Position numbers and translations under genes: made by a program. From assembly GCA_038328375.1 (NCBI GenBank), contig JBBQLX010000011.1, positions 1,283 to 65,282 on the forward strand: a stretch of 64,000 nucleotides of DNA, written 5' to 3'. Under the pieces are notes generated by a model. The model did not search any database. It was not told where the DNA came from and was given only the letters and a program-made list of their open reading frames with translations. This document shows, piece after piece, positions 1 through 64,000 of the stretch. Source of the DNA: Aggregatilineales bacterium. GTDB taxonomy: Bacteria; Chloroflexota; Anaerolineae; Aggregatilineales; Phototrophicaceae. How positions within the stretch are numbered: the stretch's first letter is position 1; each line of letters starts with the position of its first letter.

Positions 1-792
1 GTAACCCAGCAAGTTGGTCAGCACAAACCATGAATGGCTGCTGCGTTCACCGATGCGGCAGTAAGCCACAATGTCATCAGTCGGCTTCAAACCCTGTTCG
101 CCTTCGTAGATGGCCTTGAGTTCTGCCGCTGTCTTGAAAGTCCCGTCTTCGGCATTCACAGCCTTGGCCCACGGGACACTCTTTGCGCCGGGGATATGAC
201 CGCCTCGTAGAGCGCCTTCTTGGGGGTAATTGGGCATATGAGTCAGCTTGCCACTGTATTCATCGGGGCTGCGGACATCGACCAAGGGCAGACCAGCTTC
301 AATATGCTTCAATACTTGGTCGCGGAAGGCACGGATTTCGCTGTCGTTGCGTTCGGGCGCGGTGTATTGTGTCGCGGGATTGCTCGGTACTTCTTTGGTC
401 AGCTCGCGGCCTTCTTTTTCCCACTTCAAACGACCACCATCGACAATCTTGGCGTTGGTGTGACCAAACAGTCTGAACACCCAATAGGCATAGGTTGCCC
501 ACCAGTTGTTCTTGTCGCCGTAAAATACCAAGGTCGTGTCGGTGGTGATACCAATGCGCGAGGCCAGTTTTTCAAAGCCTTCACGGTTCAGATAATCACG
601 GCGTACTTGGTCGTTGAGGTCATTGGTCCAATCGACCTGCACTGCACCGGGGATGTGTCCCGATGGATAAAGCAGCGGGTCTTCGTTGGACTCAATGATA
701 CGGATGTTAGCATCCTTTAGGTGTTCCGCTAACCACTCGGTTGAAACCAGTACATCGGGGTTGGAATAACCACGGCTTGCAATGTCACTCAT
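1..792 (-). CDS. sseA: Two-domain rhodanese / thiosulfate-3-mercaptopyruvate sulfurtransferase (SseA/CysA family), 3' end runs off the window
   Basis: Absent from ORF track; manual translation [21 protein letters not shown]...[11 protein letters not shown]...[12 protein letters not shown]...VDVRSPDEY...GGHIPGA...[13 protein letters not shown]; RBS AGGAG upstream of ATG 792. Confidence 0.92.
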
Positions 793-870
793 CGTTCTTA
801 ACTCCTCTGTTATCTGCTTATATAATCATATCTTTTCGTATGACGCGGGACAATCCCAGTTGCCATCTCG

Positions 871-903
871 CAAACAAAAAGCCGACCTGCGTAGGTCGGC
901 TTT
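871..903 (-). terminator. Intrinsic terminator, candidate attenuator terminator
   Basis: Perfect 11-bp inverted repeat 878-888/893-903 (AAAGCCGACCT-acgc-AGGTCGGCTTT), followed on the minus strand by TTGTTT. Confidence 0.85.
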
Positions 904-940
904 GGTTGTGCTTAGCCAGATGATTTCTCGCTGAACAACT

Positions 941-1033
941 TTACCCACTCGGACGCAGACGTGCGTATTTCTGTGTACAACACATACACATGGGACAACA
1001 CATCATTACCGGGTAGAGATTAAACTTGTTCAT
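941..1033 (-). CDS. Putative leaderless Cys/Met-rich leader peptide (30 aa, MNKFNLYPVMMCCPMCMCCTQKYARLRPSG)
   Basis: ATG 7 nt downstream of the -10 hexamer, no SD; 5 TGT Cys codons within codons 12-19; lies between a promoter and a terminator upstream of the sulfurtransferase. Confidence 0.75.
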   Translation of the reverse strand: MNKFNLYPVMMCCPMCMCCTQKYARLRPSG

Positions 1034-1040
1034 GGGTTAG

Positions 1041-1069
1041 AATATAGCGGAGGAGCATGATAATGTCAA
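1041..1069 (-). promoter_or_regulatory. Near-consensus sigma70 promoter TTGACA-N17-TATATT driving the leader peptide
   Basis: -35 at 1069-1064, -10 at 1046-1041, exactly 17 nt apart; overlaps the rarA start codon. Confidence 0.75.
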
Positions 1070-2277
1070 CAACCACCCAAGCCCAACCGCTTGCCGACCG
1101 TGTACGCCCAAAATCGCTCGATCAGTTCATCGGGCAGAAACATCTGGTCGGGAAGGGCAAGCCGCTTTATCTCGCCATTACCCAGAACCGTGTTTACTCG
1201 ATGATTTTCTGGGGGCCGCCGGGTGTTGGGAAAACCACACTCGCCCGTATTATTGCGACGGCGACCAACCGTCCATATTTCGAACTGTCGGCAGTGTCGG
1301 CGGGCAAAGCCGAAATCCGTGCGATTGTCGAGCAGGTGAAAGCCGCTGATAAGAAGGATTTGTTTTCGCAGGTCGAAGGCAAACAAAATGGCAGTGCCGT
1401 ACTTTTTTTGGATGAAATTCACCGCTTCAACAAAGCCCAGCAAGATTTCCTGCTGCCGTATATGGAAGATGGCACACTGATTCTGATCGGCGCGACCACT
1501 GAGAATCCCAGCTTTGAGGTGAATTCGGCAGTGCTGTCGCGCAGTCGAGTCTTTGTCCTTGAAGCGCTGACGGTCGATGAAACTAAAGAGATCATCCAAC
1601 AAGGCGCAACCGAACTTGGGATTACCATTGAGCCGGATGCCGAATCGTTCCTTGCAGAGTTTGCCAACGGTGATGCGCGACAGTCGCTCAACCTGCTGGA
1701 AGTCACCGTCGAACTTTACGCCCAAGAATCCAAAATCGTCACGCTGGATAACCTCAAGAATGCCTTGCAATCCAAGTTCCTGCGCTACGACAAAGGGGCG
1801 GAAGAACACTACGACACCATCAGTGCCTTCATCAAGAGTATGCGGGCGAGTAATGTGGATGCCGCGCTTTATTATCTGGCACGGATGGTCAACGGTGGTG
1901 AAGACCCCAAGTTTATTGCCCGTCGCATCGTGATCTTCGCCAGCGAGGATATTGGCAACGCGCAGCCGACCGCATTGGTGGTGGCGAATGAAGTTTTCCG
2001 CGCTGTGGAAACGATTGGCTTGCCGGAGTGTCAGTTCAATCTGGCGCAGGGCGTGGCTTATATGGCGATGGCTCCCAAAGACCGGACTTCCGGTGATGCT
2101 TACTTCGCCGCTCTGGAAGATGTTAAATCGCAGGGCAACCTTCCGATTCCGCTGAACCTCCGCAACGCGCCCACCAAGCTGATGAAAGAACTCGGTTACG
2201 GCAAAGGCTACGAAATGTATTCGACCGATGATTTGCTGCCCGAAGCGCTCAAAGGTCAGAAGTATTATAAGAAGTAG
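1063..2277 (+). CDS. rarA: Replication-associated recombination protein A (AAA+ ATPase, RarA/MgsA)
   Basis: PLADRVRP, Walker A GPPGVGKTT, LFLDEIHRFNKAQQD, IGATTENP, SEDIGNA motifs; RBS GGAGGAG favours ATG 1063. Confidence 0.95.
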   Translation: MSTTTQAQPLADRVRPKSLDQFIGQKHLVGKGKPLYLAITQNRVYSMIFWGPPGVGKTTLARIIATATNRPYFELSAVSAGKAEIRAIVEQVKAADKKDLFSQVEGKQNGSAVLFLDEIHRFNKAQQDFLLPYMEDGTLILIGATTENPSFEVNSAVLSRSRVFVLEALTVDETKEIIQQGATELGITIEPDAESFLAEFANGDARQSLNLLEVTVELYAQESKIVTLDNLKNALQSKFLRYDKGAEEHYDTISAFIKSMRASNVDAALYYLARMVNGGEDPKFIARRIVIFASEDIGNAQPTALVVANEVFRAVETIGLPECQFNLAQGVAYMAMAPKDRTSGDAYFAALEDVKSQGNLPIPLNLRNAPTKLMKELGYGKGYEMYSTDDLLPEALKGQKYYKK

Positions 2278-2280
2278 ATT

Positions 2281-2811
2281 ATGAGTACTGATTTGTTCAC
2301 ATCTGTCGCAAATAAGATTGGCTTTACTGAAGCGGATTTGGCAGCTAATCAGCTGGGTAAGCTGAGTGATAGGCAACGCGGAAAACTAGCCGCCCAACAA
2401 CGTGAATGGCTGATTCCCGCGCTAACTGCAATAGGAGGCGCAACAATACTCATATTTGTTGCTATTGTAGTGAATGACGCAGATACTTCTAATTTGAGAT
2501 TAGCTTTCGCGTTGATTATTGGTGCCTTTTTAGTGTGTTATTTAGCCTATGAATGGGTTAAATGGAGTCGGCTTAAAACTGATTTAACAAATGTAATTGT
2601 TCTTGAATCAAAAGGAAGACTTGAACCAATCACTTATTCGGGGAAAAGTTCTCCTTATTATTTTATTCGTGTCAAAGATGTCAAATTCCCAATTGATGAA
2701 GTTTTATTTAATCTCTTGACTGATCTTGCAGAAGATTATCCGTATTGCGCCGTTTATTATGCGCCACAATCGCATGTTTTGTTGGCGTTTGAACCGCTTG
2801 ATCGAAATTAA
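2281..2811 (+). CDS. Hypothetical membrane protein (2 TM), AT-rich
   Basis: 176-aa ORF 3 nt after rarA; two hydrophobic stretches. Confidence 0.65.
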   Translation: MSTDLFTSVANKIGFTEADLAANQLGKLSDRQRGKLAAQQREWLIPALTAIGGATILIFVAIVVNDADTSNLRLAFALIIGAFLVCYLAYEWVKWSRLKTDLTNVIVLESKGRLEPITYSGKSSPYYFIRVKDVKFPIDEVLFNLLTDLAEDYPYCAVYYAPQSHVLLAFEPLDRN

Positions 2812-2911
2812 ATCAATTACTTTTTCTCTTACCCAACAGCCAATCCCAAGTGGCTTGATCCCAACAGAAATGATCATCATCCGGTCGGTGTCCTTGCGTT
2901 TAATTCTTCTC

Positions 2912-3772
2912 TTAGTCTGCATCATCCCATTCGCCATCTTTGCCTTTTTGCTTCTGCATGACAGGTGCTTCGAGGGTGCGCTTGGCTGCATCGGCTAAAG
3001 CATTGGCAAAGGTTTCGTAGTCTTTCAACGCGAAGGCATAATGAGCCTCGGCAGTTTGAAAGCGGACGAGTCCATTGGCTTGGGGTGCATCCAAGCGTCG
3101 CAGCGCACCGATTTGCTGAACGCTTTCCAACGGGATCAGTTGCTGGACAGCTTCATCATGGAGAATGAGTAGGTAGCGCGGCATGAGGTACAAGTACACC
3201 GCTGATTCCAATGTCCATGCGCCGTGAATATCCTGTTCGGCGGGTTGGGCTTGGACTGGCCCATAGTGGATATAGGGTCGCCTCCGACGGTAGGCTATCA
3301 CCAAATCGGGATCAACCATCAGCTTGAGCGCCCGAATGAAGTCCATCATTTGGACGCGCCCCAACCACAGTTTGACGATGACCCACTCCCGTTTGCGTTC
3401 AACGTGAATCCATAACTCGTTCATGCCGCTGTCATAGTTTTGTGGTCGCCAGAAGCCACGAATATCTTCTGGTGCAAAGCGTATCACGGCTTGAGGTGGC
3501 ATTTTGACCGGATAAACACCGATTTCCTGTTGCGAAAGAGTAATCATGCCGCGCGTCTCTTTGATGGGTTTTCCATTGATAATCTCGATAGCAAAACGGT
3601 TGCCCGATTGTTCAAAGAAGATGATGTCCGGTTGGGTTTCTCGGAGAGGCAATAAGTGTTGATAGACAGCGCGTTGGAGTCGGTACTGTCGAACGCTCCA
3701 CAAGGTCAGCAGGATAATGCCGACAATAAACGTGATCCCAATACCCCAACCAATCATCATCCCTGCGTCCAT
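2912..3772 (-). CDS. Hypothetical protein with N-terminal TM anchor
   Basis: Long ORF; start refined to ATG 3772 (purine-rich RBS); acidic C-terminus. Confidence 0.7.
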   Translation of the reverse strand: MDAGMMIGWGIGITFIVGIILLTLWSVRQYRLQRAVYQHLLPLRETQPDIIFFEQSGNRFAIEIINGKPIKETRGMITLSQQEIGVYPVKMPPQAVIRFAPEDIRGFWRPQNYDSGMNELWIHVERKREWVIVKLWLGRVQMMDFIRALKLMVDPDLVIAYRRRRPYIHYGPVQAQPAEQDIHGAWTLESAVYLYLMPRYLLILHDEAVQQLIPLESVQQIGALRRLDAPQANGLVRFQTAEAHYAFALKDYETFANALADAAKRTLEAPVMQKQKGKDGEWDDAD

Positions 3773-3880
3773 ATTCTTCCCCTTTTGCGTTGAGGCACTA
3801 CGATTTTTCCAAATTAAAAAGGCGCGGTTGTCCACGCCTTCCATTATCTATCGACTATCCACTAAAGACTAACGACTGCT

Positions 3881-4777
3881 TTAGTAGCCCAGCTTCTTGA
3901 GGTAATCACGGTTGCGGCGGGCGCTGCGACGGGGCGCGTCGAGGTCATCGGTCAGCACATCTTGCTCGACAATCGCCCATCCGTCGTATCCCAACGATTC
4001 CATGTGAGACAATATACTGGGGAAGTCCACATTGCCTTTGCCGAGTTCGCAGAAGACTCCAGCTTGTGTGGCCTCACGGTAATTGAGTTTTTCTTTGATG
4101 CACAACTCGCGGATATTGGGGTCACAGTCCTTGAGGTGCAGATAGCGCACCCGTTCGCCGTAAGTTTTGACGGCTTCCAAGGCATCGCCACCCGCGTATT
4201 GATAATGTCCTGTGTCCAAGCACAGCCCGACCAAATCAGAATCGGTGCGATCCATCAACTGACGAGTTTCTTCAGGGGTTTCAACATAACCGGCGCAGTG
4301 ATGGTGGAACATGATCTTCAAGCCATATTCATCAAATACACGGCGGGCAATGCGGTTCACGCCTGCCGCGAACACATCCCATTGGGCAGGTGTGAGAGCT
4401 GACCCTTTACGTCGCCCCGCCTGTGCGAAGAGTTCTGGAACGCTGCCGTTATCATCCGCTAGAACGATGACTTTTGCGCCGCAGGCCGCCAGCAACTTGC
4501 CCACCTGCAAGGCATGTGCCTCGCCTTCGGCATGGGCGTTGGCATCCACCAGTTTGACAGGCACATAGGACGAGAGCAGTTGCAAGCCCCGCTTATCGAG
4601 TTCCGGTTGCAGCACGGCGGGATCCGTGGGCAAGTAACCCCAAGGGCCTAGCTCAATACCTGTGTAACCTGTGTCGACGATTTCATCCAATACCCGTTCA
4701 TACGGATATTTGGGTTCAATATCTTTAAATTCATAAATGCCCCAGCTCACCGGAGCGTTCCCCATGCGAATAGTCAT
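3881..4777 (-). CDS. iolE: Sugar-phosphate isomerase TIM barrel, myo-inosose-2 dehydratase (IolE/MocC)-like
   Basis: GNAPVSWG, HHHCAGYVET, LCLDTGH, YLHLKD, FCELGKG, IVEQD motifs. Confidence 0.8.
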   Translation of the reverse strand: MTIRMGNAPVSWGIYEFKDIEPKYPYERVLDEIVDTGYTGIELGPWGYLPTDPAVLQPELDKRGLQLLSSYVPVKLVDANAHAEGEAHALQVGKLLAACGAKVIVLADDNGSVPELFAQAGRRKGSALTPAQWDVFAAGVNRIARRVFDEYGLKIMFHHHCAGYVETPEETRQLMDRTDSDLVGLCLDTGHYQYAGGDALEAVKTYGERVRYLHLKDCDPNIRELCIKEKLNYREATQAGVFCELGKGNVDFPSILSHMESLGYDGWAIVEQDVLTDDLDAPRRSARRNRDYLKKLGY

Positions 4778-4863
4778 AGCCAGTCCTTACTAAAAGTTAT
4801 ATTGAAACGCCTACTGACTCTGCCCAATTTACTGCTTTTTGGCAAGTAGTTGCTGACGACCGC

Positions 4864-5424
4864 TTATGTAGTTTCAGTGACTGATTTAGCTTTTTTTGCC
4901 GAATATTCTTCTAACTTGACTGGAAACGCTTCAACGAATTTTAGTGCTTGCTGATATAGTCTATAAATTTCGTCTTGTGTTTGCGGTAAATCGTAGTTTG
5001 CGAAATTTTCATGGACTAGTAAATTGCGATATTTCCCAATTTCCATGAACGCTTTTATTGCTTTATCAAGATCTTCATCTTTAGTAATCTCTTGTTTTAT
5101 GAACTGTTTGAATTCATCTCCAAAAAGTGCGAAAAATCTGTTCGCATTATTTTCTTTCCACTCAAAGTAAGTATGATACTGGCGTTCAATAGCTTTTGAT
5201 CTAATAAGCTCATACAAGATGACAGCGGTAACAGTATGCTTTTGGCAGAAAATTTTGAGACTATCGGTAAGCAGACTCTCAAAGTAGCTTGCTGCTGCTA
5301 AGAGGAGTGTTTTACGGAAATTATCTTCAACACTGCTCTGAAATGATATTTCCCCTTTATCCTTGAGATATTTTATTAGTTCGTTATTGTCTGAATAAAG
5401 TCTGTCAATAATTGTAGTTGACAT
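4864..5424 (-). CDS. HEPN-domain putative RNase (MAE_28990/RiboL-PSP-like)
   Basis: LLAAASYFE helix and RNLLVH (Rx4H) motif; AT-rich; directly downstream of the DUF262 gene. Confidence 0.75.
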   Translation of the reverse strand: MSTTIIDRLYSDNNELIKYLKDKGEISFQSSVEDNFRKTLLLAAASYFESLLTDSLKIFCQKHTVTAVILYELIRSKAIERQYHTYFEWKENNANRFFALFGDEFKQFIKQEITKDEDLDKAIKAFMEIGKYRNLLVHENFANYDLPQTQDEIYRLYQQALKFVEAFPVKLEEYSAKKAKSVTETT

Positions 5425-5433
5425 AGCCGTATC

Positions 5434-6615
5434 CTATAACAACTGTGTTTCAATGATTTGTTTAGCTCTGCTCAACCTTTTTTCCACATTTCCTTTACTT
5501 GCTGTGGCACGTTCAGCACTTTCGGTGAATTCCTTATCTTGTTTGAGCTTATCTATCGAGTTTGGCGTGATTTTTCCCTGAACTAATGATTGTTCTTGAA
5601 ATGCCTGTGTACAGGCGGCAACAAAAACCGACTCAAATATAGTAATACTAAAACGCTGAGTGGTACCTAAAAATGCATCTGGTGGCAATTCTGAACAACT
5701 ATGAAGGAAAGAAATGAAAAGCTGTTCAAAATATGATATTGCTGTGTTGGTGTACTTTTTCGCATGGCGCGAAAAATCATTCAAAAATTTTACCATTGAC
5801 GAACTATATGAATTACCTGTTATAAGCATAGCAAATCCACGCAGCATAAATTCAATGTCTTTGAGGTTTAAATCAGGATGTAAAATGCCGACTAGTCGGC
5901 GCCAATCTTTTGACATGTTTACCCGATATAACATGTCATAAAAGTGAGAATGATAGAGACTTGTTCTTATTTCTTGAGGGCGTAAATTAACGCCACCTGA
6001 ATTAAGCCTGTTGAATATTTCGTAAATGGCGGAGTCGTCGTCTGCCGGTGCCACTTGCTTTACTATAATGCTTCGAATTGGACGCAAATCCAAAGTGGAT
6101 TGATAATCACCTAAAGTTGAGTAGTTTAAACCATGAAACTTATTTAGTTGGTGAGGTATATTTGTTGGTAAACTCAAATTAAATTTAGTGAAAAACGCAT
6201 CATCTTGAAGTGTTTCTAGAGGTATTATGCCGTTTTCCTCGAAAATGCGACGCAGCTCGGCACGTTTTTCTTTTTTGGGAAATCTTTGTTGGACAAAATA
6301 GTATAACGACATCAATCGCTGTTGCCCATCTATTACCGAGAATTTGTTTCTTGCTTCCTCGTACAGGAATATTTGAGGAATCGGCAACCCGATTATTAAT
6401 GACTCTATTAGTTTTGATGCTCGCTTAATATCCCAAACATAATTTCTTTGGAATCCGGGTATATGTATTGTTCCACGATCTATATAGGAAAATAAAGTGC
6501 TTACATTAAAGTCATTAGGGGAAGCTGTAATATCATATTCATGAATAGGGTAATCAATTGGTTCATCATCGGCTTCATCATCATACCAATTATTGGGATT
6601 TGTATCCGCGTTCAT
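5434..6615 (-). CDS. DUF262 (GmrSD_N / ParB-like) domain protein
   Basis: PGFQRNYVW, IDGQQRL, IFNRLNSGG motifs; start refined to ATG 6615 (RBS AAGGAG). Confidence 0.88.
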   Translation of the reverse strand: MNADTNPNNWYDDEADDEPIDYPIHEYDITASPNDFNVSTLFSYIDRGTIHIPGFQRNYVWDIKRASKLIESLIIGLPIPQIFLYEEARNKFSVIDGQQRLMSLYYFVQQRFPKKEKRAELRRIFEENGIIPLETLQDDAFFTKFNLSLPTNIPHQLNKFHGLNYSTLGDYQSTLDLRPIRSIIVKQVAPADDDSAIYEIFNRLNSGGVNLRPQEIRTSLYHSHFYDMLYRVNMSKDWRRLVGILHPDLNLKDIEFMLRGFAMLITGNSYSSSMVKFLNDFSRHAKKYTNTAISYFEQLFISFLHSCSELPPDAFLGTTQRFSITIFESVFVAACTQAFQEQSLVQGKITPNSIDKLKQDKEFTESAERATASKGNVEKRLSRAKQIIETQLL

Positions 6616-6651
6616 ACATTCTCCTTGAGTACACAATTGTAATGTATCTGA

Positions 6652-6682
6652 AAATAACCTCGTGAACTAAACGAGGTTATTT
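6652..6682 (-). terminator. Hairpin, probable terminator downstream of the ABC operon
   Basis: AAATAACCTCGT-N7-ACGAGGTTATTT perfect 12-bp stem. Confidence 0.65.
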
Positions 6683-6788
6683 GTTTCCCACTATACTAAA
6701 TTACTATGATACTACAATCTGTGTTCTAAGATTGTTGTGGATTTAATGTTAACCCATATTTATTCGTAGAGTTTTGTTTACTCTTAAA

Positions 6789-7658
6789 TTATTTGTCCCG
6801 CGTCAGCGCAAATCCACGCAGGAAACTTTCTTGTAGGAACATGAAGACGATCAACGGCGGAATCGAGGCGATTACGGCGGCTGCCATTGCCACACCCCAA
6901 TTACCAGCATCCAGCGCGTTGACGGTAATGCCTTTCAAGGCCACCTGAACCAGTTGCCGCGTGTTGTCGTTGATAATCAGCAGAGGCCATAAATATTGGT
7001 TCCACACGCCGATAAACTGGATCATCGCCAGTGCACCGATGATATTCCATGACAGCGGAATCAAGATGAGCCACAGGTATTGGACTGGCCCTGCACCATC
7101 AATTTGTGCAGCATCCGCCAACTCCGATGGAATATTGGAGAAGTGCTGCCTGAACAACAGTGTTCCGGTGGCGCTTGCCATAAACGGTACGATCAGCGCT
7201 TGCGCGGTGTTCGTCCAGCCCAATTGTCCCATCATCCGAAATAACGCCACAATCAAAATATCGGTCGGCATCATCAAGGTTAGCAGCACAAAGATAAATA
7301 AGGGGCCGCGCAGTGGAAAGCGGAAGTAAACAAATGCCATACCCGCCAACATCGAGGTTGCGGTCTTCGCTAGCGTAACGGCTACCGCCACCAAAATCGT
7401 GTTGCCCATCAGACGCACTAGATTGCTGCTGTTCCATGCCTCTGAGAAATTGGTGAGGATCTGGTCACCCGGCATCAAATTCGGCGGATAAGCCATAATC
7501 TGTCCCAAGTTCTGGGTGGATTTAATAATTGTGAAGACCATCGGGAAGGCCACGAAGAAGCAGATCACGCTCAGGATAATGTGTGATAAATACTTGGGAC
7601 GTGACCGATGTTTTTTTGGTGTTACTTTTACGGCAGTTGTCGCAATTGCGCTATGCAT
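6789..7658 (-). CDS. Carbohydrate ABC permease, UgpE-like
   Basis: EAA-like loop ELADAAQIDGAG, WNQYLWPL; ATG overlaps the upstream gene's stop. Confidence 0.85.
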   Translation of the reverse strand: MHSAIATTAVKVTPKKHRSRPKYLSHIILSVICFFVAFPMVFTIIKSTQNLGQIMAYPPNLMPGDQILTNFSEAWNSSNLVRLMGNTILVAVAVTLAKTATSMLAGMAFVYFRFPLRGPLFIFVLLTLMMPTDILIVALFRMMGQLGWTNTAQALIVPFMASATGTLLFRQHFSNIPSELADAAQIDGAGPVQYLWLILIPLSWNIIGALAMIQFIGVWNQYLWPLLIINDNTRQLVQVALKGITVNALDAGNWGVAMAAAVIASIPPLIVFMFLQESFLRGFALTRDK

Positions 7659-8574
7659 TGTAGGTAGTCCTCTGGTCGCCACTCCGAAATTGTACAAGTG
7701 TGAGCAGCGCCACCAGCGCGAACAGCATTACCGATTGCGCGGCTGCGAGTCCGGTATTGTGGTTGGTCTGCAAATCTTGGTACAGGTTATAAATAAGCAC
7801 AGTGGTCGAGTTTCTTGGCCCCGGCCCTGCCAGTACGTCAATCGTCCCGAAAATATCAAAGAACGAATAGGTCAGGTTGGTAATGATCAAGAACAGGGTG
7901 AAAGGGGAGAGCAGTGGGAATATAATTTTCCAGAAGCGTGTCCATGAGTTCGCCCCATCAATCGAGGCGGCTTCCAGCAGTTCACCACCGATGTTTTGTA
8001 ACCCTGCCAAATAAAAAATGACGTTGTAACCGAGGTTCTTCCAGATGGATGCCACAATCACCAGCATTGGAGTCAGGATCGGGTCGCCCAACCAATTCGG
8101 TCGCGTATGGAAAACATTACCCCACGCATAATTGATAACCCCTACGACCGGATTGAACATGAACAAGAACACTACACCTACAATCGCGGGTGAAATGGCA
8201 TAAGGCCAAATCAGCAGGGTGCGGTAGATACGGACACCTGTGATCTTCTGGTTCGCCAGCACCGCGATGCCCATCGAAATCGCGAGGCCGCCGATCACAA
8301 TCGCGGCGGAATAGGCCAGAGAACGCGCCAGCACAATCAGATATTGCCCCTTAAAGAGAATCGTACCCGCGTCTGTTCGTGAGATTTGCGGGTCAAGCAA
8401 CCGCGAGTAATTATCAAAACCAATATAGGTGAGCGTAATCCCGTTAGGCGCTGCTTTATTGAAACTCAAGCTGAATGTACTGATAATGGGGTAATAGAGG
8501 AATAAGACCAGAATAATCAGCGTCGGTAGTAACAATAGGTAAGGCAGCCATCGATTACGAAAAATAGCCTGCAT
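7651..8574 (-). CDS. Carbohydrate ABC permease, UgpA-like
   Basis: WKNLGYNVIFYLAGLQ, EAASIDGA motifs. Confidence 0.87.
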   Translation of the reverse strand: MQAIFRNRWLPYLLLLPTLIILVLFLYYPIISTFSLSFNKAAPNGITLTYIGFDNYSRLLDPQISRTDAGTILFKGQYLIVLARSLAYSAAIVIGGLAISMGIAVLANQKITGVRIYRTLLIWPYAISPAIVGVVFLFMFNPVVGVINYAWGNVFHTRPNWLGDPILTPMLVIVASIWKNLGYNVIFYLAGLQNIGGELLEAASIDGANSWTRFWKIIFPLLSPFTLFLIITNLTYSFFDIFGTIDVLAGPGPRNSTTVLIYNLYQDLQTNHNTGLAAAQSVMLFALVALLTLVQFRSGDQRTTYNA

Positions 8575-8722
8575 CGTGGGCTTTCCTTGCTCAAAGTTAG
8601 AACTAAATGTTGGACGAAAGCCGGCTCACTCCCCGGCGTTGCTGATCGCAATAAAACATCATAGAGGCAGATCAGTGATGACCTGCCTCTATAAAATTAC
8701 AGGTTACAAATCTACACGATAC

Positions 8723-10087
8723 CTAGCTGGCAGGTGTAGCTTCTGGTGTCAAACGACTGTTGTAGTCGGCAATCGCCGCATCCGCTTTGGACTTGGCATC
8801 CGCGAGTACCGTGTCGATGTCTTCGCCACTGGTGACACTCTGGATCGCCTGTTCCATGATGTCGCGAATCTGGGGGAACGCACCCATCAACGCGCCTGCG
8901 GTTGCGCTGCTGCTGTTGACGGCATTCAACTGGTCAACGGCGGTCTTTTGACCGGGGTTGGCGGTGAAATAACCTTCAGCGGTCAGGGCATCCTGTGCGC
9001 TCTTGGTGATGGGCATGTAACCGGTGCCTTTGTGCCATACAGTCATTTGCTCAGGAGCCATCAACCACATGATAAATTCAGTTGCGGCCTTGGTTTCTTC
9101 TTCAGGGTGACCTGCACCAATCCATAGGCTGGCACCACCGACAATTACGCCTGCGCGTTCCATGTCGGCATTCGCCGGGAAGAAACCCGTACCCAGTTGG
9201 AAGCCCGAAGTCTCTGCACCTGTCTTGAAGGTGTTCAGTGCGCCAGTGCTTTCCACGATCATCGCGGCCTGCTTGGAGATGAAAATCTGGTTTGCACCCT
9301 GATTGTCATGCAGCTTGCCGGTGTAAGTCCAATAGCCCTTGTCGTTCAAGTCTTTCCAGAAGGTCATAATGTTCTTGCCGGCATCGCTGGTGATATTGGT
9401 TTCGGTGGCGCGGTCAGCACGACCATTGCCATTGTTCGCCAATTCTTGGCCTTGCAGCGCCATCCATTGTTCGAAGTACCAGCCGTAAACCTGCATACTG
9501 ATGCAGTAGGGCGCGGCATTCGAAGCCTTGATCTTTTCGCAGTCGGCTTCCAATTCTTGCCAAGTTGACGGTGGTTTTTCGGGATCAAGTCCGGCTGCGG
9601 TGAACATATCCTTGTTGTAATAGAACAAAGGAGTTGAGTTGTTCCAAGGAATGGAATTCAACTTGCCGCCAACCGTGAAGTAGTTCAGCACGGGGGCAGC
9701 CACATCACCCTTAATTTGGGTAACTTGGTCGGCGCTGAAAGCGGTTTCGGCTGGGATGAAGAAACCGGAGTCAATCGCCAACGGGGTTCCAAGGTCGAAA
9801 ATCTGGGCGATGTTCGGGCCTTGGCCTTGACCAGCAGCCTGAATAACCGCGTTCAGGGTTTCGTTGTAATTGCCTTTATTTTGCTCGTTCACATGTACAG
9901 CGGTTTGTGACTCGTTGTATTTAGCGACCAAATCGGTGACGACTTTGCCGTTGTTACCCGACATCGCGTGCCAGAACGAAACTTCGACTGGAGTCTGTGC
10001 CAGTGCTGGTGAGAATCCCAGTGCTGCGATCAGCACCAGTACGCTCATTAGACCGATCAATAAACGTCTTTTCTGCATTTTGTCCAT
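8723..10087 (-). CDS. ABC substrate-binding protein, UgpB-like (sn-glycerol-3-phosphate type)
   Basis: Signal peptide, FWHAMSG, PWNNSTPLFYYNKD, VIVGGASLW, WHKGTGYMP. Confidence 0.85.
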   Translation of the reverse strand: MDKMQKRRLLIGLMSVLVLIAALGFSPALAQTPVEVSFWHAMSGNNGKVVTDLVAKYNESQTAVHVNEQNKGNYNETLNAVIQAAGQGQGPNIAQIFDLGTPLAIDSGFFIPAETAFSADQVTQIKGDVAAPVLNYFTVGGKLNSIPWNNSTPLFYYNKDMFTAAGLDPEKPPSTWQELEADCEKIKASNAAPYCISMQVYGWYFEQWMALQGQELANNGNGRADRATETNITSDAGKNIMTFWKDLNDKGYWTYTGKLHDNQGANQIFISKQAAMIVESTGALNTFKTGAETSGFQLGTGFFPANADMERAGVIVGGASLWIGAGHPEEETKAATEFIMWLMAPEQMTVWHKGTGYMPITKSAQDALTAEGYFTANPGQKTAVDQLNAVNSSSATAGALMGAFPQIRDIMEQAIQSVTSGEDIDTVLADAKSKADAAIADYNSRLTPEATPAS

Positions 10088-10326
10088 AACTCCTTATATC
10101 ATCAATAGGGTTTTTACGCCCTTTAACCAACAAATTTATTGTAGAGATGCCTGATTAAAAAAAGAGGGCATCACCGTTAAGTATTTTTAACCCAACAGCT
10201 TAAATTGTGTTATATGAGCATCTCCTTCATCAGGATTTAAACTTCTCTTAACAATTATCTATGATACCACTTCTCATGGAGAATCCAAATCAGCCACTTG
10301 GCTAGTTTTTGAGGCAAATTCTGGAT

Positions 10327-10650
10327 TTAGCTTTGCAACCGTCTGATAATGAGTTGTATATCGCCCACCGTTCCCAAGCCTGCCATCACCGCGACCGAGA
10401 ACACGATGAACATTGCAACTCCTTCGCCAAAAGTCGTTGCGCCGCCCAACTTTAACCCAGCAATAATCGCCACGCCCCAAAACACCATTGCTGGCAAACC
10501 TGCTACGAAGATATATGCCCATTTGCCCAAATCATCGGGTATATCAACGTGTCGGTAGCCAATGGTTTTGGGTCGCCGTCCAATGAGCAGCAGCGCCAAT
10601 ACATGTAATAACTCATGTGGTGGCCCGAAAATTTTGTAGAGAATTTCCAT
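10327..10650 (-). CDS. Small membrane protein with HExxH motif (DUF3267-like putative zinc peptidase)
   Basis: PHELLHV near the N-terminus, AGLP motif, hydrophobic helices. Confidence 0.55.
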   Translation of the reverse strand: MEILYKIFGPPHELLHVLALLLIGRRPKTIGYRHVDIPDDLGKWAYIFVAGLPAMVFWGVAIIAGLKLGGATTFGEGVAMFIVFSVAVMAGLGTVGDIQLIIRRLQS

Positions 10651-10730
10651 AGAGTGGTTATATTGAAGTGCTTCTTCTGCTTAGAGGTGAATTTCTTTCC
10701 TCGTTTAAAGTGGAAGCCAAGGGTGTGGTT

Positions 10731-11594
10731 TTAATCCCGCTCGATCAGGTAACGCGTCAACCACAGCACCAGTCCCATAATGAGGATCGGTAAGCCCAGC
10801 GGCAGCACAAAATCGACTGTGAAGCGCATCGGCCAACTCATCGGAACGAGTCGAACCAGATTGAGACATAAAAAGTAAAACCCACCAACAATTAACGTTC
10901 CGGTTGTTCCTGCTGATCGTGTTCGTAACGCCGTACCCATCAGAATGCCGATCATGGCGACCATAAATGGTTCCAGCAGCATCCTTATAATCGACACGCC
11001 CAGCCCCAGCACGATTGCCACCCGCGACAGTACCGGATTCTGGTCAAGCGGCCACAGCGTCCCATAATACGAAATGAGTAAAGGCGTACTCAGCAGCGCG
11101 ACACCCAACATCAGCAAGCCCAAATCCTCGACCTGTCGCCACATCGCGGCAGCAGCCTTACTCGCAATAATATCTCTTAAAGAGTAAGGAGTTGTACGCA
11201 GCACAGTTAAGGTGTCGTTCTGCAACTCGTCGGTCATCGAGCGCGCACCGGCACTGCTGACGATCACCAGTACCCGCGCGTAAACAACAACTGCAAAGGG
11301 CAGCAGGATGATAGCGGCTGTCACGGTTGGCAGCGCGAGTTCAATCAGAAAGGGGAAGGGCAGCGTGAGAGCAATCAAAATCGCTTGGACAATGAATGCT
11401 TGCCGCAAGAAACCCACTTCGGGCAGCATCGTTCGCCATGCCATACCCAACTGGCGACGCACCAATGGGTTAGATCGCCGCGCCCAGTACGGAAGCCCCG
11501 TGTCAATATCCTTGCCACGCTGGATTATCCGAATGAGTTGAAGTTCACTGCTGGTGTGTTCCACCGTGACCTCGTATGATTGATTTCTAATCAT
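10731..11594 (-). CDS. ABC-2-type permease-like membrane protein
   Basis: About 6 TM helices; DELQNDTLTVLRTTP...IIASK pattern. Confidence 0.6.
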   Translation of the reverse strand: MIRNQSYEVTVEHTSSELQLIRIIQRGKDIDTGLPYWARRSNPLVRRQLGMAWRTMLPEVGFLRQAFIVQAILIALTLPFPFLIELALPTVTAAIILLPFAVVVYARVLVIVSSAGARSMTDELQNDTLTVLRTTPYSLRDIIASKAAAAMWRQVEDLGLLMLGVALLSTPLLISYYGTLWPLDQNPVLSRVAIVLGLGVSIIRMLLEPFMVAMIGILMGTALRTRSAGTTGTLIVGGFYFLCLNLVRLVPMSWPMRFTVDFVLPLGLPILIMGLVLWLTRYLIERD

Positions 11595-11793
11595 AAGTAT
11601 ACACAGAATAGGCCATTTTTGTTCAACCGACTCGCTGGCGTGAACGCGTCCAACCCTTCATAATTGGCCTTTTAATGGGATAACTTCCGCAAAGTAAACA
11701 GCGCATCTTCTTGCTGAAAAATCATAGATTCCGCTGAAATAATCATATTTCGGTGTATAAAAGGCTTGTAACCACTTAATCAGGGAAGATCGC

Positions 11794-12594
11794 ATGAAAC
11801 AGGTTTATGGGTTGCGCGGACTAATCGTATTACTTTTCATTTTGCTGATTGTGGCTTGTGCCGCCGCCGCTGTTGCGTTCACATTTGTGCGGATATTTTA
11901 TGCCGATTCAAATGCCCTGCGCTTAGACCCGCTTGGACTTTCCAGCTTTCAGAATGCACCCACGCGCACCTCGCCTGAACTCAAGCGAGTCGTTTTCTTC
12001 GGAGATTCCCGCGCGGAAGATTGGCCGTGGCCTACAAATTTATCGGGTTGGGATTTTGTCAATCGGGGCATTGGCGGGCAGACGACCGCCCAAGTTTTAG
12101 GTCGCTTTTCGGCGCACATCGCACCACTTCAACCACAAGTCATCGTTTTGCAGGTTGGGGTGAATGATCTCAGGACGATTCCAATTTTCCCCGACACTCG
12201 TGCCGAGATTATCGCCAACTGTATTACCAATATTCAGGCGATTCTCCAGCAAGCCAACGAGTTAGGTTCGACCGTCATCCTGACCACTATTTTCCCTGTG
12301 ACCGATCCAAGTTTGGAACGCAGTGTTTTTTATTGGTCAGATGACATTGCTCTTGCCATTAAAGAGGTTAATGCGGTACTGCGACCATTGGCTTCAGATC
12401 ATGTGATTTTGCTAGATGTCGATCCGATTTTGTTGGACGCAAATGGTCACCCTCGTGCAGATTATATGGAAGATACGCTTCATTTGACTGTGGCTGGCTA
12501 TGCTGCGCTTAACCAGCGTTTAGCACAAATACTTGTGGATTTACCCAAATGGAGTGTTGACGAGAGGCATATTGTTGCGCCTCTCGTCAATTGA
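11794..12594 (+). CDS. SGNH/GDSL hydrolase with N-terminal TM anchor
   Basis: FFGDS, NRGIGG, GVND, DTLH blocks. Confidence 0.88.
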   Translation: MKQVYGLRGLIVLLFILLIVACAAAAVAFTFVRIFYADSNALRLDPLGLSSFQNAPTRTSPELKRVVFFGDSRAEDWPWPTNLSGWDFVNRGIGGQTTAQVLGRFSAHIAPLQPQVIVLQVGVNDLRTIPIFPDTRAEIIANCITNIQAILQQANELGSTVILTTIFPVTDPSLERSVFYWSDDIALAIKEVNAVLRPLASDHVILLDVDPILLDANGHPRADYMEDTLHLTVAGYAALNQRLAQILVDLPKWSVDERHIVAPLVN

Positions 12595-12605
12595 TTCTAT
12601 TCTCT

Positions 12606-15239
12606 TTACGGTGCTGATGGGCAATCCCCTACGATTTTCACACTATCCGAACTGACCCAACCCGACACTTCCTTACCTTCTTTGGCGACTGCCAAAATCA
12701 GATACCATGTCACACCTGTTTGTTGACTTGGTCGTTGGTAAAGAACTGTCGCGGGCATACTCGGCGGTAGATTATTCACTATCAGCGACTCCTCTGGCCC
12801 TGAAAAGACAGGTATGCTTTCGTCATGTGGCGTAGTAAGGGTACAAATTCCTATCGGTACAATATTAGTGGTAAATTCGCTTGGTACAGGCACAGCTACT
12901 ACCTCGGCTTGCGTTGGCACTTGCATAGGAACTGGCACACTAACACCCGTAGCCTGAGTTGCCCATCCGTCGGATGAATTTATGCCGTTGGCTGAAATCC
13001 ATCCGGTAAGCTGCTTATCACTACCGTTGTTGATGGTAATCAGATACCACAACGCGCCAATGGGAGCTGATTGGTGGTCATACTGCTGATAGAGAAGTAC
13101 GGCTTCGCTTTTTGCTGGGAACGTACCAACAACAGAGGCATTGCTGTTACTTGTTAACGGTTCTGCGTAAATCGTCGCGGCCTTGTCCAGTTGATTGATG
13201 ACATGAGCAGTCGTGCCATTTAAGGTGACCGCGCTGCAAGAGGGAATTGTCCCAGCACTAAATGCAGGTTGTACATCGGCTTGTATAACGGTTGGAACGA
13301 GAATCGGATTAGCCGGAACAACGGTCACCATTACTGTACCATTTGAGACTGTTGCGATAATGGGTTGGACAACACCGGCTGCCACAATTGTTGGCACCAT
13401 AGTGACGACTGCTGAGAATTGGTCATGTGGCGATGAAGGCTGAGCACAATAACTGAGGGATGTAATGTCACTGCCTTTAATCCATCCCACAGAATTGGTT
13501 TCATAACTTTGCCCGTAATACCATCCAGTAGAGTTACCAGATTGATTATCGAAGTCAAGGATCATGACATACATTCCCGGTTGCAAGGTTCCGAGGATAA
13601 CACCACTATCAGATGCACGAGAAAATAACTGTGCTGGTTGTGTACCAATCTGACCTGAACAAAGTACATTTGGTTGTGTCGCAGGACCTTGAAATAGAAC
13701 TTCGCTCTGTAAATCACTGACCAATACCCAGCCTTGTGTTGTATCCGGTAAGACGACATTTGCCCATTTTCCGTCTTCAGAAGTTGTATATATGGTGAGT
13801 GTGACATTATGTTGAAGCGTTCTAATCATATTGGCATTCGCATCAGGTTTATCGCGCAGTACTGTGAGATCCACATTTACAATTCCTGTTGCCCCGATGT
13901 TGGGTCTGATGAAACCCGAAATCATCCAACCTTGCTTTCCATCTTGCAAAGTTACATAACTCCACGAACCATCAATCGAAGTGTTTCCTATGGTTACGAG
14001 ATCCATCATCTGAGCGACACCAACCGACTTTGCGCCAATATTTGGCAGCTCATACAAGGTACTTGTGGTTCCAATGATGCCTCTTAAAGGTTGGGTTGAG
14101 GCTGTTAAGCCGTTTACAGCACTAACCATCTGAAGTTGCAATGTACTGCTCAATACCCATCCGTTTTTGCCACCATCGAGTACAACATGCGACCATTGAC
14201 CATCTTTAGACTGCTGATCAATATAAACAACGACTCCCGGTGTGAGAGTCATTCCCAATGTGCCATTTGCAGCCGGAGCTGAATGTGTAAATGTTTGGAT
14301 TTTAACAACCGCGCTGCTAGGAAGCAGATTAATCGGAACGAGGGTCGCTGCGGCGCTGTTCGAAACAATTACATCCGGTATTGCAGCCGCCCGTGCCAGC
14401 GTGATATTCACCAAGCATCTGCCCTGTAATTGTTGGCTGGCATCAAAAACAGAGAGCCGTATACCATAGTTTTGAGGGGGATAAGATGACAAATCAATCT
14501 GACCCAATGCACTAACACTCGCTACGGCTTGTGTGCCATCTGCAAGTGAAATGTATTTCCCACCAGTTCCCAATCCAATAATTTCCAACTTGTACGAACC
14601 AAAATTGGATGCAGTCGCAATGCCGGAAATAGTGACTGTTCCCGCGACAACGGTATTGCTGCTCGGTGAGATGATCACCGCATCCTGTGAGGCACAGGTC
14701 GGGTTAGCTAAAACAATAGCCGGTAGTACATCCGCAGGCGGCACAACAGTCGCCTCGACAACTCCACTTGCAGGAGCAGGTGTAGGTGTAAACGTAGGTA
14801 ATTGTGTGGGAACAAGTGTGGGCGAGGCAGCCGCTGTTGGTGTGCCGGTTGAGCCTGCTTGTAGACCTGCTTCAAAAGTGCCATTGGGGCGGATCGGTCG
14901 CAGCATCAATGCACCGATGAACAGCACCGACACACAGGCCGCCGCTAAGGTAATCGGCAGCCAGCGTTGCATATTTCGCTGCTGCGAGGGTATCACGATA
15001 GTAGTCAAAAGGAGTTCCTTCTCACGATGATTGGACGAGTGATTTAAAGAAGGACTCAGACGGAGGGTTTCACTCTCATAGACCATGTTGATTTCAGTAA
15101 TCATCTGCGCCAACAGTGGATCGCGTTCGGCTTCTCGCAGCACGGTTTCCACCGTCCCGAAGTCGGCACGTTCTAGCGCACTGCTGTAGCGGAACAGGCT
15201 TTTTTCCCGTGCCAGTTGGCGGGCATCGAGCTTACGCAT
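12606..15239 (-). CDS. Membrane-anchored multi-SH3b-domain protein, putative anti-sigma factor (877 aa)
   Basis: About 90-aa cytoplasmic N-terminus, one TM, Pro/Thr linker, repeated W-x-x-V/I...GW(V/I/M) modules; ATG 15239 overlaps the sigma stop with RBS AGGAG. Confidence 0.7.
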   Translation of the reverse strand: MRKLDARQLAREKSLFRYSSALERADFGTVETVLREAERDPLLAQMITEINMVYESETLRLSPSLNHSSNHREKELLLTTIVIPSQQRNMQRWLPITLAAACVSVLFIGALMLRPIRPNGTFEAGLQAGSTGTPTAAASPTLVPTQLPTFTPTPAPASGVVEATVVPPADVLPAIVLANPTCASQDAVIISPSSNTVVAGTVTISGIATASNFGSYKLEIIGLGTGGKYISLADGTQAVASVSALGQIDLSSYPPQNYGIRLSVFDASQQLQGRCLVNITLARAAAIPDVIVSNSAAATLVPINLLPSSAVVKIQTFTHSAPAANGTLGMTLTPGVVVYIDQQSKDGQWSHVVLDGGKNGWVLSSTLQLQMVSAVNGLTASTQPLRGIIGTTSTLYELPNIGAKSVGVAQMMDLVTIGNTSIDGSWSYVTLQDGKQGWMISGFIRPNIGATGIVNVDLTVLRDKPDANANMIRTLQHNVTLTIYTTSEDGKWANVVLPDTTQGWVLVSDLQSEVLFQGPATQPNVLCSGQIGTQPAQLFSRASDSGVILGTLQPGMYVMILDFDNQSGNSTGWYYGQSYETNSVGWIKGSDITSLSYCAQPSSPHDQFSAVVTMVPTIVAAGVVQPIIATVSNGTVMVTVVPANPILVPTVIQADVQPAFSAGTIPSCSAVTLNGTTAHVINQLDKAATIYAEPLTSNSNASVVGTFPAKSEAVLLYQQYDHQSAPIGALWYLITINNGSDKQLTGWISANGINSSDGWATQATGVSVPVPMQVPTQAEVVAVPVPSEFTTNIVPIGICTLTTPHDESIPVFSGPEESLIVNNLPPSMPATVLYQRPSQQTGVTWYLILAVAKEGKEVSGWVSSDSVKIVGDCPSAP

Positions 15240-15822
15240 GGTCATTCTCCTGCTTGTAATACGCCAGCCGCAGCCGCCCCATCGCGCGGTGCAGTCGTAC
15301 TCGTGCTGCCCCCGCCGAAACATTGAGCGCTTGTGCCAGTGCCGCGCCATCCAACCCGTTCATAATTGCCAGCCGCAGCACCCGTTCATCATCCGGCGCA
15401 AGTGCCGCCATCAGGGCATGAACTTCGTCGTGTTGGTCAAATCCGTCAGGTGTCATGGTGGCGGCATCTGCCAGCCAATCGAATAGTTCGTCGTCGCTCA
15501 TGAGTGCTTCCACTTCAGGATGTAAATCTCGGATAAGCGGTTCACGTTGGTCGCGGTTCACCAGTTCGTGCTGTCGTCGCTTCACCAGATTGGCAGCGAT
15601 TCCCAGTAGCCATGCCTTGGGTTGCCCCGCAGTGCGGAAACGATCTTCATGTTCGAGCGCTTCCTCAACCACATCGTTGAGCAAATCCTGCGCGGCAGCC
15701 TCCAATGGCAAATCTCGACCACTCAACCCGGCGCGAAACAAGTAGTAACGCAGCGTGCCGAGTAACGTGCCGGACTCGTATTCAATAAACTGGCGGAGGC
15801 GTGTTTTCTCCGTCTGAGCCAT
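15232..15822 (-). CDS. ECF RNA polymerase sigma factor
   Basis: AAQDLL...KAWLLGIAANL (region 2); ALAQALNVSAGAARVRLHRAMGRLR (region 4). Confidence 0.88.
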   Translation of the reverse strand: MAQTEKTRLRQFIEYESGTLLGTLRYYLFRAGLSGRDLPLEAAAQDLLNDVVEEALEHEDRFRTAGQPKAWLLGIAANLVKRRQHELVNRDQREPLIRDLHPEVEALMSDDELFDWLADAATMTPDGFDQHDEVHALMAALAPDDERVLRLAIMNGLDGAALAQALNVSAGAARVRLHRAMGRLRLAYYKQENDHA

Positions 15823-15869
15823 AAGTTGGAATTCCTGCTTTCGGTACCTTTTGCATGTCTTCCTGTAGT

Positions 15870-15899
15870 CTATTCGTGTTTCACTCGCTAAATGTTACA
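15870..15899 (-). promoter_or_regulatory. Putative ECF-type autoregulatory promoter TGTAAC-N17-CGAATAG
   Basis: AAC-type -35 and CG-type -10 about 50 nt upstream of the sigma gene. Confidence 0.4.
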
Positions 15900-16013
15900 A
15901 CCAACTGCAAAATTTCATCTTTATCTTGCTTTAACTTTGTGTTCTTTGTGGTGAAAATGTCCGGTGTTTTCTCCGGCTAGCTCTGAAAGTAGTCTACCTC
16001 ATACGCTGTATTG

Positions 16014-16040
16014 CTCCCTCCATCGCTTGCGGGGGAGGGT
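16014..16040 (+). repeat. REP-like palindromic repeat, copy 1 (CCCTCC...TCGCTTGCGGGGGAGG)
   Basis: Identical 16-mer TCGCTTGCGGGGGAGG also at about 27345 and 55793. Confidence 0.7.
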
Positions 16041-16158
16041 TCTGGATACATTACTTTGCATCTTATGCTCTACCACCATCACACTAACTCCGAGTACAAT
16101 AAAGGTAAGCATGTCCACCATAACATGCGTCTGATAGATGTAAGGGAGGTTTATCCTC

Positions 16159-16590
16159 ATGTCAGAAATTGAACAACTCAGCCCTCGAGCCGTTCGCTTG
16201 CGTGAAGCAGGGCATAAACTCACCAACGCACGTCTCACGGTACTCAATGTGCTGGAAAATAACGACGGTCATTTAACTTCAGCCGAAGTGCTGGATCAGG
16301 TTGATAAGCGGGACTCCTCTATCGGTCGCGCCAGTGTATTCCGTACACTTGATTTGCTGACCAGCCTGTCCATTATCCGTCCGACGTATATGAACAGCAG
16401 CATGACTCCCACTTATGTCCTCATGCCGGATGGTCATCATCATCATATCGTTTGTACCAATTGCAATCGCATCATTGAATTTGAAAACTGTGGTCTCAGT
16501 GCAATCGCCGCTGAACTTGAAGAACGTCTGCACGTCAAGCTCACAGGCCATTTGCTGGAATTTTACGGCCTCTGCGACAAATGCTCCTGA
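16159..16590 (+). CDS. Fur-family transcriptional regulator (Zur/PerR-like)
   Basis: GHKLTNAR, ASVFRTL, HHHHIVCTNC, GLCDKC. Confidence 0.92.
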   Translation: MSEIEQLSPRAVRLREAGHKLTNARLTVLNVLENNDGHLTSAEVLDQVDKRDSSIGRASVFRTLDLLTSLSIIRPTYMNSSMTPTYVLMPDGHHHHIVCTNCNRIIEFENCGLSAIAAELEERLHVKLTGHLLEFYGLCDKCS

Positions 16591-16607
16591 GATAGGATGA
16601 CTTGTAC

Positions 16608-16853
16608 ATGGAAACAATCAAAGTCAAAACACATGTGGGTAACGACGGCATATTGAAGTTAGAGTTGCCAGTTGGCTTCTCAAATAGTGATCTGGAAATT
16701 GTTGTAGTCGTTCAATCGACTTCTGTGCAACCGGATAATTTTGATCGTGCCGAATGGCTTGCTTTTATCGAATCGACGGCTGGCAGTCTTGCTACTGATC
16801 CTATTGAGCGTGGTACTCAGGGAATACACGAAATTCGAGATGAGATTTTATGA
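16608..16853 (+). CDS. Putative type II antitoxin, partner of VapC
   Basis: METIKVKTHVGNDGILKLELP family-type N-terminus; stop overlaps the PIN toxin start. Confidence 0.7.
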   Translation: METIKVKTHVGNDGILKLELPVGFSNSDLEIVVVVQSTSVQPDNFDRAEWLAFIESTAGSLATDPIERGTQGIHEIRDEIL

Positions 16854-17251
16854 AGTATCTGCTGGATACAAATACCTGTATCCGTCATTTGAATCAGCGT
16901 TCGCTATCTATCATTCAAAAACTGAGTAGCGTATCACCTGTTGATATTGCCGTTTGTTCGATAGTCAAAGCTGAATTATTTGCCGGTTCTGCTAAAAGCC
17001 TAATGCCGCAACAATCTTTGGCAAAACAACAAACATTTTTAAGTCGATTTATATCACTCCCATTTGATGACAATGCCGCTATGACTTACGGTGCAATTCG
17101 CGCATCGCTTGAAAAATTAGGTACGCCAATTGGCCCACTTGATATGATGATTGCAGCTATAGCAGTTACTCATAATCTGACGCTCGTTACGCACAATACC
17201 GCTGAATTCAGCCGCATAACCAATCTTAAAATTGAAGATTGGGAAACATAA
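16850..17251 (+). CDS. vapC: VapC PIN-domain toxin
   Basis: YLLDTNTC, ELFAG, IGPLDMMIAAIA, LVTHNTAEF. Confidence 0.92.
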   Translation: MKYLLDTNTCIRHLNQRSLSIIQKLSSVSPVDIAVCSIVKAELFAGSAKSLMPQQSLAKQQTFLSRFISLPFDDNAAMTYGAIRASLEKLGTPIGPLDMMIAAIAVTHNLTLVTHNTAEFSRITNLKIEDWET

Positions 17252-17269
17252 ACAGCTAAAGACGAACTC

Positions 17270-18406
17270 ATGCACATTGCTTTCAACGGCTGGTTCTGGG
17301 ATCAGCCCAACACAGGCAGCGGTCAATATATTCGCTACCTGCTTCAAAATCTGCGTCGTGTCGCGCCTGACCTGCAACTGACAATGGTTATGCCGCCACA
17401 CAATTCCTCACCAATGGATTTGCCCCCTAATGTCAGCGTCATACCCACACGCGGCGGCAGTGGTAATCTCGGCAAAGTATTGTTCGAGCAGCGTTCGTAT
17501 CCGCAGGCTGTCAAGCAGTCCGGCGCGGATATTGCCCATGTGCCGTATTGGGGGCCGCCGCTGTCATCACCCGCCCGTCTCGTGACCAGCATTTTAGATG
17601 TGATTCCGCTGGCTTTGCCCGAATATTCCAATGGATTTCGCGCCCGTTTGTATACCTCATTGGTTCGTGCTGCTTCGCGTGGTGCTGCCCATACCATCAC
17701 TATTAGCAACGCCGCCAAAGCCGACATTATCAAATATCTGGCGTTACCCGAAGACACCATAACCACCACCTATCTCGCGGCTGATGAAGCCTACCATCCG
17801 CGCATGGGTGCGGAGCGAGATGCCGCCGTTCGTGCCAAGTATGATTTGCCTGATCAATTTGTCTTATATATGGGCGGCTTCGACATTCGCAAGCAGGTCA
17901 ATGAACTCCTGCTGGCTTACACCTATGTCGGGCAGGCCGAGGGTGATAATATCCCGCTGGTCATCGCCGGACGTGAACCGCAGTGGGGCAGTCCGATGTT
18001 CCCCGACCTTCGCAAATATGCTGAAGAACTTAAAATCACCGATTACGTCCGCTGGATTGGTTATGTTGATGAAGCCGATAAACCCTCGCTCTATCGCCTT
18101 GCCGATGTCTTTGTCTTTCCCAGCGTCTATGAAGGTTTTGGCCTACCCGTTCTCGAAGCGATGGCTTCGGGTACTCCGGTTGTTGCTAACGAGGTTTCAT
18201 CCATTCCCGAAGTGACTGGCGAAGCGGCCTTTTTGGTGGGTGAAGGCAATGCCCGCGCCATGGGTGGTGCGATTATCGCTTTGTTGCTGCAACAGTCTTT
18301 TCGCGAGTCACAAATTAATCAAGGACTTGCCCGCGCAACTAACTTTAGCTGGCGCAAAACCGCCAAAGAAACCATCGCTGTCTACGAAAAGGTCATGGCG
18401 ATGTGA
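17270..18406 (+). CDS. Glycosyltransferase family 4
   Basis: FVFPSVYEGFGLPVLEAMASG. Confidence 0.92.
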   Translation: MHIAFNGWFWDQPNTGSGQYIRYLLQNLRRVAPDLQLTMVMPPHNSSPMDLPPNVSVIPTRGGSGNLGKVLFEQRSYPQAVKQSGADIAHVPYWGPPLSSPARLVTSILDVIPLALPEYSNGFRARLYTSLVRAASRGAAHTITISNAAKADIIKYLALPEDTITTTYLAADEAYHPRMGAERDAAVRAKYDLPDQFVLYMGGFDIRKQVNELLLAYTYVGQAEGDNIPLVIAGREPQWGSPMFPDLRKYAEELKITDYVRWIGYVDEADKPSLYRLADVFVFPSVYEGFGLPVLEAMASGTPVVANEVSSIPEVTGEAAFLVGEGNARAMGGAIIALLLQQSFRESQINQGLARATNFSWRKTAKETIAVYEKVMAM

Positions 18407-18420
18407 CCTTTTTTGCCTTC

Positions 18421-18595
18421 AAACCATTTCCTAACCATATATCAACAATTTCTCCTTCGCTGCTCCCTCAAAATGGTTGGTAACTTCGTCTCGAAAGAGT
18501 TACCAAAATGTAACCCATTCGACCTTGTTTTCGTTTATGATAGTTCTATCGGTATCTCTGCTCTGTGTCTCTGAGCCATTGTGTCTTTGTGTTAA
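18421..18595 (+). repeat. Element X, copy A (promoter-like non-coding repeat)
   Basis: Homologous to the reverse complement of 31165-31337 (shared AAACCA, TCCCTCA, AAAGAGTTAC, CCAAAATGTAACCC, TATGnT blocks). Confidence 0.7.
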
Positions 18596-18610
18596 AAGGC
18601 TTCGTATGAA

Positions 18611-19561
18611 ATGAATTTGAACTTACCCATCATCGAGCAAGTCTCGAATTGTAAAAGTATCCTGATCGCGGGCATGGGCGGCGGTTTTGATATTTTTTGT
18701 GGCCTCCCCATTTACTTTGAACTGAAAAGTCGCGGGTTGAATGTTCATCTCGCCAATTACAGCTTTTCTTATTTCGATTCTTTTGAAGGTGTTCAACTCA
18801 CCGAAAGCTTGTATGGTGTGAAGGCTGGTGGCGATCTGATGTCACCTTATTTCCCCGAGCGCTATCTTGCCGAGTGGTTTCGCGACAAACGCGCTGAAGA
18901 GGTCACCATTTGGAGCTTCGAAAAACTCGGCGTTAGCCCGCTGCTGGAAAATTATCGCGTGTTGGTCAAGCATCTAGAAATCGACTGCATTATCCTCATT
19001 GATGGAGGTGTTGATAGTCTGATGCACGGTGATGAATCTGCTGTCGGCACAATCGTCGAAGATACGATTTCATTAGTTGCTGTGGGGGAATTAGAGGATG
19101 TTCCGGTTAAGTTAACCGTTTGTATCGGCATGGGTGCGGAGCAAGATATATCTTACCCGCAGGTCTTCGAGAATATCGCCCAACTTGCCGAAGCAGGTGC
19201 TTTTCTTGGCGCATGTTCGCTCACCAAAAACTTTCCCTCTTATCAAGCCTATGAAGAAGCGGTTTTGTATGTCCAAGCGAAAGAGTATCAAGATCCGAGT
19301 GTCATCAATTCGTCGATTATTTCGGCGGTGCAGGGCAAACACGGCAATTATCACATGACCACCAAGACCAAAAATAGCCATTTGTCGATTTCTCCATTGA
19401 TGTCAATTTATTGGTTCTTTGAGTTGTCTGCCATTGCCGAGCGCAATATGTTCTATTCGCATATTGGCACAAGCCAAACCTTCCACGATGCCTTGCGAAG
19501 TGTGATGCAAGTCAGCCGCTTTCTGGACAAACGCCAACCCTCCCGCAACACCTTGGGTTAA
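18611..19561 (+). CDS. DUF1152-like protein, paralog 1
   Basis: AGMGGGFDIF, IDGGVDSL, ISPLMSIYWFF. Confidence 0.78.
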   Translation: MNLNLPIIEQVSNCKSILIAGMGGGFDIFCGLPIYFELKSRGLNVHLANYSFSYFDSFEGVQLTESLYGVKAGGDLMSPYFPERYLAEWFRDKRAEEVTIWSFEKLGVSPLLENYRVLVKHLEIDCIILIDGGVDSLMHGDESAVGTIVEDTISLVAVGELEDVPVKLTVCIGMGAEQDISYPQVFENIAQLAEAGAFLGACSLTKNFPSYQAYEEAVLYVQAKEYQDPSVINSSIISAVQGKHGNYHMTTKTKNSHLSISPLMSIYWFFELSAIAERNMFYSHIGTSQTFHDALRSVMQVSRFLDKRQPSRNTLG

Positions 19562-19603
19562 GAGACTGAATACCTCCCATTTGCAGCATAAAAGGAATCA
19601 CTT

Positions 19604-20557
19604 TTGGATTTAAATCTGCCTATCTTTGATCAAGTCTCCAACTGCAAAAGTATTCTTATCGCAGGTATGGGCGGCGGTTTTGATATTTTTTGTGGCTTAC
19701 CCATCTACTTTGAACTGAAAAGTCGCGGTTTGAATGTTCATCTGGCAAACTATAGCTTTTCGCCTTTTGAACATCTATCGAAAAGCACATTTTTAACGGA
19801 CTCATTGGCAGGTATCACAGCGGATACTGAAAGCCCTTATCACTACTCGCCTGAGCATTATCTTGCTAAATGGTTTCGTGAAAAACGGGGTGAAGAAATC
19901 ACCATTTGGACTTTCGAAAATACAGGTGTTCGTCCCTTGCTGGAAAATTATCAAACCTTGGTTGCTCATCTACAGATTGACGGCATTCTGTTGATTGATG
20001 GTGGTGTTGATAGCTTGTTGCGTGGCGATGAAACCGAAGTTGGCACAATTTTAGAGGATACGATCTCGTTGATAGCTGTCAACGAATTGAAGCAGATTCC
20101 CGTTCGCTTGATTGCCTGTGTCGGCATGGGCATCGAAATCGAGATTGCCTATACTCAAATCTTTGAAAGTATTGCCAAATTGACCGAATTGGATGCCTAT
20201 CTGGGAGCCTGTTCATTAACGAAACGCATGTCGGTCTATCAAGCCTACGAGGATGCCTTATTGTTTGTGCAAAGCCGACCGGCTCAAGACCCCAGCGTAA
20301 TCAACTCGTCAGTCATTTCTGCTGTACAGGGAAAATATGGTAACTTTCATCTCACCTCAAAAACCAGCGGCAGCCATCTTTCAATCTCGCCCTTGATGTC
20401 ACTTTATTGGTTCTTTGAATTACCCGCCGTTGCCCGCCGCAATATGTTATTTAGTGATCTGCGTTACACCGATACTCGAACGGATGCCTATCGTGGTTTT
20501 CTAAAGGCAAGACGTAATCTCACCCTGCGTAAACCCGGCAAAAGCGTTTTGGGATAA
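19604..20557 (+). CDS. DUF1152-like protein, paralog 2 (TTG start)
   Basis: Collinear paralog of the upstream gene with near-identical first 50 aa. Confidence 0.78.
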   Translation: MDLNLPIFDQVSNCKSILIAGMGGGFDIFCGLPIYFELKSRGLNVHLANYSFSPFEHLSKSTFLTDSLAGITADTESPYHYSPEHYLAKWFREKRGEEITIWTFENTGVRPLLENYQTLVAHLQIDGILLIDGGVDSLLRGDETEVGTILEDTISLIAVNELKQIPVRLIACVGMGIEIEIAYTQIFESIAKLTELDAYLGACSLTKRMSVYQAYEDALLFVQSRPAQDPSVINSSVISAVQGKYGNFHLTSKTSGSHLSISPLMSLYWFFELPAVARRNMLFSDLRYTDTRTDAYRGFLKARRNLTLRKPGKSVLG

Positions 20558-20631
20558 CTCACTTATGAAATCATTTGCAGCTATTCTCAGAGGTGATTTG
20601 TCTTGTAACTTGTTTCTTGCAACTTGTGACT

Positions 20632-20795
20632 ATTCCGCGAATGCCTCCCTTGTATCCGCCGAACCCTGTAGCAGCGGCGGACACGACCGAGCTACTCGCT
20701 GCACTCAGCGGATGTAGCCGAGCTGCCTGCCCGCATTTTGTGCTGATCCAGCGGCTTTTCCCGTGCTTCCCGCCCGCCATTTCAGCGGTAAAAAT
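20632..20795 (+). repeat. Element Y, copy A (GC-rich structured non-coding repeat)
   Basis: 20674-20793 matches the reverse complement of 30933-31052 at 93/120 nt without gaps (manual count). Confidence 0.8.
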
Positions 20796-20871
20796 GTCAT
20801 TTGCGCCATAACCGACACAAAATTCTTATGTTTAATCTCTCTATTCCTCTGTGTCTCTGTGGTTCAATCGC

Positions 20872-22050
20872 TTATCCCCGCGCTCGGCTTTTCTTCGCCA
20901 ATATCCCGCGATACAACCCGTCGAGGTCTTTCACAAGCCGTTCGATACCATAACGGTCAACCATCAAGGCTTGCGCTTCAACACCATCAGGTGGGGCAGC
21001 CAGCGTTTCCACAATCGCCTTTGCCAGTGATGCTGGTTCTTGATCGTTCACCAGCTTGCCCAGTTTCCCATGATCGAGTAAATCCGGTAAGCCGCCCACT
21101 GCTGTCGCTACCACCGGACATCCCGCAGCCAGCGCCTCAATCACCGTTACAGGCGTACCCTCGTTGACGCTGCTAATCACCAGCACATCAAGGCCGCTGT
21201 AAATATAGGCCAAGTTTTTCTGCCAGCCTGTAAAAATGACCGCTTCCCGCAAGTCCAATTGATCAACCAGCGCTTCGATCTCGGCACGCATTTCACCATC
21301 ACCCACAATCACAAAGCGAGCGTTTGGGAGTTGTTTTCTGATTTCAGCCGCAGCTTTCAAAAATAAGGGGTGATTTTTAATTGGTGTGATGCGCCCCACA
21401 ATCCCGATTAACGGCGCGTCGGCTGATATTTGATGTTCTTTGCGGAACACGCCGGACTTGCGCCCGACTTTGGTAAACTCACCCAAATCCAATCCTAATG
21501 GCAGCACCGTAATCCGTCCCTTGCGCGTGATGTGATATTCTTCAGCCAGCTCACGCCGCAGCCCATCGGAAAGGGTAATAATCGTATCTGACATTCGTGC
21601 GGTTAGACGTTCCAATATGATAAAGAATTGTGTCTTGTTCGGGCTAAAATACCCCCGGAACACATGCCCGTGAAAGGTATGCACAATCACTGGTACACCC
21701 GCCAACCACGCCGCTAACCGTCCCACGAAACCAGCCTTAGCCGCATGAGTATGCACCACATCAGGTTTCATCTGCTTGATAAGTTGGTAGACCTTCCACA
21801 GCGTCCGAATATCACGTATCGGGTTTAGCGAACGCCCCAACTCGGGGATGATTATCGGCTCAATCCCGCGCTCTTTCGCGTAGTAAGTCATATCACCTTC
21901 GCCCGCTTCAATCGTGCCGCACACCAAGAAACTCTCGTAATCTGGTGCGCCCATCCGTTCAGTCAGATGGGTTACGGCTACCGCTGGCCCACCCACGTTC
22001 AGGCGGGCAATCAGGTTCATAATGCGAATAGGGCGTTGTGTTTGGCTCAT
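20872..22050 (-). CDS. Glycosyltransferase family 4
   Basis: PDVVHTHAAKAG, SSVNEGTPVTVIEALAAG. Confidence 0.92.
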   Translation of the reverse strand: MSQTQRPIRIMNLIARLNVGGPAVAVTHLTERMGAPDYESFLVCGTIEAGEGDMTYYAKERGIEPIIIPELGRSLNPIRDIRTLWKVYQLIKQMKPDVVHTHAAKAGFVGRLAAWLAGVPVIVHTFHGHVFRGYFSPNKTQFFIILERLTARMSDTIITLSDGLRRELAEEYHITRKGRITVLPLGLDLGEFTKVGRKSGVFRKEHQISADAPLIGIVGRITPIKNHPLFLKAAAEIRKQLPNARFVIVGDGEMRAEIEALVDQLDLREAVIFTGWQKNLAYIYSGLDVLVISSVNEGTPVTVIEALAAGCPVVATAVGGLPDLLDHGKLGKLVNDQEPASLAKAIVETLAAPPDGVEAQALMVDRYGIERLVKDLDGLYRGILAKKSRARG

Positions 22051-22061
22051 CAGTTATCCGT

Positions 22062-22550
22062 TCAATTGGAGTTCTTTAGAGGGATACCTGAGTCTTGCAT
22101 AGCCTGTGTATATTGCTCCCATGCCGCGTAAGCCAGCCGTTCAATCTCAATAGCATCTTCTTCGGAAGGCGTAGACTTTTGCTTTGCGCTATCAATCTGG
22201 CGTTCCACACTCAGTACCGCTTTTGCTACACTCACCAGTCGCCCTATTAAGGCCACCCCACCGAAGCGCTTTTCAGCCCAGCGCCATGCAAATAAGGTCG
22301 CGGTGACCAGCACCAAAACACTGGCGATCATGCTGGTGGTGTTCAAACTGGTGTCCTCATATTCCACTGCGATGTTGGCGCGTAGCTGGTTCGAGATGAT
22401 CCAAATCGCCAAAAAGACGAAGTAGGGGATGACGAATGTCAGCGCCAACTTTTTTAAGAGAACCCAACTGTGTTGGCGTGTATTTTGTTTGATCGACTCG
22501 ACTAATTCCTGTTCGAGCCGGATGCTGTCCTCTAGAGAATGCATTTCCAT
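22062..22550 (-). CDS. Hypothetical membrane protein (2 TM)
   Basis: ORF tightly packed in the GT operon. Confidence 0.65.
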   Translation of the reverse strand: MEMHSLEDSIRLEQELVESIKQNTRQHSWVLLKKLALTFVIPYFVFLAIWIISNQLRANIAVEYEDTSLNTTSMIASVLVLVTATLFAWRWAEKRFGGVALIGRLVSVAKAVLSVERQIDSAKQKSTPSEEDAIEIERLAYAAWEQYTQAMQDSGIPLKNSN

Positions 22551-22559
22551 GACTATGCC

Positions 22560-23684
22560 TCAAATTCCATCAGTTACCGTATGGTAAACCTCTATCGTTT
22601 CATTGACCATTCGTGTTGCACTGAAACTTGTTTCCAAGCGGTCGCGTCCCATCAAACCCATATGTTGGCGCAGGGCCGCGTCCTTCAGCAATTCGCTTAG
22701 TGCTTCTTTCAGCTCGCTTACATCACGCGGCTCGACCAGCAAACCCGTTTCGCGGTCATTGACCACTTCAGGTATAGCGCTCACGCGGCTGGCGATAATC
22801 GGTGTTTGCTGCGCCATCGCTTCCAATAGTACCAGTCCGAATCCTTCCCACAGGCTCGGCACGAGCAGTATATCTAATCCTGCCATTAACGCGGCTGCAT
22901 CTGACCGCCAGCCGAGGAAATGGACTCGATTGCTCAAGCCCGCTTGCTTACTTCTGGCTTCCAATTCCGGTCGCAGTAAACCTTCTCCAACCACCAGCAA
23001 ATGGGGCATCAGGAAGCTGTCCGCAAGCTGTATAAACGCCTCTAAACCGTAGCCTACACCTTTTTGCTCGATCAACCTGCATACAATACCGATGAACTGA
23101 ACCTCGGCTGGCAGCTTGAGTTCCGCAGTCAGCTTTTTTTTCGCATCGGTTCGATCAAGTGGTTTAACCGACGTGTCCATTCCATAATGAATGCGGTGCA
23201 TTTGCTTGGGGCTTGCCCCTTCAACTTTGATGCTAAATTCTTTGAGGGCATCCGAAATGGCTATCCCCGCGGTCGTCATTCTCCACAGCATCCGGTTGAC
23301 CAGTCGCACAGGCATCCGATAGCGGAAGGCATCATCATTGTGCCTACTGCTGATGACAGGAACACCGATCCACTTTGCCGCTAATGTGCCATACAGGTCA
23401 GCATGAATCAGATGGGTGTGAACGATGTCCGGCGAGAGAGCTTCTAACGCCTGTCGCAAGCGTGGAACGAGAGTTACATCGGCGTGATGCCGGATGACCA
23501 TCGGTTGCACAGGCACACCCTGAGCATTCAAAGCCGCGATATAGTTCTCCATCGGATTATTTGGTTCAACCAGCAGGATCATACGCGCATCAATATGCTG
23601 GCTGCGCAGGCCGCCGAGCAGTGTAATCAGGTGCTGTTCGGCTCCCGCGATACGAATAACTTTGATGATATGAACAACGCGCAT
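22560..23684 (-). CDS. Glycosyltransferase family 4
   Basis: PDIVHTHL, PSLWEGFGLVLLEAMA; start refined to ATG 23684. Confidence 0.9.
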   Translation of the reverse strand: MRVVHIIKVIRIAGAEQHLITLLGGLRSQHIDARMILLVEPNNPMENYIAALNAQGVPVQPMVIRHHADVTLVPRLRQALEALSPDIVHTHLIHADLYGTLAAKWIGVPVISSRHNDDAFRYRMPVRLVNRMLWRMTTAGIAISDALKEFSIKVEGASPKQMHRIHYGMDTSVKPLDRTDAKKKLTAELKLPAEVQFIGIVCRLIEQKGVGYGLEAFIQLADSFLMPHLLVVGEGLLRPELEARSKQAGLSNRVHFLGWRSDAAALMAGLDILLVPSLWEGFGLVLLEAMAQQTPIIASRVSAIPEVVNDRETGLLVEPRDVSELKEALSELLKDAALRQHMGLMGRDRLETSFSATRMVNETIEVYHTVTDGI

Positions 23685-23688
23685 GAGC

Positions 23689-24627
23689 TTACGACCTGCT
23701 TTGATACCACTCAATAGTCCGCTTCAAGCCGCTCTCGAAATCCACTATCGGCTCATAGGCCAATAGGGTTTGCGCTTTGGTGATGTCTGCCCGCGAATGT
23801 TTGACATCGCCTCTGCGTCCTTCAGCATGAATCGGCTCGATGGTTGTTCCAAGGTGGGCATTGATTTGCCCCACCAACTCCAACAGATTGACGCGCTTTC
23901 CGGTCGCAATGTTGATGACTTCGCCGTTGGCTTTTGGGGCATCGGCTGCCAACAGATTACCGTGAACTACATTCTCGACAAAGCAAAAGTCACGCGATTG
24001 TAAGCCATCACCTTGAATCATCGGTGCTTGACCGTCGATCATCCCCGTGATGAACAACGGTATCACGGCTGAATATTGTGAGGTTGGGTCTTGCCGCGCC
24101 CCGAACACATTGAAGTAACGTAGGCACACCGTTTCCAATTTGTAGATCTGTGCAAAACTCTGGCAGTAATATTCGCCTGCCAACTTGGAGACCCCATAAG
24201 GTGATAACGGCTTGGGTGCAGCGGTTTCGACTTGCTGCTCTGATGTATCGTTACCATAAGCAGCCGATGATGCTGCATACACCACCCGTCGCACACCCGC
24301 ATCCCGCGCCGCGACCAATACATTCAGTGTACCCGTTGCATTATGTTCATGTGTGAGTAGGGGATTATCAATACTTAAGGGAACGGATGCCAGCGCAGCA
24401 TGATGAAAAACAGTGTCCACGCCTTCGAATATTGGACGCAGCGCTGCCAAATCGGTGATGCTCACATCATAATATTCAACGTCACCATTGAGCAGCTCAA
24501 GATTAGCGCGTTTGCCGGTAATTAGATTATCGACAACCCGTACTGTGTGGCCTTCCTTCAATAACCGTTCCGCGATATGCGACCCGATAAAGCCCGCGCC
24601 GCCTGTGACAAGATAAGTTTTGTTCAT
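23689..24627 (-). CDS. NAD-dependent nucleotide-sugar epimerase (UDP-GlcNAc/Glc 4-epimerase-like)
   Basis: GGAGFIG, SPYGVSK, LRYFNVFGARQDP. Confidence 0.9.
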   Translation of the reverse strand: MNKTYLVTGGAGFIGSHIAERLLKEGHTVRVVDNLITGKRANLELLNGDVEYYDVSITDLAALRPIFEGVDTVFHHAALASVPLSIDNPLLTHEHNATGTLNVLVAARDAGVRRVVYAASSAAYGNDTSEQQVETAAPKPLSPYGVSKLAGEYYCQSFAQIYKLETVCLRYFNVFGARQDPTSQYSAVIPLFITGMIDGQAPMIQGDGLQSRDFCFVENVVHGNLLAADAPKANGEVINIATGKRVNLLELVGQINAHLGTTIEPIHAEGRRGDVKHSRADITKAQTLLAYEPIVDFESGLKRTIEWYQSRS

Positions 24628-24636
24628 GACTGTGCC

Positions 24637-25698
24637 TTATTGCAATGGTTGTGGTGGTTGAGGAGGTGGCAACAAAGGTTTCTGATAACGCAGCCGAATC
24701 CACATCATCAACAGGAAGAGCATGGCGAGAAAGAATAATCCGGCTATCCCAATCCGCAGCGCAATGTCAGGTGGTGCTGCCCCGACCAGCACACCGATAA
24801 ACCCGAAGATGATGCACGCTCCATACAAGATGAAAAGGGTTTGGCGTTGGCTAAAACCGATACTCATGAGACGGTGCGAGGTGTGGTCTTTGCCAGCTTC
24901 ACCGGGTGATCGACCTTCCAACAAGCGCGTCACCACCACCAGAGTGATGTCAAATATCGGCAGCGCCAGCACCAAAATCGGAATCATCCATGTGACGTTA
25001 AGCGGTTGTATGCCGAACTTCAGTTTGATACCGAGGACTGCCAAGATAAAACCCAGCACCAACGCGCCCATATCGCCCATAAAGACGCTTGCCGGATTGA
25101 AGTTGTAGATCAAGAAACCGACCGCGCTGCCTGCGAGTGCTGCGGCTAAGCTGGTGACCAGTGTTAACCCCTGCGAAAACGCGATGACTACAAAATAGAC
25201 AGCCGCAATTGCCGTAAGTCCGGCGGTGAGACCGTCCATGTTATCCATGAAGTTCGCCGCGTTCACAAGCGCTACCACCCACAAAACCGTCAGCGGAATA
25301 TCAATCCAAGGGGTTTGGAAGAGTTGAATACTGACCCCTGAAGCGACTAATCCTAATGAAGCGGCGATCATCGCCAGTAAGCGGATGCGGATGCCGAGGT
25401 TATAACGATCATCTAGCAAGCCAACGACGGCAAGGAAAGCCGAGCCTGCCAGAATTGCGCCCAATTCTTTCAAATGTTGGAGAGGACTAAAAAGAAGTAA
25501 CGATAAGAGTAAAGCGCCATAGATCGCTAAACCGCCCATCATCGGTTTGTGATCTTGGTGGATTTTTCGTTGGTTTGGCTTATCGACAACACCTAAGCGT
25601 ATGGCAATTCGCCGTGAAACAGGTGTAAATCCCAGTGAGGCGGCAAACCCTACCAGCAGAATAGGTATAAACTGCATCGCATCCATAAAGTTCTCCAT
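24637..25698 (-). CDS. MraY/WecA/TagO-family polyprenyl-phosphate HexNAc-1-P transferase
   Basis: GLLDD, NFMDNMDGL, NFNPASVFMGDMG, HTSHRL. Confidence 0.9.
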   Translation of the reverse strand: MENFMDAMQFIPILLVGFAASLGFTPVSRRIAIRLGVVDKPNQRKIHQDHKPMMGGLAIYGALLLSLLLFSPLQHLKELGAILAGSAFLAVVGLLDDRYNLGIRIRLLAMIAASLGLVASGVSIQLFQTPWIDIPLTVLWVVALVNAANFMDNMDGLTAGLTAIAAVYFVVIAFSQGLTLVTSLAAALAGSAVGFLIYNFNPASVFMGDMGALVLGFILAVLGIKLKFGIQPLNVTWMIPILVLALPIFDITLVVVTRLLEGRSPGEAGKDHTSHRLMSIGFSQRQTLFILYGACIIFGFIGVLVGAAPPDIALRIGIAGLFFLAMLFLLMMWIRLRYQKPLLPPPQPPQPLQ

Positions 25699-25878
25699 AT
25701 TTCCGTCGCGATTATACCTGATAAACAAATTCGTATTAAGGCGGATTGTGATTTTGACTACCTATGAGAACAAATGAGCCTCACCTAATAAACCTGTTCG
25801 TGATTGTCGAAACCGGATGAATGACCTTATCATCAAAATAGAATACTGTGCGAATAACGGTAGGATGGAATAAAGTCA

Positions 25879-27288
25879 TTGGTCAATACCATTAACCAAA
25901 TCTCAAAACGTGACGAAACACAACAGGTGCTGCTCGTCACATTAGCTCTCAATATACTGGTTGCCGTTTGTAAAATCATCATCGGCATTTGGAGTGGTGT
26001 TCTCTCGGTTTCAGCGGATGGTGTTCATTCACTTGTGGATGGGTCTTCAAATGTGGTGGCGTTGTTTGCCCACCGCATCGCCCAACGTCCTCCGGATGCC
26101 GATCATCCTTATGGGCACAGCCGTTTTGAAACAGTCGCGGCTTTGGCAATTGGTGGGTTCTTGGTGGTGACGGCCTTCGAACTCATTTCGGTGGCGCTGG
26201 AACGGCTGCGCCAAGGTGGAGAAGCACCCGTGATTGCGCCTCTAACCTTTGTAGTGATGATTGCCACACTTGGCATAAACCTGTTCGTTACCACCTATGA
26301 AATGCGGGCTGCCCGTCGCCTTGGTTCAGCTTTACTGGCGGCTGATGCGGCACATACTCGTTCGGATGTATTTGTCACGGTTTCAGTACTCATCAGCATG
26401 ACTTGTGTGGTGTTGTTTCGCTGGGCATGGGCGGATATTGTGACGACCGTTGTGATCGTCGGCTTTATCCTTCACGCTGCTTGGGAAATTATCAGCCATA
26501 CCGGACGAGTATTACTGGATGCTGCCCCATATCAGGCTGAGCAGCTTATCGAGTGGGTGGAGGCACTGCCCAGCGTCGAGCATGTTGCCCGTGCCCGCAG
26601 CCGTGGTTCAATGGATGCCGCGCAGGTGGACATTGATGTACAAGTCGCGCCGGAGATGACCGCTGCCCAAACCCAAGCCATCAGCGATGCCATTCGTGAC
26701 GAACTGGCGAAGAAGATTCGCGGGCTTGCAGAGGTCGAAGTGCATTTCGTACCTGTTACGGATCGCCCAGCCGATTATGCTTTGCTGGCTCGTGCGCGGG
26801 CTGATGCACTGGGTCTGACCACCCACGAAGTTTATGTGCGTGACGGTGACGACGGTAAGGTTATGGAAATGCATGTTGAGGTTCCACCGGGGCAAACGTT
26901 GGGGAAAGCCCACGAACAGGTGAGCCAACTTGAAGCCGATATTAAGTCGCGGTTGCCGGAAGTCGAAGAAGTCATTACTCATATTGAACCGGCAATCTCT
27001 CAGAAATCGGCCTCTGATTTTAATCAACAAACCGAGATTGACAGCTTTCGCAAGCAGGTCAATAAGCTGCTAAATGCCCATTTTCCACAGGCCGATTGGC
27101 ACAATATCGAAGTTTTTCCAACCATATCGGGGTTTACTGTAGCGATGCATGTCACCCTGCCAGCCCAGATTTCAGTGGAGGCGGCACACCAGATTGCCGA
27201 GAGTGCAGAAGTGTTGTTACGGGCGCATCTTCCACTGGTCGAGCGCGTAACCATCCACACCGAACCGCCGGATGAAACACCAGCCTAA
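25879..27288 (+). CDS. Cation diffusion facilitator with extended C-terminal domains
   Basis: ADGVHSLVD, HPYGHSRFE, ADAAHTRSD; three HxE(P)-ending C-terminal modules. Confidence 0.9.
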   Translation: MVNTINQISKRDETQQVLLVTLALNILVAVCKIIIGIWSGVLSVSADGVHSLVDGSSNVVALFAHRIAQRPPDADHPYGHSRFETVAALAIGGFLVVTAFELISVALERLRQGGEAPVIAPLTFVVMIATLGINLFVTTYEMRAARRLGSALLAADAAHTRSDVFVTVSVLISMTCVVLFRWAWADIVTTVVIVGFILHAAWEIISHTGRVLLDAAPYQAEQLIEWVEALPSVEHVARARSRGSMDAAQVDIDVQVAPEMTAAQTQAISDAIRDELAKKIRGLAEVEVHFVPVTDRPADYALLARARADALGLTTHEVYVRDGDDGKVMEMHVEVPPGQTLGKAHEQVSQLEADIKSRLPEVEEVITHIEPAISQKSASDFNQQTEIDSFRKQVNKLLNAHFPQADWHNIEVFPTISGFTVAMHVTLPAQISVEAAHQIAESAEVLLRAHLPLVERVTIHTEPPDETPA

Positions 27289-27337
27289 GCAAACTCTCGA
27301 AAGTTTCGATAAAAACACCCCAGTATTTGAATTGATT

Positions 27338-27373
27338 CCCTCCCTCGCTTGCGGGGGAGGGCTAGGGTGGGGG
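27338..27373 (+). repeat. REP-like repeat, copy 2
   Basis: CCCTCCCTCGCTTGCGGGGGAGGGCTAGGGTGGGG between convergent genes. Confidence 0.7.
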
Positions 27374-27469
27374 TTGGCTCATTTCTTTCGATAACCTTTA
27401 GTCATCAGCCGAAATAAAAGACACCGTTCCCATACGGACGGTGTCTTTTTGATTGACAGTACCTGACCG

Positions 27470-28504
27470 TTATTTAACGATGAGTACTGTGACCATGCCA
27501 AACATACCATGACGTGTTTCGGCGTGAGTGAGAACATGGCAATGGAAAGCCCACACGCCCGGTTCATCCGCATCAATGACGACATCATAACGTTCACCGG
27601 GGGCAACGCAGAGTGTGTCGACGAGATAGGGGTAGGGTAGTGAATTACCATCTTTCGCGATGACCGATTGCGTAATTCCGTGCAGATGCATTGGATGGAT
27701 CATCAAGCCTTCGTTCATATAACGAACGCGTATTTTCTGACCCAGTTGAGCGACGATTGGCTGTGTATTCGGGAATTGTCTGCCGTTGATGGTGAAGCCC
27801 AACGTCGTATCGTTCAGGACAAAGGTGTAATCAGCATCGACTTTAGGTTCGTTTGTCTTGTCTTTTGGCTCGACAATCAAAGCGCCAAGCAAGCCGCTTG
27901 TGACTTGTTCAGCCGAGTTGTGATGCGAATGGTACATATGAGTACCCGCATTTCTTGCCGTAAATTCATACTGATGTGTTGCTCCGGGTTTGATGACGGG
28001 TTGAGTAATAAACGGTACACCGTCTTGATCATTCGGTACACGCAGGCCATGAAAGTGGATGGCTGTGCTTTGTGTCATTTCGTTTTTGACGACGAAGCGC
28101 ACTTTATCGCCTTCGGTAAAGCGAATTTCTGGGCCGGGAACTGTACCGTTATAGGCCATCGCCGGGAAGGTGTTACCGGGGGAAGTTTCCCATTGAATCT
28201 CTTGGCAGACCAGATTAAATACCTTCACATCACCGTCCATGACAGGGGCTAACGGTTTGCTCCAGAAATCAGGTTCTTTACCAACGTTTTCCAAGAAGGC
28301 TTTTACACCTGCTTCGTGCATAGCATCCATATCATCAGCGGTTTCACCCGCTTGCTGAATGAGGTCGTGACCATCTTCAACAGGGAGGTTGCTGCCAGCA
28401 CCAAATATTTTACCCGGTTGCGAGAACATGGCTGCTGCGCCGACTGTCCCTGCGCCAATCCCCGCCATTTTTAAGAAACGACGCCGCCCATATTGATCTG
28501 CCAT
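27470..28504 (-). CDS. Tat-exported two-domain multicopper oxidase
   Basis: RRRFLK signal; IHFHG, YHSH, HPMHLHG, FHCHVLTHAE...M copper motifs. Confidence 0.88.
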   Translation of the reverse strand: MADQYGRRRFLKMAGIGAGTVGAAAMFSQPGKIFGAGSNLPVEDGHDLIQQAGETADDMDAMHEAGVKAFLENVGKEPDFWSKPLAPVMDGDVKVFNLVCQEIQWETSPGNTFPAMAYNGTVPGPEIRFTEGDKVRFVVKNEMTQSTAIHFHGLRVPNDQDGVPFITQPVIKPGATHQYEFTARNAGTHMYHSHHNSAEQVTSGLLGALIVEPKDKTNEPKVDADYTFVLNDTTLGFTINGRQFPNTQPIVAQLGQKIRVRYMNEGLMIHPMHLHGITQSVIAKDGNSLPYPYLVDTLCVAPGERYDVVIDADEPGVWAFHCHVLTHAETRHGMFGMVTVLIVK

Positions 28505-28687
28505 TTGTCATGTCTCCTAAGCTGTCATAAATCTAAATTCAGCTTAATAGAAGGCTGTCATGCCCATGTAGAATGTTTGTCATGGAATTAACAGGAAGTG
28601 TTTCACTTGAGATAGTAATGCTCCCAAATATAGGATTAACATGTTCAAATAACGTTCATGCTGCAACTAAGGAGCAGACAATTTACG

Positions 28688-29473
28688 ATGAGTTCTCAAA
28701 ATCCTACATCATCAGATTCTAGCGGCGCGCTCGTGCCAGCCGTCATTTTGTTTGGGGGCTTGACATTGCTCTTGCTTGGATTGCTGGCTTCACGTCCAAA
28801 TGTTGCGCCTGTAAAGATTAATGAAGCGTCTTCAACTACATCTCAGGCTTCGGCTGTTCCAACGACAGTCGTGGCAGAAGCCACCGAAGTTGCTCAGACT
28901 GTGGCTGTTGCGCTTGATCCCGCAAAAGTAAAGGCTGGTGAAAATAGTTTTCAGACGATTTGCGCGGCCTGTCACAATTTTAACGCGATGGGTATACCGG
29001 GAATGGGTAAGTCGCTGATCGGAAGTACATTTGTTAACAGCCAGACGGACGATGAACTATTGGCCTTCTTGCAAGTAGGACGACCAATAACTGATCCACT
29101 TAATACAACCGGCGTGCAGATGCCTGCGCGCGGTGGTAACCCGAACTTTACGGATGATAAGCTGATGGAAATCATCGCTTATATTCGCAGCTTAAATGAA
29201 GGTAAGAGTGAAACCAGTGCTGATGCAACCGCTGTTCCTGCGCCTACAAGCGATGCAGTGAAAGCAACAAGCGCACCCTTTACACAACTTGATTTAAGTG
29301 GGTTGACTGTTCCGACCAGTATATCCGGTGGAGACACAGGGGCAACGGGTGCAGATGCTACGGCTGAGCCAACATTAGCACCAACTGCTGAAGTCGCCGC
29401 AACCAATGTGCCGTTTGCAGCACCTGATTTAAGTGGGTTGGCTGTTCCAACCAGCATATCCAGTGGTAGCTGA
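28688..29473 (+). CDS. Membrane-anchored monoheme cytochrome c with Ala/Thr/Pro-rich repeated tail
   Basis: CAACH heme motif, MPARGG axial Met, N-terminal TM. Confidence 0.85.
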   Translation: MSSQNPTSSDSSGALVPAVILFGGLTLLLLGLLASRPNVAPVKINEASSTTSQASAVPTTVVAEATEVAQTVAVALDPAKVKAGENSFQTICAACHNFNAMGIPGMGKSLIGSTFVNSQTDDELLAFLQVGRPITDPLNTTGVQMPARGGNPNFTDDKLMEIIAYIRSLNEGKSETSADATAVPAPTSDAVKATSAPFTQLDLSGLTVPTSISGGDTGATGADATAEPTLAPTAEVAATNVPFAAPDLSGLAVPTSISSGS

Positions 29474-29603
29474 TCTTTCGATGGGCGGATCAAGAATTCT
29501 TGATCCAGAAGTTTCGAATGCCGACTGATCCAGCATCGCCAATTATTTTGGCTGTTTTCGACAGGGAATGAACCTGTCATATGGGCAAGAGGGTGGGTGT
29601 TTA

Positions 29604-30077
29604 TTACCCGCCCTTTTGATTCCCGTTTTCCATACGCTGTTTAAGGACTTTGGCACGGTGCTGCTGAACGGCTTTGGCTTGGTTGACCACGAAACGGCTG
29701 AACAGCGCGGGAGCGTTTGTGGTGATGGTTTCGGTGACAGTTGTTCCATCGGTCTGTTCTTGTAGGTCAAAGACGAAACGCACCGTGATGTTCATGCTGG
29801 ATTGAACATCGGAGATAATCTGCCGGTTGGTTTGGGCGAGTGTCATGACCACGTTTAAGGGATTGGGATAGGTGATGAAACCCAAGAAGCGAAACACTTC
29901 GACTGTTTTGTAAGTAGCGATGCGCTGGTGATGTTCGTTAACGCCCTCTTTAACATCAGATATTTTTCCAACGAGTGGTGAGAGTCCGACATAATTCATC
30001 GGTACGGCGAGATGCTCATAAATTTTAGAGGCAGGTGCTTGAATGACGTAGACATGTTGGAAAGTTTGAGTGGTCAT
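29604..30077 (-). CDS. SRPBCC (START/polyketide cyclase-like) protein
   Basis: IQAPASKIYEHL N-terminus, TTVTETI; start refined to ATG 30077. Confidence 0.65.
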   Translation of the reverse strand: MTTQTFQHVYVIQAPASKIYEHLAVPMNYVGLSPLVGKISDVKEGVNEHHQRIATYKTVEVFRFLGFITYPNPLNVVMTLAQTNRQIISDVQSSMNITVRFVFDLQEQTDGTTVTETITTNAPALFSRFVVNQAKAVQQHRAKVLKQRMENGNQKGG

Positions 30078-30087
30078 AATCGCCTTC

Positions 30088-30885
30088 CTAATCATTCATG
30101 TGATAAGCATCGCGGATAAGACGTTCGGTGAGCCAAGCGGGAAGCAGGCGCTGCATCCAAGGAACCCAGAATTCCTGCCCGCTGGTTACGGTGTAACGCA
30201 GGCGTGGTTTCGGGTTTGTGACGGCTTGAAGGACGACACGAGCGACTTTCTCTGGCGGAGGGCCATTTAGAACATTGGCATCATGAACGGCGGTGACCCG
30301 TTCGCGGATGCCATCATAGGCGTTGATGGGATTGGAATGTGGCACGGCGACAATACCTGTTTGAATATCACCCGGTTCAATCAGCGAAACATGAATGCCA
30401 AACTGCCGCAATTCATAACGGAGGGAGGTGCTGTAACCTTCGAGGGCGTGTTTGCTGGCGGCATAGATGCCCAAGTAGGGTACACCTATAATACCTGCCA
30501 AGGAACTGATATTGATGATGTGTCCGCTGGCTGCCTGACGCATATAAGGCAGGACAGCGTTGGTCATGCGAATAACCCCGAAGAAGTTGGTTTCAAATAA
30601 ATGGCGGACATCCTCAGCGATGGCTTCCTCAACTGCACCGGATAAGCTGTGTCCGGCGTTGTTGACCAGTACATCAATGTGACCAGCTTGGGTGATGACC
30701 GTTTGGACACAGCGCTGAACCGAGTCCTCATTGCGCACATCGAGTTGGAGCAGCGTAAAGCCATTGAGTGTGCTGGTTTGCGGCTGACGACCCGTGCCAA
30801 AAACGGTGTATCCCTGTTGGGCGAGTAAGGTGGCGGTGGCTAACCCGATGCCGCGAGATGCGCCTGTGATGAGAACGGTTTTCAT
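30088..30885 (-). CDS. Short-chain dehydrogenase/reductase
   Basis: TGASRGIG, NNAG, YAASK. Confidence 0.92.
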   Translation of the reverse strand: MKTVLITGASRGIGLATATLLAQQGYTVFGTGRQPQTSTLNGFTLLQLDVRNEDSVQRCVQTVITQAGHIDVLVNNAGHSLSGAVEEAIAEDVRHLFETNFFGVIRMTNAVLPYMRQAASGHIINISSLAGIIGVPYLGIYAASKHALEGYSTSLRYELRQFGIHVSLIEPGDIQTGIVAVPHSNPINAYDGIRERVTAVHDANVLNGPPPEKVARVVLQAVTNPKPRLRYTVTSGQEFWVPWMQRLLPAWLTERLIRDAYHMND

Positions 30886-30929
30886 GGGCAATTATCCAAA
30901 AGTGTTTATTGCACAAACTGCACATTATG

Positions 30930-31105
30930 TAATTTTCCCGCTGAAATGACAGGCGGGAAGCCCGCGAGAAGCCGCTGAATCGACACAAAATTCAGCGTGG
31001 TAGCTCGGCTGATGCCGCTGAGAGCCGCGAATAGCTCCCGTATGTCCGCCGCGTCGCAATTGTCGCAACTGCATAGCGGATATGAGGGAGTGATCCGCCG
31101 AATGT
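30930..31105 (-). repeat. Element Y, copy B
   Basis: Inverted homolog of 20632-20795. Confidence 0.8.
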
Positions 31106-31164
31106 GCAAAGACGAAAGACTCAACGCAAAGGGGCAAAGAGGCAATGACGCAAAGAAAATATAA

Positions 31165-31337
31165 AGGAACGTTAAACACGATGACTCCGAGGCACAATGA
31201 CACTAAGATAAGAACAGCATAGCAGAAAATAGGAGGCGACGGGTTACATTTTGGAAGACCATTTTGTAACTCTTTTGAGGAGTCGGCATTAACCAAAATG
31301 AGGGAAAATTGTGATGTCGTTGGTTGGAGACTGGTTT
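31165..31337 (-). repeat. Element X, copy B
   Basis: Inverted homolog of 18421-18595. Confidence 0.7.
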
Positions 31338-31412
31338 AGAGACCGTTAGTGAGGTTTGTGATTTCTAACAGAAGAGGCAGAGCATTTAGACTCCGCCTCA
31401 TCACAATTTGGT

Positions 31413-31757
31413 TTAGCCAGCAGCGATAGAAGTCTCGGCTGTCTTTTCAGAAAGTGTGCCTTCGGTGGGGCGGGTGTAGAAGGCGATTTGGTCAGTGATG
31501 AATTCGTAGGTCGGTTTGGGATCACGGTAGACCCAAGCGACGTTTTGAGCTTTAGTGCCATCGGGGGTTTCGAGGTCGATCCAATAGCAGACACCCTTAT
31601 AAGGGCAGGTGTAAGTGCGTTCGGTCACTTTGAGATGCTGCATATTAACGGCTTCGGGCTTGTAGTACCAGTTGCCCTCAAAAACACGAACGGCATGATT
31701 GTCTTCTGCGCTAGCAATAATTTCACCGCTAAGACGTTCTTTTACGACGAAGGCCAT
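31413..31757 (-). CDS. DUF427-like protein
   Basis: FEGNWYY, TCPYKG, NVAWVYRDP. Confidence 0.8.
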   Translation of the reverse strand: MAFVVKERLSGEIIASAEDNHAVRVFEGNWYYKPEAVNMQHLKVTERTYTCPYKGVCYWIDLETPDGTKAQNVAWVYRDPKPTYEFITDQIAFYTRPTEGTLSEKTAETSIAAG

Positions 31758-31849
31758 GAGATAAAGTTACTCCACTGATGATTGAAGACGATTTACTTAA
31801 TCATAGACTTCAATTCTAAAGCGAACCTTACGTCTGGCTTAAGGTCTTA

Positions 31850-32653
31850 TTACAAACATGAAGATTGTAAAACGCTATAACGGTTGGCTGTGCCGCCTTG
31901 TCCATCAGCACGGAAGGTTTCAATCTCAGTGAGTCCGGTGGCTGCAACCAGCGCATCATGCTCGGTATCATCGGTGTAATGGCAATAGCGCAAGCTGACC
32001 GCACCACGCCGCCAGTCGAGCAAATAGTCGTTGGCTTCAACGTGCAGATCATCCGACCAAGGGGTGACACGTTCACGAAAACGCTCATACTCATAGAAGC
32101 GCCATGCGGTAAAGACCAGCAATCCGCCGGGTTTGACACGCGCCGCGAGTTGGCTCATGAAGGTTTGACGTTGGGCATAGCCGGGGATGTGGTGGAGTAC
32201 ACCGAGCAGAACGACCAGATCATAGTCACCCGCATCGGGCGGATTTTCGATGATGTCGCGCTGTTCGAGGGTGAAGGTGAGGTTATCTTTGCCTGTGAGC
32301 GCGGTTCGGGCGTGGTCAAGCAGTGCAGGGCTTGAGTCAAGGCCGGTGTAGGAGAGCGAAAGTACCGGGTGTCGAGTACCGAGTACCGATTCAGAAGGGA
32401 GAACTGAGTCGGGGGGAAGTGTTGAGTCAGAGGTTGGCTCAGTAGGGAGAGTTAATAAGTTGTCATGCAGGAAGAGGGCGAAACGGGCGTTGCCACAGCC
32501 CACATCTAAGACTGATAAGGGTGTGGTGAGGTAAGGCAGAAGGCGTTTCCAACCGGGCCATGCTGTGCCGCGCGTTTGGTCAAAGTCGTCGGCGACGGTG
32601 GCATAGAAGGCATGATTGATGGCATTCAGGCGGCTGACGGTTGAGCTATCCAT
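31850..32653 (-). CDS. Class I SAM-dependent methyltransferase with low-complexity insertion
   Basis: VLDVGCGNAR, GVLHHIP, KPGGLL. Confidence 0.85.
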   Translation of the reverse strand: MDSSTVSRLNAINHAFYATVADDFDQTRGTAWPGWKRLLPYLTTPLSVLDVGCGNARFALFLHDNLLTLPTEPTSDSTLPPDSVLPSESVLGTRHPVLSLSYTGLDSSPALLDHARTALTGKDNLTFTLEQRDIIENPPDAGDYDLVVLLGVLHHIPGYAQRQTFMSQLAARVKPGGLLVFTAWRFYEYERFRERVTPWSDDLHVEANDYLLDWRRGAVSLRYCHYTDDTEHDALVAATGLTEIETFRADGQGGTANRYSVLQSSCL

Positions 32654-32889
32654 ATTCCGATTGTAGCAAGCCTAGACCGTGAAACAAATCGCCAAGTTAC
32701 AAGAGAGCGCCAAGGCGTTTTTTAGAATAATGTAAGGGATAGGTAAAAATACCTCACAGTTTATTCCGATTGGGATACGCTGGTGGTTTTGGATAGGCTG
32801 TTGTCTCTAAGGTTGGTTAGGCATAAATGCGGCTTGCATGTAGACTTTAGATGGCGAATAGGTTGATTAGATGAGGAAGGGCAAACGCA

Positions 32890-33291
32890 ATGGTCACAGT
32901 CAAGCGGATTGATGCGGTGTCGGCGATGCGGGTGGGTGCTTTTATGTACGCAATCATGTTTACGGTGTTTGCGCTGTTGTGGATTTTATTCCAGAGCCTG
33001 ATTCTAAGCGGGCTTAATTCGCTGGCAAGCAGTTCGTCGTTTTCGGTGAACGGCATCCCGCAGTCGGGGCTAAGTGGTAGTTCGCTAGCCGCGGCAGGGT
33101 TAGCCGGCTGTGCATGTGGATATCTGGTGGGTGTGGTTTGCTCGGCGATTGGTGGCGGTATTTTTGGATTGATGGCGGCCTTCTCTTATAATCTGGTTGC
33201 GAATTGGTTCGGTGGGCTGCGGGTGCGGGTTGATGCTGATGTACTGCCAGAAAAGGCTAAACGGGAGACTTTAGACCAACTGATGCAATAA
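32890..33291 (+). CDS. Small membrane protein (DUF3566-like)
   Basis: VKRIDAVSAMR...YNLVANWFGGLRV pattern. Confidence 0.6.
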   Translation: MVTVKRIDAVSAMRVGAFMYAIMFTVFALLWILFQSLILSGLNSLASSSSFSVNGIPQSGLSGSSLAAAGLAGCACGYLVGVVCSAIGGGIFGLMAAFSYNLVANWFGGLRVRVDADVLPEKAKRETLDQLMQ

Positions 33292-33363
33292 GGTGCATAT
33301 TGTGAGGGTGGAACGAGTAGGGTACTATCTCGGTAGGAACTTGATCAGGTTGGGAGTAGTTAT

Positions 33364-34353
33364 TTGACACACGCACTCATTACAGGCGGGGCAGGCTTCG
33401 TAGGCAGCCATCTCGCGGAACGGCTGCTCAAGGCCGGACAGACCGTTACCATTATTGATAACCTGACCAGCGGACAATATGCCAACATTAAACAGTTGGA
33501 GAAGAATCCCAATTTCCATGTGGTGATTGAGGACATCCGTAATGCTCAGGTGATGGACCGGCTGGGCAGCGAGTGTGATGTTATTTATCATCTGGCGGCG
33601 GCGGTCGGTGTTGAGAAAATTATCAGTCAGCCAATCGACACCATCGAAATTAATATTGGTGGGGCGGAAGTTGTGTTGCAAACGGCGCGGCGCTACCGCC
33701 GAAAAGTGCTGCTGGCTTCGACCTCGGAAGTTTATGGTAAAGGGGTGCGCTTTCCTTTCAGCGAGGATGACGACACACTGATGGGGCCAACGATCCGCAA
33801 CCGATGGAGCTATGCAGCCACCAAAGCGATTGACGAATTTTTGGCACTGGCATACCATAAAGAAGTTGACCTGCCGGTGGTTATTTTCCGGCTGTTTAAC
33901 ACGGTCGGGCCGCGCCAGAGTGGACAGTACGGAATGGTGCTGCCACGCTTTGTGCAGTCGGCGTTGAGTGGCAAGCCCATTCGCGTCTACGGGGATGGTG
34001 AACAATCCCGCTGCTTCGGTAATGTGTACGATGTGGTCGAGGCGATTTACGGCTTATCCGAGTCTCCAGCGGCAATCGGGCAGGTGATTAACATTGGCAG
34101 CCAAGAAGAAGTCAGCATCCTTGAACTGGCGAATCGGGTGAAGACACGGGCGGGCAGCTCATCGGATATTGTGTTTATTCCCTATGAGCAAGCCTATGAG
34201 ACTGGCTTCGAAGACTTCCGGCGGCGTGTGCCGAGTATCAGTAAAATTCAGTCTATGATTGAGTGGGAACCAACCACCCAACTGGATGAAACCATTGACC
34301 AGATCATCCACTACTACAGGGAGAAAATGAACGATGGCGGAAATATCACGTAA
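33364..34353 (+). CDS. NAD-dependent nucleotide-sugar epimerase/dehydratase
   Basis: GGAGFVG, ASTSEVYG, YAATK, RLFNTVGPRQ; TTG start. Confidence 0.9.
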   Translation: MTHALITGGAGFVGSHLAERLLKAGQTVTIIDNLTSGQYANIKQLEKNPNFHVVIEDIRNAQVMDRLGSECDVIYHLAAAVGVEKIISQPIDTIEINIGGAEVVLQTARRYRRKVLLASTSEVYGKGVRFPFSEDDDTLMGPTIRNRWSYAATKAIDEFLALAYHKEVDLPVVIFRLFNTVGPRQSGQYGMVLPRFVQSALSGKPIRVYGDGEQSRCFGNVYDVVEAIYGLSESPAAIGQVINIGSQEEVSILELANRVKTRAGSSSDIVFIPYEQAYETGFEDFRRRVPSISKIQSMIEWEPTTQLDETIDQIIHYYREKMNDGGNIT

Positions 34354-34783
34354 GGACCTTGTGCTGGCTTTGATTGGGGCGGGTACCAACCCACGCCTTG
34401 CCGGTGTCGATATGAGTGCGTTGGATATGACGCGCTTGAATCTGGAAGGTGCGAATTTGCGCGGTGCGAACATGATGGCCTGCACCTGCCGCGAAACCAT
34501 TCTGCGCTCCACCAATATGACAGGTGTGGATTGCACCACGGCGCAAATGCCGTTCGCCGATTTTAACAACTCGACGCTGTTGGGGACGAACTTTAGCGGT
34601 GCAAACCTGACGGGCGCACGTCTTTCCGGCGCGAACCTGACCAATGCCGTGCTGAACAGCGCCAACCTACAAGGGGCGAATCTGCAAGGCGCGAATGTCA
34701 GCGGCTTGAAGTTCGATGAAAAGACCACATGGCCTGACGGTAAGAAGGGCAGCGCAGGCGTACCGTTGGACTACACCAAGTAA
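34334..34783 (+). CDS. Pentapeptide repeat protein
   Basis: A(N/D)L-type pentapeptide run (GANLRGANM...ANLQGANLQGAN). Confidence 0.88.
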   Translation: MAEISRKDLVLALIGAGTNPRLAGVDMSALDMTRLNLEGANLRGANMMACTCRETILRSTNMTGVDCTTAQMPFADFNNSTLLGTNFSGANLTGARLSGANLTNAVLNSANLQGANLQGANVSGLKFDEKTTWPDGKKGSAGVPLDYTK

Positions 34784-34886
34784 GTTTTAATCCCTAATTT
34801 GTGTAAGTTCTGAAAAGCGCGAATCACTCGCGCTTTTGTGATTCCCCTCCGAGTAACTCCCTCCAAAAAATATTGCTGATTGACTA

Positions 34887-34935
34887 TTATCATTATTGAG
34901 AATAGTATGATTGTGACCGTTATCAATATTGAGAA
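34887..34935 (+). promoter_or_regulatory. Two imperfect palindromic operators TTATCA(T/A)TATTGAGAA
   Basis: Copies at 34887-34902 and 34920-34935 upstream of the HTH gene. Confidence 0.55.
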
Positions 34936-34945
34936 TGGATCGTTA

Positions 34946-35488
34946 ATGGCGAGAAGCAATGCTGATCTTATTTTGCATCCGGCGCGGCTGCGGATTATGA
35001 CCGAACTAGGTGGGCGGCAGATGACACCACGCCAACTGGCAACCGCACTGCCAGATATTGCACAAGCAACGCTTTACCGGCATATCAAGGCGCTGCTGGA
35101 CGCTGGCATTTTGGAAGTGGTCGGTGAGCAGGACGTGAATGGTTCTATTGAGCGCACTTACGCCGTTGTGAAAGGGGCGGGTCAACTTTCAATGGAGGAA
35201 CTACAGTCGCTTTCTGCTGAAGAACATCTGCGATACTTCACGATTTATGCAGTCAAGCTGATTGATGATTTCGCAACCTATCTTCATGATGCCAATTTGG
35301 AAATGGTTGGTCGGGATGGCATGTCTTACAGCACGGCCTCCATTTACCTCAATGATGCGGAACGGGCGCAGTTTCAGCAGGAAGTCGTCGCGCTCATTGG
35401 GCGGGTGATGTCGAACCAGCCTGCGCCTGACCGGAAGCGCTACAACCTGTCCTCGATTGTTATTCCCGATGGGAAGGATTCATTATGA
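34946..35488 (+). CDS. ArsR-like winged-HTH regulator (HTH_20 type)
   Basis: ILHPARLRIM, QATLYRHI, ERTYA; start refined to ATG 34946. Confidence 0.85.
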   Translation: MARSNADLILHPARLRIMTELGGRQMTPRQLATALPDIAQATLYRHIKALLDAGILEVVGEQDVNGSIERTYAVVKGAGQLSMEELQSLSAEEHLRYFTIYAVKLIDDFATYLHDANLEMVGRDGMSYSTASIYLNDAERAQFQQEVVALIGRVMSNQPAPDRKRYNLSSIVIPDGKDSL

Positions 35489-36270
35489 GTTTAACTGTAC
35501 GTAAGGCAGGTTCCGCGACTGCGCCGACGATTGTGTTTTTGCACGGTTCGGGTGTGAGCAGTTGGATGTGGGAGGAGCAGATTAAGGCGCTGCAAAGTGA
35601 TTATCAATGTTTGGCAATTGATCTTCCGGGGAATGGCGAGAGCTACCAAACCGAATGGGTTTCATTTGCCGACACAGCCGATCAAATCGCGGCGATTATT
35701 CGGCAGTCGAGTACAAACGGAAAAGCCCATGTGGTGGGCTTGTCGCTGGGTGGCTACACCGGACTGGTTCTGCTGCAAAATCATGCCGATGTGGTTGAGT
35801 CGTTAATCGTTAGCGGGGTTTCTTCAAAACCGTTTCCGAGTCTGTGGCGCTGGCGCATTATGCTGGGCATCATGCAACCGTTGATGAAGTTGGACGCGTT
35901 CATCAACTTGCAGGCGAAAATGCTCCATATTCCGGCTGATGCTGCGGTCTTATATAAGCGGGATAACAAACGCATGTCGAGTCAGGGGTTTCACCGCATC
36001 TATAACGAAGTCCTGACTTTTTCACTGCCTCCATTCACAGACGGGCAGGGTGTTCGCCTTCTGGCAGTTGCCGGAGATGGTGAAAATCTGATGATTAAGG
36101 ATGGTTTAAGAGACTTTGTAAACCATGGACAAAATACGATGGCAGCACTCGTTCCGAACGCGCATCATGGTTGGACGGGCGAACATCCGCAACTGTTTAC
36201 CGATATGGTTAAGGCTTGGGTCCAACAGAAACCTTTGCCCGCTGAGTTGATCCCGATCAAGTCCAGCTAG
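35485..36270 (+). CDS. Alpha/beta hydrolase
   Basis: FLHGSG, IDLPGNG, GLSLGG nucleophile elbow, NAHH. Confidence 0.88.
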   Translation: MSLTVRKAGSATAPTIVFLHGSGVSSWMWEEQIKALQSDYQCLAIDLPGNGESYQTEWVSFADTADQIAAIIRQSSTNGKAHVVGLSLGGYTGLVLLQNHADVVESLIVSGVSSKPFPSLWRWRIMLGIMQPLMKLDAFINLQAKMLHIPADAAVLYKRDNKRMSSQGFHRIYNEVLTFSLPPFTDGQGVRLLAVAGDGENLMIKDGLRDFVNHGQNTMAALVPNAHHGWTGEHPQLFTDMVKAWVQQKPLPAELIPIKSS

Positions 36271-36482
36271 GCGAGAAGCATCTTAATTTAGCCTTCGCAG
36301 ATGTAATGAAAGAGCGCACGACATTTTTGTCCGCGCTTTTTTGTTTTCTTAACATAAATCGGAGGTTTGACTACTTGCGTTGAAACATTAAATTCTGTTA
36401 AAATATGTTAAGGTTCGTTTAACAACTATCGGTAATGCGTCGCAAAACCGGATAGAGAATATTCCTCGGAAGGAGTATGCAC

Positions 36483-36911
36483 ATGAACACCGCACTCTCC
36501 CGCCTTTTGGCGGCTAAAGTTGCAGAGTTAATCGAAATGGCAAGCATATTCCAATCCTGCTATGGCAAGGATTACCGCATGAAACCGGGAAGCCCGCAGC
36601 AGGCTTGGGACTTGTATCAAGCCATGCTCAATCAACAAACGGCGATTGCCCGCTTGTTGGATGTGGACGCGCTCGAAGACCCGGCACAACGCCTGCCACA
36701 ATGGTGGAAGTGGCAAGAGACCATGGACACCGGAATGGTCGCGCAAATGGCCCAAGAGACCTATCATCTGATCGCCTGCTGTGCGAGTTTTGAGGCCAAC
36801 CCGACTGCTAACACATCGCCGGTTATCAGTTGTTCACAACGCGTGATCGCCGGAATGCTGCATCCCTCAACTCGTATGGTGGCAATGGGCGAGATGGCAA
36901 AGGCTTCATAG
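36483..36911 (+). CDS. Hypothetical protein
   Basis: Strong RBS AAGGAG, own promoter region and terminator. Confidence 0.7.
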   Translation: MNTALSRLLAAKVAELIEMASIFQSCYGKDYRMKPGSPQQAWDLYQAMLNQQTAIARLLDVDALEDPAQRLPQWWKWQETMDTGMVAQMAQETYHLIACCASFEANPTANTSPVISCSQRVIAGMLHPSTRMVAMGEMAKAS

Positions 36912-36945
36912 ACCCCTGCTCGATTGGTCATATGGACATTGAACG

Positions 36946-36973
36946 AACGCCGGACACCTGTTCCGGCGTTTTT
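36946..36973 (+). terminator. Intrinsic terminator
   Basis: AACGCCGGA-cacctgt-TCCGGCGTTTTT. Confidence 0.7.
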
Positions 36974-37055
36974 GATGTAGAATTCTTACGTAATGTGGTG
37001 TAAGTTTTATAATGATGATATTTTCTATTGTTAGCGTTACCACCTTAGCTGTTGA

Positions 37056-37661
37056 ATGAGTTTGACCATGATGCCTGATGAAAACCTCACTCTGATTGAT
37101 AACACCCCCAGCCGTGCAGATGCGGTCAAAAACCGTGCTTTATTGTTGCAGACCGCTAAACGCTTGTTCACGGAACAGAGTGCAGCCGTGGTGACGATGT
37201 CGGCGGTGGCTGATGCGGCAGGGGTGGGTAAAGGCACACTTTATCGCCACTTTGAAAATAAGCTGGAACTCTCGATGGCACTGCTGGACGAAGACCAGCG
37301 TGATCTACAAGACCGTACCTTAAAGCACCTGCGTGACGCGAGTGATCGTTTGCAGGCTTTGAAGTGGTATATCGGTGAGGTGCTGCAATTTACCGAACGT
37401 AACAGTGAGTTGTTGTGCGTCAGTGGCGGCGAACACGGGCCAATCGGTTCACTGGCACATCCGGCTCATTGGTGGTGGCGGACGACCATACGGGGTTTGG
37501 TCGCACAGGTTAACCCGACCTGTAATGCCGATTATATAGCCGACTCGATCTTCGTTTTGTTGGATGTGCATAACGTGTATTTTCTACGAACCGAGCGCCG
37601 CTACAGTCTGGAGCAGGTGACGACCAATATGCAGGAAATGGTCGAACGAATGCTCGCATAA
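37056..37661 (+). CDS. TetR/AcrR regulator
   Basis: RADAVKNR, VADAAGVGKGTLYRHF. Confidence 0.92.
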   Translation: MSLTMMPDENLTLIDNTPSRADAVKNRALLLQTAKRLFTEQSAAVVTMSAVADAAGVGKGTLYRHFENKLELSMALLDEDQRDLQDRTLKHLRDASDRLQALKWYIGEVLQFTERNSELLCVSGGEHGPIGSLAHPAHWWWRTTIRGLVAQVNPTCNADYIADSIFVLLDVHNVYFLRTERRYSLEQVTTNMQEMVERMLA

Positions 37662-37753
37662 ATGGACTTGAGTCCGTTTCTAACATTTTTCTAATAGACA
37701 ATCTCAGACTAAAGTTGTATTCTTATCTTCAGTAAACGGACTACAGTCCACTT
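37660..37753 (+). promoter_or_regulatory. Two palindromic operators GGACT-N2-AGTCC upstream of yceI
   Basis: AAATGGACTTGAGTCCGTTT (37660-37679) and AAACGGACTACAGTCCACTT (37734-37753). Confidence 0.7.
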
Positions 37754-37784
37754 AAGCACACAACTTGATAAGGAAAACACAACT

Positions 37785-38333
37785 ATGGCACTCTGGAATA
37801 TCGACGCAGCACATGCACAGGCTAGCTTCTCGGCACGTCACATGATGATTACCACTGTACGCGGTACTTTTGGTAAGGTTAGCGGAACGATTAATTTTGA
37901 CCCTGCAAATCCTTCGGCAGCAACCGTTGAAGCTGTTATTGACACCACATCACTGGGTTCAACAGGTAATGACCAACGTGATGGTCATCTGAAAAGCCCC
38001 GATTTCTTGGACACCGAGAAATTCCCCACCATTACCTTCAAGAGTACTGGTGTAGAGGCTAACGCTGACGGTTCAGAAGCCAAAATTACCGGCGATTTGA
38101 CCATCAAAGATGTTACCCGTTCGGTCGTTCTGAACGCGGAATTTCTGGGTCAGGGCAAGAGCCCATTCGGCACAACCGTCGCGGGTTTCAACGGCAAGAC
38201 CAAGATCAACCGTGAAGACTTTGGTTTGACTTGGAACATGGCTCTGGAGACCGGTGGTTGGTTGGTTGCCAAGGACATCAACATCGAACTTGATGTCGAA
38301 GCTGTTTTGGCGACCGAAGCTGCTCCTGCCTAA
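37785..38333 (+). CDS. YceI-family polyisoprenoid-binding protein
   Basis: WNIDAAH, RDGHLKSPDF, GDLTIKDVT, INREDFGLTWN. Confidence 0.92.
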   Translation: MALWNIDAAHAQASFSARHMMITTVRGTFGKVSGTINFDPANPSAATVEAVIDTTSLGSTGNDQRDGHLKSPDFLDTEKFPTITFKSTGVEANADGSEAKITGDLTIKDVTRSVVLNAEFLGQGKSPFGTTVAGFNGKTKINREDFGLTWNMALETGGWLVAKDINIELDVEAVLATEAAPA

Positions 38334-38486
38334 TTTCGGATGATGCGACGGGGCAAGACAACTTGCCCCTTAAAATGATGAATGACGCTTTACTGTAATG
38401 CAGTCTACGTGGCAACAAATTTATCGGAAGCGCGATCAGGGTTTACTAATGGTAAGCCCTGTTGCTTATCTAGGAGGTAGCCTGTA

Positions 38487-39272
38487 ATGGCAGCTTTTCC
38501 TCTGCAACAGACATTGATTAAACCCGGTTTTTCCCGGTATACCCCCTTTCAACATTTCCCAGCCGATACCTTCCCAACCATTCATCCCATTCATTGGCTG
38601 AACTCACATTTCGCGGTGGGCGGTTGGAGTCCATTACAACGGTTGAGCGGCATGTTGACGGCGCATATGACACGCATCGCACCCCATAATGGCTTCACAT
38701 GGCATCCGCATCGCGGGTTAGAAATTTATACGTGGATGTTGGAAGGCACACTGCACCACGAAGACACAACGGGCGGTGAAGGCGACCTCAACAAAGGCGA
38801 CTTACAGCGTATGTTCTCCGGTGATTATATCGAGCATCAAGAACTCAACCTGACTGATGAACCTGCGCGGGTTATTCAGATTTGGTTCATTGCGGATCGC
38901 CATCACCAAGGTTTGGAGCCGCATTATCAGCAAATTAGCCGTGAAGGTTTACCTGCACGACAGGGTGACGGATCAACCACTTATAGCTTGATCGGTGACG
39001 ACTCGCCGATGCAGCAGCATATGACCGGACGCTTGACCGCGACGACGGTGGATGCCAACGGTAAAGCCGAAGTTCAAGCGCCGCGCTCCGACGAGGATTT
39101 GTTCCTGTATGTGACTGATGGAACGGGCCAAGCGACTTATGACGGTCAGACAGTCAAGCTCGGTCAATATGATGTGATTTTAGGAACGCCCGATATTCAA
39201 AAAACATTGATACAAGCAGAAGCGGGCGGACTGGATTATTTGAGCTTCTATCTGCCGCGCTTTCTGAGTTAG
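38487..39272 (+). CDS. Pirin-family cupin
   Basis: WHPHRGLE, HED, IEHQE, QIW. Confidence 0.88.
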   Translation: MAAFPLQQTLIKPGFSRYTPFQHFPADTFPTIHPIHWLNSHFAVGGWSPLQRLSGMLTAHMTRIAPHNGFTWHPHRGLEIYTWMLEGTLHHEDTTGGEGDLNKGDLQRMFSGDYIEHQELNLTDEPARVIQIWFIADRHHQGLEPHYQQISREGLPARQGDGSTTYSLIGDDSPMQQHMTGRLTATTVDANGKAEVQAPRSDEDLFLYVTDGTGQATYDGQTVKLGQYDVILGTPDIQKTLIQAEAGGLDYLSFYLPRFLS

Positions 39273-39291
39273 TGTCTCCTCCCTTTGCTTT

Positions 39292-39327
39292 GAGGTTACT
39301 GTGATTGCCTTCGCAGTAACCTCTTTT
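39292..39327 (+). terminator. Intrinsic terminator after pirin
   Basis: GAGGTTACTG-N12-CAGTAACCTC-TTTTT. Confidence 0.72.
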
Positions 39328-39553
39328 TATTTCATGGAATCAGACCTAATACCTTGTGGCTTGCCGTAGGAGCTTCATTTTCTGCCGGATTTGGATGCCA
39401 CCATAGTGATCCTCTCTGCGAGCCAAGGTTTAGATAATGATCATGTGGATCAGTTGATTGAAATTGCTGCCAGCGCGAAGAATTAAAAGCTCCGTGTAGT
39501 GTGTTGTTCCCGTGCTATAATTCCTAGCAAAGATGAGTAGAAGCGGGAACATA

Positions 39554-39856
39554 ATGATTGAGAAAATCGCTATCCCACAAGATGAAATTACTGCGTTTTG
39601 CGAACGAAACCATATTCGCAAATTATCCCTGTTTGGATCGGTTTTGCGCGATGATTTCCGACCGGAGAGTGATGTGGATTTTTTGGTTGAATTTGAGCCA
39701 GATCATGTACCCGGGTTCATTACCTTCAGTAAAATGCGGCTAGAACTTTCCGACATATTAGGACGACAGATTGACTTGCAAACACCGCAATCTTTGAGCC
39801 GTTATTTTCGTAAAGATGTCGAAGACCGTGCCGAAAAAATCTATTCCGCTAACTGA
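39554..39856 (+). CDS. MNT minimal nucleotidyltransferase antitoxin
   Basis: LFGSVLRDDFRPESDVD. Confidence 0.9.
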   Translation: MIEKIAIPQDEITAFCERNHIRKLSLFGSVLRDDFRPESDVDFLVEFEPDHVPGFITFSKMRLELSDILGRQIDLQTPQSLSRYFRKDVEDRAEKIYSAN

Positions 39857-40187
39857 TGATAATCGCTTAAAGCACATGCTGGAGGCGGCACTTGAAGCAA
39901 TAGCGTTTGCTGATGGTATTGATCGCGCTGCTCTTGGTAATAATCGCCTCGTTATTTTAGCGATTGTTAAAGACATCGAGATTATTGGTGAAGCGGCTTC
40001 AAAAGTCTCTGAAGTAAGACGCAATCAACATTCAGAGATTCCTTGGCGAGCCATTATTGATATGCGTAATCATTTGATACACGGCTATTTTGATGTTGAT
40101 GTCGATCAAGTGTGGAGTACGCTTATACAGGATTTACCTCCTCTGATTGCAGAGTTACAAACAATCCTAGCGAATAATAGTGCTTAA
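39816..40187 (+). CDS. HepT/DUF86 HEPN toxin
   Basis: EIIGEAA, IPW, MRNHLIHGY; overlaps MNT; exact start uncertain. Confidence 0.88.
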   Translation: MSKTVPKKSIPLTDDNRLKHMLEAALEAIAFADGIDRAALGNNRLVILAIVKDIEIIGEAASKVSEVRRNQHSEIPWRAIIDMRNHLIHGYFDVDVDQVWSTLIQDLPPLIAELQTILANNSA

Positions 40188-40268
40188 TCACCTTTCGGTG
40201 GACTTTGTAATGCGTTAATATTGCATCCCTATTCCGAACAATAACTAAGTGAATAGGGATGCAGTCGA

Positions 40269-42971
40269 ATGACTATTGAATCCATTTCCGAAAAAACCTC
40301 CACTCGTGAAATAGCCAACCCACTGAGCAACGACATTCGCTTGCTGGGTAATTTGCTCGGTAACGTCATTCGCGAACAGCATGGCGATGCGGCTTTTGCG
40401 TTGGTCGAAAAGGTGCGGGCGGTAGCGAAAGCCCGACGCAGCGGCGACCCTAAAGCAGCCGATGAACTAACCGCCATAATCGGCGGCATCGACCTTGGAC
40501 AGAAGCGGGTGTTGATCAAAGCTTTCGGTAATTACTTCCAGTTAATCAACATCGCGGAAGATTTGCAGCGTATTCGTGTGCTGCGTCAGCGCGAGATGGA
40601 AGGGCGTACCAGTGAGTCGATTGAAGAAGCGGTGAAACGCCTGCATGACGCGGGATTGAACGCTGATGCAGTGCGGGCTTTGCTGGATAAAATTTCGATA
40701 CGGTTGGTCTTAACGGCGCATCCTTCCGAAGCCAAGCGCAAGGAAGTGCTGATTAAGCTGCGGCATATCGCCAATCTGATGGCTGACCGTGACCGCCAGA
40801 TGCTGCTGCCGCGTGAACAGACCGCGCTTGAAGACGAGATCACGGCGGAAATCGAAGAACTGTGGCAGACGCGCCCCACACGTGCCTCGCGGGCAACGGT
40901 GGCGGACGAAGTGGACTTCGGCATGTACTTCATCACCTCATCCATTATGGATACGGTGGTGGATATGTATGAGGATTTGAGTCGCAGTTTGCAGACTCAC
41001 TATCCCGAAGCCGATTGGTCAGATTTGCCGATGCTGCTGCGTTATGCCTCGTGGATTGGCGGCGACCGTGATGGCAATCCGAACGTCACGCCGGAGGTGA
41101 CGCTGGAAACCATGCGTACCCAGCACGAAGCGGCGCTGCGCGTTTATTTAGATGAAATCGCTTTCCTGACCGAACACCTGACCGAATCATCCGATGAAGT
41201 GCCGGTTTCAGATGATTTGCGCGAGGCAGTTACATCAGCGGGTGGGCTGGACGAACGCTTCCCCACCGAGTTTTATCGCCAGCAGATGAACATTATTGCT
41301 GGACGTTTAACCCGCAATGAATATCAGAGTTATTTGGGGTTGTACGATGATTTGGCGTTGGTTGAGGCCAGCTTACGCCATAACAAAGGCCGCCATACCG
41401 CCAATGGCTTACTCAGCCGCTTGATGGAAAAAGTGCGTTTGTTCGGTTTGCATCTCGCGCCGTTGGATGTGCGCGAAGATGCCCGATTACATGCTAATGC
41501 ACTTGAAGAAATGTTTAAGTATTATGGACGCACCGAGAGTTATAAGGCGCTTTCAGAAGAAGATAAACAGCAGCTCTTGACGATGGAAATCGCCAACCCG
41601 CGTCCTTTCTTCCCGATGGAACCTAAATTTTCTGAGGCGACCAACAAGATTATTGCCACATGGCGCATGGTGGCGCAGGCGCACAAGTTGTACGGCAAAG
41701 GTGTGATTGATACCTTTATCGCCAGCATGAGCCAGCAGCCGAGCGATATTCTGGCGATGCTGTTGTTAGCGCATGAAGTCGGCATTGCCGATGACATCGA
41801 CATCGTGCCGTTGTTTGAAACGATTGACGACTTGCAACATGCGCCTGACGTGATGACAGCCATTTTTGCCAACCCTGAATATCGCAAGCATCTTACCGTG
41901 CGTAAAAATCACCAACAGGTGATGATCGGTTATTCGGACAGCGGCAAAGATGGTGGCTATATGGCCTCCAACTGGAATCTCTATACCGCTCAGCATGATT
42001 TGGCGGAAATTTGTACCCAGCAGGGCATCAGTTTGGAATTGTTTCATGGTCGCGGTGGCAGCATCGGGCGCGGCGGCGGCCCAACCGGACAAGCCATCCT
42101 CAGCCAACCCCCGCTTTCGATGCAAGGCGCGATCAAGATCACCGAGCAGGGTGAAGTGATTGCTTACCGTTACAGTAACGCCGACATTGCGCGGCGGCAT
42201 ATGCATCATGTGGTTAATGCAGTACTGTTGGTGACGGGTATTCCATCTGACCATGAGGCCAAACCGGAATGGCGGGCGGTCATGGACTTCCTCGCCGATG
42301 CCGGACGCAAATCCTTCCGTAAGTTTGTTTATGAAACCGAGGGCTTCCTGCAATATTGGCATCAAGCCACGCCGATTGACGAACTGGCAAACTTGCCCAT
42401 CAGTTCACGGCCTGCCAAGCGCAAATCCGGCAGCAGTTTTAGTGATGTACGCGCTATTCCATGGGTGTTTTCGTGGATGCAAAGCCGCGCTATTATCCCA
42501 AGCTGGTACAGCGTCGGCACATCCTTGAAGCGTTACTGTGAGGAGCATGAAGATGGTTTGGCGACATTGCGAACCATGTACAACGAGTGGCCGTTTTTCA
42601 AGGCGCTTATGGAGAATGCCCAATTGGATTTGGCGAAGGCTGATATGGGCATCGCTGAATTGTATGCTTCACTTGTGAATGATGAAGCGCTGCGTAAGGG
42701 AATCTTTGATGACATGAACGGGGAATATAATCTGGCTTGCGACTATGTATGTAAGGTGTTCGATGAGCCGTCCTTGCTGCATCAGTCGCCGGTGATGCAG
42801 CGTTCGATTGAACGGCGTAACCCGTATGTTGATCCGTTGAACTTTATTCAGGTGGATTTGTTGCAGCAGCTTCGTGCATTAAACCCGGATGCCTCGGAAT
42901 ACAATGAGGTTATGCGGAATGTGTTGGCGACTGTCAACGGCATTAGCGCCGGTATGAAGGTTACAGGGTAA
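40269..42971 (+). CDS. ppc: Phosphoenolpyruvate carboxylase
   Basis: TAHPSE, GGDRDGNP, PLFET, GYSDSGKDGG, HGRGGSIGRGG, RAIPWVF, ERRNPY. Confidence 0.97.
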   Translation: MTIESISEKTSTREIANPLSNDIRLLGNLLGNVIREQHGDAAFALVEKVRAVAKARRSGDPKAADELTAIIGGIDLGQKRVLIKAFGNYFQLINIAEDLQRIRVLRQREMEGRTSESIEEAVKRLHDAGLNADAVRALLDKISIRLVLTAHPSEAKRKEVLIKLRHIANLMADRDRQMLLPREQTALEDEITAEIEELWQTRPTRASRATVADEVDFGMYFITSSIMDTVVDMYEDLSRSLQTHYPEADWSDLPMLLRYASWIGGDRDGNPNVTPEVTLETMRTQHEAALRVYLDEIAFLTEHLTESSDEVPVSDDLREAVTSAGGLDERFPTEFYRQQMNIIAGRLTRNEYQSYLGLYDDLALVEASLRHNKGRHTANGLLSRLMEKVRLFGLHLAPLDVREDARLHANALEEMFKYYGRTESYKALSEEDKQQLLTMEIANPRPFFPMEPKFSEATNKIIATWRMVAQAHKLYGKGVIDTFIASMSQQPSDILAMLLLAHEVGIADDIDIVPLFETIDDLQHAPDVMTAIFANPEYRKHLTVRKNHQQVMIGYSDSGKDGGYMASNWNLYTAQHDLAEICTQQGISLELFHGRGGSIGRGGGPTGQAILSQPPLSMQGAIKITEQGEVIAYRYSNADIARRHMHHVVNAVLLVTGIPSDHEAKPEWRAVMDFLADAGRKSFRKFVYETEGFLQYWHQATPIDELANLPISSRPAKRKSGSSFSDVRAIPWVFSWMQSRAIIPSWYSVGTSLKRYCEEHEDGLATLRTMYNEWPFFKALMENAQLDLAKADMGIAELYASLVNDEALRKGIFDDMNGEYNLACDYVCKVFDEPSLLHQSPVMQRSIERRNPYVDPLNFIQVDLLQQLRALNPDASEYNEVMRNVLATVNGISAGMKVTG

Positions 42972-42978
42972 CTCGAAC

Positions 42979-43518
42979 GTGGAAGCGCCTGCTCAAATAC
43001 TCATAACGGGTATTATGGCTTCGGGGAAGTCCACTATTGCCCAAGCGGTGGCGGAACGGCTGCCCAAAAGTGTTCACTTACGCGGCGACTTGTTCCGTCG
43101 CATGATCGTCAACGGGCGCGTGGATATGCAGCCTCAAGCGGAAGACGAAGCGCTGAATCAACTGCGGCTGCGTTATCAACTGGCGGCACAAGCGGCAGAT
43201 AGTTACTGCGCGGCGGGTTTTACAGTTGTTTATCAAGATGTGATTATCGGGGCAATCCTGCAAGATGTGGTGCTGATGCATCAGCAGTGGCCTTTGTATG
43301 TGGTGGTGCTGTGTCCCTCACCGGAGATTGCGATGGAGCGCGATGCTCACCGCCACAAACAGGTTTATCAGTCTTGGACTCCTGATGAACTTGATCTTGG
43401 CCTGCGATATGACACGCCCCAATTTGGTCTTTGGTTGGATACTTCAGCCATGACGGTCGAAGAAACGGTTGACGCGATATTGAACCAGCTTGAAGCGGCA
43501 CGTATATCCTTTGAATGA
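42979..43518 (+). CDS. P-loop kinase (AAA_33 / phosphotransferase-like)
   Basis: TGIMASGKST; GTG start. Confidence 0.78.
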   Translation: MEAPAQILITGIMASGKSTIAQAVAERLPKSVHLRGDLFRRMIVNGRVDMQPQAEDEALNQLRLRYQLAAQAADSYCAAGFTVVYQDVIIGAILQDVVLMHQQWPLYVVVLCPSPEIAMERDAHRHKQVYQSWTPDELDLGLRYDTPQFGLWLDTSAMTVEETVDAILNQLEAARISFE

Positions 43519-43524
43519 TAGGCA

Positions 43525-44031
43525 CTATGTCTTAGCCGTATCACTCAGCCATTGGGCTACTTGTTCAGGTGATAATTCGGTGGTATCCAGTGTCAGATCG
43601 TAATCAGTTAAAGCTGCGGTCTGATCGTATGTCCATTTGACCTCATTATCGCTGATCGACGGCGGACGCTGGTGATGACGGCGCAACGTTTCGTCGAGTG
43701 AGGGCAGTAGGCGCACAATTCGCAGCGATAGGCCGTTCAATTTGGCACGATAAACGGCGGGAATATCTGCCCATAGGACATCCAGCAGCACGACTTCTAA
43801 GCCGATGGTGTTGAATGAACGTGCCAGCGTCGCGCCATGCCGAGCGCCAATTCGGTGTTGGTTCAAGCCTTCGTTGCCTTGCCATGGTGCGATGTGCGGC
43901 TGGGTATACATGCCCCGCACTTGATCGCCATCAATCACCGCGCATTGCTGGCTGAACTGGCGAGCATAGGTGTAGCCGATGGTATTTTTTCCGGCGGCGG
44001 ATGGGCCTGTCAAAAGGGTGATGAGTGGCAT
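43525..44031 (-). CDS. P-loop kinase (AAA_33-like)
   Basis: TGPSAAGKNT, IDGD. Confidence 0.72.
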   Translation of the reverse strand: MPLITLLTGPSAAGKNTIGYTYARQFSQQCAVIDGDQVRGMYTQPHIAPWQGNEGLNQHRIGARHGATLARSFNTIGLEVVLLDVLWADIPAVYRAKLNGLSLRIVRLLPSLDETLRRHHQRPPSISDNEVKWTYDQTAALTDYDLTLDTTELSPEQVAQWLSDTAKT

Positions 44032-44049
44032 AATGTCAATTTCCTGTAG

Positions 44050-44652
44050 TCACTTGAGAAATGGTTCGGCGAGTAAGAGCGCCAGCACACCGATGCCATC
44101 ATGAATTTCACCTGCACGAGCCATTCGGTAGACTTCGGCTGCCGGAAAAGTATGAACAGTCATGACTTCAGCCGGTTCATGTTCGGTGCTGCCGAGTGTC
44201 ACGCCTGTAGCCAGATAAAGATGAGCGTGTTCCGTACCAACACCTTTCATGGTACTGACCTGCATCAAAAAGCGCCATTCGGTTGCTGTACCACCTGCCT
44301 CTTCATGCAGTTCGCGTTGGGCAGCGGGAAGGACATCTTCTGCTCGTGTGATGCCGCCGCCCGATGGCAGTTCCCAACCCCATGTTTGCAGCGGATAGCG
44401 GTAATGCCACAGTAGGACGATTTCGCCCTGAGTGGTTACGGGAACAACCCAAACAGCATCCGCCAATTCGACGACATTATAAACACCTTCGCTGCCGTTG
44501 GGTAAGTTGATGCGGTCTTGGCGCACCGCATACCACGGACATTCCCAGACACGGCGCGTTTCTATCGCTGTTATCGGATGGTCTTGCGGCACGGATTTAG
44601 CGGCCTGATTTGCGGCGATAGTTTTGTCGGTCACGGGTTCGGGCATCTTCAT
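44050..44652 (-). CDS. NUDIX hydrolase
   Basis: Nudix box ELPSGG...AAQRELHEEAG. Confidence 0.88.
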   Translation of the reverse strand: MKMPEPVTDKTIAANQAAKSVPQDHPITAIETRRVWECPWYAVRQDRINLPNGSEGVYNVVELADAVWVVPVTTQGEIVLLWHYRYPLQTWGWELPSGGGITRAEDVLPAAQRELHEEAGGTATEWRFLMQVSTMKGVGTEHAHLYLATGVTLGSTEHEPAEVMTVHTFPAAEVYRMARAGEIHDGIGVLALLLAEPFLK

Positions 44653-45019
44653 CTAATACGCCAAAGATCGGTTTGTCACCAAGTCGTTTGGCATCACGGT
44701 TCAGCATAATTCTTATTAAGATAACACCAATTGCCACTAATATCAGCGCGACGATAGCGCTGATGAGAAGGACTGCGGGTAATTCGAGTGTGGGTGCGAT
44801 ACGTTGTACGATGCCGAGCGTGACCGCAGCGACCACCACAAAAGCCAATAGGATGCCGATTCGGGCGACCGTGATGAGTCCGGTCAGCCACAAGATGCTG
44901 TTGCCAACAATTCCACCGACCAACAAGAATATACCACGCGGTGTTGCGGCTGTTTTGCCACCGATCATAAAGCGGTCATACTGTTCCATTGGATCGCGCC
45001 GACGCGGTGATTTGGACAT
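44597..45019 (-). CDS. Hypothetical membrane protein (about 3 TM)
   Basis: Hydrophobic ORF overlapping the NUDIX 5' end. Confidence 0.6.
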   Translation of the reverse strand: MSKSPRRRDPMEQYDRFMIGGKTAATPRGIFLLVGGIVGNSILWLTGLITVARIGILLAFVVVAAVTLGIVQRIAPTLELPAVLLISAIVALILVAIGVILIRIMLNRDAKRLGDKPIFGVLDEDARTRDRQNYRRKSGR

Positions 45020-45136
45020 GTGTGCATCCTCTCACTGGCATTGAGCAATCTATTCAGTGTACGCCCGTTTATCTCGAAGTATTTCAAGCATATCTTTTGC
45101 ATAGGAAAGTTCAAACGCCCACAGTATACTTTGCCT

Positions 45137-46720
45137 ATGAAACCTTATTCCCTCATTGTCACCGCTTGTCTTGTCATCACCCTTGTCGCGGGCATTTTGC
45201 TGCTGAACCAGAATCAACAGGCTCGGCCGCTTCAAGTTCAAGATCATACCGCAACCAGAAGCGTTTTGCTCACAGCATCCCTTGACCGCGTATTGTTCCC
45301 GGCGCAGTGTGTTTGGGTCACTTGGCAGTTAGAAGGTATCCGTGAGGTTTACCTAAACGGTCATGGTAAGGTCGGTCAAGGCGCGGCGGAAAGCTGTACG
45401 GTCGGCACACCTCCGACTTTTAGAGTGGTGTTTCAGGATGGACGTGAGGTTTTCTACAGCCTTCCAGTGACGCAGGCATACAGCACACCAATCGGACTGA
45501 TCGCCTTAGTCGCTTTTGTCGTGGGTTTAGGGCTGCTAGTGGGGTTGTTAATCGGTCCACGCGCTTTGCTGATCGTATTCGTGGTAGTTGTGTTTGGCCC
45601 CTTACTGCGGGCGCAGGTCAATCTGGGGCAAGATTACATTGATCACGATATGTTTGCGACGGTGGCAATGGATGACTCGCGGGCGCTGCCACCGCATTTC
45701 CTCTACCATGTTTCGGCTATCGCCTTGTTCGAAAGTCACCTGTCACCCACTATCGAAAATGCGGGTTTTGTGGTCATGCTGTTGGCTTATATCGTCACCG
45801 CGTTGGCGACCTACCAACTGCTGCACTGGCTTAATCATCAGCGCGGAACGGTCAAACCGATTTCAGGTTACATCTGGGTGGCGGCGGTGCTGGCCTTGAT
45901 GCTGCTCGGCCCGATTAGCGTATTGGAAGATACATTTCAACCCGGTCAAGCCAACGCCTTTCTGTTCGCCAATACCTACCATAACCCGACTGTCAACCTG
46001 CTCAAACCGCTGGCGATTTTGTTGTTCTTCGTCATCTTGAACATGATGCAGAATCCACAGCGACGCTTGCTATTCCTGACAATTGCTGCCGCCACGCTCA
46101 CAGTCTTGGCGACATTGGCTAAGCCTAATTACACGATTGCGATAGCACCTGCAATTTTTTTAGTCATTGTTTACAGTTTTCTGAGGCCGTTTCGCATCCC
46201 ACGAATTTGGTTGGTTGCAGCCGTTTTAGTTCCAGCCGCTGTCGTGCTGATCTGGCAATTTACATTTCTGTATGGGGCTGGGCATAGTTCATTGGTGCGT
46301 GGCGATAATTCGTCGATTATTTTTGCGCCGTTTGATTACTTTATAACGATAAATAAGGTCACGTTTGGCTGGCTGCTGCTGGATTTAGCCGCGTCGATCT
46401 TGTTTCCAGCCCTGATGTATATCACTTATTGGCGCGAAACCCGTTACAACACCGCGCTCAATCTAAGCTGGTTGGTGTTTCTCATCGCCTTGGCGCAGGC
46501 GTATTTTTTCAATGAGAATCCTGACGGATCACACGGCAATCTGACGTGGGGTACGCAAATCGGTTTGTTTATCCTGTTTGCGGTGTCGGTTGAATATTTT
46601 GCTTGCAAAGTGGCTGAGGTTATCCGCAATCGTCAATCGATTAATTGGTCGCTTGTCGCCAGTGGCATCGCATTGTCAGCACATGTCGTCAATCGGGTTG
46701 TGGTCTTGCTCTCGGCCTAG
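45137..46720 (+). CDS. Polytopic membrane protein, possible GT-C-fold glycosyltransferase
   Basis: More than 10 TM, periplasmic N-domain, YHNPT and AKPNY loops; ATG 6 nt after TATACT. Confidence 0.6.
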   Translation: MKPYSLIVTACLVITLVAGILLLNQNQQARPLQVQDHTATRSVLLTASLDRVLFPAQCVWVTWQLEGIREVYLNGHGKVGQGAAESCTVGTPPTFRVVFQDGREVFYSLPVTQAYSTPIGLIALVAFVVGLGLLVGLLIGPRALLIVFVVVVFGPLLRAQVNLGQDYIDHDMFATVAMDDSRALPPHFLYHVSAIALFESHLSPTIENAGFVVMLLAYIVTALATYQLLHWLNHQRGTVKPISGYIWVAAVLALMLLGPISVLEDTFQPGQANAFLFANTYHNPTVNLLKPLAILLFFVILNMMQNPQRRLLFLTIAAATLTVLATLAKPNYTIAIAPAIFLVIVYSFLRPFRIPRIWLVAAVLVPAAVVLIWQFTFLYGAGHSSLVRGDNSSIIFAPFDYFITINKVTFGWLLLDLAASILFPALMYITYWRETRYNTALNLSWLVFLIALAQAYFFNENPDGSHGNLTWGTQIGLFILFAVSVEYFACKVAEVIRNRQSINWSLVASGIALSAHVVNRVVVLLSA

Positions 46721-46723
46721 AAT

Positions 46724-47626
46724 CTAGACAATGTTCGGAGCGAAGTCGGTCAAGAAATCGTCAGGAATACGAATCGGGCGACCTGTTTTGAGGTCGATCC
46801 AGACCCAACGGGTACGCGCCTGTGCCACTTGCAGCCCATCACGAGGTCGGGTGATATTGTAAAAGCGGTTGGCACTGATCCGACCATTCGCCGTCACCCA
46901 TGTACTAATTTCCAACTCATCGTCTAGCAGCGCCGGATGTTTGTACTCGATGTGATGTTCACGGGCGACCGCCGCCCAACCCGCCGCCTGTGAACGTGCC
47001 AGCGGCCAGCCATAATGTACGGCAACTTGCAGGCCGCAGTCTTCGATATAGCTAAAATACACCGCATTGTTGACATGACGCGCAGTATCCAGATCACGCC
47101 ATTCGACACGGCGGTGCAGTTTATAAACATTGGGCGGTGGAGGAGGCGGAGCAGGGAAGCGAGTACGACTCGTTGCAGCATCGCTCAAGCCTTCGGGAAC
47201 AAACGCGGCGATCAGTTCAGGCGGAACGACAGTCGGGCGTTCGGTAGCAGTTTCCAAATACACCCAATCGGTGTTGGCACGGGCGATGAGCGTTTCTTCC
47301 CCAGCTTTGCGGAACTCGTAAAATCGGCGTGACCGCACCCGCCGGAAATCACCGACCCATGTTTTGACCTCGATGGTATCGCCGTAGACCACCGGATGCA
47401 GATATTCAATTTCGGTTTCGTAAGCTAACCATAAATGTCCCATCGCATCATAGCGAGCTTTGTCATAACCCACCGAGGCCGAGGCTTCAAAAGCGGCTTC
47501 CTCCATGTAACGGGCATAGTTGGCGTTGTTCAGATGACCGAGCGCATCACATTCATAGTGACGAACTTTGAAGGTTGCGATGTGGCTAGCAGGCATGAAG
47601 GTTAACGGCTTTCGCTCAACAACCAC
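46724..47626 (-). CDS. Double-hotdog acyl-CoA/ACP thioesterase
   Basis: Two 4HBT motifs: DALGHLNNANY and DTARHVNNAVY. Confidence 0.88.
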   Translation of the reverse strand: MVVERKPLTFMPASHIATFKVRHYECDALGHLNNANYARYMEEAAFEASASVGYDKARYDAMGHLWLAYETEIEYLHPVVYGDTIEVKTWVGDFRRVRSRRFYEFRKAGEETLIARANTDWVYLETATERPTVVPPELIAAFVPEGLSDAATSRTRFPAPPPPPPNVYKLHRRVEWRDLDTARHVNNAVYFSYIEDCGLQVAVHYGWPLARSQAAGWAAVAREHHIEYKHPALLDDELEISTWVTANGRISANRFYNITRPRDGLQVAQARTRWVWIDLKTGRPIRIPDDFLTDFAPNIV

Positions 47627-48021
47627 GCAGTCGCTTCATCGCGTTTGTCCACCGGGAAAAAGCGTGTAATATCACGGCTGGGCGCGATAGCACGAATGAA
47701 ACTGTCGATGAAGGAGTAGGCCAAACCGGGACGATGCAGGATAACTGTTCGCCCACGTGGACGGTTGGGGAAAAGTGTTTCGAGGCGGCGAAAGCGCTGC
47801 ACATTCGTGACCAACGATACATCCCGTTCACCTGCTTGGGTTATATCAACGATGTAACGGTTCGTGTTTGCGTTGGAAGTCGTCGTAAAAATATGTTCCA
47901 GTTTACGGAAAAAATCGTCTATAGCTTCTTTATTGGATTCGCGGAAAATGAATTGATGAATACCCTGTTCAGTCAAGGTGTAATCACAACCTACACTGGC
48001 GGCTGAATTGGACATACCCAA
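47602..48021 (-). CDS. Small STAS/SpoIIAA-like domain protein
   Basis: YIVDIT...RTVILH...RFF...DEATAWL pattern. Confidence 0.6.
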   Translation of the reverse strand: MGMSNSAASVGCDYTLTEQGIHQFIFRESNKEAIDDFFRKLEHIFTTTSNANTNRYIVDITQAGERDVSLVTNVQRFRRLETLFPNRPRGRTVILHRPGLAYSFIDSFIRAIAPSRDITRFFPVDKRDEATAWLLSESR

Positions 48022-48161
48022 ATCTCCCTGATGGTAAACCTAAGCAGCGTCATTATATAACACTTGTCTCGGGTATGAGTATGAAAATTTACACATGAGC
48101 AGTCGTGCTTAATAGAGAGTGCTGTATTAAAATTGTTGCCCTTCAAGTGTTGGGCAATTAG

Positions 48162-48779
48162 GTGAGGCAAATGGACTTATTAATCGGAACCAGTAACGTG
48201 GGCAAACTCGGTGAATTCCAAGAACTGCTGGTGGGCGTGGAATTACACCTGCTCAGTCTCAAGGATGTCGGTTTGGGCGATATGGATGTGGCGGAAGACT
48301 CGACCACCTTGGAAGGCAATTCAGAACTGAAGGTGAAAGCCTATTCGCAGGCTAGCGGTTTGGTGACGGTGGCAGACGATACCGGATTATATGTGGATGC
48401 CTTGGATGGCGCTCCCGGCATCTATCCGGCACGGTATGGTGGGTCGGGGTTAACACCAAAGGATCGTCGGCAAAAGCTGCTTGGTGCTTTGGAAGGTGTG
48501 CCAATCGAAAAACGTACTGCCCGATTTGAGTGTGTGATTGCGGTGGCGAATCCGCGAACAGGTGAGATGACTCATGTACGCGGGGTATGTGAAGGGGCAA
48601 TAGCGCTGGCGGAAGAAGAGGGCGGCAGCGGCTTTGGCTACGATTCGATATTTATCCCGCAAGGGTACACCCAAACCTTTAGCAGCATACCCCTCGCCGA
48701 AAAGAACCGTATCAGCCATCGTGGATTGGCCGCAGCGATGATCATTCCCATATTGCAGCGTATGGCTGCCGGACAGTAG
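48162..48779 (+). CDS. rdgB: Non-canonical purine NTP pyrophosphatase
   Basis: GTSNVGK, ADDTGL, APGIYPAR, FGYDSIF, KNRISHR. Confidence 0.92.
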   Translation: MRQMDLLIGTSNVGKLGEFQELLVGVELHLLSLKDVGLGDMDVAEDSTTLEGNSELKVKAYSQASGLVTVADDTGLYVDALDGAPGIYPARYGGSGLTPKDRRQKLLGALEGVPIEKRTARFECVIAVANPRTGEMTHVRGVCEGAIALAEEEGGSGFGYDSIFIPQGYTQTFSSIPLAEKNRISHRGLAAAMIIPILQRMAAGQ

Positions 48780-48780
48780 A

Positions 48781-49194
48781 TCAGCCTAGCAGCCGTTGAT
48801 GTTCGACTTTGATGCAGGCATCCATAATCAAAGGCAGATGGGCGACTTCGGCAGCCGTCGCAGCAGCCGAACTTTGTACACCAATCTGCGCCCATACCGC
48901 TTTGGCTTTTACACCGGCGGCCTGTTCAACGACATCCGCCAGAAACTCCGAGCGACGAAATACGTTTACGATGTCAATCGCTTCCGGCACATCCGCCAGC
49001 GATGGATAACAGATTTCACCATCAATGCTGCTCACTTCAGGATTGACGGCATAAACCTTGTATCCGGCACGACGCAGATAAGCCGCAATTTGATAACTTG
49101 TGCGGTAAGGTCGATCTGAGTGACCGACAACCGCAATCACATGGGCGCTGGTCAATAAATGGGTAAGTGCCGTTGTATTATGGGTGATGAGCAT
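48781..49194 (-). CDS. CoA-binding protein (YccU-like)
   Basis: IAVVGHS, VYAVNP, IDIVNVFRRSE, DACIKVEH. Confidence 0.9.
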   Translation of the reverse strand: MLITHNTTALTHLLTSAHVIAVVGHSDRPYRTSYQIAAYLRRAGYKVYAVNPEVSSIDGEICYPSLADVPEAIDIVNVFRRSEFLADVVEQAAGVKAKAVWAQIGVQSSAAATAAEVAHLPLIMDACIKVEHQRLLG

Positions 49195-49322
49195 AAGACT
49201 CCCTATGAATAGGTGCTGTTATAGGTTAGACGACGATCATCTACCCAGCATTACACGCTGGAAATAAAATAGGGACACATCATCGTGTCCCTATCCAGAA
49301 GTCAACGGCTGTCAGCTCACGA

Positions 49323-50336
49323 CTAGCCCTTAGTGTCGCGCGAGTTGACCAGATACTTCACATATTCCTCGAACTCTTTTATTTTGCCGTCTGCCAACAG
49401 TCGTGCCTGCTTAGGCCATGTTTTGGTATCGCTGACCAAATTGACACCACCCTCAATTTTGATGATGCGGTACAGATCATCAGGTGTGAGGTTGGCGATT
49501 TGTTCGAAGCTGCTGATGCCCCCTTTGTAGAGCGCTTCTTTGCTCTTCGGCCCGATGCCTTCAATGATGAGCAGATCATCCCGTTTGGTCGTGGCGCGTG
49601 CCACGGGAATGGTGGGTGTGGGCGCAGCAACAGCACTCGTTACAGCTTGGGTGGTGACGACTGTCTGGGTAGGCGGCACGACCGCTTTAGGCATACTCGG
49701 CGCGGGTGGTGCAGATGATTTAATCGGCGGTGTCCGGTAATGCACCATCGGTTTTGGCGCAGGCTCAATATCGACATTAAAGAATATCAGAATCAGCACA
49801 CCGACCACCGCAAATATCACGCCTAAGGCCAGTAGTTGGACAGCGCTAAAACCGAGCAGGTTAATGCTGTTGGCAAGCAACCCCGTGATGATGCCAACCG
49901 CACCCAGCACAATCACAATTGAACCGATGCGCTGTGGAACATTAATTTTATCGGTTGACGCTAACCAGTTGCGGACGATAAGCCCGACTACCACGAATAC
50001 TGCCCCTAGAGCCAGAATCTGAGTGAGGTCGAAGCTCAAGAAGTCGCTGGCTAAACGTCCCAGTCCCAGTACGATTGAGACAATCATTGCTGTGATGCCC
50101 AACCCGATAATCACGCTGCCAATTGTTCCAGCAGACACATTGGCGAATTGGCCTAAAAAGAGCAGTACCGCGCCGATCAGCAGTATGATTCCCAGCACAA
50201 GCAGTTGGGTGATGTTAAACGTGAGGAAGTTTTCCGCGCTGCCGGATACCAGCGCCAAAATAACACTGACCGCGCCTAGCGCCAGAATAAGCCAGACAGC
50301 CCGCCTGCCGTAATTGGGTGCAACCTGTGAATTCAT
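49323..50336 (-). CDS. Multi-TM membrane protein with C-terminal helix-hairpin-helix domain
   Basis: Six-TM region, Pro/Ala/Thr linker, DDLLIIEGIGPK HhH motif. Confidence 0.72.
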   Translation of the reverse strand: MNSQVAPNYGRRAVWLILALGAVSVILALVSGSAENFLTFNITQLLVLGIILLIGAVLLFLGQFANVSAGTIGSVIIGLGITAMIVSIVLGLGRLASDFLSFDLTQILALGAVFVVVGLIVRNWLASTDKINVPQRIGSIVIVLGAVGIITGLLANSINLLGFSAVQLLALGVIFAVVGVLILIFFNVDIEPAPKPMVHYRTPPIKSSAPPAPSMPKAVVPPTQTVVTTQAVTSAVAAPTPTIPVARATTKRDDLLIIEGIGPKSKEALYKGGISSFEQIANLTPDDLYRIIKIEGGVNLVSDTKTWPKQARLLADGKIKEFEEYVKYLVNSRDTKG

Positions 50337-50597
50337 CGCGCCTCCTCGCATCTGCGAAATGATTTTCGTAAAAAGATCAATTACGAGTCAAAAAATAATA
50401 AGTTGGATATTAACGTAAATGACTACCAAGTACAAGCATGTTTAGTTTTGATTGGCAACCGAGTAGATGTAGGCGGCTAGTCCTCCGAGTTTGATGCCGG
50501 AACGCTGCGTCACCTCCAAACAGAACCACGCGAAAACACTAAAGATGCTCACTTCAATTTGCATCCAAACCCACTTTCCTTGGGAAATTAATCATGT

Positions 50598-51548
50598 TTA
50601 AGGTCGCCAGCGCGGGGAAGTTTCATCAATATCGTTGTAAGTTAAGCGCTGCAAATAACGGCCTCCGTGATCGATTGTATATAGTTCATATTTTCCGCTG
50701 CTTCCATCGACAAATACTATCGAAGTGCCGTCAGGCGACCACGAAGGTGTTAGCATCAGATTAAGAATGTTGCTGAATAACAGCCGCGTACAACTTATAT
50801 CTGCGCTGCATTGGGAATCTGTAATCATGAGTTCGGTTTGATCCAATTGGAGATTTTTTGCCACATAGACAAGGTGCTGACCGTCGGGCGACCAAGCCGG
50901 GAAATAATCACCATCAAGGTTTTCTGTCAAGCGATGCAGGTCAGTTCCATCCCGCTTCATCATATAGATATTATTGCTACCTAACGAACGGTTCTTTGCA
51001 CTCCTACTCTTGTCAGATACTAATGCAATAAATTTGCCATCTGGTGACCAAGCAGGTGAGAAATACCGATAATTGTCCTTTGGGGTCAGACGCGTTGCAC
51101 AGCGTGTGAAGGTGTCTATACAGTCTACGGATGCCACATAAATCCCAAGAATGCCGTAAAAATTGGATGCAAAGACAATTTCACGTCCATCCGGCGACCA
51201 TGAAGGACTACTCGTGTTTGCTTGAGTTTGGCCTAACCTTTGGATATGGCGGGTAATCTGGCGAGTATAGACATCCATGATATATAAATCGTTCTGACGA
51301 TCCCGCGTGGAATAAAAGGCGATTTGTTCACCGTCAGGTGACCATGCCGGCGAATAGGCATCTTTGACGAGTTCGATCTGAAGATGATGGTAAAAATCGA
51401 GCAAAAAGAGTGCGGGCTCATCAGTTTCATGCGCGACATAAATCAACTGTTTGGTGGGCAGGACATGACCCAACCCAAGTATAGCGACGATGAGCAGTCC
51501 GAATAGAAGGATGCCAATGCCAGCTATCAACAATAACAAACGGGGCAT
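50598..51548 (-). CDS. TolB-like beta-propeller (PD40 repeats) with N-terminal TM
   Basis: Five to six P(A/S)WSPDG repeats. Confidence 0.85.
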   Translation of the reverse strand: MPRLLLLIAGIGILLFGLLIVAILGLGHVLPTKQLIYVAHETDEPALFLLDFYHHLQIELVKDAYSPAWSPDGEQIAFYSTRDRQNDLYIMDVYTRQITRHIQRLGQTQANTSSPSWSPDGREIVFASNFYGILGIYVASVDCIDTFTRCATRLTPKDNYRYFSPAWSPDGKFIALVSDKSRSAKNRSLGSNNIYMMKRDGTDLHRLTENLDGDYFPAWSPDGQHLVYVAKNLQLDQTELMITDSQCSADISCTRLLFSNILNLMLTPSWSPDGTSIVFVDGSSGKYELYTIDHGGRYLQRLTYNDIDETSPRWRP

Positions 51549-52187
51549 TTAGTTGCTGGCCTGCCGCATGTGCGCTGCAACATCAAGCAGCAGCTTTGTC
51601 ATGAATCCCTCTGCGGGGCAAGCCAATATCGGGTCATAAACAGCATAAGTCTCGTCAGCACGGATCAGCATTCCGATGCGTCCATAGGCATGGGCAACAA
51701 CCTGAATCGTGCAGGATTGATCCCCCACCATATAAGAATGTTCTTGGGCAAAGGCTTTGACGGTTCCGTTGAGCCATTCGCTGTAAACAGCTTGAAAATC
51801 AGGTAACGGTGTTTGTGTAGAACTGGCGTAGGCAAAAGCGTAGGCATAGGCTTGCAGCGCGTCACTAAAACCCGCCACCGCAAATTCAATTTCGACATCC
51901 CGCAGCCCGATTTGGTGGTTGATCTGGTAAAGCTGGGCTTCAAATAAATGGGTGAGTTCAGGCAGGACATTCATCCAATTGAGTGGCAGTAACTTTTCAG
52001 GCAGTGCGGCAAGAATGGCTGTTCGCAACTGGTTGAGTTCTGCGCCTGCTTTATCAAGTTGGCCTAGCCCTGCATAATCCTTGGATTCAAAAAGGGTGAT
52101 GTTGAAGGTGGTTGGGAGGTGATGTATGGCGCGGAAATCTTTAATCGGCATGAAGTCGTAAGAAATACCTTCAATCGTGAGTTGCAC
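51549..52187 (-). CDS. Hypothetical protein
   Basis: 212-aa ORF abutting the downstream gene. Confidence 0.65.
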   Translation of the reverse strand: MQLTIEGISYDFMPIKDFRAIHHLPTTFNITLFESKDYAGLGQLDKAGAELNQLRTAILAALPEKLLPLNWMNVLPELTHLFEAQLYQINHQIGLRDVEIEFAVAGFSDALQAYAYAFAYASSTQTPLPDFQAVYSEWLNGTVKAFAQEHSYMVGDQSCTIQVVAHAYGRIGMLIRADETYAVYDPILACPAEGFMTKLLLDVAAHMRQASN

Positions 52188-52333
52188 AGTGAATTGTTCT
52201 CCAATGGTTATCAGTAATAGTTATTGTAACCTTGCTAATGGATATTTGCAGGCGGGTTCTTTATTGCTGGGTGGCACAGAAAATGGCATAATGATGTTAT
52301 TGAACCAGCCCAAAGAGAAGACGAGAACCCATT

Positions 52334-53293
52334 ATGGATACCAATTCCCCACTGAATATTTTCATCACTGGCGGTGCGTCTGGTGTGACGCGCGAGGCCA
52401 CACGGCAGGCAATTGCGCGTGGGCATAAAGTAACCGTGCTGACCGATGGCCTAGACGGCGCGACCAAAGTGCGGCAGGATGGCGCTTTGCCCGCGTTTTC
52501 TGATGTCACACGCGCCGGTGAACTCAAAAGCTTGTTTACGATGTCCAAAATCGACGTGGTCATCCACTTGCTGCCACAGGCCGGGAACAGTTTCCCAACC
52601 AAAGATGGTTATGAGTCCCAAGAAAAAGTCATGGTTCAGAGCGCGGTAGCGGTGGTCGAAGCGGCTAAAGAGGCCGGTGTCAAGTTCATTGTGTATACCA
52701 GCTACGCTTTTGCGGCGGGTGATGCACATGGCGATTGGTTGACCGAAGACCAATCAGGGCATCAAGAACGCGCTTTGCGTCCGGTGCTGGCAGCCGAACA
52801 TCATGTTATGCAAGGTGATGTGAATGCCTGTGTGCTGCGCGCAGGTTTCATTTATGGCGGCGAAACTGCGAGCATTCATGCACTGGGTGATATTCTAAAG
52901 CGTGGACGCAGCCCTTATCTGGGTGACAGCCACAGCGTTCACAATTGGGTGCATGAAGCGGATTTAGCACAGGCCGCAGTGCTGGCAGCCGAAAAGCAGC
53001 CCGCAGGTGAGATCATCAACGTGGTGGATGACGAACCCGTAAGCGCCTCAACCTTCGCTGGCTATCTGGCGACCGGACAGGGCATGGATCAACCGACCGC
53101 CAGCACAGCGCCTTTGTTCGTTTTGAAGCTCTCGACCAGCGATGTCCAACGGTTATTACTGGATTCGTCCGTCCGCTTGAAAAATGATAAGGCCAAACAA
53201 ATATTGGGTTGGCAGCCGCGCTATCCCAATTATAAGGTTGGCTTGGAACAAACGATGCTCCAGTGGCGAGCCAGTGAACCCGTCAAATCTTAG
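52334..53293 (+). CDS. Atypical NAD(P)-binding epimerase/SDR
   Basis: IFITGGASG, LRAGFIYG, VHEADLA, LGWQPRYP; no clear YxxxK. Confidence 0.78.
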   Translation: MDTNSPLNIFITGGASGVTREATRQAIARGHKVTVLTDGLDGATKVRQDGALPAFSDVTRAGELKSLFTMSKIDVVIHLLPQAGNSFPTKDGYESQEKVMVQSAVAVVEAAKEAGVKFIVYTSYAFAAGDAHGDWLTEDQSGHQERALRPVLAAEHHVMQGDVNACVLRAGFIYGGETASIHALGDILKRGRSPYLGDSHSVHNWVHEADLAQAAVLAAEKQPAGEIINVVDDEPVSASTFAGYLATGQGMDQPTASTAPLFVLKLSTSDVQRLLLDSSVRLKNDKAKQILGWQPRYPNYKVGLEQTMLQWRASEPVKS

Positions 53294-53300
53294 TCCGCTC

Positions 53301-53432
53301 AGAGCGCATCTGAAAATTCGGGATTTTTCATCGAGACATTCAAACGATGCACACTTGTCCATATGAAAACGGATTTTTGTAGGGACACGGCATGCCGTCT
53401 CCGGCATTTGTTTTTAATTTTCAGACGGCCTC
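53301..53432. mobile_element. MITE-like element with terminal inverted repeats enclosing a REP-like hairpin
   Basis: TCTGAAAATT (53309-53318) / AATTTTCAGA (53416-53425); internal GTAGGGACACGGCATGCCGTCTCC. Confidence 0.45.
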
Positions 53433-53495
53433 CCATTGCTCCGTAGGGCGGATAATCGGTTCGCCCTTGTTATCAGTATTGGAAATGATGACCTC

Positions 53496-54257
53496 ATGTT
53501 GAAAGCCATTCTGTTTGATTTGGATGATACGCTGTTGGATTGGAGCGGCTTCAACGGCGATTGGAAAACGTTGGAAGCAGCGTTCTTACAAGATGTTTTT
53601 GATCATGTCGCCACCGTCACAACACCGCTGCCTAATTTCGAAGCCTTTATTGAAGAGTTTAACCACCGCGTTCGTGAGGCGTGGCGTGTTGGTCGTGGCA
53701 GTTTGATTGCGCCCAATGTTGCGACACTCCTGTTAGAAGCGGTCGAGGCGCAAGGTGCTGCGGCTGGCCTCTTCAAATCCGAGGACTTGATAAAAGTCTA
53801 CAGTTGGCACGCCGTACCCGGAACCGTTCTGTTCAAAGAAGTGCCGGAAGTCATGGCGCTCATCAAGCAGCACGGCATCAAAACCGCCATCGTCACCAAC
53901 GCCGCCCAACCGATGGCCTTGCGTGACATTGAGATCGAGGAGCATAAACTGCTTCAATATTTCCCCGACTGCCGGCTCTCGGCGGCGGACGCAGGTGTCC
54001 TCAAGCCGCATCCCGGTATCTTTCAGATGGCGTTGGATCGGCTGGGTGTCACCGCCGATGAAGCGGTATTCGTGGGTGACAATCCCATAGCGGATATTGC
54101 TGGCGCACAAGCAGTCGGTATGCAGGCCGTTTTCCGTATCACATCACCCATGCCGCAGATGCTCAGTGGCTTGATTGTGCCGGATGCCGCCATCAACAGC
54201 TTGGAAGAACTGCCACCTATTCTCGACGGTTGGTTCCCCGGCTGGCGACAAAATTAA
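53496..54257 (+). CDS. HAD-superfamily hydrolase
   Basis: FDLDDTL, IVTN, KPHP, VGDNPIAD; start refined to ATG 53496. Confidence 0.9.
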   Translation: MLKAILFDLDDTLLDWSGFNGDWKTLEAAFLQDVFDHVATVTTPLPNFEAFIEEFNHRVREAWRVGRGSLIAPNVATLLLEAVEAQGAAAGLFKSEDLIKVYSWHAVPGTVLFKEVPEVMALIKQHGIKTAIVTNAAQPMALRDIEIEEHKLLQYFPDCRLSAADAGVLKPHPGIFQMALDRLGVTADEAVFVGDNPIADIAGAQAVGMQAVFRITSPMPQMLSGLIVPDAAINSLEELPPILDGWFPGWRQN

Positions 54258-54311
54258 ATTTAGAGGTCATGTTGCCAAGATACTCTGTTGAGATATTTGG
54301 CATAAATAGCT

Positions 54312-54875
54312 ATGCAATATTCCTATCCTGATCGCAACCTCATATTCACGGGTTACACTGGCCCTAGCCAACCGCTGGTCGGGCAGCAAATCGCTGACCG
54401 TCTCAAGATGCGCTACGTGAATGTCGATTCACTTCTCGAATCGCGTGGTGACATGGACGTTGAGAATATGCAGGCGCGTTATGGCGAAACCCGTTTGAAG
54501 ATGTTGGAAAACGAAGTCATGCAGGATGTGATGCTCTATCGTGGTGCGGTTATCCGCGTCAGTGGGCAAACCCTTCTGCGGACCGAAACCACACCGCGTC
54601 TCTTAGAAACAGGTGTCGTCATCTGCGAAGTCGTGGCCTTAGATGCTGTGCTGCGCCGTTTACATCTCTCGCTGGGTGGACGTTACCATAACCCCAGCGA
54701 ACGCTCGTTAGCCATCGGTCATCTCAAGCGCGAATGGGCCATCCGTAAGGTGAGTGGTGTGCATGAAATCAACGTCACCGATATGACCGAAGCTGAAATG
54801 ATTACTGCCGTCTGTGCCATGTGGGAACAGTTAGCAAGTGGGCTGCCATTGAAGGGCGCGAATGGTCTGTCCTAA
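54312..54875 (+). CDS. Shikimate-kinase-like protein with degenerate P-loop
   Basis: YVNVD, YGETRLKMLENE resemble AroK; Walker A reads GYTGPSQP. Confidence 0.6.
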   Translation: MQYSYPDRNLIFTGYTGPSQPLVGQQIADRLKMRYVNVDSLLESRGDMDVENMQARYGETRLKMLENEVMQDVMLYRGAVIRVSGQTLLRTETTPRLLETGVVICEVVALDAVLRRLHLSLGGRYHNPSERSLAIGHLKREWAIRKVSGVHEINVTDMTEAEMITAVCAMWEQLASGLPLKGANGLS

Positions 54876-54946
54876 GTGGACATAAATCGCTTTGCCGTGT
54901 TAAAGTCGTATAGATATAACAGTTTTGTGACATGAGGGTTTAAGCA

Positions 54947-55732
54947 ATGCCAAAATTAGTGATTAGTCTGGCGCAGATGAATATTGCGCTGGGTGATACC
55001 AAGAAAAATATCGCTCAGATGGATAAGTGGACGGTGGAAGCGGCGCGGCGTGGTTCGCACCTCATTTTGTTTCCTGAGCTTTGGTCAACCGGCTGCGCTT
55101 GGGATCAAGCTAAAGAACTTTCTAGTACGCTTAACACAGGCGTATTTAACGATATGAGTGGCGCGGCGGCTCAAAATAAAATCAGTGTGGTCGGTTCAGT
55201 GTTGGAAAAACGCGGCCTCGAAGTCTCTAACAGTGCGGCTTTCTTCGCCCCCAATGGACGCATGCTCGGCATCTACCGCAAAATTCACCTGTTCGGGCTG
55301 ATGGACGAGGACAAATGGTTGCAACCCGGTTCATCACGGCTCGCGCTGGATTTGCCGTGGGGCAATACCGCGCTGGCGATTTGCTATGATTTGCGCTTCC
55401 CTGAACTCTTTCGCAAATATGCCGTCGATGGCGCGAAGATGATTATCATGCCTGCCGAGTGGCCGATTGCGCGGGTCGAACATTGGCGTGCGCTGGTAGT
55501 GGCACGGGCGATTGAGAACCAATGTTATATGGTGACTTGTAATGCCGCTGGCTTGACGGGCGACACCGTATTTGGTGGACACTCCATGATTGTTGATCCG
55601 TGGGGCAAGATCGTCATTGAAGCTGGCGAAACACCACAACTTCTCACCGCCGAAATCGACTTGGATTTGGTTGATGAAGTCCGCAGTAAGATGACCGTCT
55701 TAGCCGACCGTCGCCCTGAATTCTATTCATAA
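54947..55732 (+). CDS. Carbon-nitrogen hydrolase (omega-amidase/YafV-like)
   Basis: FPELW, YRKIHLF, ICYDLRFPE (E-K-C triad), ARAIENQ. Confidence 0.92.
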   Translation: MPKLVISLAQMNIALGDTKKNIAQMDKWTVEAARRGSHLILFPELWSTGCAWDQAKELSSTLNTGVFNDMSGAAAQNKISVVGSVLEKRGLEVSNSAAFFAPNGRMLGIYRKIHLFGLMDEDKWLQPGSSRLALDLPWGNTALAICYDLRFPELFRKYAVDGAKMIIMPAEWPIARVEHWRALVVARAIENQCYMVTCNAAGLTGDTVFGGHSMIVDPWGKIVIEAGETPQLLTAEIDLDLVDEVRSKMTVLADRRPEFYS

Positions 55733-55750
55733 CCTATAACGAATATTCTC

Positions 55751-55833
55751 GTAGGGACGCACGGCTGTGCGTCCTTTTTTGTTTATCCTCCCTCGCTTGC
55801 GGGGGAGGTGTCGCGTTAGCGACAGAGGGGGTT
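55751..55833 (+). repeat. GTAG-type REP hairpin (terminator-like) plus REP-like repeat copy 3
   Basis: GTAGGGACGCACGGCTGTGCGTCCTTTTTT, then CCTCCCTCGCTTGCGGGGGAGG. Confidence 0.68.
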
Positions 55834-56284
55834 AACCTAATGCCTTATACCACGCCCGTTCACCCGCCAACTTACCAATCTTAGCGAAATGTACCACCTG
55901 TGGCGCATGAGGCAGCGCTTCTACCAACTGCGCCACTGGAACGGGTCTAAAGCCAACCCGCTGGAAGTAATCTGCCGCGCGGGTACTGAAACAATAAGCA
56001 TGACGATAGCCTTCTCCGCTGGCCTCACCAAGCGCCTGTTCGATGAGCCGCAGCGCCAACCGCTCCCCTTGATAAGCTTCATAAACTGCTAAACTACGCA
56101 GCAGCACCGCATCCACGCCAAACTCCATACCCGCGCAGGCTGCTACTTCGCCCGCATCAGTTTTTGCTACCCAATAGCGTGTTCCCGATACAAGGATGTC
56201 ATCTGTCAACAGATTGACGTGCTGCAACAGCGTGAGTATTTGGTCATAGTCAGTTGCTTGGGCATGTAGAATAGTAATCTGCAT
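55832..56284 (-). CDS. GNAT N-acetyltransferase (ArgA/ArsN-like)
   Basis: LLRSLAV...YQGERLA, YFQRVGF. Confidence 0.8.
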   Translation of the reverse strand: MQITILHAQATDYDQILTLLQHVNLLTDDILVSGTRYWVAKTDAGEVAACAGMEFGVDAVLLRSLAVYEAYQGERLALRLIEQALGEASGEGYRHAYCFSTRAADYFQRVGFRPVPVAQLVEALPHAPQVVHFAKIGKLAGERAWYKALG

Positions 56285-56388
56285 AAAAGGTTATTCCACT
56301 GGTTGGTCATAGAGAAGCGCTAGGCATATTTTACGACAATCCGTTACCATAGAGTATTCGTATAATTTTCAATATCGAGAGGCATATC

Positions 56389-57975
56389 ATGATCCTCTTT
56401 CACAACGGCACCATTCACACCATCGACTCAACCCAACCACAGGCCGAAGCCCTGCTCGTCGGTGATGACGGACGCATCCTCGCAGTTGGAAAGCTGTCTG
56501 ATGTCGAAGCCACCGCAAAAGCCGACACCAAACGCATCGACCTCGCAGGCCGGACACTCATCCCCGGTTTCAACGATGCTCACGTTCACATCTGGAAAAT
56601 GGGCTTACTCCTCACTCGCCAAGTCGTCGCCAACAAAGCCGTCGCGCCCGATATTGGAACCATCATCGAACGTTTTGCCGATAAAGCCGAAACCCTCCCC
56701 GAAGGCACATGGATTACCGGACGTGGCTACAACGAATCTGATTTGCCAGAACGCCGCCATCCGACTCGTCATGATATGGACGGCGCAAGCCTTGACCATC
56801 CCATTGCTTTGACGCGCACCTGTGGTCATATGATCGTCGCCAACACATTAGCATTGGAATTAGCAGGTATCAACCGCGACACACCCAATCCTCCCGGTGG
56901 CGTGATCGTTCGTGATCTCAATGGCGAGGCAACCGGACTCCTTCAAGAAACCGCGATGGGCTTGCTCACCAGAGTCATACCTGATCCCAGTGATGCCGAA
57001 ATGGTGGAGGCCATCAAAGCCGCCAACCAGCATCAACTGAGTCTCGGCATCACCAGCGCTACCGATCCGCTGCTCACACCGCTGCACCTGCGCGTTTATC
57101 GTCAACTCGAAGCAGCAGGCGAGCTTGCTGTGCGTGTCACAGGTTTGCCAATCCGTCGACCCGATGGCGGTACTGAAACACTGCCTTTACCTGAACATTT
57201 CGTCAGCGACTGGCTGCGGATTGATACGGTCAAGTTCTTTGCCGATGGCGGACTCAGCGGGGCAACCGCTGCCGTGAGTCGTCCTTATAAAGTGACCAAC
57301 GATTATGGTGTCTTGCGCTTCGATTTAGCCGAACTCACCGAACTCATGTATGAAGCCCACGCGGCTGGCTTCCGCATCGGTACACATGCTATCGGTGATG
57401 TCGCCATTGAACAGGTCTTGAGCGCCTACGAAGAATGTCATCGCCGTTTGCCCCGACCCGATTTGCGCCACCGCATCGAACATCTCGGCTTGCCCAACCC
57501 TGAGCATTACGCCCGCTGTGCTGCCATGAATATCATCATTGCGCCACAAACGGTGTTCCTACCTGCCCTTGGAACCAGCTTCCGCCGCTATTTACCGGAT
57601 GATTATCTTGACCACTGTTATCCCATTCGCTCAATGTTGGATGCTGGCCTAACGGTTGCTCTGAGTTCGGATGCGCCAGTTGTGCCGGACGATAATCCTA
57701 TCCTTGGCATGAAAGCCGCTGTTGATCGCCTTGATTCGCTTGGTGAGCCGATTGCGCTCGATCAAGCCATTACTGCCGAAGAAGCCCTCTACGCCTACAC
57801 AATGGGCGGAGCAATTTCCACAGGTGATGCCGACAATCGCGGCAGTCTTGAAGTCGGCAAATGGGCTGACCTCGCTGTACTAAATGTCGACCCCTTAGCC
57901 ACGCCCGTTCCTGATCTGCTCAGCGTCCATGTCGAACAAACTTATGTCGGCGGCAAACTCGTGTGGGAAGGGTAG
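56389..57975 (+). CDS. Amidohydrolase_3 (YtcJ-like) metal-dependent hydrolase
   Basis: PGFNDAHVH, KFFADG, HAIGD, RIEH, SSDAP. Confidence 0.92.
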   Translation: MILFHNGTIHTIDSTQPQAEALLVGDDGRILAVGKLSDVEATAKADTKRIDLAGRTLIPGFNDAHVHIWKMGLLLTRQVVANKAVAPDIGTIIERFADKAETLPEGTWITGRGYNESDLPERRHPTRHDMDGASLDHPIALTRTCGHMIVANTLALELAGINRDTPNPPGGVIVRDLNGEATGLLQETAMGLLTRVIPDPSDAEMVEAIKAANQHQLSLGITSATDPLLTPLHLRVYRQLEAAGELAVRVTGLPIRRPDGGTETLPLPEHFVSDWLRIDTVKFFADGGLSGATAAVSRPYKVTNDYGVLRFDLAELTELMYEAHAAGFRIGTHAIGDVAIEQVLSAYEECHRRLPRPDLRHRIEHLGLPNPEHYARCAAMNIIIAPQTVFLPALGTSFRRYLPDDYLDHCYPIRSMLDAGLTVALSSDAPVVPDDNPILGMKAAVDRLDSLGEPIALDQAITAEEALYAYTMGGAISTGDADNRGSLEVGKWADLAVLNVDPLATPVPDLLSVHVEQTYVGGKLVWEG

Positions 57976-57986
57976 CCCAATAAAAA

Positions 57987-58022
57987 AAAGCAGGATCAGC
58001 GTTCAATGCTGATCCTGCTTAA
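57987..58022. terminator. Bidirectional terminator between convergent genes
   Basis: AAGCAGGATCAGC-gttcaat-GCTGATCCTGCTT. Confidence 0.78.
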
Positions 58023-58053
58023 GCTGTGTTTTGTTTAACCTTACTGCTCGAAA

Positions 58054-59586
58054 TTAGCCGGCAAATTGTGAGTCTAGCGCACGGATACCAGCCAGAATAT
58101 CCGCGTCCTTACCATGACCCAGTTCCAACCATTCGAGGTTCAGTGTCATGCCGTCCTGCTTAACTTTGGCGGCATACAATGTACCCGCGCTCAAGTCGCC
58201 AGCGGTATCCGCCACGAACTTGAACATCACGCGATCCGTACCATCATCACCGAAGTAAACCGTTTTGTTGTCAGGCATCACGACACCGACTTCCTTGCTG
58301 AAGCGTCCCATCACGTAATGCTTGATAATCTGCGTACCGCTGTCCGATGATACCAGTTCAACGTTGTAGCCTTGGTCGAACGGGTTAGCGGCTTTTCCAG
58401 TCAGCGCCGTTAGTCCAGCGCCTTGCTCTTCAACCCAGTACTGCCAATCTTCTTCATTGTCCGCCGGATATTCTTCTGAAGTCATTGCTGTACCCCAAGG
58501 CGTAACGCTTGCACCGCAGTTGTTGGTCGTTCCGTTGACAGGAATAAAATCAACCATTTCTCCCTTAACAGCCGACCAGTCACTGTTTGCACCACGTTCA
58601 AGCCATAGCTTGCTCACACCGCCCACACCGCATTCAATATTGGTGTACAGGACAGCTTTGCCGTCTGTGGTCGGAACAAACATATTTCCATCGGGATCAT
58701 TGCAAACGGTCAAAACGGATTTGTCGTGAGCAACAATCGCGCCCAAAACAGGAGCATCGGCTGCTGAACCGGGGAATACGTCACCAACGCGACCCAAAAC
58801 TTGATATTCGCCAGCCGCCAGTTTCACGGTCGTCATGTCGGCTTCAGTGCTTGGGACAGCCAAAGGTTCGAAGCTGTCGCCAGCCACATAGCCCTTGATG
58901 ACCCCAATCGTTCCCACATTGAAAGGAGCTGTGTTGGTCTCATCTGGATGTTGAACATTCATGAACAGTGTGCCATCGGGGGTAATATGCAGACCAGTAA
59001 CTTCTGCACCCAATGGAACGGTAGCGAAGCGCTTGAGTTCTTTGCTGGTTGCATCCCACATCCACAGGACGTTGTTCTTGTGTCCGTCGGTGTCTTCACC
59101 GATCCATAGGTTGCCCTTAGGATCAACATACAGGTTGTCGGGGCCGGCGATGGCATCCACTGCGCACGCATTATCGGCATTTGCCTCATCTAAGGCCCCG
59201 CCCATAATGACCGGAGTCACAGATGCAATGTTCATATTCGCGTCCAGTTCACCCATGAATATGGCACCGCAGTCTACCTTGTCCATCTGAATATCACCTT
59301 CGCCGTCGGTCATCCCTTTGGCAAGGTTACTAATGGCATAATAGACTTTCATATTCTGAGCATCTAAAGCCGTCCACTCCAGCTTGCGCCATTCAGCGGT
59401 TGCACCTTTGGAAATCGCGTAATTGCGGCTGTCGATGAACGCGGCATAAGGATTATCCATTGGCACACTTGGAACGGGCGGAATCGCGGGTGTTGCTTCT
59501 TGGGTTGCGTCCTGTGCTTTTCCCGCTGATACAATTATCAGCATTGAAAGGACTAAAAGACTTACGACCAAAAGACGTTTATTCAT
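58054..59586 (-). CDS. phoX: PhoX/DUF839-family alkaline phosphatase, circularly permuted, Sec-type signal
   Basis: TNIE, NNCGASVTPWG...SEE, GRFSKE, GDD, RKLE, PDN, GED, GAEVTG, NVQHP motifs; start refined to ATG 59586. Confidence 0.82.
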   Translation of the reverse strand: MNKRLLVVSLLVLSMLIIVSAGKAQDATQEATPAIPPVPSVPMDNPYAAFIDSRNYAISKGATAEWRKLEWTALDAQNMKVYYAISNLAKGMTDGEGDIQMDKVDCGAIFMGELDANMNIASVTPVIMGGALDEANADNACAVDAIAGPDNLYVDPKGNLWIGEDTDGHKNNVLWMWDATSKELKRFATVPLGAEVTGLHITPDGTLFMNVQHPDETNTAPFNVGTIGVIKGYVAGDSFEPLAVPSTEADMTTVKLAAGEYQVLGRVGDVFPGSAADAPVLGAIVAHDKSVLTVCNDPDGNMFVPTTDGKAVLYTNIECGVGGVSKLWLERGANSDWSAVKGEMVDFIPVNGTTNNCGASVTPWGTAMTSEEYPADNEEDWQYWVEEQGAGLTALTGKAANPFDQGYNVELVSSDSGTQIIKHYVMGRFSKEVGVVMPDNKTVYFGDDGTDRVMFKFVADTAGDLSAGTLYAAKVKQDGMTLNLEWLELGHGKDADILAGIRALDSQFAG

Positions 59587-59797
59587 TCGTTCAAACCCTC
59601 TATATAATTGGACATTTTTGGAAAATGCGAAGCACAAACCTTACAACCATCACTCTAGTCGTGGTTTATTAAGTCGTTTTTTGCTGTGCTTTAAGAAAAG
59701 GGGGGGATATATTAGCTTTTCTTGATATTTTAAACGACTAGGCGGCGCACTGAACCTACGTCGATAAGTTATGCATATTATGATTTCTTATTATCGA

Positions 59798-60271
59798 TCA
59801 GTGAAGAATTGTTTTCCTTAACGCAAGCAAGTGTTGGTATTGCCAATCTTTTTCTTTTTCGACCGCTGCATCAGCATCAGCGGTTTCGGTGGCTCTGTGG
59901 ATTGCCTGTAAGCCATAAATGGCAGCACCAATAGAATGACTCGGCACATGCGCCGTTGCCACTGCTTGGCCTGCTGCACGGGCAGCCGAACGAGCCGCAT
60001 TATCTTCGCCCACATCGCGGGCTGCCGCATGAGAGTCAAGCGAAGCCTTGCGTATTTCCGCCATCCTAAATACCCCTGTATTGATCCATTTCTGAAGGGC
60101 TTCAATGGCTTGTCGAGGGCGTTTGTCATCAGGATATTTGTCTTCAAAATACGGCAGAATCCGCTCTGCACAATCAATCGCCCACATAGCCAATATTTTG
60201 TGGTCAGTTTTGCTCACGAGATCTTCAAACTCAGCTTTGTAGTGAGCCAACGAGAATTTGGATTTTTTCAT
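59798..60271 (-). CDS. Imm5-like putative immunity protein
   Basis: WAIDCAERILPYFE...DKRPRQAI, ARAAGQAVATAH pattern. Confidence 0.7.
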   Translation of the reverse strand: MKKSKFSLAHYKAEFEDLVSKTDHKILAMWAIDCAERILPYFEDKYPDDKRPRQAIEALQKWINTGVFRMAEIRKASLDSHAAARDVGEDNAARSAARAAGQAVATAHVPSHSIGAAIYGLQAIHRATETADADAAVEKEKDWQYQHLLALRKTILH

Positions 60272-60407
60272 TTTGTTCTTCCTAATCCACATTATTGCCA
60301 GTAGGCTGAGAAATGCCGATACCTATTGGGTAGTGAAACCTCGAAGGTGATTAATTCCATGCTACTATTGCTATAATAGCATTTGTAAAAAGCTGTGAGG
60401 TATTCAA

Positions 60408-60644
60408 ATGCCCGATAAAGTTGCGGTAACAGTTGATTTGACCAAACAAGAATACGAGCGTATCGAATTTTTAGCCCATGAACAGGGCTATAAAGTTATT
60501 GGTGAGTACTTGTTATCCCTTGCTGCGGATGAACAAACACAAGATGAGCTTGCGGAAGAATTTCGTCAGGGTTGGCAGGCCGCTAAGAATGGTCAAACCA
60601 TTCCTGCTTCTGATCTGTGCCATACATTGAAGCGTGGCGACTAA
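60408..60644 (+). CDS. Small antitoxin-like (RHH/ParD-like) protein, no adjacent toxin
   Basis: 78 aa, RBS GAGG, beta-alpha N-terminus, acidic C-terminus EEFRQGWQAA. Confidence 0.5.
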   Translation: MPDKVAVTVDLTKQEYERIEFLAHEQGYKVIGEYLLSLAADEQTQDELAEEFRQGWQAAKNGQTIPASDLCHTLKRGD

Positions 60645-60665
60645 GCTTCTAAATATTTGAATCGG

Positions 60666-61163
60666 TCAATCTGGCTTGAAAAACTCTTCTAATACTGTTG
60701 CCGCATTTTTCAAAAGTCTAACATCAAAATAGATACTCGATACAGTAAGCACGAGAAATGCAATTGATATGTATGGTAGTTTAATAAATAACAGAGTAAT
60801 GAGTATCATACCTGCATTTTTCAACAGCGCCGTATCAGACAATCGAACAAATCCTTTGATAACTGTGTTGTTTTCAACAGATTGCTCAATCACTCCACGA
60901 AATTGAAGACTACCCAAAACCCCTATGCCCTCAAATGAAAATTGATAGCTATCCTCATCTAGTGCTGAAATCTCCAGTCGAGATTTCTTAGGCTTTCCGA
61001 GTGGTTGTACGGTAGCTTCCGCTTCCAATTGGTCGATGCACTCTAAGGCAGTTGTCGAGAGTTCGATTAAAAATGATCGACTTAGAAAGGATAGTTTGTC
61101 CCTGTAAAATTGTGGCTGTTCAGTTTGCATTTCATTTGCGTCCAGTTTGTTTTCACTAACCAA
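60666..61163 (-). CDS. Hypothetical protein with C-terminal TM helices, AT-rich
   Basis: 165-aa ORF, start uncertain. Confidence 0.55.
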   Translation of the reverse strand: MVSENKLDANEMQTEQPQFYRDKLSFLSRSFLIELSTTALECIDQLEAEATVQPLGKPKKSRLEISALDEDSYQFSFEGIGVLGSLQFRGVIEQSVENNTVIKGFVRLSDTALLKNAGMILITLLFIKLPYISIAFLVLTVSSIYFDVRLLKNAATVLEEFFKPD

Positions 61164-61387
61164 TTCTGCTACTTTTTGTCTATTTGACTCCAGTTTAGCA
61201 GCAATAAATATTGTTCCATTTTCTATACTCTCTGTTTTTCCCTTGGCGTTCTTGGCGATTCGTATTTTTCGTAATAGTTTCCTTAATGTTACCTGTTATC
61301 ACCTGTTTATCAGGTATCACGCTACATTTTGACCCTCTCATCTGCTAAAATCAGCCTCATACGGACAACTACTTTTACTGGAATGTC

Positions 61388-63205
61388 ATGAGTCATAAAC
61401 AGGCCATTGACCTGCAAACGCACCGTGATCCGCTGTTGAAAATTCTCACTGCTATCGTCACCCAACCGGATATTTCCCGCAAACAACTTGACCAGTTGTT
61501 ACGTGACTATCCCAAAGGCCATGATGGCACTTACAGCCGTGATGATCTTATCCTTGCTTACCGCACTTTTGCTGGTGACTCTCTGCCGCCTTACGAACAG
61601 GCTGTCCTTGAACGTCTACGCCGCAAACCGATCCGTACCAGTTCAGGTGTCACTCCGGTTACAGTTTTGACCAAGCCATTCCCTTGCCCCGGTGAATGTA
61701 TTTTCTGCCCCAACGACGTTCGGATGCCCAAAAGTTATCTGTCTGATGAACCCGGTGCTCAACGTGCCGAACAAAACAGCTTTGACCCTTATTTGCAGAC
61801 CTATACCCGCCTGCAAAGTTACCACAATACAGGACATCCCACCGACAAAATTGAGATTATTGTTCTTGGTGGAACATGGTCGTTCTATCCTGAAAGTTAT
61901 CAGATTTGGTTCGTCAAACGTATCTTTGATGCTATGCACGACTTTGGCAAAGGCATTGATGGTCGCCAAACTGTTGAAGATGCCTTACTTGGAAAATCAC
62001 AACTGCATCCTGACCGTAACACCACCACCGCCACTATTGACGGCTTACACATCGAAAAACGTTATAACGCTGTCGTCCAATTGGTCTACAAAGACGAAAT
62101 GTTACGCTCAACTGACTTGGCACAGGCCATTGGACGTGGTGAACTGGAACGTTCACCCGTTGATGAATATGCTACTTGGGAAGAACTAGAAGCCGTTCAT
62201 CTTGAAAATGAAACCGCACCTTGCCGCAGTGTTGGCTTGGTTATCGAAACCCGCCCTGACCATATCAGTGTCGAAGAAGTGCTTCGTGTTCGTCGTCTCG
62301 GCTGCACCAAAGTGCAAATCGGTTTCCAAAGCCTCAATGATGACGTGCTGAAGATGAATAAACGCGGTCATAAAGTCGCTGCCACCCGCCGTGCTGTCAA
62401 ATTGTTACGGCAGGCTGGTTTCAAAATCCACGCCCATTGGATGCCAAACCTCTACGGCTCATCACCCGATGCTGATATTGCCGATTACAAATTGATGTTT
62501 GATGATCCCGATTTCCGGCCTGACGAACTCAAGGTATATCCCTGTTCGCTGATCGACAGTGCTGAACTGATGCTGCGCTATCAAGATGGCACTTGGAAAC
62601 CTTATACCTACGATGAACTGCTGCACGTCCTTACTGGAACGTTCAAGCTGACACCGGAATACTGCCGCCTAACCCGTGTCATCCGTGACATTCCTTCAAC
62701 CGATATTGTCGATGGCAACTTGATGACCAATTTTCGCCAAGTGGTCGAAAATGAACTGGCAAAAACAGGTGAACGTAGCAATGACATTCGTGCTCGTGAA
62801 GTTCGCTTCCAAGCCATCGAAGCCGTCGATTTACACCTCGATGAACTCTGGTACAACGGTAGCTCTACTGACGAAGTGTTCTTGCAGTACATCACCGAAA
62901 GCCGTGATATTGCAGGTTTCTTACGTTTGTCCTTGCCCAAAGAAGCCGCCATCACCGATGAATTGGCTGGTGCAGCTATGATCCGTGAAATTCACGTCTA
63001 TGGACAATCACTCGAACTTGGTGCAAATGAAGCTGGTCGTGCCCAACATCTCGGTCTCGGCAAGCAGTTGATCGAACGAGCTGTTGAACTCGCTCGTGAA
63101 CATGGCTATGCACGTTTAGCGGTCATCTCGGCAATTGGCACCCGTGAATACTACCGTAAACGTGGCTTTGTGGATGGTCAGTTGTATCAGGTACGAACGC
63201 TCTGA
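61388..63205 (+). CDS. elp3: Elp3-like radical SAM/GNAT tRNA uridine(34) acetyltransferase
   Basis: CPGECIFCP, GGTW, ETRPD, PDELKVYP, IREIHVYG, QHLGLGKQL, GTREYY. Confidence 0.92.
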   Translation: MSHKQAIDLQTHRDPLLKILTAIVTQPDISRKQLDQLLRDYPKGHDGTYSRDDLILAYRTFAGDSLPPYEQAVLERLRRKPIRTSSGVTPVTVLTKPFPCPGECIFCPNDVRMPKSYLSDEPGAQRAEQNSFDPYLQTYTRLQSYHNTGHPTDKIEIIVLGGTWSFYPESYQIWFVKRIFDAMHDFGKGIDGRQTVEDALLGKSQLHPDRNTTTATIDGLHIEKRYNAVVQLVYKDEMLRSTDLAQAIGRGELERSPVDEYATWEELEAVHLENETAPCRSVGLVIETRPDHISVEEVLRVRRLGCTKVQIGFQSLNDDVLKMNKRGHKVAATRRAVKLLRQAGFKIHAHWMPNLYGSSPDADIADYKLMFDDPDFRPDELKVYPCSLIDSAELMLRYQDGTWKPYTYDELLHVLTGTFKLTPEYCRLTRVIRDIPSTDIVDGNLMTNFRQVVENELAKTGERSNDIRAREVRFQAIEAVDLHLDELWYNGSSTDEVFLQYITESRDIAGFLRLSLPKEAAITDELAGAAMIREIHVYGQSLELGANEAGRAQHLGLGKQLIERAVELAREHGYARLAVISAIGTREYYRKRGFVDGQLYQVRTL

Positions 63206-63254
63206 GATGTGCTATAGTTGGACATGTGCATCGGGTTAAGCGGAGGATAGCAGC

Positions 63255-63716
63255 GTGAGTCATTCACAACGGTTAGTAGCGGCTGAAACACGCCGAAAAA
63301 ATTGGCGTATCGCACTCGGTACAATTATCCTCATTACCGTACCGTTTTACTGTGCCGGATTTTTCCTCTGGGGAACCGCTCCGCAGCGCACCCCGACAGC
63401 ATTTCCAACGACTACACCCGGCGGTCCGCAGGTGGTTACCGCTACACCATTACAACCGACGGTTACGCCACTTGGTGGATTTTTCCCCAGCGTAACGCCG
63501 CTTGGTATTACGCCATTTTTCCCAACGCAGGATAATGGTGGCTTCCCGACTCAGGTCTTGCCGACATTAGTGCTGCCAACACGTTTCTTATCACCTACGC
63601 CGCAGATCATTCTGCCCACTAATCCGCCACCACCGACAAACGTGCCTTTGCCCACCAATCCGCCACCACCGACGCAGCCCGCGATTACCAATACGCCGCT
63701 GCCTTTTGATAACTAA
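63255..63716 (+). CDS. Membrane-anchored Pro/Thr-rich protein
   Basis: RBS GGAGG, TM ending PFYCAGFFLWGTA, long PT tail. Confidence 0.72.
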   Translation: MSHSQRLVAAETRRKNWRIALGTIILITVPFYCAGFFLWGTAPQRTPTAFPTTTPGGPQVVTATPLQPTVTPLGGFFPSVTPLGITPFFPTQDNGGFPTQVLPTLVLPTRFLSPTPQIILPTNPPPPTNVPLPTNPPPPTQPAITNTPLPFDN

Positions 63717-63748
63717 CCGCGCTGTGCAGACGTAGTGCAATCATAGAC

Positions 63749-63779
63749 CAAGGACACGCCGCAACGTGTCCTTTTTTGT
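63749..63779 (+). terminator. REP-like hairpin terminator
   Basis: AAGGACACG-ccgcaa-CGTGTCCTTTTTT. Confidence 0.65.
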
Positions 63780-63818
63780 GCTATAGTTAGCAGGCGATTT
63801 TGAAGACTAGGATGCACT

Positions 63819-64000
63819 ATGGGTTATGACATGGTAGAGGCTGCCGCCCGCAGGCAGCGGAATATTCGGATCGTGCTGTTTGTCATTATTTTGATGACAA
63901 CACCGTTTTACTGCATTGGCTTTATCTTATGGGGAACAGCACAACCCCGCAGTTCGATTGCTACCCCAACGATTGCCACCACTAACACACCCATTGGTGG
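63819..64000 (+). CDS. Paralog of the upstream Pro/Thr-rich protein, truncated by the window end
   Basis: Manual translation MGYDMVEAAARRQRNIRIVLFVIILMTTPFYCIGFILWGTAQP. Confidence 0.75.
   Translation, partial: MGYDMVEAAARRQRNIRIVLFVIILMTTPFYCIGFILWGTAQPRSSIATPTIATTNTPIG

Follow-up and report, generated by a model that had tools for sequence, protein, structure and literature searches.

A putative cysteine-responsive transcription attenuator with an apparently leaderless poly-Cys sORF upstream of a rhodanese–SufE operon in uncultured Aggregatilineales

Can a short reading frame crowded with Cys and Met codons, lying between the divergent rarA gene and a rhodanese gene of an Aggregatilineales bacterium, serve as the leader peptide of a transcription attenuator? 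The question arises in a window of 64,000 nucleotides (the whole stretch of DNA that was analysed, from contig JBBQLX010000011.1), to which all coordinates refer; the elements described below lie on its minus strand. Our answer is that the locus is probably a ribosome-mediated transcription attenuator that senses cysteine, possibly also methionine, and that gates the read-through from an upstream promoter, P1, into a rhodanese–SufE operon.

P1 consists of a -35 hexamer TTGACA (1069-1064), which overlaps codons 3-4 of rarA, and a -10 hexamer TATATT (1046-1041), separated by a 17-nt spacer. It matches the consensus at 11 of 12 positions and was the top-scoring site in a promoter scan of the region, which returned five promoter-like sites against 0.9 expected from shuffled sequences. 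The ATG of the short ORF (sORF) is at 1033, 7 nt after the -10 box, so that no space is left for a Shine-Dalgarno sequence before it. The sORF spans positions 1033-941 and comprises 30 codons followed by UAA, with the translation MNKFNLYPVMMCCPMCMCCTQKYARLRPSG. The first-pass annotation had placed P1, the ATG, the ORF and a downstream terminator at these positions on the minus strand and had described a start without Shine-Dalgarno sequence 7 nt after the -10 box; all of these coordinates proved right base for base, and the spacing is kept in 21 of 22 orthologous loci (see below). From this geometry we infer a leaderless sORF mRNA whose transcription would start at the A of the ATG, an assignment whose single basis is the conserved spacing between the -10 box and the ATG at the rhodanese locus. 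Long ORFs of the genome were not enriched for the same signature, a -10 box lying 7 nt upstream of their ATG, and leaderless starts are thus not a general feature of the source genome.

The putative sensor tract, MMCCPMCMCC, corresponds to codons 10-19 (1006-977) and contains four AUG Met codons (10, 11, 15 and 17) and five Cys codons (12, 13, 16, 18 and 19), every one of them TGT; the CC pair is found twice in the sORF. Genome-wide, Cys accounts for 0.67% and Met for 2.2% of the codons, and TGT for 48% of the Cys codons. The sORF peptide had no match in a search of Pfam, and the search of Rfam with positions 600-1300 on both strands returned no family at E < 0.001, with only sub-threshold chance hits. 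The possibility that the peptide is a RiPP precursor was dropped, given that modification and transport genes are absent nearby.

Downstream of the sORF lies an intrinsic terminator (903-871), formed by an 11-bp GC-rich stem (903-878) with the loop ACGC, AAAGCCGACCU-ACGC-AGGUCGGCUUU, and followed by UUGUUUG. The hairpin folds by itself with -17.2 kcal/mol and its sequence occurs only once in the genome. The last six codons of the sORF, extended by two bases into the stop codon, make up the segment that we call region 2 (960-942), the predicted 5′ strand of an antiterminator, GUCUGCGUCCGAGUGGGUA. Its 3′ strand, AGCCGACCUACGCAGGU (901-885), comprises the terminator loop flanked by the upper 5′ arm on one side and by the first 4 nt of the 3′ arm on the other. 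RNAduplex predicts 13 pairs between the two strands with -16.1 kcal/mol, in agreement with the eight contiguous pairs plus about six more given in the first-pass annotation. Most of the antiterminator contacts in the terminator thus fall on the upper 5′ arm, the loop and the beginning of the 3′ arm. A third segment, region 1 (1032-998), in the 5′ part of the sORF, is predicted to act as an anti-antiterminator by pairing with region 2 when the sORF is not translated. The helix between regions 1 and 2 is present in both the MFE and the centroid folds of the source leader, whose fold has a z-score of -4.75. Its core helices are kept among close relatives, with hardly any variation by which covariation could be scored, and the pairing is not predicted in five more loci (L009, L011, L016, L019 and L021).

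The gene that follows starts with an ATG at 792, preceded by the Shine-Dalgarno sequence AGAGGAG (808-802), and runs to position 1 of the window and 87 nt beyond its start. As anticipated from the first reading of the sequence, it encodes a sulfurtransferase: a two-domain rhodanese of 289 aa of the thiosulfate sulfurtransferase type, with two matches to PF00581, the active-site loop CRIGERS and matches to solved thiosulfate sulfurtransferases with E = 1e-92 to 1e-119 (8k55, 1uar, 3p3a, 3hzu SseA, 3hwi and 3aax). Four of these, 3p3a, 3hzu SseA, 3hwi and 3aax, which we take to be mycobacterial, are matched with E = 1e-92 to 1e-108, and these similarities make the rhodanese a homologue of the CysA/SseA thiosulfate sulfurtransferases of mycobacteria. 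The next gene after the rhodanese, outside the window, is SufE-like (PF02657); the full rhodanese and the SufE-like ORF were both seen in locus L001. Rhodanese is not a canonical cysteine-biosynthesis enzyme, a circumstance that counts against reading the leader as an attenuator.

Between the terminator and the rhodanese gene there is a further promoter-like block, P2, with TTGTCC (853-848), a spacer of 17 nt and TATGAT (830-825), matching the consensus at 9 of 12 positions, which is probably a second promoter of the rhodanese gene. This block (853-825) is kept in most orthologous loci, including five that have no sORF (L015, L018, L024, L026 and L028), and it is absent in L019, L020, L022 and L025, where the terminator is 41-50 nt before the rhodanese ATG. 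Since these four loci have no room for P2, read-through would be the sole route to rhodanese expression there. In the source genome P2 lies downstream of the terminator and probably provides basal, attenuator-independent expression; the attenuator would therefore add a cysteine-dependent component rather than be the sole control.

In order to place the locus in a comparative frame, we considered the upstream regions of orthologous sulfurtransferase genes, as had been suggested in the first-pass annotation. Within the genus, about 22 of 31 genomes carry the module, and two sister genera have it as well; the search yielded the conserved Cys-codon sORFs together with terminator and antiterminator stems bearing compensatory changes. 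The full chain of parts, that is the -35 box, the 17-nt spacer, the -10 box, 7 nt, the ATG, a poly-Cys sORF of 27-35 codons and a terminator 22-42 nt past the stop codon, was present in 22 of 30 orthologous loci, plus G009. The distance between the -10 box and the ATG is 8 nt in L022 and 7 nt in the other 21 loci, while the sequence of this spacer itself varies. The TTGACA-like -35 box of P1 is kept in the 22 loci, even where it lies outside rarA, and the -10 box is TATATT or TATAGT. The leader peptides have diverged (e.g. MNRMNLYSGMTCCRMCCACC..., MSSFHLSSCACCCMACC... and MMTSLLHPACVCCAMCCSCFCC...), with the Cys cluster retained at the same position and encoded in relatives partly by UGC codons. 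No such ORF with at least four Cys was found in about 75 orthologous loci of other orders and phyla. A search of public sequencing runs returned DNA metagenomes, among them runs from sediment samples, and two metatranscriptomes; in the latter, only pieces of conserved coding sequence from relatives are covered, at 90-95% identity, and no part of the leader.

The pairing between the end of the sORF and the terminator is conserved as well. In nearly all lineages the final 4-31 nt of the ORF contain a motif, (G)YCUGCG, that can pair with CGCAGG(U) at the terminator top. Both strands have changed in a compensatory way in L011, where CUGUG faces CACAG, and in L021, where ACCUAGACGG faces CCGUCUAGGU with a z-score of -6 and none of 300 shuffled sequences pairing as well. 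In the alignment of the antiterminator strands (A1), 86.4% of the cells are paired, compared with 26-44% when the partner strand is slid, and three pairs have changed on both sides. The motif is read as CGU CUG CGU (Arg-Leu-Arg) in the source sORF and as GCG CCU GCG (Ala-Pro-Ala) in L019, L020 and L025; being kept in different reading frames, it is constrained as RNA and not as peptide. The individual antiterminator duplexes mostly have modest z-scores with RNAduplex, from -1 to -3, in a set of loci many of which are close relatives. RNAalifold, run on a MAFFT alignment of the 22 leaders, gave the terminator as the only consensus helix, with compensatory changes in three pairs. This is because the diverged ORF parts align poorly, and for the same reason the antiterminator pairs were counted explicitly and checked sequence by sequence with RNAduplex.

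The position of a ribosome on the leader is predicted to decide between the two structures. Once nt 1-69 of the source leader are masked, the enforced antiterminator state, at -30.5 kcal/mol, lies only 0.4 kcal/mol above the terminator state, at -30.9 kcal/mol. Folding under ribosome-footprint constraints, which the first-pass annotation had put forward as a check, gave the predicted on/off behaviour with nascent RNA and did not do so at equilibrium with the full-length RNA: when a 30-nt footprint was masked in the latter, 20 of 22 leaders kept the terminator, at P of about 0.95. The persistence of the terminator at equilibrium implies that the antiterminator must win kinetically, or that queued ribosomes must cover region 1. 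The equilibrium folding with the 30-nt footprint was replaced by two other calculations: the one given above, in which everything 5′ of the stalled ribosome was masked, and folding of the nascent RNA, truncated shortly before the terminator 3′ arm is complete, with the ribosome placed at a Cys codon or at the stop codon. In the nascent RNA, a ribosome at the first or the last Cys codon left the terminator top paired with upstream RNA, with P = 0.5-0.84, in 21 of 22 leaders, the exception being L019 (P = 0.00), in which the mask at the last Cys codon covers region 2; in L014, P was 0.30 with the ribosome at the middle Cys. With the ribosome at the stop codon region 2 is covered, and P fell between 0.00 and 0.34 across the 22 leaders, with one exception at 0.57. 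Shuffled leaders gave about 0.35 for the stall and about 0.25 for the stop position, and the difference between stall and stop in the real leaders was above that of nearly all shuffles.

These predictions, together with the conservation, the covariation and the recurrence of the design before cysH described below, support in silico the trp-style switch that had first been suggested for this locus. In the attenuation model that we propose, the P1 transcript would begin with the A of the sORF AUG or a neighbouring base, and a 70S ribosome would load on its 5′ end. When Cys-tRNA is plentiful, the ribosome would reach the UAA and cover region 2, so that the 11-bp terminator could form and RNA polymerase would stop near 871, in the U-tract. 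A shortage of Cys-tRNA would instead stall the ribosome in the sensor tract, leaving free region 2, which lies about 16 nt past the last Cys codon. Free region 2 would then pair, while the hairpin is emerging, with its upper 5′ arm, its loop and the beginning of its 3′ arm, block the nucleation of the terminator and allow the polymerase to continue into the rhodanese and sufE-like genes. If the sORF were not translated at all, region 1 would pair with region 2 and the terminator would form.

To see whether the design recurs, we scanned the short ORFs in six frames of the 6.3-Mb genome. There were 572 with at least four Cys in a 10-residue window, 10 of which are followed by a terminator; eight remained when we required at least three Cys including a CC pair, a location between genes and a following terminator. 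By these counts the arrangement goes beyond what chance would give. Three of the filtered ORFs are clear cases, namely the rhodanese leader and two leaders before cysH; the remaining hits comprise one doubtful case (C95) and ORFs located in coding regions or without a relevant context. The two cysH leaders of the source genome (C78:11256-11560), MSFTCCPMCCMCNPVTTTVL and MMKRLNGLMCCLCMCMNTTKLSSPLQRA, stand in tandem, each with its own terminator, ahead of cysH and of the genes for an APS kinase and a sulfate adenylyltransferase. Their predicted switch behaviour is the same as that of the rhodanese leader, and they are kept in 11 of the 12 genomes of the genus that have cysH. All 14 Cys codons of the three leaders are UGU, compared with a genome-wide UGU share of 48%, and Met is interleaved with Cys in all three and in most orthologues.

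We then weighed other readings of the same elements. P1, the sORF and the terminator could form a stand-alone unit that produces a functional Cys/Met-rich micropeptide, for instance a metal- or sulfur-binding one, or a small RNA of about 165 nt, with the rhodanese expressed from P2 only. A strong promoter and a strong terminator of its own, the conserved P2 downstream and a partly conserved N/L-L-Y-P motif at the N-terminus of the peptide would fit such a unit. We nevertheless hold it to be unlikely: beyond the Cys cluster, the peptides differ widely in length and composition, the 3′ motif is maintained as RNA across frames and co-varies with the terminator loop, which a peptide gene would not need, and the neighbourhood lacks modification or export genes. 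Moreover, in four relatives P2 is missing and the terminator abuts the rhodanese gene, and cysH is preceded by the same design.

Alternatively, the leader might sense a different signal, either through arrest of the nascent Cys/Met peptide by a metal, an oxidant or a sulfur compound, or with the Met codons as the main sensor. The Met codons interleaved with Cys in the three leaders and in most orthologues speak for this, as does the exclusive use of UGU in 14 of 14 leader Cys codons against 48% in the genome, which hints at a tuning of decoding. What is conserved, however, is only the density of Cys and Met and not their arrangement, as expected from codon counting rather than from an arrest peptide, and the target operons serve sulfur assimilation and trafficking, which fits the sensing of sulfur amino acids. 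On this evidence a different signal seems quite unlikely.

We give little credence to the idea that control is translational, by sequestration of the rhodanese ribosome binding site, or Rho-dependent, with an incidental hairpin, although the closest experimentally characterised poly-Cys leaderless sORF does act on translation (bioRxiv 10.1101/834739). A canonical hairpin with a U-tract is present in 22 of 22 leaders, the leader and the start codon are here about 85 nt apart with a promoter between them, and the fold predicted for the read-through transcript shows no pairing of the rhodanese Shine-Dalgarno sequence with the leader. Finally, a GT-rich stretch, a promoter-like site and a terminator might have come together by chance and without function, as the (TG)-rich, low-complexity character of the Cys tract could suggest. 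This is very unlikely and scarcely credible given the comparative data, since the in-frame Cys tract, the 7-nt spacing (21 of 22 loci) and the co-varying pairing are conserved, the design recurs at cysH, and such an ORF occurs in none of the roughly 75 unrelated orthologous loci.

The cysteine attenuator that we favour resembles the classical leader-peptide attenuators, such as trpL of E. coli, hisL of Salmonella and the leu, thr, ilv and pheA leaders, explained by the Yanofsky model and summarised in bioRxiv 10.1101/834739. Shared with trpL and hisL are a short ORF enriched in the regulating codons, an intrinsic terminator and, by prediction, a mutually exclusive antiterminator whose 5′ strand would be masked by a ribosome at the stop codon. 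A pairing of regions 1 and 2 in untranslated RNA, known from these systems, is predicted for the source leader and its close relatives. The present locus differs from them in that the codons are those of cysteine with interleaved Met, the sORF is apparently leaderless, with the AUG at +1 and no Shine-Dalgarno sequence, the antiterminator aims at the top of the hairpin, and a second promoter follows the terminator. The target is a rhodanese–SufE pair instead of a biosynthetic operon, and the phylum is Chloroflexota. The principle of attenuation is textbook knowledge; to our knowledge it has not been described in Chloroflexota or for a rhodanese target. Cysteine long stood without a classical attenuator, and the one characterised case that we know of, the mycobacterial one, acts on translation.

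In that case, a cysA2 operon of M. smegmatis is controlled by a poly-Cys leaderless sORF; the mycobacterial attenuators of this type (Ms5788A/Rv0815A) form a ‘Cys ribulon’ (Canestrari et al., 2020, bioRxiv 10.1101/834739). In Ms5788A, it is the Shine-Dalgarno sequence of the downstream gene with which the poly-Cys tract pairs, so that control is translational and involves no terminator (bioRxiv 10.1101/834739). The two systems have in common the leaderless geometry, which is predicted in the present case, consecutive Cys codons, several leaders at sulfur or cysteine loci per genome and a CysA2-type thiosulfate sulfurtransferase in the controlled operon. They differ in that intrinsic terminator and antiterminator are conserved here and sequestration of the Shine-Dalgarno sequence is not predicted, in keeping with the earlier suggestion that such a switch would be a mechanism different from the mycobacterial one. 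The sORFs of mycobacteria and Chloroflexota are not homologous, and their likeness would thus represent convergence in another phylum.

Another system is uORFC-8-2, upstream of cysS in Rhodobacterales, a predicted ribosome-mediated attenuator in which tandem Cys codons of a uORF precede an intrinsic terminator stem with its U-run (Brewer et al., 2021, PMC8632094). It has only two Cys codons, mostly UGC, precedes a cysteinyl-tRNA synthetase gene in Alphaproteobacteria and is not described as leaderless; the likeness is one of design only, with no sequence relation and a different downstream gene. Since a Cys uORF with an intrinsic terminator had already been predicted for cysS (PMC8632094), the mechanism is not unprecedented. 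Candidate Cys leader peptides were also proposed for cys and cbs operons of Actinobacteria (Seliverstov et al., 2005, PMC1262725); terminators were not found there, and Rho dependence was suggested (PMC1262725). Both sets are short ORFs with Cys runs before sulfur or cysteine genes, whereas here terminator and antiterminator are conserved.

Considering the three leaders together, we lean slightly towards a genus-wide ‘Cys/Met ribulon’ in uncultured Aggregatilineales, in which unrelated leaders with UGU-only Cys codons and Met would act by intrinsic termination on sulfate assimilation, through tandem attenuators before cysH, cysC and sat, and on rhodanese–SufE trafficking. Such a ribulon would be of independent origin, a counterpart of the Cys ribulon in mycobacteria that acts on transcription and has converged on the same CysA2-type sulfurtransferase as target. 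Exclusive use of UGU, a wobble-decoded codon, and the Met codons would tune how sensitively it responds to sulfur amino acid supply.

The locus offers a functional annotation for unannotated short ORFs in MAGs, and a compact part for studying leaderless translation coupled to termination. Together with the tandem cysH leaders, it suggests that an uncultured Chloroflexota lineage has a cysteine-responsive regulon built from leader peptides and intrinsic terminators, with a sulfurtransferase target that is apparently the same as in mycobacteria, by convergence. It also suggests that the rhodanese–SufE pair is needed under cysteine scarcity.

The intergenic region upstream of the rhodanese gene (start ATG at 792, minus strand) is bounded on its opposite side by the divergent rarA/mgsA gene (1057-2277, plus strand) and contains, on the minus strand, the promoter, ATG spacing, Cys/Met-rich short ORF (sORF) and terminator exactly as the first-pass annotation had described them. 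The sORF promoter, P1, comprises a -35 box TTGACA (1069-1064) separated by 17 nt from a -10 box TATATT (1046-1041); it matches the consensus at 11 of 12 positions and was the top promoter-like site of the region in a promoter scan. The sORF ATG lies at 1033, 7 nt past the -10 box, and opens a frame of 30 codons (1033-941; MNKFNLYPVMMCCPMCMCCTQKYARLRPSG) whose codons 10-19 include four Met and five Cys, every Cys being UGU. The terminator hairpin AAAGCCGACCU-ACGC-AGGUCGGCUUU (903-878, minus strand; -17.2 kcal/mol) is followed by UUGUUUG. The whole leader folded into a structure far more stable than those of shuffled sequences (z = -4.75), and Rfam returned no family match for the leader region. 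Window positions 1038-1069 carry back-to-back promoters on both strands: the P1 -10 box overlaps a promoter-like TAGAAT (1038-1043, plus strand) potentially serving rarA, the P1 -35 box falls within the first rarA codons and the rarA Shine-Dalgarno sequence (GGAGGAGC) is located on the reverse complement of the P1 spacer.

The rhodanese gene encodes a protein of 289 aa with two PF00581 rhodanese domains and the active-site loop CRIGERS, which matches solved thiosulfate sulfurtransferases with E = 1e-92 to 1e-119, including 3p3a, 3hzu (SseA), 3hwi and 3aax, which are mycobacterial structures. A gene for a SufE-like protein of 150 aa (PF02657) lies beyond the window on the same strand, 132 nt downstream (L001, the rhodanese locus of this genome, 620-1072, i.e. 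G000:C11:620-1072, minus strand), and this arrangement suggests a sulfur-relay operon. In a related genome, the rhodanese orthologue at G016:C9:2274192-2274982 matches as two overlapping pieces (residues 1-152 and 145-264), suggesting a frameshift or a pseudogene.

The association of such an sORF with a terminator is not due to chance. The window corresponds to C11:1283-65282 of a 6.3-Mb metagenome-assembled genome in which Cys accounts for 0.67% of the codons. When all six reading frames of this assembly were scanned, 572 short ORFs had at least four Cys per ten residues, and only 10 of these are followed by a terminator. A second genome scan, based on at least three Cys including a CC pair, an intergenic position and a terminator, gave eight matches. 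Both scans together left three clear cases, the window leader and two leaders ahead of cysH. A further candidate, MFATVLKPQMCPICCLQSDQSLWRVAALSC (contig C95, minus strand, reverse-complement coordinates 3942-4034), has a strong terminator after it, and about 450 nt separate it from a downstream gene encoding a LivK-like periplasmic amino-acid-binding protein; its role as a leader is doubtful because it has fewer Cys and its leaderless geometry is not clear.

Orthologous rhodanese loci were drawn from 60 related genomes, and the 80 best loci from a species-level genome collection. Of the 30 closest loci, 22 have a poly-Cys sORF ahead of the rhodanese gene, as does the related genome G009; within the genus this amounts to about 22 of 31 genomes, and two other genera of the family (loci L021 and L022) have it too, while no short ORF with at least four Cys was found at about 75 orthologue loci of other orders and phyla. 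The leader peptides are highly divergent (e.g., MNRMNLYSGMTCCRMCCACCTC..., MSSFHLSSCACCCMACC..., MMTMPLYPPAVCCPTCCC..., MMTSLLHPACVCCAMCCSCFCC..., MLMTSSSPMCCACCCACM...), and despite this the Cys cluster, often interleaved with Met, is kept. Also kept are the -35 box, the 17-nt spacer, the -10 box and the terminator GCCGACC...GGUCGGC, 22-42 nt past the sORF stop codon. In 21 of 22 leaders exactly 7 nt, of variable sequence, separate the -10 box from the ATG; L022 has 8 nt. Across this genome, long ORFs showed no enrichment of -10 boxes at a distance of 7 nt from their ATG, so that leaderless starts are not general here and the fixed spacing is specific to the leader element. From this spacing we infer a leaderless start of the sORF, with transcription beginning at the A of its ATG. 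P1 is kept also at loci without the rarA overlap (L009, L019), so that the overlap seen in the window is not the cause of its conservation. At L120 (G059:C4), which belongs to a different family of this order, a short ORF with Cys codons (…VCDCPCPDRACPAW…) precedes a terminator located about 45 nt ahead of the rhodanese start codon, and may be an independent variant of a similar design outside the family.

The antiterminator pairing proposed from the window sequence was recovered by RNAduplex as 13 pairs between 960-942 (region 2, the end of the sORF) and 901-885, with an energy of -16.1 kcal/mol. The best duplex has a design common to nearly every lineage, in which a motif (G)YCUGCG in the final 4-31 nt of the ORF pairs with CGCAGG(U), formed by the terminator loop and the first bases of the 3′ arm, and the pairing extends onward into the upper 5′ arm of the terminator. 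The motif varies in step with the terminator loop, both strands being changed in L011 (CUGUG with CACAG) and in L021 (ACCUAGACGG with CCGUCUAGGU; z = -6, equalled by 0 of 300 shuffles in RNAduplex). When all 22 leaders were aligned with MAFFT, the eight named antiterminator pairs were formed in 86.4% of cells, compared with 26-44% when the partner was slid by 1-3 columns, and three of the eight show changes on both sides. The motif is read as CGU CUG CGU (Arg-Leu-Arg) in the window and as GCG CCU GCG (Ala-Pro-Ala) in L019, L020 and L025, which indicates that conservation acts on the RNA and not on the peptide.

When a 30-nt ribosome footprint was masked, the full-length RNA retained the terminator at equilibrium in 20 of 22 leaders. 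Attenuators are decided kinetically, and a terminator that wins at equilibrium is usual for them; for this reason the nascent RNA was folded instead, truncated four bases into the 3′ arm and masked as far as the leading edge of the ribosome. With the ribosome at the first or last Cys, 21 of 22 leaders had the terminator top paired upstream (P = 0.5-0.84); masking at the last Cys hides region 2 in L019 (P = 0.00), and L014 gave P = 0.30 when the middle Cys was taken as the stall site. With the ribosome at the stop codon P was 0.00-0.34, with a single exception of 0.57. Dinucleotide shuffles of the intervening RNA gave about 0.35 (stall) and 0.25 (stop), and a median of about 3% of shuffles matched the natural stall-minus-stop difference. 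For the window leader, P was 0.76 with a stalled ribosome, 0.00 with the ribosome at the stop codon and 0.08 with none; in the ribosome-free RNA, region 1 (1032-998, the 5′ half of the ORF) pairs with region 2, which lowers the value. Masking nt 1-69 left little energy difference between the terminator (-30.9 kcal/mol) and the enforced antiterminator (-30.5 kcal/mol). Close relatives keep the region 1:2 helix, without informative variation, and the helix is absent from the predictions for several other lineages.

A second promoter-like block, P2 (TTGTCC-N17-TATGAT; 853-825, minus strand), is found downstream of the terminator and ahead of the rhodanese gene. It is kept at most orthologue loci (position compared in L002-L030; ATTGyC-N17-TATkAT), including the sORF-less loci L015, L018, L024, L026 and L028, where it must act as the promoter. 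In more distant relatives, a conserved 5′-UTR motif, CATCTGTTTAATT, follows the P2 block. Given its position downstream of the terminator, the attenuator of the window most likely adds a Cys-dependent component to P2-driven expression. The P2 block is missing in L019, L020, L022 and L025, where 41-50 nt separate the terminator from the ATG and read-through is thus the sole expression route.

Outside the window, a consensus promoter and two tandem poly-Cys/Met leaders occupy C78:11190-11575 (plus strand; locus L131). The leaders, MSFTCCPMCCMCNPVTTTVL and MMKRLNGLMCCLCMCMNTTKLSSPLQRA (C78:11256-11318 and 11415-11501), each have their own intrinsic terminator, and the genes directly downstream, named from characteristic sequence motifs of the translated ORFs and not by family search, encode PAPS/APS reductase (cysH), APS kinase, sulfate adenylyltransferase and a sulfate-binding protein. 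In both, the ORF end is complementary to the top of its own terminator (duplex z = -2.3 and -3.2), and the first leader gave 0.68 stalled and 0.14 at the stop codon, the second 0.54 and 0.01. Among the same-genus genomes with a cysH gene, 11 of 12 have such tandem leaders with terminators ahead of it, as does one genome of another family; 20 cysH leaders averaged 0.55 stalled and 0.07 at the stop codon, against 0.31 and 0.18 for shuffles. All three leaders of this genome have Met codons interspersed among the Cys codons, and their Cys codons are UGU in 14 of 14 cases, compared with 48% genome-wide (chance by codon usage alone about 3e-5, by a simple calculation). Only the GCA anticodon was found for tRNA-Cys, so that all sensor codons are read via G:U wobble.

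The leader is probably a classical ribosome-mediated transcription attenuator sensing Cys-tRNA, and perhaps also Met-tRNA, and the mechanism put forward in the first-pass annotation is supported in silico. RNA runs with any match gave only fragments of conserved coding sequence, from relatives. The alternative of a stand-alone peptide or sRNA gene is disfavoured by the covariation at the RNA level, independent of frame, by the relatives lacking P2 and by the recurrence of the design at cysH. Leaderless poly-Cys sORFs attenuate mycobacterial cysteine operons, one of them containing cysA2 (Canestrari et al., bioRxiv 10.1101/834739; Mol Microbiol 2020), and control there occurs by Shine-Dalgarno sequestration and not by termination (Canestrari et al., bioRxiv 10.1101/834739). 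Translational attenuation of this kind is disfavoured here, where a canonical terminator is conserved and the rhodanese Shine-Dalgarno sequence is unpaired with the leader in the predicted read-through RNA. That the leader senses something other than Cys-tRNA is unlikely.

Canestrari et al. (bioRxiv 10.1101/834739) described uORF-mediated attenuation for cysteine as previously undescribed; Cys leader peptides without terminators were predicted in Actinobacteria (Seliverstov et al., 2005, PMC1262725), and in Rhodobacterales cysS was predicted to be preceded by a Cys-Cys uORF and an intrinsic terminator (Brewer et al., 2021, PMC8632094). Our literature search found no paper on such an element in Chloroflexota. 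The principle, leader-peptide transcription attenuation, is known; the in silico evidence supports its use here with Cys, in an apparently leaderless form, in Chloroflexota and on a rhodanese-SufE target. Further interest lies in the evidence for a small regulon, in the tandem attenuators at cysH, in sensor tracts that are UGU-only and interleaved with Met, and in the CysA2-type sulfurtransferase target, shared with mycobacteria by convergence.

Follow-up and report, generated by a model that had tools for sequence, protein, structure and literature searches.

A modular intergenic repeat family with predicted promoter-type heads, holding genes at a few loci, in a subclade of one Aggregatilineales genus

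This work indicated that blocks X and Y, which bracket two DUF1152 genes in the window (the whole stretch of 64,000 nucleotides analysed), belong to what we regard as a new modular intergenic repeat family with predicted promoters at its heads. With moderate confidence, we read them as modules of lineage-specific, mostly gene-less repeats resembling transcription units, around which genes change by ordinary processes. The default unit would run from a promoter-type head (X or W) through a CT-rich leader into a non-coding body or tail made of Y or Z modules, and some 250 such units would sit at gene ends and be kept at orthologous sites. The gene-less unit B would represent this default form, and the DUF1152 locus (locus A) one of two or three places with protein genes between head and tail. 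At locus A, the DUF1152 pair would most likely have its promoter and 5' UTR in X, and Y would mark the 3' end beside a converging gene. Changes of gene content among congeners may be ascribed to ordinary deletion, duplication and recombination, probably aided by the repeats; a dedicated site-specific capture system would have no part in them.

The two units of the window

The features of both units are collected in Table 1. Blocks X and Y were found where the initial annotation had placed them, and they recur, inverted and adjacent, at 31345-30925. X_A (18421-18600) and X_B (31345-31160) share about 75% column identity over some 200 nt with one 12-nt indel, while Y_A (20674-20793) and Y_B (30933-31052) form an inverted, gap-free match of 120 nt at 78%. 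Both matches are far above chance, and both modules are genome-wide families, with nhmmer E-values down to about 1e-40. The short spacing in unit B, about 55 nt bridged by TCTTTGC-type repeats, and the simple-repeat tracts beside the blocks (CT-rich in the leader, 18556-18598, and in the P motif, 20846-20866, and the TCTTGTAACTTG-type repeat) were likewise recovered.

Table 1. Position of the modules and genes of locus A and unit B in the window
Feature	Position	Strand	Remarks
GT1, family 4 glycosyltransferase	17270..18406	+	Left anchor gene of the variable site
X_A head module	18421..18555	+	Aligns with X_B; belongs to the 149-copy family
CT-rich leader (L module), CTCTGCTCTGTGTCTCTGAGCCATTGTGTCTTTGTGTTAAAAGG	18556..18598	+	12-16 nt upstream of the DUF1152 start codon; common to the composite consensus
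D1, DUF1152 gene, 316 aa	18611..19561	+	Pfam PF06626, E 9e-18; first gene between head and tail
D2, DUF1152 gene, 317 aa	19604..20557	+	Pfam DUF1152, E 3e-16; D1 paralogue, 65% identical
TCTTGTAACTTG-type short repeat	20600..20630	+	The spacer between D2 and GT2 in G004 and G010 is homologous
Y_A tail module	20630..20800	+	GGCGG/CCGC-armed 5' part, then three CAGCGG...CCGC units, final CATTTCAGCGG
Y tail and P motif	20801..20871	+	P = CTCTGTGTCTCTGTGGTTCAATCG, 20846-20869; abuts the stop codon of converging GT2 (20872)
GT2, family 4 glycosyltransferase	20872..22050	-	Right anchor gene of the variable site
Y_B, tail module of unit B	30925..31110	-	Ends 34 nt before the ATG (30891) of a co-oriented SDR gene
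CT-rich linker of unit B, TCTTTGC repeats	31111..31159	-	Composite consensus
X_B, head module of gene-less unit B	31160..31345	-	Aligns with X_A

X_A is composed of CCAACC-type boxes, a conserved core (CTCCCTCAAAATGG...GAGTTAC...AAAATGTAACCC, 18463-18516) and a stretch in which TGTAAC (18509-18514) is followed, after a 17-nt spacer, by CGTT and a -10-like TATGAT (18536-18541). Both genes of the cargo match Pfam DUF1152, as had been claimed, and the first 166 nt of D2 are 83% identical to D1; the D1 orthologues of G004 and G009 are 75-78% identical. A single-sequence structure model of DUF1152 was poor and an alignment-based model was made instead. The stretch 3' of Y_A has a homologous post-Y counterpart in G006, and at 20 other places a P motif has the stop codon of a converging gene 2-18 nt away. 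The TCTTGTAACTTG-type motif also adjoins other units.

The 8-bp repeat TATGAAAT, previously noted as flanking the cargo, was located at 18605-18612 and 20564-20571, where it did not prove to be a conserved junction. As a target duplication it was rejected: it is specific to the genome of the window (G000) and absent from the same junctions in G009/L032, G004 and G006, congeners with the same or a similar arrangement. We read it as chance.

Composition and order of the repeat family

The 6.3-Mb genome holds about 149 copies of X and 139-151 of Y. The two recur as a polar pair: composites running from X to Y number 35-37, with constant order and strand, and the 38 close pairs (35 with a gap below 300 nt, 3 more below 1 kb) are all co-oriented with X first, no other configuration being seen. 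Since the composites have a linker consensus in common, with a CT-rich leader after X, they behave as a single unit. The term "bipartite element" proved too narrow, as X-Y is just one combination in a modular set that comprises X, W, CT-rich L/P, the Z modules and Y. About 110 copies of X stand without Y and are followed by other non-coding modules instead, 107 of 112 solo X running into some 400 nt of common modules; about 100 copies of Y stand without X. The ORFs found after solo X were discarded as low-complexity artefacts. In total, the genome would hold about 250 units, mostly gene-less and with a predicted promoter at the head.

Module W (GGTTTGA-N4-TCGAACC..TTGACA-N17/18-TAAAAT) corresponds to a near-consensus sigma-70-type promoter. 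Of its 71 copies, 62 lead into a Y of the same orientation, at a distance of 44-507 nt, and none into an opposed one; W being nearly exclusive to positions before Y, this shows a functional or mechanistic coupling of heads and Y tails. Taking both heads together, 99 of 139 copies of Y have X or W upstream, always in the same orientation. X was not flagged by a simple sigma-70 scan, in which it had no good -35 and -10. The heads are predicted to fire transcription. The earlier proposal of a promoter with a structured 3' end stands in its first half, in that X occupies the place of a promoter and 5' UTR, with the leader 12-16 nt before the ATG, and W substitutes for it in 62 units; the second half is dealt with below.

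These figures bear on the reading that X and Y were inserted separately around a resident DUF1152 operon and are adjacent elsewhere through a common insertion preference, which we consider unlikely. Such an origin is in line with the many unpaired copies, and with the roughly 6.6 co-oriented X expected 1-5 kb upstream of a Y if placement is random (149 x 139 x 4000/6.3e6 x 0.5, computed from the X and Y counts), where one was seen, at the window locus. It is at odds with the full agreement of the 38 close pairs in order and strand, with their common linker and with the place of W before Y. Gene-holding loci add evidence on both sides.

Gene-holding loci in congeners

Genes lie between head and tail in only two or three of the roughly 250 units: the window locus, C14 and a variant, C60. 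Among the X..Y intervals of up to 16 kb in G000, those fully filled by co-oriented genes hold two DUF1152 genes, a VOC-like gene or a P-loop kinase-like gene only. The three loci compared between genomes were picked because they hold genes, with no ordinary intergenic sites as control.

At the site between GT1 and GT2, the arrangement is X-D1-D2-Y in G000 and G009, and a clean X-Y with a typical linker in G001. G006 has X, 21 DUF1152 codons (15 of 21 identical, E 2e-9), P and Y; as gene codons are retained, this form is an imprecise deletion. In G004 the order is X-D1-Y-D2, with D2 outside the bracket, and in G010 D2 stands alone without X and Y, so that these two genomes differ by exactly one X-D1-Y block ahead of D2. 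G020 has an unrelated 2.1-kb ORF. Orthologous X is present at this site in G004, G006, G009 and G001, and the X copies are each other's closest relatives, which the Y copies are not. At C14, X-VOC-Y is found in three genomes, X-OTCase-like-VOC-Y in G001 and X-VOC(frameshifted)-TPR-Y in G009. At C60, G006 has no unit, G009 has X-Y-nitroreductase, G004 X-Y-nitroreductase-kinase and G000 X-Y-kinase-partial Y-nitroreductase. The tree of five flanking proteins resolves G000+G004 only and gives no polarity of gain or loss for most of these changes.

Filled and empty alleles of orthologous loci do occur among congeners. As to the claim that the element captures or loses cargo, loss was observed once, in the G006 remnant, and active capture in no case. 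Neither insertion boundaries nor target duplications were definable at the GT1|GT2 and C60 loci, the flanks of the empty C60 site in G006 being too diverged to align with G000, which leaves the ends of an insertion there undefinable. We consider the rearrangements to be probably repeat-mediated.

For separate insertion of X and Y speak the shifting place of Y (after D1 in G004, after D2 in G000 and G009), the unequal relationship of the X and Y copies at this site and the gene of G010 that has neither block. The X-cargo-Y pattern does occur elsewhere, however, a second X-gene-Y unit being found at C14, where the layout of head, genes and tail is kept in at least five genomes.

Genomic context, conservation and distribution

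Solo Y copies lie in convergent gaps in 48% of cases and in divergent gaps in 3%. The 3' end of Y points toward the 3' end of a gene in 74 of 96 cases, the median distance to the stop codon being 73 nt. Considering all units, about 80% have their 3' end, and about 60% their 5' end, toward the 3' end of a gene. This facing rule, which predicts a ratio near 1.6, accounts for the excess of '+-' neighbours (38 pairs, compared with about 20 of each other kind, with gaps of 6-16 kb), and segments bounded by inverted repeats were discarded as an explanation, since the context rule suffices.

Conservation of the Y core follows its motifs, arrays of CAGCGG/CCGC: 32 of 167 columns are conserved at 97% or more and 33 of 167 at 55% or less (chi2/df 16). 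The corresponding value for the columns of X is 26. Judging from these column patterns, the sequence motifs of the units appear to be under purifying selection.

Searched separately against the genome and its relatives, X and Y are both multi-copy families confined to one subclade of the window's genus in Aggregatilineales (Chloroflexota). Each has more than 100 candidate copies in G000, G001, G004, G006, G009 and G010; in G020, where Y alone was checked, there are 127 candidates, and G014 has fewer of both. The rest of the genus yielded no matches or a few weak ones, and both modules are absent from other genera of Aggregatilineales. The units are old and vertically kept at orthologous sites; the X-Y composite of unit B is found at the orthologous DUF427|SDR site in G001, G004, G006, G009, G010 and G020. 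Within one genome, paralogous copies of Y are often more similar to each other than positional orthologues are, which fits gene conversion and also replacement by new insertions.

Properties of the Y module

A further reading holds Y to be a structured non-coding RNA (an sRNA, or a 3'-UTR or terminator element) whose fold is functional, with X..Y as a strict expression platform; we consider it quite unlikely. In its favor, Y lies behind promoter-like heads, always co-oriented, in most copies, complementary GC-rich arms appear in the consensus, itself weak in RNAalifold, and the fold of Y_B is more stable than that of shuffled sequences (z -3.5). The opposite strand folds equally well, however (z -3.6), and five candidate helices, one of them a 12-bp long-range helix taken from the MFE fold, showed no covariation, so that Y was rejected as a folded RNA. 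Of 500 column shuffles, 104-456 paired the variable helix columns at least as well as observed. Since the C-to-T rate equals the G-to-A rate in stem columns, there is no overall G-U bias, and Y allows alternative, mutually exclusive pairings. No Rfam match reached the gathering score across the window, and over unit B, with E-values up to 10 admitted, only chance-level matches (E 1.6-6) were obtained. The shape of an intrinsic terminator is absent from Y, and no U-tract follows the last hairpin. The structured 3' end of the earlier proposal has no support from covariation. Y was also rejected as coding sequence, all three frames being open in about half of the copies with none standing out. 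In our preferred reading, what counts in Y would be the repeated CAGCGG/GGCGG motifs, most likely recognised by a protein on DNA or RNA, and not conserved helices.

Gene capture and candidate mobilising genes

Another alternative is an active cassette platform, in which head (X and leader) and tail (P and Y) are the recombination sites of an undescribed gene-shuffling system, or in which X-cargo-Y moves as a whole. Its appeal comes from the constant place of the genes, with the start codon 15-25 nt after a leader end reading GTTAA(A) or a variant (GTCAAAAA in G006) at C14, in G006 and in G009, and with the CT-rich/P-Y part after them. Gene content also differs among congeners at all three gene-holding loci, and the single-block difference between G004 and G010 and the clean X-Y of G001 speak for it too. 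Against it stand the rarity of filled units, the lack of a conserved junction or target duplication (TATGAAAT included), the imprecise deletion in G006 and the position of D2 outside the bracket in G004.

Candidate mobilising genes weigh on the same side. The Pfam scan returned no integrase or transposase among the six ORFs adjoining the two units, no recombinase ORF was found at the loci examined, and the X..Y intervals of up to 16 kb in G000 include no X-transposase-Y copy, and hence no autonomous MITE-type relative with a transposase. A co-occurring recombinase or RAYT, as the initial annotation had envisaged, yielded no candidate, DUF1152 and RAYT genes failing to track the family. DUF1152 is missing from the family-rich G001, G006, G014 and G020 and present in the copy-poor or copy-free G007, G011 and G016, and was rejected as mobiliser. 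The link with RAYT was rejected as well: Y1_Tnp genes, including close counterparts, are found in G007 and G008 with few or no family copies, and the inverted repeat on either side of the RAYT-like Y1_Tnp gene of G000 (C22:18485-18898) is a different one (AGCCGCTTTAGCAGGCTTGTCTGGTGA). An active platform is, on this evidence, decidedly improbable.

We hold to be just as doubtful a broader proposal, that of a mobile "transcription-unit shell", with X or W as head and P-Y as tail, by which short gene sets would be packaged, moved and exchanged in Anaerolineae by a non-integron route. The roughly 250 gene-less copies would then be empty shells, or a 140-member RNA family with CAGCGG protein-binding motifs, and the X-D1-Y block that separates G004 from G010 and the cargo of C14 and C60 would be traces of exchange.

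Comparison with known systems

In the literature, no description of intergenic repeats of Anaerolineae and no mention of DUF1152 were found, and nothing of this kind is described for Chloroflexota. By rough estimate, some 250 units of several hundred nt would make up close to 2% of the genome, and they look like promoters running into conserved non-coding tails, kept across species.

Integron cassettes (attC) and CALINs resemble these units in concept, as a fixed platform whose genes can be exchanged, and in a content that differs between close relatives. The present units differ in that they are dispersed (at least 5 kb apart) and not arrayed, carry their own promoter-like head, are at least 97% gene-less and have no integrase at the loci examined; by inspection, the attC architecture R''-L''...L'-R' with GTTRRRY cores is absent from the consensus of X and Y. 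As regards MITEs, the ends of the composite, CAAACC.TTTTCCAACC and TGCAAAAT.TGCAAT, are not complementary; in the TTTGCA/TGCAAA motifs that flank Y, pairing holds in 38-86% of copies and shows no covariation.

The BOX elements of Streptococcus pneumoniae, organised as boxA-boxB(n)-boxC and treated together with RUP and SPRITE (Croucher et al., 2011, PMC3049150), are alike in several respects. Their head, their variable middle and their tail follow a fixed order; they are intergenic, number about 100 or more copies in a narrow lineage, point to past proliferation with slow present turnover, lack a transposase of their own and may be co-transcribed with their neighbours (PMC3049150). This likeness is one of kind only, made by description: the sequences are probably unrelated, the host phylum differs, and with about 165 nt for X and about 185 nt for Y, our modules exceed those of BOX three- to fourfold in length. 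Our units also have a promoter-like head, W being a near-consensus sigma-70 promoter dedicated to Y, and hold real genes between head and tail at a few loci, while extensive conserved secondary structure is unsupported in them.

BIMEs/REP and REPIN-RAYT systems (REPIN populations: PMC8049555) are similarly mosaics of short motifs, preferring gene 3' ends and convergent gaps, persisting for long at orthologous sites and conserved at the level of motifs in a way that suggests protein binding. X and Y, by contrast, are polar, multi-motif and non-palindromic, being neither 20-40-nt palindromes with a GTAG head nor inverted doublets, and unlike in a REPtron, the Y1_Tnp gene is neither flanked by X/Y nor co-distributed with them. 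If the tails bind protein, the family would mark gene ends genome-wide, as REP/BIME do in enterobacteria. The GT1|GT2 series over seven congeners offers a test bed for the way repeats accompany gene gain and loss.

Correia elements carry terminal inverted repeats and a TA duplication; the X-Y composite has no inverted repeats at its ends, and no target duplication was definable at the loci compared. Together with REP2 of Neisseria, ERIC and the "putative mobile promoters" of Nijveen, Matus-Garcia and van Passel (2012, PMC3575422), they nonetheless resemble the present family in placing a homologous promoter-like sequence before unrelated sequences. The heads described here differ in that most drive no protein gene and are coupled to a specific non-coding tail. 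If the heads are active, the family would provide an uncultured lineage with a large natural collection of portable promoters and 3'-end modules, and resident genes, DUF1152, VOC and SDR among them, would receive promoters from it. X precedes DUF1152 in the window, VOC at C14, Y and SDR in unit B, and Z modules elsewhere, and W precedes Y.

X and Y as probable parts of a modular repeat family

X (the head module) and Y (the tail module) are best understood, from comparison of their copies, as parts of a modular, promoter-headed and mostly gene-less repeat family, alike in organisation to the pneumococcal BOX elements (PMC3049150), in placement to BIME/REP and, as regards its heads, in presumed role to "mobile promoters" (PMC3575422). 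Both blocks were indeed found where the initial annotation had located them, recurring inverted at copy B, and the TATGAAAT words were confirmed at both of their positions. In copy A, X and Y flank two ORFs, D1 and D2, each matching Pfam DUF1152, and in copy B they are ~55 nt apart, with TCTTTGC repeats as the joint.

Positions of the features compared (in the window unless a contig or locus is named)
Feature	Position	Strand or orientation	Remark
GT1, family 4 glycosyltransferase gene	17270-18406	+	left neighbour of copy A
GT2, family 4 glycosyltransferase gene	20872-22050	-	right neighbour of copy A
X_A vs X_B	18421-18600 vs 31345-31160	inverted	alignment ~75%
Y_A vs Y_B	20674-20793 vs 30933-31052	inverted	120 nt, gap-free, 78%
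Y match with flanks	20630-20800 vs 31110-30925
P motif	20846-20869		adjoins GT2 stop
DUF1152 genes D1 and D2	18611-20557
D1 vs D2, first 166 nt	18612-18777 vs 19605-19770		83% identical
25-nt palindrome	16015-16039, 27337-27361, 55785-55809		three copies
W, example in G000	C40:41400-41470		no W copy within the window
GTAGGG-headed hairpins, G000	C25:14000-14206, C64:24610-24700		after solo X
RAYT-like gene, G000	C22:18430-19085		137 aa
Endonuclease-like ORF fragment, G006	L122 4783-5140
2.1-kb ORF, WD40-like repeats, G020	L123 2523-4725

Each of the two blocks belongs to a family and not to a single pair: iterated nhmmer searches of the genome of the window (G000; 6.3 Mb, 247 contigs including C11, which holds the window, 49% G+C, with Aggregatilineales/Anaerolineae MAGs as closest named relatives) returned 149 X and 151 Y, 139 of the latter at 60 bits or more. 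Pairing is strictly polar, since 35 X-Y pairs with a gap below 300 nt and three more below 1 kb all lie on the same strand with X upstream, the other three configurations being absent below 5 kb in G000. The composite consensus spans the linker, from X through a leader (...GAGTC.TTGTGTTAAAA), TCTTTGCG repeats and the short CT-rich P motif to the TTTGCATTTTCGGCGG that opens Y. About 110 X and 100 Y lack the partner module; 107 of 112 such solo X run on for ~400 nt through other non-coding modules that they have in common, among them a GTAGGG hairpin with a stem that varies by copy, CACCTTAACA and GACATTTCTCGGCTAAAC...TTTTTATGGCGACAAG, with a copy of the first arm of Y as terminus. This REP-like hairpin lies directly 3' of the -10-like box of solo X, and its stems differ yet stay paired (GCGCAC/GTGCGC, GCGGAC/GTCCGC, GTTTGCC/GGCAAAC), the sole spot in the family where compensatory change was visible by eye.

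Promoter-type heads

Solo Y is preceded by a third module, W, a near-consensus sigma-70-type head (GGTTTGA-N4-TCGAACC, TTGACA, a 17-18-nt spacer holding GAAC-N4-GTTC, TAAAAT, then TTTCTCTCTCAAAAT). Of its 71 copies, 62 are upstream of a co-oriented Y at a distance of 44-507 nt, and no opposed W was found within 600 nt upstream of any Y. A head thus precedes Y in 99 of 139 cases (W 62, X 37), and the default unit accordingly consists of a promoter-type head followed by a CT-rich leader and then a non-coding tail. Compared by eye, W and X apparently share an upstream box, AGGTT(T/A)RAAACTC.(A/G)AACC, and the word CTC(C/T)CTCAAAA. X gave no good sigma-70 match and carries TGTAAC-N17-CG(A/T)(A/T), which we take, as a lead only, to resemble ECF-type promoters such as the sigma-W/X sites of Bacillus subtilis. 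The palindrome between the -35 and -10 of W follows the Gram-positive-type LexA box pattern, and a second one, GGTTTGA-N4-TCGAACC, lies upstream; with 71 copies, either of them would define a large regulon or act as a titration sink.

Genomic placement

Units are almost never less than 5 kb apart. With genes called by a longest-ORF heuristic, the gaps that hold solo Y are 48% convergent and 3% divergent (solo X: 35% and 16%), and the 3' end of Y faces a gene 3' end in 74 of 96 cases, the median distance to the stop codon being 73 nt. This context rule accounts for the excess of convergent neighbour pairs (38 vs ~20). The P motif, CTCTGYGNCTCTGYGGTT(A/C)AA, has ~100 copies genome-wide; for 20 of them the stop of a converging gene is 2-18 nt away, and the P complement therefore directly follows stop codons.

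Nature of Y

The proposal that Y forms a structured 3' end was not borne out. Y_B folds with a z of -3.5 and its complement equally well (-3.6); in an alignment of 79 copies, the GC-rich arms (GGCGG, CCGC, CAGCGG) can pair in several mutually exclusive ways, and candidate stems gave no covariation, pairing being lost and not compensated where columns vary. Between 104 and 456 of 500 column shuffles paired at least as well as the real alignment, C-to-T and G-to-A rates are equal in stem columns, and Y gave neither an Rfam match nor a reading frame that stays open. Conservation is uneven, with 32 of 167 core columns at least 97% conserved and 33 at most 55% (chi2/df 16; 26 for X), as is not expected of neutral decay after an old burst, which argues that copies are individually constrained at motif level. 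Protein recognition of repeated short motifs would fit Y better than a conserved RNA fold.

Distribution and age

Among the other genomes of the genus (all MAGs, like G000), more than 100 candidate copies each of X and Y occur in G001, G004, G006, G009 and G010, as in G000; G020 has 127 Y candidates (only Y was checked) and G014 fewer of both (47 and 62). The other congeners have none or few weak matches (Y: G003 4, G007 1, G015 1; X: G007 3, G011 1), and none were found in genomes of 14 other genera sampled in the order. Recovery of the same modules and layouts in MAGs of independent studies argues against assembly artefacts. Unit B, the gene-less X-Y between DUF427 and SDR genes, occupies the orthologous site in G001, G004, G006, G009, G010 and G020 and is missing in G003, G007, G011 and G014. 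Units are accordingly old and have been kept by vertical descent. X at the GT1 site retains orthologous signal. Y copies at orthologous positions are often less alike than paralogues within a genome (the two G006 copies, for instance, are 84% identical), which indicates that Y copies undergo gene conversion or are replaced.

Gene-holding units and the cassette proposal

In a full list of the X..Y intervals of G000 that measure up to 16 kb, only three (C14, C60 and the window locus) contain nothing but co-oriented genes, and no X-transposase-Y copy occurs.

Arrangements at the three gene-holding sites
Site	Genome	Arrangement
GT1|GT2	G001	GT1-X-Y-GT2, typical composite linker
GT1|GT2	G006	GT1, extra ORF, X, leader, first 21 codons of DUF1152 gene, P-Y, GT2
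GT1|GT2	G000, G009	X-D1-D2-Y
GT1|GT2	G004	X-D1-Y-D2
GT1|GT2	JBGAFZ MAG (L058)	X-D-Y-GT2
GT1|GT2	G010	GT1-D2-GT2, spacers 26 and 50 nt, no X, no Y
GT1|GT2	G020	unrelated 2.1-kb ORF
C14	G000 (kept in G004, G010)	X, 133-aa VOC/glyoxalase-like gene, P-Y
C14	G001 (same spacing in G006)	OTCase-like 307-aa gene between X and VOC
C14	G009	VOC frameshifted; 381-aa TPR gene between VOC and Y
C60	G006	ABC, 87 nt, nitroreductase; no unit
C60	G009	X-Y-nitroreductase
C60	G004	X-Y-nitroreductase-kinase-like
C60	G000	X-Y-kinase-like, partial second Y (model positions 79-185), nitroreductase

The proposed comparison of orthologous sites did reveal both filled and empty alleles (empty in G001, filled in G000 and G009). 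Gene content in or beside the brackets varies at all three loci, which were picked because they hold genes and are no yardstick for ordinary sites; unit B is stable. The G006 fragment, MNLNLPIFDHVANSKNILIAG, is identical to D1 at 15 of 21 positions (E 2e-9) and marks a deletion derivative, so that cargo loss between X and Y is shown. Compared with G010, G004 has an X-D1-Y block ahead of D2; the D2-GT2 spacer is common to both, and G000 has it between D2 and Y. A tree of five flanking proteins supported only G000+G004 (95%). No junction word conserved across congeners was found at the leader, cargo and tail junctions. Of the cassette proposal, only a weak form stands, a head/tail bracket with changing gene content, with loss seen once; active capture of genes between X and Y is unsupported and, in our judgement, improbable. 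At locus A, X would most likely serve as promoter and leader for the DUF1152 genes, and Y would mark where the unit ends, facing the converging GT2. The GT1|GT2 site is a gene-content hotspot even apart from X and Y, and the extra ORF of G006 is, by eye, a Uma2/DUF820-type endonuclease-like fragment.

Candidate machinery and the DUF1152 genes

A co-occurring recombinase or RAYT had been suggested as a further check. No dedicated machinery was found: no recombinase lay at the loci compared, nearly every congener has Y1_Tnp genes, and the G000 copy is flanked by a different inverted repeat. This RAYT-like Y1 transposase gene, with inverted AGCCGCTTTAGCAGGCTTGTCTGGTGA on both sides, is arranged as in a classical REPtron, and its repeat bears no relation to X and Y. 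DUF1152 was rejected as family machinery on its distribution, being missing from the family-rich G001, G006, G014 and G020, present in G007, G011, G016 and G019, where X/Y copies are few or lacking, and found far beyond the lineage (cyanobacteria, Herpetosiphon, Deinococcus).

DUF1152 may be an enzyme that modifies carbohydrates, to judge from its invariant motifs (GGGFD, DGGxD...GDE) and from the glycosyltransferase genes beside it. A confident AlphaFold model from a 24-sequence alignment (pLDDT 91.8, pTM 0.92) had as best Foldseek matches LmbE-type sugar deacetylases (teicoplanin deacetylase Orf2*, MshB, diacetylchitobiose deacetylase; E ~3e-3, TM 0.33-0.38), none a convincing solved relative, and the profile had no sequence match in PDB. 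The D1 and D2 proteins are 65% identical overall, and the closer likeness of the gene 5' ends looks like gene conversion. The word CATTTGCAGC follows both DUF1152 stop codons, and the palindrome TCCCTCC.TCGCTTGCGGGGGAGGG may represent a family of terminator-like hairpins that is distinct from X and Y.

Follow-up and report, generated by a model that had tools for sequence, protein, structure and literature searches.

A circularly permuted member of the PhoX superfamily with a predicted Sec signal peptide, from an Aggregatilineales bacterium and a widespread, uncharacterised clade

Among microbial enzymes that free phosphate from organic matter, PhoX is one of the most important, and its Fe2Ca3-oxo cofactor is unusually complex. 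In the alga Volvox, the extracellular PhoX is internally duplicated. The structurally characterised representative is the Fe/Ca alkaline phosphatase of P. fluorescens (PDB 3ZWU/4A9V/4AMF; Pfam PF05787). PhoX has been described as Tat-exported (PMC12594817, PMC11098088), and environmental surveys count it by PF05787 or K07093 models, often retaining only the sequences with a Tat signal (PMC12594817). Psip1 (PMM1416) of Prochlorococcus/Synechococcus, also an Fe/Ca phosphatase, has an active site resembling that of PhoX and has been described as convergent with it (PMC11098088).

The gene described here lies on the minus strand at 58054-59586 of the window, the 64,000-nucleotide stretch of DNA that was analysed, and encodes a PhoX-family protein of 510 amino acids plus stop (P0001, hereafter the query). 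The assignment follows from a PF05787 match of 133 bits against a cut-off of 24, and homologues begin at the same MNKRL. The start was placed at the ATG at 59586 and not at the TTG at 59637, because a GAGGG ribosome-binding site (59596-59600, minus strand) precedes the former by 9 nt. Further upstream, a promoter-like TTCACT-17-CATAAT (59777-59805, minus strand) is only a weak match to consensus. An intrinsic terminator, with a 13-bp stem containing 7 G-C pairs and then a T-run, was located at 57988-58020 on the same strand. The gene is monocistronic. Its neighbours are an amidohydrolase gene, a GNAT gene and an Imm5-like gene; no pho or pst genes were found in the gene neighbourhood.

The query belongs to the PhoX (PF05787) superfamily and its chain order is circularly permuted. 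Residues 48-235 (58882-59445, minus strand) correspond to the C-terminal block of canonical PhoX, aligning to 3ZWU 372-560, PF05787 326-515 and hhalign template 404-638; residues 236-510 (58057-58881, minus strand) correspond to its N-terminal and middle block (3ZWU 172-354, PF05787 150-330, hhalign template ~65-428). The first block carries GAT..K.E, MTDGEGDIQ, the cysteines C106/C141, PDN, WIGEDTD, RFATVPLGAEVTG, NVQHP and a last strand TIGVIKG. The second begins with SFEPLAVP, YQVLGRVGD, PDGNMF, TNIEC and NNCG..TPWGT..SEE, and continues through GRFSKE, GDDG, KFVAD, GTLYAAK and EWLELG to terminal helices. The motifs listed in a sequence-only reading of this DNA thus stand in the claimed order in the 510-aa translation, with one correction: the stop does not directly follow EWLELG, after which 21 residues remain. 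In canonical PhoX, the collinear order is NHE, NNC..PWGT..EE, GRF.HE, GDD, GAT.R.E, PDG, GxExTG, QHP, and the query does not follow it.

Several searches agree on the swapped order. With phmmer against the PDB, query 54-222 matched 3ZWU 372-560 and query 350-495 matched 3ZWU 172-354. The PF05787 model matched the protein (133.4 bits, E=1.9e-38) in two stretches; against the genome these scored 77 and 57.8 bits, the C-terminal part matching model 150-330 and the N-terminal part model 326-515, which is the swapped pair of matches that had been predicted. In the reciprocal search, a profile of the query family matched canonical Chloroflexota PhoX genes with the order reversed. When the sequence was doubled, hmmsearch returned a single domain (HMM 300-606) spanning the junction, and the doubled family alignment matched canonical PhoX in hhalign over 506 columns (template 5-638 of 642, P=100%, E=6.3e-41). 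A single copy instead gave two swapped pieces, Q156-502 to T5-428 and Q21-236 to T404-638. Since the doubled copy aligns collinearly and the single copy splits in two, the order is rotated relative to canonical PhoX, and the circular permutation proposed from the letters alone is borne out. We found no paper on a permutation of PhoX or DUF839 in open-access text.

An AlphaFold (AF2) model of the query was compact and confident (pLDDT 94, pTM 0.90) and predicts a six-bladed beta-propeller, in that its strands, about 24 in number, fall into six groups; pLDDT is low over residues 1-40, as would be expected of a signal peptide and a linker. The top Foldseek fold matches were six-bladed propellers, namely Drp35, DFPase and strictosidine synthase. 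Because Foldseek is a sequential aligner and the query a permutant, 3ZWU was matched only partly (316 columns, TM 0.31); a single collinear alignment to characterised PhoX, the case named beforehand as speaking against permutation, did not emerge. The query chain opens with the ~190 aa that are C-terminal in canonical PhoX and continues with ~270 aa from the canonical N-terminal and middle parts. The two termini of canonical PhoX meet within one blade; as read from secondary structure and alignment, the same blade would be covalently continuous in the query, as …NVQHP…TIGVIKG-YVAGD-SFEPLAVP…YQVLGRVGD. The new termini would then fall between two blades, in a helical or insert region at the surface, at canonical ~354/367 (3ZWU numbering), their adjacency being predicted in the same way as the blade assignment, and the strand-exchange ('velcro') closure would have been lost.

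The query begins with a Sec-type signal peptide (residues 1-24; 59515-59586, minus strand), MNKRLLVVSLLVLSMLIIVSAGKA, with predicted cleavage before Q (AGKA/QD). It combines K3 and R4 with a hydrophobic core of 17 residues and an AxA motif; as noted earlier from its first residues, MNKRLL…, it has no twin arginine and so lacks the Tat signal of canonical PhoX. A simple regular expression applied to 133 full-length family members found neither an RR-type motif nor a lipobox in 127, an RR-like motif in 3 and a lipobox-like motif in 3. RRxSRRxxLK-type Tat motifs were present in all eight canonical PhoX examined from Chloroflexota. Most members of the PhoX-like subfamily surrounding the query, some in canonical order among them, are exported by Sec or as lipoproteins, and Sec export is thus a trait of the subfamily that is not tied to the permutation. 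Two other accounts were considered and rejected: that Sec export co-evolved with the permutation, because close relatives in canonical order are also Sec- or lipoprotein-exported, and that a missing Tat system forces Sec export, because the query genome has two tatC genes.

The metal site can be followed through the permutation. From 3ZWU to the query, C179 maps to C357, E193/E194 to E371/E372, E273 to E432, D292 to D448 and E387 to E70; likewise D479 maps to D150, D484 to D155, D494 to D165, E532 to E195 and Q550/H551 to Q212/H213. These positions, whose ligand status is only partly backed by the literature and whose spatial clustering was read from alignment and secondary structure, are invariant or at least 90% conserved across the query family. 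Cys179 is said to have been identified as an Fe ligand in PhoX by Yong and colleagues in 2014. R385 and D292 have been named as active-site residues of PhoX (PMC11098088). The earlier claim that all expected Fe/Ca ligand motifs are present held at the conserved positions (acidic, Cys, Gln and His); it did not extend to R385, which is a lysine in the query (K68). Because the Cys, Glu, Asp, Gln and His metal-site positions are retained, phosphomonoesterase is the likeliest activity. We judge it probable (about 0.7) that the query is an extracytoplasmic, Fe/Ca-dependent phosphomonoesterase, a Sec-exported six-bladed permuted PhoX protein that has kept the candidate metal site. Points against this reading are the lysine in place of R385, the absence of pho or pst neighbours and the lack of recognition by NCBIfam models. 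The query protein would then be folded and metallated after Sec export, and we infer phosphatase activity for it from the same residues.

The permutation is not private to the query. The same arrangement, here called type A, was found in at least 198 species-representative loci from Chloroflexota, Deinococcota, Desulfobulbales, SAR324 and others, and it defines a widespread, uncharacterised clade whose proteins are annotated only as "DUF839/PhoX". NCBIfam models gave no meaningful match to the query protein. More than 130 full-length homologues of ~500 aa are collinear with the query end to end at 41-88% identity, and they include proteins of the isolates Desulfopila aestuarii DSM 18488, Desulfogranum japonicum DSM 18378 and Deinococcus arenicola. 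The type A order is signal peptide-S1(48-178)-S2(183-235)-S3(255-505), ~500 aa, and segment HMMs gave the query the architecture S1-S2-S3a-S3b. Within type A, the query nests with Aggregatilineales/Caldilineales members. Type A proteins also have two additional conserved cysteines, C295 and C319, that are absent from canonical PhoX.

The gene neighbourhoods of type A suggest an alternative to a phosphatase, namely that the permuted PhoX fold is primarily a redox-linked periplasmic or extracellular enzyme, or a partner of Rieske/cytochrome b, with an iron centre used or maintained via c-type cytochromes. Of 62 type A loci, 29 have c-type cytochromes beside the gene, 21 have a ~500-aa cytochrome b there and 15 have a Rieske protein; Pfam confirmed these identities. 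Such loci occur in Anaerolineae/Ardenticatenia, Desulfobulbales, SAR324 and one MAG labelled Myxococcota, and the association recurs across these phyla despite varied orientation (same strand, convergent, divergent) and unrelated outer flanks. In six Anaerolineae loci, another small cytochrome c is immediately downstream of the type A gene, and one protein (P0141) has an N-terminal CxxCH extension; the additional type A cysteines C295 and C319 would also suit a redox role. The linkage thereby hints that some members of the family have a redox-related role. However, it is concentrated in one large type A subclade that is not the query's, and none was found in the query's own subclade (9 rows) or in the Deinococcota subclade. 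Beside the query and elsewhere in its genome, the only candidate for such a module was a generic Rieske/cytochrome b cluster on another contig (C100), at 40-45% identity and without a multihaem cytochrome. The candidate ligand set of the phosphatase type is fully kept, and the linkage may partly reflect en-bloc transfer, and we regard a primarily redox function as unlikely. Equally doubtful, in our estimation, is the broader proposal of a natural series (canonical, tandem and at least three rotations, A, B and E) in which several phyla have co-opted type A as the soluble partner in a dedicated module of Rieske protein, cytochrome b and di- and multihaem cytochrome c. If true, quinone-linked electron transfer would involve a PhoX-type Fe-Ca-oxo centre, or the centre would depend on such transfer; this might serve to assemble the ferric cofactor by redox chemistry, or to maintain it, outside the cell when oxygen is lacking, or might amount to a new oxidoreductase activity.

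It is far less probable that the query is an unrelated six-bladed propeller with a convergent likeness to PhoX, the 'permutation' being a misreading of repeated blades. Blades are repetitive, cross-blade matches can mimic rotations, and Psip1 offers a described case of convergence with PhoX (PMC11098088). Yet each half of the query matches only its cognate half of PF05787 and 3ZWU, with no blade periodicity; the matches carry the non-repeating catalytic motifs NNC..PWGT..EE, GRF..E, GDD and QHP; the doubled family alignment gives one 506-column match at P=100%; and no equal-scoring alignments in several blade registers were seen. The probability that the order is artefactual (through misassembly, through fusion of a fragment from two genes or as the remnant of a decaying tandem gene) is close to nil: although tandem PhoX-like genes exist with the same order across their junction, the query has its own ribosome-binding site, signal peptide and terminator and a compact, confident AF2 model, and the conservation of the arrangement in more than 130 end-to-end homologues, isolates included, and 198 species-representative loci refutes it.

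The tandem proteins suggest how the permuted PhoX arose. Five of them (P0143, P0144, P0146, P0152 and P0153; 1160-1335 aa) belong to the same subfamily as the query and comprise two complete canonical-order units, whereas the query consists of just one, from which the outer part on either side is missing. The block order of the query is embedded across the repeat junction, query 48-499 matching P0144 544-1062 in one stretch, and its internal junction resembles the inter-repeat junction of the tandem proteins (…GY(I/V)G…SF..(V/L)P..(T/S).(E/D)…). The most likely origin of type A is a PhoX-like gene of the Sec/lipoprotein type that was duplicated in tandem and then lost both its ends. The rotation is fixed in the whole type A clade, its sister, type B, being a different rotation of the same circle.

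Type B corresponds to the haloarchaeal form starting at GAEVTG that the sequence-only reading had named. Such proteins do exist, in Haloplanus, Haloarchaeobius, Alcanivorax and Paracoccaceae (examples are Haloarchaeobius sp. WP_435332876.1, Haloplanus MFB6107322.1 and Alcanivorax sp. S6407 WP_246970137.1), and the query, with a different cut point, is a further and distinct permutation, as had been supposed. Type B proteins are ~40% identical to the query and have the same motifs, GAT.EF.K.EG and the C106/C141 pair among them; unlike the query, they start RFATxPxGAEVTG…QHP and end IGEDT..H.NN.LW, just the final ~50 aa of the canonical chain having been moved to the front. Their export signals vary, being of the Tat type in haloarchaea and of the lipoprotein or Sec type in bacteria. 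Of the 150 nearest 50%-identity representatives, 89 had the canonical order, 19 were of type B and 8 of type A; the set also contained about 5 or more tandem duplicates and 1 further permutant. In a tree with SH-aLRT support, type A formed one clade (98), type B another (100) and the two were sisters (99), on an unrooted topology that does not fix the ancestral order within the group of A, B and canonical proteins. What is new here is the placement of A as sister to B, both inside a Sec/lipoprotein-exported PhoX-like subfamily together with tandem duplicates and a rare third permutant.

Surveys that filter for Tat signals would miscount or drop a widespread clade that is Sec-exported and permuted, and type A would defeat primers and collinear alignments designed on canonical PhoX. 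The subfamily would also be a natural case in which the origin of circular permutations can be followed cleanly, its sister clades with two rotations and its surviving tandem duplicates forming a test bed for how permutation proceeds. The same proteins would allow a test of the need for 'velcro' closure of a propeller, and of whether a cofactor assembled in the cytoplasm (Tat) can come to be assembled outside (Sec). The Rieske/cytochrome b linkage of one type A subclade would, if it is functional, indicate that the PhoX fold has redox biology not yet described.

Of the described phosphatases, Psip1 resembles the query in its propeller and its PhoX ligand set (both predicted for the query), a lysine in place of R385 and, in MED4, a Sec-type signal peptide (PMC11098088). 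The shared lysine could suggest that Psip1 belongs to the query's subfamily; this is unsupported, as its authors report no detectable conserved domain (PMC11098088), whereas the query is a clear PF05787 member. Compared by description and not by sequence, the lysine of Psip1 at position 432 implies canonical order, and that of the query is at position 68. P. fluorescens PhoX differs from the query in that its segment 372-560 comes first in the query, followed by ~60-354; the query is Sec- and not Tat-type, has Lys for R385, is only ~25% identical and, because inserts are missing, is ~80-130 aa shorter. The two share membership of one superfamily, a six-bladed propeller (predicted for the query) and conserved equivalents of C179, E193/194, E273, D292, E387, D479/484/494, E532, Q550 and H551.

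The PhoX-like gene lies at window positions 58054..59586 on the minus strand and encodes 510 aa. The Pfam PhoX profile (PF05787) matched its product with 133 bits in two stretches; a profile search of the genome placed the C-terminal part at profile positions 150-330 and the N-terminal part at 326-515, the two matches in swapped order that the sequence-only reading had expected. Among solved structures (phmmer), residues 172-354 of Pseudomonas fluorescens PhoX (3ZWU) aligned with query 350-495, and residues 372-560 with query 54-222. Searched with the query-family profile, canonical PhoX genes of other Chloroflexota showed the reverse arrangement (in one such genome, G081, profile positions 340-452 came first and 43-207 second). 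When the mature query was doubled, an HMM of canonical PhoX, made from Chloroflexota genes, returned a single domain (HMM 300-606) spanning the junction. The doubled family alignment gave one collinear hhalign alignment of 506 columns (template 5-638 of 642, P=100%, E=6.3e-41); undoubled, it broke into Q156-502/T5-428 and Q21-236/T404-638. The earlier claim of a circularly permuted PhoX therefore stands, since doubling restores collinearity and the undoubled alignment falls into two swapped pieces. Query ~236-349, unmatched by phmmer, was placed by hhalign at the canonical N-terminal region; the query blocks SFEPLAVP, YQVLGRVGD, PDGNMF and TNIEC resemble canonical F.pi, vpeGy..l.rwGdp, gyN.DF and vNHEy. 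From the hhalign pieces and this placement, the alignments indicate that the query is canonical ~405-640 followed by canonical ~62-405 (numbering of the canonical-PhoX alignment, L003). The break falls at ~354/367 in 3ZWU. We put the probability that the permutation relative to canonical PhoX is real at about 95%.

The order is family-wide, not a one-off. The query matches >1,500 database proteins; the best 120 align collinearly over 91-100% of it and have a length of ~500 aa, bar one truncated 314-aa entry. With one genome scanned per species, 198 relatives turned up, of which the 80 retained are full-length; hosts among these 80 include Anaerolineae, Caldilineales, Aggregatilineales, Ardenticatenia, Truepera/Deinococcus, Desulfobulbales, SAR324 and Symbiobacteriaceae, with the isolates Desulfopila aestuarii DSM 18488, Desulfogranum japonicum DSM 18378 and D. 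mediterraneum DSM 13871. An 86%-identical homologue occurs in an Aggregatilineales MAG. Distribution is patchy: the family was found in 1/401 genomes sampled from the phylum (only that of the window), 7/401 from the class and 0/13 other genomes of the same taxonomic family; about 10% of the phylum sample carries canonical Tat-type PhoX. No second PF05787 gene or PhoD was found in the window's genome.

Searched exhaustively, 1.84 billion representatives yielded 1,803 matches (271 at E<=1e-30), and the nearest 150 representatives were scored for architecture with four segment HMMs (S1, residues 48-178; S2, 183-235; S3a, 255-372; S3b, 398-500). The query order, S1-S2-S3 (type A), was found in 8 representatives; S2-S3-S1 (type B) in 19, plus 3 partial; the canonical S3-S1(-S2) in 89; tandem duplicates, S3-S1-S2-S3-S1-S2, in about 5 or more; and S3b-S1-S2-S3a (type E) in one, P0197, which has a signal peptide and was found in two independent assemblies. 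This third rotation (P0197/P0286, 612 aa, two Logan assemblies) opens, after the signal peptide, midway through the catalytic half (…GYPVEV…GRLAWE…), continues through S1 and S2 and stops immediately past …PWGSHLGGEEY…. The haloarchaeal-type permutants mentioned in the sequence-only reading proved to be type B, with a different cut point, and include 'PhoX' of Haloplanus and Haloarchaeobius; type B also occurs in Alcanivorax and Paracoccaceae. Its members (P0147, P0149, P0151, P0154-P0157, P0160-P0162, P0164, P0167-P0169, P0171, P0179, P0183, P0195) begin RFATxPxGAEVTG…QHP and finish IGEDT..H.NN.LW; haloarchaeal signals are of Tat type, and P0162 carries an N-terminal PhoD-like domain fusion.

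In an unrooted, quick-method tree of concatenated S1+S3a+S3b (348 columns, 132 units), type A (SH-aLRT 98) and type B (SH-aLRT 100) each formed a single clade, and the two were sisters (support 99) set apart from canonical and tandem forms. The sole 'canonical' row within the type B clade, P0163, is an N-truncated type B. Tandem proteins contain the query order across the junction between their repeats, P0144 544-1062 corresponding to query 48-499 in one stretch. Moreover, the internal seam of the query (…GVIKGYVAGD-SFEPLAVPSTEAD…) resembles the tandem junction (…GYIGPFP…LSFAKTAVPVTDED…), the signature that would be expected of permutation via duplication and two-sided truncation. The query order would thus have arisen by tandem duplication of a PhoX-like gene, then truncation at both sides. 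Two full units (1160-1335 aa in total) are present in P0143, P0144, P0146, P0152 and P0153; those of P0144 are identical over aligned columns, possibly an assembly effect. P0159, P0170 and P0248 (1060-2200 aa) form a separate, Bacteroidota-looking group in which the unit is repeated 2-4 times and the C-terminus is T9SS-like.

An AlphaFold2 model of the query, with a 48-sequence alignment as input, reached pLDDT 94 and pTM 0.90, and Foldseek matched it to the six-bladed propellers Drp35, DFPase, gluconolactonase and strictosidine synthase. Against 3ZWU only 316 columns aligned (TM 0.31), exactly what a sequential aligner should give on a permutant. Judging from the strand pattern, the blade closed by both chain ends in canonical PhoX appears to be continuous in the query (TIGVIKG then YQVLGRV), with the new termini in inter-blade helices; for these reasons, type A may lack strand-exchange closure.

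Family conservation laid on the 3ZWU alignment placed 3ZWU N178/C179 at query N356/C357, E193/E194 at E371/E372, E251 at E410, R269 at R428, E273 at E432, D291/D292 at D447/D448, E387 at E70, D411 at D94, D479 at D150, D484 at D155, D494 at D165, E532 at E195 and Q550/H551 at Q212/H213, all invariant or >=90% conserved in the query family. The expectation that all Fe/Ca ligand motifs are present held for the conserved Cys, acidic, Gln and His positions, which are candidate ligands, but not for R385, which is K68 in the query; Psip1, an Fe/Ca phosphatase of Prochlorococcus/Synechococcus with a PhoX-like active site, also has Lys there (PMC11098088). Because these candidate metal-site positions are conserved, Fe/Ca phosphoesterase is the likeliest activity, and the product is probably an Fe/Ca phosphatase. 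Two cysteine pairs absent from classical PhoX, C106/C141 (conserved subfamily-wide) and C295/C319 (type A-specific), may form disulfides.

PhoX is regarded as Tat-exported, which is argued to permit iron loading before export (PMC12594817; PMC11098088). By simple regular expressions, both RR-type and lipobox motifs are absent from 127/133 full-length type A proteins (RR-like 3, lipobox-like 3), and the typical sequence is …A.A|Q(D/E). Clear Tat motifs were present in 8/8 classical PhoX proteins from Chloroflexota genomes. Close relatives in canonical order likewise have mainly Sec (40) or lipoprotein (34) signals, with only 6 loosely RR-like. Sec export is therefore characteristic of the PhoX-like subfamily as a whole and probably older than the permutation. 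The window's genome has two tatC genes, so Sec use by the query is not forced.

The likely start is the ATG at 59586, given GAGGG 9 nt upstream and the MNKRL start shared with the closest homologues; on the same grounds, a longer reading from TTG at 59637 is unlikely. A terminator (13-bp stem plus T-run, 58020-57988) follows the stop codon. Because the flanking genes are unrelated (Amidohydro_3 on the opposite strand, GNAT, CN-hydrolase, Imm5-like, radical-SAM/GNAT), the gene looks monocistronic and outside a pho/pst context, with no pho or pst genes among its neighbours in the window. Directly upstream is an Imm-5-like putative immunity protein (59798-60292, minus strand; PF21805, E=5.5e-44); a 153-aa ORF at 63255-63716 (plus strand), without a Pfam match, begins with a transmembrane stretch and has a tail of Pro/Thr-rich repeats (PTNPPPPTN…).

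Elsewhere in type A, a further point of interest is linkage to cytochromes. Among 62 loci with flanks, the type A gene is adjoined by c-type cytochromes in 29, by a cytochrome b/b6 of ~500 aa in 21 and by a Rieske protein in 15. Rieske (2Fe-2S) protein, cytochrome b, dihaem cytochrome c and multihaem cytochrome c form a compact unit that directly adjoins the gene in Anaerolineae/Ardenticatenia (Chloroflexota), Desulfobulbales, SAR324 and a MAG labelled Myxococcota, in same-strand, convergent or divergent orientation and with unrelated outer flanks. It was seen at ~6500-11000 or 500-4700 in each of the loci L053, L055, L057, L058, L062, L068, L069, L072, L076, L079, L081, L086, L091, L096, L098, L100, L101, L103 and L104. 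Six Anaerolineae loci (L074, L078, L106, L109, L110, L111), Ca. Flexifilum affinis among them, have an additional cytochrome c of ~180-280 aa directly downstream on the same (plus) strand, at ~6566-7440, and in the 624-aa P0141 (type A) the N-terminus is extended by a stretch with a CxxCH haem motif (CILCH). This linkage weakens confidence that every type A protein is a simple phosphatase. In the type A tree, the linked genes are concentrated in one large subclade that is not the query's; none occurs in the query's subclade (nine rows, Aggregatilineales/Caldilineales) or the Deinococcota subclade, and the linkage therefore has no direct bearing on the query gene. The window's genome has only a generic Rieske/cytochrome b/cytochrome c cluster on another contig (C100:11200-14975), unlinked to the PhoX-like gene; it shares 40-45% identity with the PhoX-linked modules found in other Anaerolineae.

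In databases these proteins are listed as 'DUF839' or 'alkaline phosphatase PhoX', and a search of open-access text found no description of a permuted PhoX. The existence of the permuted clade would have consequences for environmental phoX surveys. Natural circular permutation of propellers is not rare; what is new here is the picture of rotation types, tandem forms and tree for the PhoX-like subfamily, and its interest lies in a complete duplication-permutation series within a cofactor-rich enzyme.
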